A stretch of 63,955 bases of DNA, filler included, from Octopus bimaculoides (lineage: Eukaryota), in NCBI RefSeq assembly GCF_001194135.2. It is 9 parts of 9 records of this genome, joined end to end, with 100 filler letters (N's around TTAATTAATTAA, not from the genome) between each part and the next. Parts side by side here need not be neighbours in the genome. Positions count along the whole stretch, not along the records: positions 22,114 to 33,282 come from NC_068989.1; 8 more parts are not named here. One strand, written 5' to 3'. Positions 1 to 63,955 of the stretch are shown piece by piece. Positions within the stretch are counted from its first letter, which is position 1. The number at the start of each line of letters is the position of its first letter. Made by a program: the position numbers and the translations under genes. The notes beneath the pieces were generated by a model that saw only the letters and a program-made list of their open reading frames with translations, made no database searches and was not told the DNA's origin.

Positions 1-24505: not shown

Positions 24506-25987
24506 GACATATATTAACATATATATATATGAGCCTTATATTTATCTATATATATGTGTGTGTGTATACACACGCATACACACAGGGAGGGAAAGGTATC
24601 ATATGTCAATTAAAGGATGTAGACCAATGGGTGATTGGTGGTGCGGGTGGGGGTGCGGCACTGTTTATATCAAACGTCAGATCTGGTTGAAGGTGCCACC
24701 CCGATGTAATGTTATTGTTTCACCTTATTTATCAGTGTCAGCACTGCCCTACCCTTTTCCCTATCCCGTTCGCAACACCCTCACCCCCGTCGCTCGACCA
24801 CCTCATCCCACCACCCCTTCATCCTTTTACTAACCACAGTCCAGTTATCACCCCTCGACCTCTATATTCGCCGCCATATCGTACCACGTGACTACGAGTG
24901 TGGTCGTAGTTACCATACTATCAAACATCACCATCGCAACACAAACATTATCAAACTCGACACCAATGCCAAAGAAACTTTACCACAGCCGCCGNNNNNN
25001 NNNNNNNNNNNNNNNNNNNNNNNNNNNNNNNNNNNNNNNNNNNNNNNNNNNNNNNNNNNNNNNNNNNNNNNNNNNNNNNNNNNNNNNNNNNNNNNNNNNN
25101 NNNNNNNNNNNNNNNNNNNNNNNNNNNNNNNNNNNNNNNNNNNNNNNNNNNNNNNNNNNNNNNNNNNNNNNNNNNNNNNNNNNNNNNNNNNNNNNNNNNN
25201 NNNNNNNNNNNNNNNNNNNNNNNNNNNNNNNNNNNNNNNNNNNNNNNNNNNNNNNNNNNNNNNNNNNNNNNNNNNNNNNNNNNNNNNNNNNNNNNNNNNN
25301 NNNNNNNNNNNNNNNNNNNNNNNNNNNNNNNNNNNNNNNNNNNNNNNNNNNNNNNNNNNNNNNNNNNNNNNNNNNNNNNNNNNNNNNNNNNNNNNNNNNN
25401 NNNNNNNNNNNNNNNNNNNNNNNNNNNNNNNNNNNNNNNNNNNNNNNNNNNNNNNNNNNNNNNNNNNNNNNNNNNNNNNNNNNNNNNNNNNNNNNNNNNN
25501 NNNNNNNNNNNNNNNNNNNNNNNNNNNNNNNNNNNNNNNNNNNNNNNNNNNNNNNNNNNNNNNNNNNNNNNNNNNNNNNNNNNNNNNNNNNNNNNNNNNN
25601 NNNNNNNNNNNNNNNNNNNNNNNNNNNNNNNNNNNNNNNNNNNNNNNNNNNNNNNNNNNNNNNNNNNNNNNNNNNNNNNNNNNNNNNNNNNNNNNNNNNN
25701 NNNNNNNNNNNNNNNNNNNNNNNNNNNNNNNNNNNNNNNNNNNNNNNNNNNNNNNNNNNNNNNNNNNNNNNNNNNNNNNNNNNNNNNNNNNNNNNNNNNN
25801 NNNNNNNNNNNNNNNNNNNNNNNNNNNNNNNNNNNNNNNNNNNNNNNNNNNNNNNNNNNNNNNNNNNNNNNNNNNNNNNNNNNNNNNNNNNNNNNNNNNN
25901 NNNNNNNNNNNNNNNNNNNTGTTTTGCATTTATGATAAAATAAATATATACAAATTATAATGAATAATAATAATGAAAATATACAGT

Positions 25988-26075
25988 ACAGTACTGTTTC
26001 TATTTCGCGGATTTTCACCTATCGCGGGAGGCGGGGTTAGAATGTAACACCCGCGATAATCGAGGGATTACTGTA
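25988..26075. mobile_element. Tigger/pogo-like MITE remnant
   Basis: Right end cccgcgataatcgagggattactg+ta; degenerate left end tacagtac...ttcgcgg; internal ggattttcacctatcgcggg. Confidence 0.7.
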
Positions 26076-26139
26076 TCATTTATTCTGTACCAATATTGTT
26101 ATACCATGCGGCCAGTGTTCTCCAACTCCCACCGTGAAT

Positions 26140-26465
26140 ACTTGTAGCTTAGTGGTTAGGGGGTATTCGGATCACTATCGTTTGGTCGTGAGTTCGATAC
26201 TCGGCGGGCGCATTGTGTTCTTCAGCAAGACACTTTGTTCCACATCGCTCCATTCCACTCAGGTGGTAAAAATGAGTTGTACCTGTAATTTGAAGGAGCA
26301 GCCTTGTTACAATTCTGTGCCTCGCTGAAACTCCTTGCGAGCCACGTCAAAGTGACGCGAGTCTGTGGAGCCCTCAGCCACTTGCGCATAAATTTCACGA
26401 GCAGGCTGTTGTTCCGTTAATCGGATCAACTGGAACGTTTGTCGTCGTAACCGACGGAGGGCCAG
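26140..26465 (+). mobile_element. SINE family C copy
   Basis: Head gtagcttagtggttagg...gagttcgatactc, CORE-like middle, tail ccgttaatcggatcaactggaac...gtcgtaaccgacggag. Confidence 0.8.
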
Positions 26466-26669
26466 TTCTTCCCCAGCTACAGCAGTCTTTCTGTCCACCA
26501 CAAATCCATTTGTCTACTACAGATCTGTTCTACTATCATATTCTTGCTTACTGCAGATACAGAACCGATTTTCCGGACACTGATGATCCGGAACTCATTA
26601 CAGACCACATTAATTAACACTAATTGTACAGATATTTCATTTAATTCCTTTATTTTTTCTTTTACACCT

Positions 26670-26895
26670 TTACTTCTTTCAGTCATTTAACTGTGGCCAT
26701 GCTGGAATACCACATTTAGTTGAACAAGTCGACCCCAGGACTTATTCTTTGTAAGCCTAGTACTTATTCTATCGGTCTCTTTTGCTGAACCGCTAAAGAA
26801 CGGAGACGTAAACGCACCAGCATCGATGCTGGGGTGGACAAACACAGACATACAAACACAAACACATACATATACATATATACGACTGGCTTCTT
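26670..26895 (-). mobile_element. 3' half of SINE family A
   Basis: Reverse complement of the tail and middle of the 55701-56074 copy. Confidence 0.8.
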
Positions 26896-26975
26896 CACTC
26901 CCACCACTGCCACTCCTACTGCCACGGCAACGATTGTACCCCATTGCTATCTGTCTGTCTGTCTGTCTGTCTGCC

Positions 26976-27019
<44 letters not shown>

Positions 27020-27205
27020 GCTCGCTCTCTCTCTCTCCTATTACCATCAAAGTTTTTATCCTTGCTTTCGCCAAAGTATCTTTCCCGCCATCCTTACATT
27101 CTGGTCCAGCTACCGTTATATTATGCACTAGCACCAGCACCAGTACCAGCACCAGTACCACCACCACTACTACCACCACAACGACGACGACGACCACCAC
27201 CACCA

Positions 27206-27262
27206 CCGCCAACTACGCCCTCCACCGCCAACTACGCCCTCCACCGCCAACTACGCCCTCCA
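27206..27262. repeat. 19-bp tandem repeat (ccgccaactacgccctcca)x3 running into a gap
   Basis: aactacgccc begins at 27211, 27230 and 27249. Confidence 0.9.
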
Positions 27263-27999
27263 NNNNNNNNNNNNNNNNNNNNNNNNNNNNNNNNNNNNNN
27301 NNNNNNNNNNNNNNNNNNNNNNNNNNNNNNNNNNNNNNNNNNNNNNNNNNNNNNNNNNNNNNNNNNNNNNNNNNNNNNNNNNNNNNNNNNNNNNNNNNNN
27401 NNNNNNNNNNNNNNNNNNNNNNNNNNNNNNNNNNNNNNNNNNNNNNNNNNNNNNNNNNNNNNNNNNNNNNNNNNNNNNNNNNNNNNNNNNNNNNNNNNNN
27501 NNNNNNNNNNNNNNNNNNNNNNNNNNNNNNNNNNNNNNNNNNNNNNNNNNNNNNNNNNNNNNNNNNNNNNNNNNNNNNNNNNNNNNNNNNNNNNNNNNNN
27601 NNNNNNNNNNNNNNNNNNNNNNNNNNNNNNNNNNNNNNNNNNNNNNNNNNNNNNNNNNNNNNNNNNNNNNNNNNNNNNNNNNNNNNNNNNNNNNNNNNNN
27701 NNNNNNNNNNNNNNNNNNNNNNNNNNNNNNNNNNNNNNNNNNNNNNNNNNNNNNNNNNNNNNNNNNNNNNNNNNNNNNNNNNNNNNNNNNNNNNNNNNNN
27801 NNNNNNNNNNNNNNNNNNNNNNNNNTTTAAACAAACATGGTGTCGCCACTGATAAATATGCACATCACGTGACAAACTGTCCCCCCTCCCCCTCTCTCTC
27901 TGTACTTGTTGTTGTGGCTGCTATTCTCGTCGTTATTGTTGTTATAAAGTTTATTGTACTTTGGGTATTTAGTGAGGCTGTAGGAAACTATCTTTTGCT

Positions 28000-28370
28000 C
28001 TTTTACTTGTTTCAGTAATTTGACAGCGGCCATGCTGGAGCACCGCCTTCAGTCGGAGTAATCGACCCCAGGACTTATTATTCTTTGTAAGCCTAGTACT
28101 TATTCTATCGGTCTTTCTTGCCGAACCGTTACGTTACGGGGACGTAAACACACCAAAATTGGTTGTCAAGCGATGGTGGAGGGACAAACACAGACACACA
28201 CACTCACATATATGTGGGCTTCTTTCGGTTTCCGTCTCCCAAATCCACTCCCAAGGCTTTGGTCGGCCCGAGGCTACAGTAGAAGACACTTACCCAAGGT
28301 GCCATGCAGTGGGACTGAACCCGGAACCATGTGGTTGGGAAGCATGGTTCTTACCACACAGCCGCTCTCT
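28000..28370 (-). mobile_element. Near full-length SINE family A (tRNA-like head, CORE-like ccttgggcaagtgtctt, internal microsatellite, gactgaaacaagtaaaaga tail)
   Basis: Reverse-complement match to 55701-56074. Confidence 0.85.
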
Positions 28371-28404
28371 GTTGATGTATTAATAGTATCTTCTTTTTTT
28401 TTAT

Positions 28405-28952
28405 TTATCTTTTCCTTGTTTCAGTCATTAGACTGCGGCCATGCTGGAGCACCACCTTGAAGAATTCTTCGAATGAATTGACACCAGTACTTACTTTCTT
28501 TAAAGCCTCATAGTATTCTATCGGTCTTATTTGCCGAACCGTCAAGTTACGGGGACGTAAACATACCAACAACAGTTATCCAGCGGCGGTAGGACACACA
28601 TACACACACACGCGTACACTCACGTGCGCGCGCACGCACACACACGCAGACACAGACACATGGACTTCTTTCAGTTTCCGTCCAGCAAATCCTCTCACAA
28701 GGCTTTGGTCTACAAGAGTTGAAATCGACTACGGATGCAGTAACCTCACGCACGGGTATTTCTGGCATTTGGCCGTAGTCTAGTGACTGAAACAAGTAAA
28801 AGAATATATATATAGATATAGACTTGGATTGGTTGTGTGGTATGAAGTTTGCTTCCCAACCACATGTTTGCGGGTTCAGTCCCACTGCGTGGCACCATGG
28901 GCAAGTGTCTTCTACTATAGCCTCGGACCGACCAAAGCCTTGTGAGTCGATT
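28405..28952. mobile_element. Cluster of family A SINE pieces in both orientations
   Basis: 28405-28720 minus-strand tail/middle; 28769-28806 plus-strand tail; 28825-28952 plus-strand head. Confidence 0.8.
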
Positions 28953-29745
28953 TATATATATATATATATATGTATATGTATATATAAATATATAAATATA
29001 TATATATGTATATATATGTATATATGTATGTATATGTATGTGTGTATATATCTGTATATGGTCGTGTTTGTGCGCATGTGTGTAATAAAAGGCGGGTAAG
29101 TTGTGAACGAAGTGATTAGATCCATGCATAAATGCTGAGAAGGAGGAGTGGGAGGATACAACTCTGCCCGTCCTCTTCTGCGCCTCCCCCTCTTCCTCCG
29201 ATTTGTGGAGTGGATTAACCACATGCAGAGTGGATTAGTTTGATGGAGATGAACGACGAAGAACGAAGGGACATACCCCACTCACAGCAGCTTTTGACAT
29301 TGCAAGCACATGCGAAACATCGAGGAGAAGCCACCATTTGTAATACACTAAGTGGATCAGTCACACACGAGTGAACCAATTACAATTAAATTTAACAAGA
29401 AGTGTAACCCACAGGAGGTCCTCTGAAGTTTTAAACTGAGATTTACCGAAGAATCATTTCATTAATTAAATACCAGAAGCGTTTAACCAACCGCGGTTGA
29501 TAGCGTTCTCGCCAAGAATTCTATCTTAGCGACCAACTAATCCTGTCTCGTTGTTCGCGCTCATACTCACATCAGGAGGATATCGCCGGGTAATATACAA
29601 TATACAATATCATGTGGCATGGCCAAACAAGCGTCAGACAAGATTGACTGGAATATTATAGTAGGAGCTTTTTTGCTCTGAAGATAAGGATATTCATGCC
29701 ATGTGAGAGTGAAGCGTGACGGTAAAAATACATCACTTGTTTCAG

Positions 29746-29839
29746 GAAAGCCAGAACGAAACACGAGGTAAATGCAAGGCAAATCACAAGATTTATGATT
29801 TGCCTTGCATTTACTTCGCATTGTTCTGGCCTTACCCAC
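29746..29839 (+). ncRNA. Candidate pri-miRNA hairpin
   Basis: Perfect 19-bp stem gtaaatgcaaggcaaatca/tgatttgccttgcatttac, 9-nt loop, extension with G-U pairs, lower stem gccagaac/gttctggc, and CCAC (CNNC) at 29836-29839. Confidence 0.5.
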
Positions 29840-30344
29840 GATCCTTTATACAATATATATATATAGATATATATATATATATAATGCAATATANNNNNNN
29901 NNNNNNNNNNNNNNNNNNNNNNNNNNNNNNNNNNNNNNNNNNNNNNNNNNNNNNNNNNNNNNNNNNNNNNNNNNNNNNNNNNNNNNNNNNNNNNNNNNNN
30001 NNNNNNNNNNNNNNNNNNNNNNNNNNNNNNNNNNNNNNNNNNNNNNNNNNNNNNNNNNNNNNNNNNNNNNNNNNNNNNNNNNNNNNNNNNNNNNNNNNNN
30101 NNNNNNNNNNNNNNNNNNNNNNNNNNNNNNNNNNNNNNNNNNNNNNNNNNNNNNNNNNNNNNNNNNNNNNNNNNNNNNNNNNNNNNNNNNNNNNNNNNNN
30201 NNNNNNNNNNNNNNNNNNNNNNNNNNNNNNNNNNNNNNNNNNNNNNNNNNNNNNNNNNNNNNNNNNNNNNNNNTATATATGTATGTATATATGTATATAT
30301 ATATATATATATACACGCACATACATATACTCTTTACTCTTTTA

Positions 30345-31805
30345 CTTGTCGAGTGAACATTTGAATTATATGGGATCCGTTTCCGTTTTGACATATTTTG
30401 GTATGGTATTAAAGAGGTAAAGTTTGAGGTAAAGTAATTGTGATGTAATGTTGCTATGTGTCCTGAGTTCGATTTTTATAGTGGGCGGATAGCACGGGGG
30501 CCAAGTCTTGGATGGATTTTAAAATTGATGCCAACATCATTTGTGCAATATTGATGGAATATTTTCCACATAACACAAATGATGTAGCGCTCCCGGCAGC
30601 GTTGGAGAAAGTGGAGATCGAATTTTTTTTAGTCGACCCCAATAGTCAATGCCTCTCATGCTGTCTATCTTTCTTGTTATGGACCTCTGGAGTGCTTCTA
30701 CTTTCATAATGAGTTCTTTCGTATGGAGGGACCACAGTGGGCAACAGTATTCAAGGTGGGGTCGGGCAAAAATAGAGAAGGATGATGGTGTAGGCATCTC
30801 TAGACCGGAAAGTTCTCAGAATCCAGGAGCACATCCCGCAGGCCAAGTCAACCTTGCTGTTTACGTGGGAACTCCAGCTTAGATTGTTATTAACGATTAC
30901 CCGAAGGTCTCTGGTGTTATTGGAGGACACTAGGGAGTCGCTCGAGGGAAGAGCATATGGTAATTTCAGAGTATCCTCTTTTCCAAAGTGGATCAAATCA
31001 AACTTATCTTCATTTAGAAGTATATTGTTTATTTCCGCCCATTGGACAACAGCAAACAGATCTGACTGAAGGCATGTTCCGTCTCTCATGCCGTTTATGG
31101 CTTTTTAGAGTTTGGAATCATTTGCACAGATTTTCAGTATAGAATATTTGATGACGTCTACTATGTCATTGATGTAGATAATGAAGAGGAGTGGGCCCAA
31201 AAGAGTACCTTGTGGGACACCACTACTGACTTTAGCTGAGCTGGATCGTATTCCCTCAAACACAACATGTTGGGTTCTGTTCGTCAGGAAACATTTTATC
31301 CACTGCAGCAGCTTTCCATGGATTCCAATGTTGGACAGTTTCTTCAGCAGGATTTTGTGGTCCACTCTGTCAAATGCCTTGCTGAAATCAAGGTGTGTAA
31401 TGTCAGTGTTGGAGCCCTCTTCCAACGCTTTTAAGATGTCATCAAAATGGCGCAGAAGCTGCGACAGGCAGTCCCTGCCGTCACGGAAACCATGCTGGTT
31501 GGGGTTCAGCATATTGTTGTCTTCGAGGAAGTGAGTTATTCGTGATCCCACCACCCTCTCAAATACTTTAATGATATGAGAAGTGAGTGAAATCGGATGG
31601 TAGTTCACTGCAAGATATTTGTTTCCCATTTTGAAGACTGGAACGACAAACTGGGAAAGAAAATGGTCAGGAATGTAGCCTGCATGAAGTAAGTTTCTCC
31701 AGAGCTCAGCTAGAGGGGGTGCAATTTGATGTCGACACATCTTCAGGACAGTGGTCGGGAGCTCATCGGGACCTACTGCCGAGTTGTACTTGATCTTAAC
31801 TATTT
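30345..31805 (-). mobile_element. CR1-clade LINE, 5'-truncated RT pseudogene
   Basis: SAVGPD, NYHPISLTSHIIKVFER, QHGFR, LDFSKAFDRVDH, GVPQGTLLGPLLF, CANDSKL (decayed YADD), RPHLEYC...LFNTIPKYVKTETDPI*FKCSLDK; stops and frameshifts present. Confidence 0.95.
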
Positions 31806-31813
31806 CTATTAGA

Positions 31814-32147
<334 letters not shown>

Positions 32148-32768
32148 AGCAATGAAAATGGCACGAAGGCTTTCAGAATTATATTTGGTTTCACTTGAAA
32201 AAAATCATGGCAAAGTCACGTACTAAATTATGTTTTAATGTGCTATAGTTTGTGTAGGTGTAATACATATACAGAGTATACAGTGTGTCAAGAAGAACAG
32301 AGAGCAACAATGAGAGCGCGCGTGAGAAGGAGAAAGATAGTGGGGACAAAAGAAAGAAAGAAAGACAGACATAAATAAAAAAGAGAATAGAGGCGAGGGT
32401 AACTATGAGATGAGAAGAATGGAAAGCCCAACGATGAAAGAAGTGGCGAAAAATCTTATAAAAGAAAAACCAGAATCTGCTGCTGGGTCGGATTCGACCA
32501 GTTTCTGAGAATGTATTTGCACTTATGAAGGTACTGCTCTTGGGTTCAGGAAGACCCCCAGATGAAAGGAATTCTACACGATCGTGCGCTTAACTACAGG
32601 TGTTTTGACAACAAACAAGATGAAGACAAATATCCGTCAAATGTAAATAATGTAAATGATGTACATAATTCCTCATCTCTTAAATATAGAACAGAATTTG
32701 TAATGTTTCTCACTTTGATCCAGTGTTCCACTTTACGGAGGAATAAAGACCCAGTGTTATTATTTAAA

Positions 32769-32829
<61 letters not shown>

Positions 32830-33382
32830 GTTGTTGTTGGTTTCTTATGTTACTTCTACGAATGCACACGCAAAATATATGATTCTTCAGTAAAATCAAG
32901 GGAGACTTTAAACCTTCGTAAAAATTCTTACAGAAGCGTAACTCATTAAGGCTCAGTCAACCGAATCTGAATGAACTGGGTTTCTGTAAGGAACCTACAA
33001 AACTTTAAGTCACGTGTGGCCGAATCAAACTGTTTAAAAATAACATAAGTAACTCCTGTTGAATGTGTTGAGCACCTTTTTGCTTTTGTTTGGCCGTTCA
33101 CTCGTATATGTATACATGGTGGATGTGGGTTGGGTGTGTGATTTTGTGTATGTATGTATGTATGTATGTATGTATGTATGTATGTATGTATGTATGTATA
33201 TATAATCTATATTTATGTAAATTTGTCTATAAACATCCATATATATATTTATATGTATGTCGATGTCTATGTCTATATATATNNNNNNNNNNNNNNNNNN
33301 NNNNNNNNNNNNNNNNNNNNNNNNNNTTAATTAATTAANNNNNNNNNNNNNNNNNNNNNNNNNNNNNNNNNNNNNNNNNNNN

Positions 33383-33425
<43 letters not shown>

Positions 33426-34605
33426 CACCCGGGATTTTTACACTTATATATATGCACCCCTGAATGAATAGTCATACAAATGCATATATGCATGTTAATG
33501 TTAATTGTGTGCATGTATGTAATTATCGTGCAAATAACTACATAATTGTATGAACAGGCACACATATGTATGCACACATGCTCACTGCTAGACATGCATG
33601 TGTTTATACATACATGAATTCACATACATACATGTCAAGATATAATTATCAACACACACGTATTTACATGCTTGCATGTAGTCATGTGTATATGCATGTA
33701 TTTGCATATTATATAATACATATCATTCTATGTAGATATATATACAAATATGTGTATGTGTATATATTTTTTATGTAGGCTTCCATATTTATATGCATGT
33801 ACATTTGTGTATATAAGTGCATATAAACATATACTTTAGCATATACATGCACACACATAAATGTGTATATGTACAGATTGTCTAAACTTTCATATACACG
33901 TAGAGGGTGTACGTGTGTGTGTGTGTGTGTGTGTAGAAAGGAGAGGTGGATGTGAGTGTGCAAGAGAAACATAGATGGAGGTATTTATTAGAAATGTTGA
34001 ACAATCGAGTACAGCAGAGCGCTGGAGTTGATTAATACAAGATGGAGAGAAAATTGTTTAATAATAAATTAAATATGAATAGGCAAAGATATAATTAAGA
34101 TATTTGACGCTTGTAATGAGCTCGTTAACACAGATGAAGGAACTAATAACTTCTCATGTGTGTGGGTATGTGTACGTGAGAAGGGACACTTTCTGTGATT
34201 GTAATGGTGTGTATGTGTGTGTGTATTATTGTGTGACTACTTCCATACTGCTATGGTGTGTGTCTGAAATAAACTTTCTTTCTGTTTGCGTGTATATTTG
34301 TAATTATGTATGTGTGTGTATGAGTGCTGGGGAACAACTTCTTTGTATTGCTGTGAATGTGTATATGTGTGTGCGCATGGCATTATCTTTACAAAGTCAG
34401 CCTTTTATCTAGGCAAGAGGATGTTTTAATGTGTATGAATAGTATTTCTAAATGTTCAGCATCTATTGATATAATAAATATATGTGTGTGTGTGTATGTA
34501 TTTATGCGGCACTGATAAAAATAATATCTTCTAATGTAATTCATGGTTATGGTACTTGTGTATGTGTGTGTGTGTGCGTGCACATGCATGTGTGTATGTG
34601 TGTAT

Positions 34606-34636
<31 letters not shown>

Positions 34637-35100
34637 CGTGTGTGTGTGTGTGTGTTTTTTGTGTGTACAGCATTGTAAGTAATTAGTAAAATCTGTCTCT
34701 GATAGATTTACAAACAAAAATGAATTAAAAAATAATAATTCTTAGAAAGGAAGAATATATCCTAACTGGATTATCTGAGGGTAAAGTAAACATTTTTAGT
34801 TTATATGAAGAGAGGAAATCTCTGAGTGTAGTGTTTATTGATGATAAAATATTTGTTGAAGATATAGACTGTGGTGACTGTCTAGATAAACACAGCCTTG
34901 GGGGAGTGGGCAGTCAAGTACAGTCTTCATATAGATCAATGTTCCACCAACTGTGTGATGTGGCTGTCTATCAGGTCAACTATATGTATGTGTATATGAA
35001 TGTGAGTTTATTCCTTGCTAGTGACCATTGAACCATTAGTGGGCCGCTGACCACCACTATGATGGGTTGTGTTTCTCTTGATACTTACTATATATATACT

Positions 35101-35124
<24 letters not shown>

Positions 35125-35135
<11 letters not shown>

Positions 35136-35699
35136 AAGAAATTGATATTAATCAATTAAAACCAGTGGTCTAGCATATTAAAAAAATCCGAAGATTAAAA
35201 TTAAATTACATACAAAAATAAGAGGAATGACCAGCAAAAGTGGACTCCTATATGCTAGAAATAGATGCCGAATCATCTAACCACGAAGAAATATGTTCTC
35301 AGTAAAAAATTAGCGATACAACAGACTGTAAAAGGGCAAGACNNNNNNNNNNNNNNNNNNNNNNNNNNNNNNNNNNNNNNNNNNNNNNNNNNNNNNNNNN
35401 NNNNNNNNNNNNNNNNNNNNNNNNNNNNNNNNNNNNNNNNNNNNNNNNNNNNNNNNNNNNNNNNNNNNNNNNNNNNNNNNNNNNNNNNNNNNNNNNNNNN
35501 NNNNNNNNNNNNNNNNNNNNNNNNNNNNNNNNNNNNNNNNNNNNNNNNNNNNNNNNNNNNNNNNNNNNNNNNNNNNNNNNNNNNTATTTAAAATTTATTA
35601 TTTTTGTATATAATATAATTTTAATCTTCGGATTTTTTTAATATGCTAGACCACTGGTTTTAATTGATTAATATCAATTTCTACCCTTATTAATAAATT
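35125..35699. mobile_element. Fold-back element, about 97-bp arms spanning a gap
   Basis: aattgatattaatcaattaaaaccagtggtctagcatattaaaaaaatccgaagattaaaatt (left) has a near-exact inverse at 35598-35699, with a 5-bp indel. Confidence 0.8.
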
Positions 35700-35754
35700 T
35701 TAAATAATGATATTCTCAAACCGGTAAATTATCTGCAAAAATTTATTAACTGCA

Positions 35755-35952
35755 GAGTTATTTCCGGCCTTAGCGCGCCAGATTGAAGACATTTGAGGGG
35801 ATACACTGAATGTAAATTGTAGAACTCTACACGTGCTCCATTTCGGGTGGACCTCTTATGTCTAGTTCTAGAAATTATATTTTTAAATCGACAGACTACG
35901 CTGATAATCCTGCAGATATTTACTTACGTAAATTTTAACTGGTGAAACCATG
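35755..35952 (+). promoter_or_regulatory. Candidate promoter and first exon
   Basis: CpG-enriched patch with ETS-like ATTTCCGG (35760), tagcgcgcca and CACGTG (35830); ends aaaccATG followed by GTACGT and a T-rich tract. Confidence 0.45.
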
Positions 35953-36503
35953 GTACGTAGGTTAAACGTTTTTTTAGTTTTTTTTTAGTATTTTTTCATA
36001 TATACACACACTTGCATGTGTGCACACAATCGCGTTCACGCACATACATATATGTAGATACATAGATATATATATTGATGTATACACACACATTTGCACG
36101 TACACCTATGTGCAGAAAACATGAGTCAATCCTTTGGTAGAAGACACACACCCAAAGTGCTGCACCAAGATTAAACCAAGAACCCAACCTTCTTAAACAT
36201 TCAGCCATACCTGCACCTTCCCTTAAACTACATCAAGAGATTCACATTGTAATGTTATCTGAAGATGAAGTTAATATGAAATCTTTATTTTACCCAAATT
36301 TAATAAAGTGTACTTTTTTAAGTGTACTTCACAATTTTGTGTTCTTGAGAAAAATAACAAAATGAATATGCTTATTTTGAAAACTTTCAACAAGTTACCA
36401 TTGATGTTGTATCCAGGTTTTTGATGACACAAGAGTCAGATATTCTACTCTATATCTTCAGCAACCTAATTATGCTCAAACATTACAAGAGACCAAAGAC
36501 TGA
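35950..36503 (+). CDS. Candidate two-exon small ORF, 29 aa (MVFDDTRVRYSTLYLQQPNYAQTLQETKD)
   Basis: ATG 35950-35952 in strong Kozak context; donor GTACGT at 35953; acceptor ttgatgttgtatccAG at 36416; in-frame exon 36417-36503 ending TGA. No homolog recognised. Confidence 0.3.
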
Positions 36504-38632
36504 AACCAATTCGGGTTACTTTCAGATAAATTTATTATCTAATTCAAGAAATCTCATCCTCACATCTAAATTGAATATAAAAAGCTCTGATGACTGCTGG
36601 CAGCTCTATAAACAAAACAAGTGTTGATATTTATTACTTGACTGTATTTAAATTTGAAAATGTTTTGTATAGCAGTCTGTGATGAAATCACCTTAAGTCA
36701 CATACAGCAGTGAAAGTGTTAAACATAGACAGAACAATATTGACTATGAATGAGAATAAGATGTATACAGTGTGTAGATATTGATTAGACAGAATCAGTC
36801 TCTGTGTCAATTGATTGACTGCAATTTGTGGAAAGATTTCTGTATATAGTAAGTAGTTTGCTTATGTCAACTGTAGGTGTTTACTACAGGCTAGCTCTAT
36901 CTCTCTCTCTCCCTCTCTCTCATTATCTCACTCATCCCCCCCCATTCACTTATAATTGAAGAAGCCTGTTAAACAAACATGTCATCATCATTATCGTTAT
37001 ATCCACTTTCCTGTGGTTGCAGAGGTCAGATGAAATTCACTCCCTAAACATGTGTGGTTGGGATATGAACCTTTGAGCCATACATTTATGCTTGTTTTGT
37101 TACATTTGTGTAGCTGACACACAAACATACTCTGAATGTGGGACTCAAAAATACTCTTTGTAGAGTTAAAAACATTTAATATGTATTGTGAGTTTACTTA
37201 GAAGCTTTATTGTTAAAATCGGTGAAACTCTGAAGTAAGCAGTCATTATTAAGCATTGTGTGTGTAGGTAAGTAGGTAGGTAGGTAGCTATTAGAAATTC
37301 TATGTTTTTTATAAAGTTAAGGCAACTGAGAAATAAATCTATTTCTGATTTCTTTTTACCAATGGAAAAACTAAAGAATTGTGTTCAACATTTTAAACCA
37401 TTCCAAGGTGCTGCTAATATTCAAATAGCTAATTATGCCACCTTTATCTCTTGGTGGACTTAGCTGTTTGGAATGAAGTGCAATTTATCATAGATAGTAA
37501 TTTAAAATAATAGCGAGGACTGTTTTTAAAAATTGAGATTTTTGACAATATTGAGGCCTTAATGGCTTCTTGTAGTACTTTGTTTAAAAAGCCACCGTCT
37601 GGAATATAGCACTAATGGTGTGGTATGACATGTAGATGGTAGGTGTTTCTAAGACTTCTCCTTTGATGTTATTATTACATAATTCCTATCATTAGTACAT
37701 TTCTTGTATTTATTTCATTTTTACTCCACAAGTGTAATGCGACTGAAAGAAAAAGAAATCTTTTAAGTTGGCACATTAAAATGGCAAATTCTTGAATCAA
37801 GCACATCTTAGAGAGTCACTATGTTTGAATAGTATATTAAAAACAACAGCAACACATAACAAACAAGAGAACTATATCGAGGATTTTTTCCTTCTGTGTT
37901 TTTTTTTAATCTATCAGTAAACTAAAAAGAAAATAAAGTTAAGATCTATAAAGAAGTAGAAAATACGTTGAGAATCCACCTCCTTTAGTGTGATCAGGCT
38001 AACTTCCAGTGAAGAGCTAAAAGAAAAAATAACAAGTGAAATGTTTAAAAACTGCAATCAATGTGTCATTAAAAGCCAATGAAATGTGGTTGTTTTGGAT
38101 GAAAAACAAGAAACAATCTAAAGTTAATGACAGCTGAATTACTTTGAAAACTTTCTCAAGCTGAAATAGTCAGCGAAGCCTGAAGGTAGAAGGCCAATTA
38201 ACGCCAAAAACTATCAAAGTATGAAAGTTGCCAATGACAAACAAGTATATAGAAAAGCAATATTAGGAGCCCTTAGAGGTAGACAAGAAGAAGAACTAGA
38301 GAAATAAAATGTTGGATCTGATAAAGAAGAGAAATAATGAGACTGTTGATCCTTTTAACCGAGGAGGAAAATTGTTGAATAAATTACTATAAATCTAAAA
38401 TTTTTAATTGAGGAGACTAGAAACTTCATTGGAACAAGCAGGTTTGTGTGTATGTGTGTGTAAAATAGCATATAATACCATGTTATGTTTCCTCTGAATA
38501 AAGATTGATAAAGGTATAATTGCTGGCAAAGCAAGAGAGTAATATTTGTCTATTTTTAAATTTCATCATTATTATCATTATTATTATTATCATCATCATC
38601 ATCATCTTCATCATTATCATCATTGCCATTAA

Positions 38633-38663
<31 letters not shown>

Positions 38664-39204
38664 CATTGCCTTTCTTGCAGAACTTTAGTCCAATCATTTC
38701 ATTAAAGATTTCAGAAAGGTGTGATTTATCATCGTAATCTTTGAAGAGCTCAGGGATGTCTTGCCTTTTCTCCTTTTCTTCTTTTGTTTTTTTTTTGCTA
38801 TTTCTTCTTTCAAAACATTCAATAAAATTACAATTCAAAACAAAAAAAAAACAAAAAAAACCTCTCTAATTTCTCTTAGTTCACATTGATGAGCAATAAA
38901 GTTTTATTTTCTAATTTTAATCAGGTAGTTAATGATTTTAAAATTTTTCATGTAAGCCCAAGTCCATGACTTTTTAATAAAGCATTCAGTACAGTCTCTC
39001 TCTTTAGTATCCTTTCATACACCAACTTCACAAACCACATTTCATTGTCATGGTTTTGGTTTCATGTTTCTAATGTAAATTTCTCTGTTTTTCGTTTCTT
39101 TTTGCTTTTTTCTTTTGCTCTTATTTGTTATTATGGGTTAAACTGATTGATACATTTGATAACTTACCTGTAATTTATTAATTGATAAGGGTGACCAACT
39201 TGCC

Positions 39205-39411
39205 TTTATCTTTTACTTGTTTCAGTCATTTGATTGTGGCCATGCTGGGGCCTTGCATTGAACAAATTGTCTCCTGTACTTATTCTATCAGTCTCTTTTG
39301 CTGAACCACTGAGTTATGGGGAGGTAAATACACTAACACTGGTTGTCAATCAATGGTGGGCAATGAATATATACACACACACACACACATCTCTCTTTCT
39401 CTCTCTATCCC

Positions 39412-39456
<45 letters not shown>

Positions 39457-39895
39457 NNNNNNNNNNTTGCCGAACCGCTAAGTTACGGGGACATAAACAC
39501 ACCACCATCGGTTGTCAAGCGATGTTGGGGGGGACAAACAGACACACAAACACACACATACACACATATATATACATATATATGACAGGCTTCTTTCAGT
39601 TTCCATCTACCAAATCCACTCACAAGGCTTTGGTCAGCCCGAGGCTATAGTAGAAGACACTTGCCCAACGTGCTACGCAATGGGAGTGAACCCGGAACCA
39701 TGTGGTTGGTAAGCAAGCTACTTACCACACAGCCACTCCTGACAAGCTTCTTTCAGTTTCCACATACCAAGTCCATTTACAAGGCTTTGGTAAGCTTGAG
39801 TCTAAAATAACAGACACTTGCCAAAGTGCCACACAGCAGGAATGAACCAAAACCATGTGGTTGAGAAGCAAATTTCTACCACACAGCCACACTTG
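39205..39895 (-). mobile_element. Tandem family A SINE copies/fragments
   Basis: Tail cttttacttgtttcagtcatttgattgtggccatgctgg; two heads ending cacacagccactcctg and cacacagccacacttg. Confidence 0.85.
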
Positions 39896-41630
39896 TGCAG
39901 TAGAAGTTTATGAACTAGAATTTGGTTTTCTTCATACTCATATTCAATGGTGACAGCATTAGAGACTTTCAAAGCCAGTAGTGTAAAGACAGGTATTCCA
40001 TGGTGAATTATCTTCAATTTATTGCATCCATCATTAAAAATTATAGTAGGATTCACATACTGTTTGGCAGTTTAAGCAAACTCGTTAGAATAACCATTCT
40101 TTGTTGTAATTGAAGTGCGCGAAAGTACATTGAAAATATAAATGCTTTCCATTTTTTTATACATGTCATCATCATCATCATCATCTTCATCAGCACAGCA
40201 CCATGCTCCAATGTCTGCTTTGGCATTGTTTAGACATTTGGCAATATTAACATAAATAAATATCTGTACAAGCTCAATGCTAACACATGCAAAATATCAA
40301 CTTGGTCATGGAATAAAAGAGTAATATCAACTGAACAGCAGCAAAACGTAATTAAATATTAGAATATTTCAGTACTTTATAGATTTCAGTTTTATTTTTT
40401 TTTTTTTTTAGCTTCACAATAGAGAAGAAAGAAAATAGTACTAATTAATTCTAGATAAGAAAGTGGGTGGTTAATCACAGAAGGCACAAACACAAACAAT
40501 GAAATTTCCAGCACACCATCAGCCACAGTGGCATCACTAGACTGTGAGCTCCCATAGCATGCCAGCAGGCAGAGGTGGTCACGGGAATGCTTTAAAAGAT
40601 GCAATGATATAATTTTCGATGTGTAATGAGTTGCTGTTGTTTTTAGAAAGCATTCAAACATAATAGCTCTCTAAGATATGCCTGATTCAGGAATGTGCCA
40701 TTTTAACCCATTTGTTACTATATTTCTGTGAAAATATACTACTTTTGTTTCAGTTAATTTTGAAAATAATGAAAAATTTAATAAAATAACTTTAGAATTA
40801 TTAAGATGATGTTTGAAACATAAATTAATATAGAAAATTTAAATTTGGATGATTTTTAAATTAGGATGTTTATATCACAGAAACAGTTTTAGTTTCATTG
40901 TATTAGTATCAAAGAGGTTAATGTGTCAACTTAAAACATTATTTCTCGAAGTCACTTTATTCTGGTGGCATAAAGAGAAAATATATTCAAGAACTAAACT
41001 AATGATAGGAATTATGAATGAATAACATAAAAGCAGAGGTTTGACTAAAAACACCTAAAGTCTACATGCCATATCATGCCATTTGTACTGTATTTTCTTA
41101 GGTAAAACAATTGAACATTAGCAGCATAACGGTGATGTGCAAATTTTACCCTCAGTGATGTGCAAATTTTCGATTTCAAAATGCAAATGTTGCTTTCGTC
41201 ATTTCTCATTTTGGATAAACTATGAAGAAGGAACATAGAATTTATTTGTTTCAGGAGTTCCATTCAAGGAATCTCTGAAACAGTAATGTGTTGTGAAATT
41301 ATTGTGAGTGTACTAATATTTTTGCTGGTTCATTCTATAATTTACTCATTATGTCATGTAATAAGTATTTTATCAAAAGCAATTAAGTTTCTCTGCCCTG
41401 GATCTGCCAAATGAGCTGCTTCATTAATTTGCTAGCATTCTTACGCCTGTGATTTCTGTATTCTGTTTTCATTAAAATTGGTACACATTGCACCATCGCT
41501 GTAAGGAACTTATCTCAGAATTGTTGAAGCAACTATGCGTACCCGAGTAGCATTCTGTTTAACTCTCTTTTAATGATATTCTTAGCCGCCCTTTTGGTTT
41601 TAATCTATATTTGATCTGAGATTTGTAGTG

Positions 41631-41679
41631 AAACTACCTATCGCCATTAGATACAAAACTACTATCGCCATTACATACA
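41631..41679. repeat. Two tandem copies of a 24-25-bp unit containing CGCCAT
   Basis: aaactacctatcgccattagataca / aaactactatcgccattacataca. Confidence 0.85.
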
Positions 41680-41689
41680 ATCTTCTCAT

Positions 41690-41945
41690 TTAAATATAAA
41701 CAAGCGCGGGCGTAGCGGAAAACATCAACCTTGTCATCACGTGACTGATCATTATTCGAATCGGCAACTTCTTCGAACCGTTCCCGCCAGAACGCAAACT
41801 GACCAATCACAGCCCCTAATAAGGTCACGTGATAGAGTATTTTTCTGAAGCCTTCGGGAGCCGATAGTTTGTTATAAATAGCTTTAACTCGGCGGCCAAA
41901 TTTGTCTCGGTCCAGTTTCTCTATAGAGACTGTTCCGTGTACCAN
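41690..41945 (+). promoter_or_regulatory. Candidate RNA polymerase II promoter
   Basis: CpG-rich; ATCACGTGAC (41736-45), E2F-like TTCCCGCC (41781-88), CCAAT (41803-07), GTCACGTGAT (41824-33) and TATAAATA (41873-80), in canonical order and spacing. Confidence 0.65.
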
Positions 41946-44900
41946 NNNNNNNNNNNNNNNNNNNNNNNNNNNNNNNNNNNNNNNNNNNNNNNNNNNNNNN
42001 NNNNNNNNNNNNNNNNNNNNNNNNNNNNNNNNNNNNNNNNNNNNNNNNNNNNNNNNNNNNNNNNNNNNNNNNNNNNNNNNNNNNNNNNNNNNNNNNNNNN
42101 NNNNNNNNNNNNNNNNNNNNNNNNNNNNNNNNNNNNNNNNNNNNNNNNNNNNNNNNNNNNNNNNNNNNNNNNNNNNNNNNNNNNNNNNNNNNNNNNNNNN
42201 NNNNNNNNNNNNNNNNNNNNNNNNNNNNNNNNNNNNNNNNNNNNNNNNNNNNNNNNNNNNNNNNNNNNNNNNNNNNNNNNNNNNNNNNNNNNNNNNNNNN
42301 NNNNNNNNNNNNNNNNNNNNNNNNNNNNNNNNNNNNNNNNNNNNNNNNNNNNNNNNNGGCCCGGCATGGAAGCCACCACATCACAACTAGTGATCAGCTC
42401 TGCCACACACAGCCTCAACTCCCTTCACATACAGACTCATACTAATGTGTACTCAAGAACTGGTATAAATGCTCACGTGTTATTGACTCTCTTTCTATCT
42501 GCTGTAATAACTCACATACACACTTTTCTTTGTATGACGGCCTGTCTTTGATTATGTTCTTATATGTCACATTCACACTCTCACATACACATACATCTTT
42601 GACACTACAATAAATATCTCTGTTATACATCTTATACGGTTGCCTTCTATCGTCTCTTCATTACTGGTATTTACGAATTCACTAATGTTATCGTAGTATA
42701 ACATTATTTTGTATATCATCATTGATATATAAATTTGTGTTCGACTGTGTGACACGTTTAAATGAAAGGAGTCCTCTGTTTTTTCCATTCGTCACCATTT
42801 CTCCTTTTTGAGTTCGCACGGTCGTTCTTACAGATTGTTTGTTTATTGTCATTAACATTAAACATAAATTAACAAGTCTATTGATGATCTAGGAATTTTA
42901 GGACTGTAATTAAGAATTATGTTAAGTTTTAAAACAGATCTGAAAATAGCAACAAAATCTCCTATCATACTTGATGCCATTAATGATTAATTCTGTGGTG
43001 AGTGAAGTTTTTTACAACCTAGAGCATATGTAAACATTTCTAGAGTCACTCTATAGTAATATGTGAGTGGGAAATAATATTACATAAAATACAGCTTTAT
43101 TCTAGTCACTGCTTCTCTTTATTGTGCTTATGCCATTTTTCTAATTGTCTTGCGTTAATTAGATTATTTGGAAGAAAAGCAATATCGAACTTTGCAGGAT
43201 CTCTTTTGCAACTCCAATAGAATGGCCATGTTTGAAGATCATAACAAGATGATTACATAAGTTCTGTATTGGTGATAATTGACAGCAAAGGAAACACAAG
43301 GAAAAAACATTTCAAAGTCTGTACCAAAATTACCTTTAAGATTAAATATGGAAGCTATTCAATTTGGTAAAATATTATATATTCAAAACAATTTATTGTT
43401 ATTGTATTCTGACAAAGAATAATTTCTTTATAGGTAAATTCTAATAATGATTCATACATTTCTAAACCACAAAGATATAACAACACACAATAACAATAAT
43501 AAATAGAGTAATATCAAATAACAATAGTATATATATAACAATAATAATTTATATTAGTGTATGTTGATTTACATACTATAATAATACGCAATAGTGGTAA
43601 TGCATAATAAAACTTAATAACATGATGATAGGAATCACAATAGACATAGAAAACAATAGTAAAATATAACAATGAAAGAATTAGTGAAGATATTCACAGA
43701 TATCAGTGTTAGAAAGTGGACAATGACATGGGTATCTGGATAATAGTTTGAACAGACATGACTGACTTCATACATTTTAGCACGACAGATTAAATAAACT
43801 GTAACTTTTTAATGTCCATTATCACCTGGAAATCATATCAGTAACTTCAATAGCAAGATTTTGGTAGATTTCCTGGCATTAGATCTGTGTGTACTCAAAG
43901 AGAGTTTTAAAGTGTCATCAGGGTTGATAGATTTTAAAATAACATTTATCTAACAATTAATTCTTAATTGCTTAAGAGGAGGGGAAAAAAACCATTTAGA
44001 AACCCTATAACTTGGAAAAGGGACTTGGCATCAATAACTTGATTCAAATACCATTGATGGTACACAAAAGCTAGGTGCTGGTTTAAATTGGGCACTGGAT
44101 TGAGTATACCACCAAGTTCATTAGTGAAAACTATCTTATCCAAGTACAAATGAAATGAGCTTGAGGTTATGATACTGGACCACCTATTCATTAAATATGA
44201 GTTCGAAGTTACTGTAAACATTTTCGTTGAGCATTATCCTTCCTTCTACATACCTTCGGTCATCTAGCTGTTGGCAATAGGTACTAGCATCATTTGGGAA
44301 TACTAACTGAATGAGAAACTACTACAGGTAACCCTTTTATCATTTCATTCACATCGCTTCACCAGTTATCAACCAGCAATATCATGAGATAAAGAGCTTA
44401 TCAGTACTGCTTTCAATATTGAACTGTGTCACTATATAGTACATATACATAGCCAGGTGGTCCCTGATGTTGATAGTTAACTGTTTAGTCATTCAGTTCT
44501 GTGGTAGTATGAAACTTTGATCTTGGATTAAATCAGCTGACTACCTATCTTTTTAATTTGTGTAATATTTCTTGTTTATCGTATGTAGTCCTTTACTTTC
44601 TGATTGTTTGGCAGAAGTCTTTATGGAAGGAAGTCATAAACATTAACCATATTTTCAGGCACCTTTCTAATTATTTGGAACCTGAATACTCCTTCACTAG
44701 CTGAAACATGTATGCCATTCATAACCAGGCATTCAACATAAAGCATTTTTTCTAAAATTCTTCACCAATGAAGAAACATTTTGTGGATCACCATTGTAGA
44801 TTTTCAAAAATTCAAGCTAAATTTGATTGGTAGACATATGTAGGTAGATATATATATTGGTAGATATATACTGGTAGATATGTATTGGTAATCATATAAA

Positions 44901-47900
44901 CTTAACCTTTAGTCTATTTCATACTGCAAATTTAGAACTAAAACAAAACTCTGCATATGAGATTTCTTTGGTTCAGAAATACATTTATGATTCTTATAAT
45001 ATAATTAATTTATTTTACATAGATGTCTTATACAGTTTATAAAAAAAGCCTGAAATATATTTATGAGACGTAGGCACTAATAAAAGCTGTACAAACACAG
45101 AATTGTTAGCAAAGAGTTTATATATTTTTATGGTACACCATCATCCGGTGACTACAGGAATAATTTCCCATTTCATAAGACTGTATTTTGATAATTGCTA
45201 CAGAAATACCAAATTAAATTTACACACACACCCCACACATTCTCTTTCTCTCCCTCACACAAGATAAAATATAGCAAAACCTGACCAAATAAGCTAAATA
45301 TGTATGCTCTTTTGCAGTAGAATATACTACCAGTTATCTACCATGAAATCTACTAAGTGTTTAGCACCTGCTGTTTAGTTCTGTGTCTTTTAATCACATT
45401 GGCAATATTGTTATGTATTGATTCCTACAGCAGTTTGGATAATGTAAATAATCTGCTATGAAAGAATAACAATGTCAGGATACTGCTGCCTGTCTGCTAC
45501 CATTGACAACAGTCTGCAAAACACCAGCTAAATCCTGAGCAGCCAAAATACCCATTTGAAAACATAGGGGAGAGAAAACTGTGTAAAAGACTCGAACCTA
45601 TGAAAACAATGTTGTAAATGGAAATGGAAAGTACTTTGTTGTAAGAATAGCAGAGTAGAAGCCGTTTTGGAAAAGAAGTCTCTCAAGACTTGTTGCACAT
45701 AATATTTCCATGTAAATTTCTAGTTTATACATGGAAAGCTGTGAAGGATAGCATTTGACTGTATCAACATTCCAGTAGCTGAATAGTCTGTTGTTTGAGC
45801 AATATTTCATGTTCCATACTTTCCAAATCTGTTCACTTGGGATATCTTCAAAGTTCTGCTTTATCACACTTAACTGATCATGACATTGCTTGTAGATAAT
45901 TGGTAAAGCACGATGAATGCAATGGTAAAGGGGTTAGCTGTATAGAATATACCCAATGTTGACAGATTAAATGGTTCTTTTGCTCTCACATTACGAAGAA
46001 ATGAAAGCTTCCTTTCTCAATTTTATTTGGAATGTCATAAATACTTTACTAATAGATTAATAAGATAGCGATTCCATTTACCAAAATACACCTGTGTCAT
46101 TTATTAGAGTTTACCACATTACAGTTATCTAAACATAGATTCTCTTCTTGCCATTATATGAAATGTGTCCATTTTCCTGCCTCTGTTGATGAATACAGGT
46201 GTATATTATTTATAAGTGTATGCATGGTTCTTATTATTAGTGTCAGAATATACATAACTAGTTTAGATATTGATATCAACTTAAACACACACTCACACTC
46301 ATACTCTCTCTCTCTCACACACATTAATGTAACTTTAACTTTCTCAGTGTTGTTGACTTTATGTTTGTAGTATGACACAGCTGAAGTGGTAGGATGCTGG
46401 AATACCAACTGAAGCATTAATGGTTTATATTGAAGCATTTGTGTAGTGTCCAGTCAACCTAGCTCTATGAGCTAGGTACTTTTCTTCATTGTATAATTAA
46501 TGTGGGTTTAGTAGTTTATGGTTCTGCATTTAGATCCTCCTGTGTACCTGGAGAGCACAAACAGAACCTGCTCTTGTGTATTGATCACCAGAACCTGTGA
46601 AGGTATTTCTTCTACAAAGTCACCATGGTAACCTGATGGTAATTTACAAAATATGTTTATACTATTAGTGTTATACATAAGCACAGTTAAAAAATTTGCT
46701 TTGCATCCACATGGTCTCAATTTCGATCTTTTTGTGTGGTATCTCAGACAAATATCAGCTACATGTTGACCCATTCTTTGTGATCAAAGTTAGGTAGCTG
46801 GAAACTGCATAGAAGCCTGCTGGTTGGATTGTATCTGTAATTTAAACTGTGCGGTCTTGTCACATGCTGGATCATGTTGATTCTGCCAGAAAATTACATT
46901 GAACGCATCTGTTATTGCCATACTTGGCCACTTCATGCTAATTATATGACTAGGTAATCCAAATGATTACACAAATGAATTCTTATCTTTGATCTATACA
47001 TAAATATAGGATTAATAAATATCAATTGCTGATGAAGATATGATAAGCCAGAAATAGTAACATCCAGTTAATTCCTGTTTCACTAACTATGGTGAGGTTG
47101 TATAATAAACATGACATTAATGATGGCTTTGTATATGAAGTAAATTTAATTTATATATTTAATGACAGTCACGGCTAAAATCTTTGGGTATACCTCATAG
47201 AAAACTTTGCCCAGAAAGATTATTCCTGTCAGAAATTCAAATAAATATAAAATATAATATTTTGTCAGAAAGAATTTTATTTTCAATGGCTGGTTGACTT
47301 TCTATGGCACCAAGTAGAGCATATTACTACAGTTCTATTCTGTGGACTTCAGTTTTGCTGTGAAGAAATTTTTATCATAAATTATTTACTGTCATAAGAA
47401 CACTTTTTAGCAAATTTTGCCTGAGAACATCTCACCCCACCATGTTCTATGAAACCAGCTTCCTGTTGTAAGTGACTGAAATAATTAAAACCTTCCAATA
47501 AAATACCATTTTAATTTATGTCCCAAATACCAACTTTAATAATGACTGATACTTTTCCTAAATTTTACTTTATTTTCAAAATTATTTAAAATAAAGACAA
47601 TGTTTCAGCAGAAATATGGTAACAAAAGAACAACATGGTAAAGAATAATGTGTGAAGAAGTGTTTCTTTTGACATGATTTGAACTCATTATTTTTATATT
47701 GAATATCATAAGTTCTGCACTGTCATAGTCTATAATGTTACTTAAATAATTTTTTATTTGTTTGTTTCTATTATTTTTTAACAAAACAAAACGGTAATAG
47801 TCATTATTCAGCATTTGTGTATTTAAAAGAAAAATAAGCAAAAGAAAAATAAGCAAAAAAAAAAAAATAGATTGAATAAGAAAAAACAAAACAAGCAAAA

Positions 47901-48787
47901 AAGAAGGAAGCTATCTCATTTATAAATACTCTGGAAAATCCATTATATTGATGAAGAGATTAATGTGGTGGAACTAAAACTTGTGTCTTCCAATATTTGA
48001 GCTGTTCTAAATGTGAGTCTATTGGACTTGGCTGATAAGAAGTCAAAATCTATGCTTTATTGGACAAAATTCAAATTCGGATTACTGTTGCATGCTTAGC
48101 TAAAATAAGCTGCTCAAAGTCCTATAACCTGATAAGGAATCCGATACATGATTATGGCCATTGAGCACTATTTTAGTGAGGCAGGGCCAAGATGTAGTTA
48201 TTAGTTACCATCTGGAGCTAAAGAAATATTTTCCCAAAATAATTTTATATTTTCAACTATTAAATTTCAGTACCTTTAATGATGTGGATTACCATGAACT
48301 TTTTTTAATCAATGTTGTCTCATCTGTTACATCATTCATGTTCTCAAGAGCTTTCAGATATTCTTTTATCAATTTAAAAAAATTACTATTTGTTAGCATG
48401 AGTTTGCAATTACAAACATGTATGCATATGTGTGTGAGTGTATATGTATGTACATGTTTGTGTGTGTGTGCATTTACAATGATAATTTTTAAAAGCCAAA
48501 ACAATCTATTTATAAAAATAAAACAGGTTGAGAGTCTTACCAAGTATTTCAATATTTCAGGGTTAATAACCCTTCCTCAGGAAATCATTGGAAACATGTT
48601 GCTACTCACTGACTCTAAATAGAAAATCTGAAGACTTTATTTGCTTCGAGATCTACCATTCCAAAACAGAATTATCTCACATTGTCTCAAAGTCTGTAAA
48701 AATATTCTTATGACCGTTAAACTAATACATCTATTTGTTGTTTATACATCCATCTTCATCTTTTGTATTATTCTTTTTGGAAATTCC

Positions 48788-48825
<38 letters not shown>

Positions 48826-48925
48826 ATATATATATATATATAGTTGGAATTTATATATATATATATATATTGATAGAAAGGACAACAAAAGAAAGAGACC
48901 TCGATATTATGTAAATAGATGAATT

Positions 48926-49033
48926 TATCTGTAAAAATATGTGACACTTATTCGGTAGCCATGATAAAACTCCGAGTTTCATCCAAACTCGAAGTTTTGT
49001 CATGGCTACCGAATAAGTGTCACATATTTTTAC

Positions 49034-49038
<5 letters not shown>
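48926..49038. mobile_element. Palindromic MITE (MADE-like), about 54-bp arms, 5-nt loop, TA ends
   Basis: tatctgtaaaaatatgtgacacttattcggtagccatgataaaactccgagttt-catcc-aaactcgaagttttgtcatggctaccgaataagtgtcacatatttttacagata, 2 mismatches. Confidence 0.9.
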
Positions 49039-49066
<28 letters not shown>

Positions 49067-49068
<2 letters not shown>

Positions 49069-49931
49069 AGGAGGCACCCAAAAGTAACTAGAAATGATTT
49101 TTGTGGGACAAGCCCATTTTAGTTCAGGCTTCTACTGCTAGAAGCCACTTGATGCAACCTTCAGACATCAGTTTGCCAACTGGTAACATCGTGTGTGATC
49201 GTACTGCCATATGATGCATCTATATTTTTCCATGATTCTTCTGATTGTTGAGTTTTGCAATCGCTGAAATGAAGGACCAGCATGCTTCTGTGAAATTCTG
49301 TTTTCTGCTGGGGATAACAGCAACTGAGACAAGGATGCTGCTGTGAGCAAAACACAAGTGGTTTCTACACCTTAGGAATGATCACTTGTCAGTTGAAGAC
49401 CAACCTCATTCAAAGCAAGTGTGGACCTCCCGAATGAATGCAGAAATCACGAAAATTCATTAACTGATTTTGGAGGACCATCACTGAATAACTGACGAAC
49501 TTGTTGCTATGACTGCTAGGTCCTTGAGCTCCTGCCAATGCATTTTGAGTAAGGAATTGCAAATGAAAAGATTTGTAGCTAAATTTGTGCCTCGCTTGCT
49601 TACAGAAGATCAAAAGCAGTCATGACTGAATGCATATTGTGAACTGAAGGATGTGTTGGAAATTGATCTGGACTTTTTTGTTTCCTTCAGAGAAAAAAGC
49701 CCTTAAAGAAAAACATTTTGCAGACAGAAGAGGTGAAGACAAAAACGATAGAGGTATTAAACGTCATCACTTCACAAGAGTTCCAGGAGTGATTTTGAAC
49801 AGTAGAAAATGTGTCTGGATTGGTGCATTGCTTCAAATGGAGAATACTTTGAAGGTGATATAAAAGTGTAAATATGTAAAACTAAGGGAATTAAATGATA
49901 TTGCAAAATTCTGGCTTCTTTTTGGTACCCC
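49067..49931 (+). mobile_element. Internally deleted mariner element with both TIRs
   Basis: TIRs gaggaggcacccaaaagtaactagaa and ttctggcttctttttggtaccccc. Degenerate transposase MKDQHASVKFCFLLG...VEDQPHS...AKFVPRLLTEDQKQ joined to LKEKHFAD...WCIASNGEYFEGD; the catalytic core is missing. Confidence 0.9.
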
Positions 49932-61589: not shown

Positions 61590-62830
61590 GTTTAGAAAGG
61601 CGGATTGCCCGTCCCTCCTGTTGGCTTTGGGTATTTCCAACAGTAAATAACCAAGAATCCTCTTCGTGATATTCCCTCGAAAAATTCTGATTTCCTGTGA
61701 GAATTAGGGTTTTAAGTATGTGTATGTGCTTTGTGTTGTTTCAATGATTTGTATGTGTGCAGGTAGGGAGATTGTGGATGTGACAAAATCTTTTGGTGTA
61801 ACGTTTTTGTGTTATTATATACTTCATTAATTCATTGTTTTTGTGATTATTGCCAGTGCCTTGCAAAAATCTACACTCCCTTTGAAAATTTATATATTTT
61901 GTATAATTTAACAGGGCTCTTTCTACACTCCTTGACTTTAATCCGATTGTACGGTACGTCCCTGGTGGACGTATCTTAGCTTGGATTGTCTCAGGTGGGA
62001 TATTCAACGTTACAGCTAGTCCAACTCTCTCGACTAGCTGTCTAGTATATTTCAGTTCTTTGTCTGAGAATTGTATTTTCTGGAGAGATGATTTAGCTAC
62101 TCCAGCGAAAGAAGGTTTTGGAGAGCTTTTCTAAGCCGTTGCACCGGTTTGTGTCTCATCTCCTTCATTGCCTTTCTCATTGTTGTTGCTGCTTTTGTTG
62201 CTGTCGTTGTTGTTTTTGTTGTTACTGTTCTTGTCACCTTTGTTATTGTTATTATGGTTGTTGATGGTGCTGCTGATGTTGTTGTTGTTGCTGCTGAGGT
62301 TCTTGCAGTTGTTGTTACTTGTACCGAACTCGACCGTTGCTTCACTAACAAAAGGGCTCTAACTTTACATTTTCGAAATTGTTGTATTTATTTCAAAACA
62401 TGTGAAAAACAGAGCCTTTACTTTTCCGAAGATCTTCTAAGAGATCCTTCTTGAAAAAAATTGACTCTGTTGGCCTTTTTGTCCATTTTTTTTTCGACAA
62501 AAATACTATCGTCTGTTCCCCCCCCCCGCTCCAAATCGCTTTGTACACACGCACTCTCTCTCATTAACGTTTGGTGACGCTCCTCCCTCTCTCCCCTCTT
62601 TCACATATGAGCGTCAGGTAAACAGGAAAATAAACTCACCGCTCGACAGCAAACAACTTGTTGTCTACGATACAATAAATTTAAAGGGTGCAAATACACC
62701 ATTATGTGTTTTTTCCTTATAAATTTCACGGAGCGAGGTCAAGTGTGGCTTACCAGGCACTACTGGGCACTGCACACATCCTACGCAAAACACTTTCAAT
62801 ACAGTAACCATAAGAGCATCACAGCAAACC
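61590..62830 (-). mobile_element. Probable degenerate ORF1 and 5' region of the same L1/Tx1 element
   Basis: Asn/Ser-rich low-complexity stretch, then KPSFAGVAK (SYA.V-like) and IQAKIRPPGTYRTIGLKS, lying collinearly upstream of the ORF2 start. Homology not verified. Confidence 0.4.
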
Positions 62831-63067
62831 ACAGCACATACCCANNNNNNNNNNNNNNNNNNNNNNNNNNNNNNNNNNNNNNNNNNNNTTAATTAATTAA
62901 NNNNNNNNNNNNNNNNNNNNNNNNNNNNNNNNNNNNNNNNNNNNATGCACACATGAAAATACATTGGAATATATACTAATAGATATACTGTTATCCTTGT
63001 ATTTCTTTCAGTTAGTAGACTGAGGCCCAGCTGGGGCACCGCCTTGATGTATAATATGTGCGTTTAG

Positions 63068-63121
<54 letters not shown>

Positions 63122-63230
63122 ATATATATGTGTGTGTAATATGGATGATATACACGTATGTATGTGTAGTATGAGAAAAGAAGCGTGAGAACACGGAAAG
63201 TATGTGTGTGTTTGTGGGTGTACGTCTATA

Positions 63231-63279
<49 letters not shown>

Positions 63280-63459
63280 GCGTTTGTATGTGAGTATAAG
63301 TGATGGTTTTCTCTTCTACGTTCGTTATTCGATCCGTGAAGTCCAATATCCAGTTTAAACAAAGTAGCTCGGTCGTAAAAACCAGCATAAATTGCGTATC
63401 GCACGCCGTTAGGCGCCGTCTGCAGGATATCGCACAAGCCATTTGTATACCACTTATAT

Positions 63460-63496
<37 letters not shown>

Positions 63497-63896
63497 CATA
63501 CATACATACATACATACATATAAATATATATATACATATACACATATACATATATATATACATTTATATACATACAGATATATACATGCTTATATATATA
63601 CATGCGTGTGTTTATATATATAAACACACACATATATCACCTGACTTTATTGGTTCCGTTGCCTAAACAATCAACATGTTTTATGTGTGTAGATTACATA
63701 TGGATTCTCGTACACCCACACACACAAACGCACACATGCATATATATATATAGGTACATCTATTTCTATCTAAATGCATACTTATGCATAAAGATATATA
63801 TTTATATATATATACACACACGTGTATATATATATATATATATATATACACATGCATATCAATATCTACATATATGTATGTATGCATCTATCTAAT

Positions 63897-63955
<59 letters not shown>

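What the first reader, a model, noticed from the sequence alone, without database searches (positions are those of the whole stretch)
29746..29839. Best candidate for a novel microRNA gene
Seen: perfect 19-bp upper stem, 9-nt loop, 4 more pairs including G-U, an asymmetric internal loop, then a lower stem (gccagaacga/ttgttctggc), about 35 bp in all. CCAC (CNNC) lies about 17 nt past the predicted 3' cut near 29818-29820. Two G-U pairs favour the plus strand. No TA/TSD ends or second copy in the window. Established: a roughly 35-bp stem plus CNNC is the Microprocessor signature. Predicted 3p arm is about UGAUUUGCCUUGCAUUUACUUC, which I do not recognise as a known family.
Basis: partly seen in the sequence, partly recalled or inferred. 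Interest (0 to 1): 0.7.

Follow-up and report, generated by a model that had tools for sequence, protein, structure and literature searches.

The report
Unverified microRNA-like hairpin in octopus DNA
The hairpin is real and has the right shape for a microRNA precursor, but nothing available shows it is a microRNA gene, and equally strong hairpins made by mobile elements turn up about once or twice per 20 kb in other octopod DNA, so it is most likely an ordinary inverted repeat.

Summary
Bases 29750-29830 form a 33-bp hairpin: a 23-bp upper stem with one G-U, a 9-nt loop, a 4x2 internal loop and a 10-bp lower stem with one G-U. MFE is -50.6 kcal/mol (z = -15). A CNNC (CCAC, 29836-29839) lies 17 nt past the 3' cut predicted from the basal junction.

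One claim fails. The G-U pairs do not favour the plus strand, because the minus strand folds at least as well (-55.4 kcal/mol).

The geometry fits MirGeneDB and Microprocessor expectations (about 57-nt precursor, about 35-bp stem), but the basal UG, apical UGU and mGHG motifs are absent. No Rfam family matches (best 28.5 bits against a gathering score of 100).

The defining tests for a microRNA could not be run: small-RNA reads, orthologues and genome copy number. The setting is repeat-rich, non-coding octopod draft sequence with SINEs, a LINE and microsatellites.

Unselected 20-kb samples of Octopus sinensis and Argonauta hians each hold one or two equally strong or stronger complex hairpins. 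Three of the four look like MITEs and the fourth is a long near-perfect palindrome.

Best reading: a mutation-made palindrome (template switch or decayed MITE) that resembles a pri-miRNA. I put a genuine microRNA gene at about 0.12. Interest is low.

The parts
29750..29759 (+). Lower stem, 5' strand (GCCAGAACGA)
   Evidence: Pairs with 29821-29830: 10 bp including G29758.U29822. Pair probabilities are 0.88-1.0 in a 334-nt context.
29760..29763 (+). Internal loop, 5' side (AACA). [quoted passage not shown]
   Evidence: Unpaired in the plus-strand MFE. The ruler is taken from PMC6004053. The cut site is an inference.
29764..29786 (+). Upper stem, 5' arm (CGAGGTAAATGCAAGGCAAATCA); candidate 5p arm
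   Evidence: 23 bp with 29796-29818, one G-U (G29767.U29815) and 19 consecutive Watson-Crick pairs.
29787..29795 (+). Terminal loop (CAAGATTTA, 9 nt)
   Evidence: On the minus strand three further weak pairs can shrink it to 3 nt.
29796..29818 (+). Upper stem, 3' arm (TGATTTGCCTTGCATTTACTTCG); candidate 3p arm
   Evidence: It is the reverse complement of the 5' arm with one transition.
29819..29820 (+). Internal loop, 3' side (CA). The predicted 3' Drosha cut is 29819|29820.
   Evidence: for the structure and for the ruler. The cut site is an inference.
29821..29830 (+). Lower stem, 3' strand (TTGTTCTGGC)
29836..29839 (+). CNNC motif (CCAC). Its first C is 17 nt past the predicted 3' cut.
   Evidence: Read from the sequence. 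The chance rate is 12-16%. The minus strand has no CNNC at the matching position (read).
29090..29749 (.). Unique, non-coding upstream flank between two TA-rich microsatellites
   Evidence: No Pfam hit for any ORF, no internal repeats, and no homologue of the ORF that crosses the hairpin.
29853..29893 (.). (TA)n microsatellite that runs into the assembly gap 29894-30273

Best explanation
This is a real, apparently single-locus 81-bp DNA palindrome in repeat-rich, non-coding DNA of an octopod draft genome. It was made by a mutational mechanism, not by chance and not demonstrably by selection. The likeliest origin is an inverted duplication by replication template switching, which can create a perfect stem in one event. 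The other origin is a short TIR-only mobile element (MITE) that has since picked up two transitions and a small indel in its outer arms.

Because the DNA is palindromic, a transcript of either strand folds into a stable hairpin of 33 bp or more. On the plus strand the dimensions (10-bp lower stem, 4x2 internal loop, 23-bp upper stem, 9-nt loop, CNNC at +17) would make it a competent Drosha/Dicer substrate if the locus is transcribed. It is therefore best described as a pri-miRNA look-alike, or at most a proto-miRNA, and not as an established microRNA gene.

Shown here: the structure, its non-random nature, its non-coding repeat-rich setting, the lack of any known family match, and the common occurrence of look-alikes in octopod DNA. 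Inferred: the mutational origin, the cut sites, and the absence of a selected function.
For: Structure and significance. Both strands fold (-50.6 and -55.4 kcal/mol), as expected of a DNA-level palindrome and not of a strand-specific RNA gene.

Arm comparison: the central 19 nt are identical, and every difference (2 transitions and one 4-versus-2 indel cluster) lies in the outer 16 nt. That fits a recent inverted copy or centre-homogenising template switching.

Template switching is documented to create perfect miRNA-sized hairpins in a single event. About 6,054 such hairpins arose in primate genic regions, but only 18 of the template-switch loci are curated MirGeneDB genes (PMC10710096).

Setting: SINE copies, a LINE reverse-transcriptase fragment and microsatellites, with no coding exon.

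Base rate: O. sinensis locus L015 (20.6 kb) holds a 93-nt-arm palindrome and a 63-nt-TIR element. Argonauta hians locus L017 (20.7 kb) holds two related hairpins (-53.4 and -41.9 kcal/mol in 94 nt) that share sequence and TIRs. Octopus genomes are about 66% repeats and include Tc1-Mariner, hAT and MITE families (PMC13282606).

No Rfam family reaches threshold at the hairpin. Made1/mir-548 shows that an 80-bp palindromic MITE can look exactly like this (PMC1784062).
Against: The hairpin's dimensions match Microprocessor and MirGeneDB expectations unusually well: about 35 bp in total, a predicted 57-nt precursor, and a CNNC exactly 17 nt past the cut.

The paired region that stayed perfect is the part that would form the miRNA/miRNA* duplex, and the differences cluster at and below the predicted Drosha cut. 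Selection on a miRNA would also produce this pattern. If the 3-4 differences fell at random, the probability that all land in the outer 16 of 35 positions is about 0.04-0.10 (my calculation).

Against a MITE: there is no target-site duplication, and no second copy in 9.3 kb of the piece or in about 84 kb of other sampled animal loci, of which the two named ones are octopod.

Octopods are known to have gained many lineage-specific miRNAs (90 novel families), so a further young one is plausible.
Confidence: 0.6

Rival explanations
1. It is a genuine, lineage-specific canonical microRNA gene on the plus strand, either already in MirGeneDB as an octopus 'Novel' family or still unannotated. The pri-miRNA would be cut by Drosha near 29762|29763 and 29819|29820, then by Dicer, giving a duplex of about 22 nt.
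For: The stem is 33 bp plus a 4x2 internal loop, close to the 35-bp optimum, and the loop is 9 nt. The predicted precursor is 57 nt with an MFE of -35.5 kcal/mol. A CNNC sits at +17 on the plus strand only. Arm and loop sizes lie within the MirGeneDB 3.0 ranges. Octopods gained 90 novel miRNA families. The hairpin is unique within all sequence that could be searched.
Against: No expression, processing or conservation evidence could be obtained. Basal UG (AG here), apical UGU/GUG and a mismatched GHG are all absent. The duplex would have 21-22 pairs of 22, against 19 +/- 1.6 in curated miRNAs. The minus strand folds as well or better. CNNC occurs by chance at 12-16%. The base rate of look-alike hairpins is roughly 1e4-1e5 per genome against about 160 curated genes. 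The sequence is absent from the held supplements of the octopus miRNA paper, but the precursor files themselves are not held, so this is weak evidence.
Confidence: 0.12
2. It is a member or relic of a short palindromic mobile element (a MITE made almost entirely of terminal inverted repeats, like human Made1). It would be present in many copies in the genome, and any small RNAs from it would be siRNA-like or mir-548-like by-products.
For: The architecture (two arms of about 35-37 nt around a 9-nt spacer, 81 bp in total) closely mirrors Made1, which has 37-bp TIRs, a 6-bp spacer and 80 bp in total. MITE-like palindromes were found in both unselected octopod samples, and in Argonauta two related copies lie 2.6 kb apart. 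TIR transposons and MITE families are annotated in Octopus vulgaris. The hairpin lies about 25 nt upstream of a TA microsatellite (29853-29893), and the L015 elements directly abut TA runs.
Against: No TA or other target-site duplication is present at any plausible boundary. No second copy, even with 3 mismatches, exists in the piece. There is no BLAST hit in about 84 kb of other loci. That sample could only detect families of more than about 1e4 copies.
Confidence: 0.22
3. It is an assembly artefact, a fold-back or chimeric palindrome created near a contig end.
For: The hairpin ends 63 nt before an assembly gap (29894-30273) in a draft scaffold with many gaps.
Against: The arms are imperfect (two transitions and an indel), the palindrome does not reach the contig end, and unique sequence and a microsatellite lie between it and the gap. 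Fold-back artefacts are typically perfect and terminal; that last point is my own knowledge.
Confidence: 0.03

Closest known systems
Canonical bilaterian pri-miRNA hairpins (MirGeneDB criteria; Microprocessor model of Han, Auyeung, Fang and Bartel, and Nguyen)
   Same: A stem of about three helical turns, a precursor of about 57 nt, a loop of at least 8 nt, more than 16 paired positions between the arms, and a CNNC about 17 nt past the 3' cut.
   Different: There are no read, offset or conservation data. Basal UG, apical UGU and mGHG are missing. The duplex is nearly perfect, where curated miRNAs average 19 pairs of 22. The hairpin folds equally well on both strands. It matches no family model.
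Template-switch-mutation (TSM) hairpins / de novo proto-miRNAs (Monttinen et al. 2023, PMC10710096)
   Same: A perfect inverted copy lies next to its source with a short spacer, is the size of a miRNA stem, sits in non-coding DNA, and has a few later point changes.
   Different: The defining evidence for a TSM, an outgroup or ancestor that lacks one arm, could not be obtained.
Made1 MITE / hsa-mir-548 family (Piriyapongsa and Jordan 2007, PMC1784062)
   Same: An element of about 80 bp made of two arms of about 37 nt around a very short spacer. Either strand forms a stable hairpin.
   Different: No TA target-site duplication, no detected second copy, and no sequence similarity to a known element in the material available.
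MITE-like palindromes seen here in O. sinensis (L015 13197-13404 and 13895-14166) and Argonauta hians (L017 about 14850 and about 17430)
   Same: Complex-sequence, near-perfect inverted repeats in octopod non-coding DNA, with folding energies equal to or stronger than this hairpin.
   Different: Those have longer arms (63-93 nt) or long TIRs outside the hairpin, and the L015 ones directly abut TA runs. They share no sequence with the window's hairpin.

Membership tests
Canonical animal microRNA gene (MirGeneDB / Fromm et al. 2015 criteria) | A hairpin whose two arms (20-26 nt) pair at 16 or more positions | tested here: met
   The upper stem is 23 bp with one G-U, so a 22-nt duplex would have 21-22 pairs. 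MirGeneDB reports 19 +/- 1.6.
Canonical animal microRNA gene (MirGeneDB / Fromm et al. 2015 criteria) | Loop of at least 8 nt and a precursor of about 60 nt (under 80 nt in molluscs) | tested here: met
   The terminal loop is 9 nt and the predicted precursor 29763-29819 is 57 nt.
Canonical animal microRNA gene (MirGeneDB / Fromm et al. 2015 criteria) | Small-RNA reads from both arms with 2-nt 3' overhangs (Drosha and Dicer offsets) and homogeneous 5' ends | not testable with these tools
   No small-RNA read data are accessible. The supplements held for PMC9699675 contain no precursor or mature sequences.
Canonical animal microRNA gene (MirGeneDB / Fromm et al. 2015 criteria) | Presence in at least a second species (required for a named family; used by Zolotarov et al. 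for octopus) | not testable with these tools
   The orthologous locus could not be reached. The ORF-based look-ups and homology search were empty. A control search with the abundant SINE ORF was also empty, so the database has no ORF-level coverage of Octopus non-coding DNA. The O. sinensis locus retrieved is a paralogous LINE copy. The criterion itself is stated.
Microprocessor substrate (pri-miRNA features) | Stem of about 35 bp between the basal and apical junctions | tested here: met
   10 bp, a 4x2 internal loop and 23 bp on the plus strand. The minus strand gives 38-41 bp.
Microprocessor substrate (pri-miRNA features) | CNNC 16-18 nt downstream of the 3' cleavage site | tested here: met
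   CCAC at 29836 is +17 from the cut 29819|29820 predicted by the 13/11-nt ruler. The minus strand has none. The chance rate is 12-16%.
Microprocessor substrate (pri-miRNA features) | Basal UG at -14/-13 | tested here: not met
   Positions 29749-29750 read AG. Only about 24% of conserved human pri-miRNAs carry this motif, so its absence is weak evidence.
Microprocessor substrate (pri-miRNA features) | Apical UGU/GUG about 22 nt from the 5' cut | tested here: not met
   Positions 29784-29786 read UCA and the loop is CAAGAUUUA.
Microprocessor substrate (pri-miRNA features) | Mismatched GHG / CmR motif in the lower stem | tested here: not met
   The 10-bp lower stem has no mismatch. The only interruption is the 4x2 loop at the predicted cut.
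Any described RNA family (Rfam 15) | Covariance-model score at or above the family's gathering score | tested here: not met
   The best hits over the hairpin are mir-624 at 28.5 bits (gathering score 100), mir-4536 at 28.4 (76), mir-3338 at 24.4 (95) and mir-4703 at 23.1 (88). These are generic hairpin matches.
MITE (miniature inverted-repeat transposable element) | Terminal inverted repeats | tested here: met
   The whole element is an inverted repeat. This is trivially true for any palindrome.
MITE (miniature inverted-repeat transposable element) | Target-site duplication flanking the TIRs | tested here: not met
   The flanks are ...TTTCAGGAAA| and |CTTACCCACG. No TA and no 2-10-bp direct repeat is present at the 29747/29833 or 29750/29830 boundaries.
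MITE (miniature inverted-repeat transposable element) | Multiple dispersed copies in the genome | tested here: inconclusive
   No copy in the 9.3 kb of the piece or in about 84 kb of other loci. The source genome could not be searched. The 19-mer hits in prokaryotic, viral and metagenome collections are chance matches without the second arm.
Template-switch-mutation hairpin | A perfect reverse-complement copy next to its source | tested here: met
   19 nt are identical (22 of 23 with one transition), with a 9-nt spacer.
Template-switch-mutation hairpin | An ancestral or outgroup sequence lacks the inverted copy | not testable with these tools
   No orthologous sequence is available.
Mirtron | Hairpin ends coincide with the splice sites (5' GU ... 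AG 3') | tested here: not met
   On the plus strand the stem starts GCCAG and ends CUGGC. The minus strand has GUAAGG at its 5' base but no AG at its 3' base, and that hairpin would be about 85 nt long.

The most novel reading that the evidence does not exclude
The hairpin is a very young, octopod species-specific or genus-specific microRNA gene caught shortly after its birth by inverted duplication or template switching. It would be transcribed from the plus strand and processed by Drosha and Dicer into a near-perfect duplex, and would be absent from MirGeneDB because that annotation required presence in two octopus species.
Probability: 0.12. Interest if true: 0.35.

Novelty: new member of a known kind. 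Interest (0 to 1): 0.15.

Why it matters
If it proved to be a processed microRNA, it would add one more young locus to the already documented octopod microRNA expansion. It might also give an invertebrate example of microRNA birth from a single inverted-duplication event. That would be useful but incremental.

As it stands, its main value is a caution for the scan. In octopod genomes, a stem of about 35 bp plus a CNNC is not a specific signature of a microRNA gene. Palindromic elements of equal or greater stability appeared in both unselected 20-kb octopod samples examined here.

Tried and rejected
1. Known RNA family. An Rfam scan at permissive E-values gave only sub-threshold generic hits at the hairpin. 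The strong-looking mir-297, mir-3149 and mir-466 hits elsewhere are TG/TA microsatellites.

2. Finding the sequence in the literature. The arm strings occur in no paper of the library. They are also absent from the held supplements of the octopus miRNA paper and its preprint. The precursor files (Data S1 and S4) are not held, and the seed table is truncated. MirGeneDB 3.0 has no held supplements. The O. vulgaris repeat paper's held supplement does not contain the arms. None of these null results is informative.

3. Reaching the same or an orthologous locus through ORFs. Exact look-ups of four window ORFs failed. A homology search with the ORF crossing the hairpin found nothing. A positive-control search with an ORF from the hyper-abundant SINE also found nothing, so the null says nothing about copy number.

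4. DNA pattern scans of the metagenome, prokaryotic-genome and viral collections. The 14 hits to the 19-mer all lack the second arm and the flanks, and their number is about what chance predicts for collections of that size.

5. The O. sinensis LINE homologue as a possible orthologue. Only the LINE and a SINE align, and the unique flank does not.

6. Coding potential around the hairpin. No Pfam domain was found apart from the LINE reverse transcriptase.

7. tRNA or SINE-head origin. ARAGORN found nothing.

8. The bacterial promoter and terminator scan is not applicable to this eukaryotic DNA and I ignored it.

9. Mirtron reading: rejected (see the membership test).

Full report
**What is there**

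The sequence at 29746-29839 reads GAAAGCCAGAACGAAACACGAGGTAAATGCAAGGCAAATCACAAGATTTATGATTTGCCTTGCATTTACTTCGCATTGTTCTGGCCTTACCCAC. As plus-strand RNA it folds as follows:
- a 10-bp lower stem, 29750-59 with 29821-30, including G29758.U29822;
- an asymmetric internal loop, AACA opposite CA;
- a 23-bp upper stem, 29764-86 with 29796-818, made of 19 consecutive Watson-Crick pairs, then G29767.U29815, then three more pairs;
- a 9-nt loop.

The MFE is -50.6 kcal/mol, against -15.0 +/- 2.4 for dinucleotide shuffles (z = -15, 0 of 200 as good). The helix persists with pair probabilities of 0.88-1.0 when 334 nt are folded. At this base composition, a perfect 19-bp inverted repeat with a short spacer is expected about 1e-6 times in the 9.3 kb of real sequence and about 0.3 times in a 2.7-Gb genome. 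The repeat is therefore the product of a mutational mechanism and not a coincidence.

**What does not hold**

They do become C.A mismatches on the minus strand, but the minus strand gains wobble pairs across the internal loop and at the apex. It folds at least as well: -55.4 against -50.6 kcal/mol for the same 94 nt, -58.9 against -52.2 in my sliding scan, and -68.2 against -57.1 with 154 nt. Thermodynamics cannot assign a strand. This symmetry is what a DNA-level palindrome gives.

The only strand-specific feature is the CNNC. [quoted passage not shown] The cuts then fall at 29762|29763 and 29819|29820, and CCAC at 29836 is exactly +17. The minus strand has no CNNC between +12 and +22 (read). 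However, a CNNC within a three-position window occurs at 12-16% of positions in this DNA, so it is worth a likelihood ratio of about 4-5 at best.

The other Microprocessor motifs are absent. Positions -14/-13 read AG and not UG. Positions 22-24 of the 5p arm read UCA, and the loop has no UGU or GUG. The lower stem has no mismatched GHG.

The ruler puts the 3p 5' end nearer 29798-29800. The seed therefore cannot be predicted to better than +/- 3 nt.

**Fit to curated microRNAs**

MirGeneDB 3.0 reports arms of 22 +/- 1 nt, a median inter-arm loop of 15-16 nt (minimum 5-7), a mean precursor of 60 nt (under 80 nt in molluscs), and 19 +/- 1.6 paired positions. The predicted precursor 29763-29819 is 57 nt with an MFE of -35.5 kcal/mol. 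It would give 21-22 paired positions, which is inside the range but 1.3-1.9 SD more perfect than usual.

No Rfam family comes near threshold over the hairpin (best is mir-624 at 28.5 bits against a gathering score of 100). The structural prerequisites for a miRNA are therefore met, and the hairpin belongs to no described family. The criteria that actually define a miRNA gene could not be tested with the tools available: reads from both arms with 2-nt offsets, 5' homogeneity, and presence in a second species.

**Setting**

The piece is a draft scaffold with four internal gaps. It carries:
- three direct copies and one inverted copy of a SINE (26648-28953);
- microsatellites;
- a LINE reverse-transcriptase fragment on the minus strand (about 30346-31817; Pfam RVT_1, E = 7e-24).

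The best named relatives of the reverse transcriptase are from Octopus sinensis (78% identity) and Argonauta hians (59%). The LINE and SINE align to an O. sinensis chromosome at 80-90%.

The hairpin sits in about 760 bp of unique, non-coding sequence (29090-29850) bounded by TA-rich microsatellites. It ends 63 nt before a gap. No ORF in that stretch has a Pfam hit. No other strong hairpin lies nearby, so it is not part of a cluster.

**Base rate**

Copy number and conservation were out of reach, so I asked how common such hairpins are in unselected octopod DNA. I scanned the 20-kb loci retrieved around paralogous LINE copies with the same 94-nt window and a complexity filter.
- O. sinensis L015 contains a 93-nt-arm, 98%-complementary palindrome (13197-13404, -73 kcal/mol in 94 nt). 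It is preceded by a TA run and followed by TA. L015 also holds a 63-nt-TIR element (13895-14166).
- Argonauta hians L017 contains two hairpins (-53.4 and -41.9 kcal/mol). They share sequence with each other, and the first shows long terminal inverted repeats, so they belong to a MITE-like family. The first has an architecture of about 20 bp perfect plus outer pairs, much like the window's hairpin.
- Two further loci of unknown animal origin, L018 and L019, show several windows at -44 to -54 kcal/mol.

One to two per 20 kb extrapolates to 1e4-1e5 per 2-3-Gb genome. Curated octopus miRNA genes number 162-164. O. vulgaris is about 66% repeats and has annotated Tc1-Mariner, hAT and MITE families. 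In primates, about 6,054 miRNA-sized hairpins created by template switching in genic regions compare with only 18 template-switch loci curated in MirGeneDB. The prior for any one such hairpin being a miRNA gene is thus at most a few percent. The good geometry and the CNNC raise it to roughly 10-15%.

**Origin**

The arm-to-arm alignment shows that the central 19 nt are identical. All differences (two transitions and one 4-versus-2 indel cluster) lie in the outer 16 nt. Three readings fit:
- a recent template-switch copy laid over an older imperfect palindrome, or centre-homogenising switching;
- an old 37-nt-TIR element like Made1, which has 37-bp TIRs, a 6-bp spacer and is 80 bp long, decaying from its ends;
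- selection on the duplex region of a miRNA.

The clustering of the differences is only marginally non-random (about 0.04-0.10 by my calculation). Against a MITE, there is no target-site duplication and no second copy in anything I could search. That search would only detect families of more than about 1e4 copies. An assembly artefact is unlikely, because the arms are imperfect and the palindrome is not terminal.

**Verdict**

The most likely reading (about 0.6) is a mutation-made palindrome that looks like a pri-miRNA and has no demonstrated or selected small-RNA function. Within that reading, I favour a single-locus inverted duplication or template switch over a MITE relic. I put a genuine young miRNA gene at about 0.12, a multi-copy MITE at about 0.22 (this overlaps the best reading) and an artefact at about 0.03. 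Interest is low. Read mapping and a genome BLAST would settle it within minutes once cephalopod data are at hand.

Noticed in passing
window 26648-26820, 27981-28372, 28390-28710 (direct copies) and 28831-28953 (inverted copy): Several copies of one SINE (core ...CAGTCATTTGACTGCGGCCATGCTGGAGCACCGCC...), 70-87% alike. It also occurs in O. sinensis L015 (80%) and in part in Argonauta L017 (83%). The pair 28241-28363 / 28831-28953 is inverted (123 nt, 89% complementary, 467 nt apart). If transcribed it would form a long double-stranded RNA, which is the kind of substrate ADAR editing acts on.
   Followed up: partly
window 30346-31817, minus strand: A degraded non-LTR retrotransposon (LINE) fragment with a reverse-transcriptase domain (Pfam RVT_1, E = 7e-24). 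It is 87-90% identical in DNA to a copy on O. sinensis chromosome CM016864.1. The apparent 327-aa ORF is extended artificially through a CA/TA microsatellite.
   Followed up: yes
window 31900-32150, 24350-24580, 30271-30333, 33154-33221: The strongest Rfam hits in the piece (mir-297 at 61.9 bits, mir-3149, mir-5014, mir-466) all fall on TG/CA/TA microsatellites and stay below their gathering scores. They are low-complexity artefacts and not miRNA genes.
   Followed up: yes
L015 13197-13404 and 13895-14166 (Octopus sinensis CM016864.1): One is a 208-bp near-perfect palindrome (93-nt arms, 98% complementary), preceded by a TA run and followed by TA. The other is a 272-bp element with 63-nt terminal inverted repeats. 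Both resemble Tc1/mariner-type MITEs or foldback elements. Neither shares sequence with the window's hairpin.
   Followed up: partly
L017 about 14826-14975 and about 17425-17560 (Argonauta hians BAAFZT010000004.1): Two related hairpin-forming elements lie 2.6 kb apart. They share ...GGGATAGAAG..TTTCGCTG... and a ...GGTAAGATATTTTT.CTATTATTGCATTG... end. The first also shows the matching inverted end (CAATACAATGCAATAATAGG...), and the left end of the second lies in a TA run. This looks like a MITE-like family whose members resemble pri-miRNA hairpins (-53.4 kcal/mol in 94 nt).
   Followed up: partly
window 29740-29745 (+) and 29829-29834 (-): Splice-site-like strings flank the hairpin: TTTCAG|G four bases before the stem on the plus strand, and GUAAGG at the 5' base of the stem on the minus strand. 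They lie on opposite strands and do not define a mirtron. They are probably coincidental.
   Followed up: partly
window 29764-29771: If the 5p product started at C29764, its positions 2-7 (GAGGUA) would equal the let-7 seed hexamer. The start is uncertain by +/- 3 nt, and the rest of the sequence is unrelated to let-7, so I treat this as coincidence.
   Followed up: no
window 23701-23815 vs 24242-24353; 22807-22867 vs 26410-26470: There are unexplained dispersed or tandem direct repeats: two blocks of about 110 nt that are 82-90% alike and 540 nt apart, each followed by a microsatellite, and a 61-nt pair that is 84% alike and 3.6 kb apart. They are probably further repeat-family fragments.
   Followed up: no
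L018 and L019 (ENA assemblies ERZ25071824 and ERZ25073829): These 'metagenome' assemblies contain long animal contigs (LINE reverse transcriptase; a Peptidase_M1 exon) with prokaryote-style ORF calls. They lack the octopus SINE, so they come from some other animal host.
   Followed up: no
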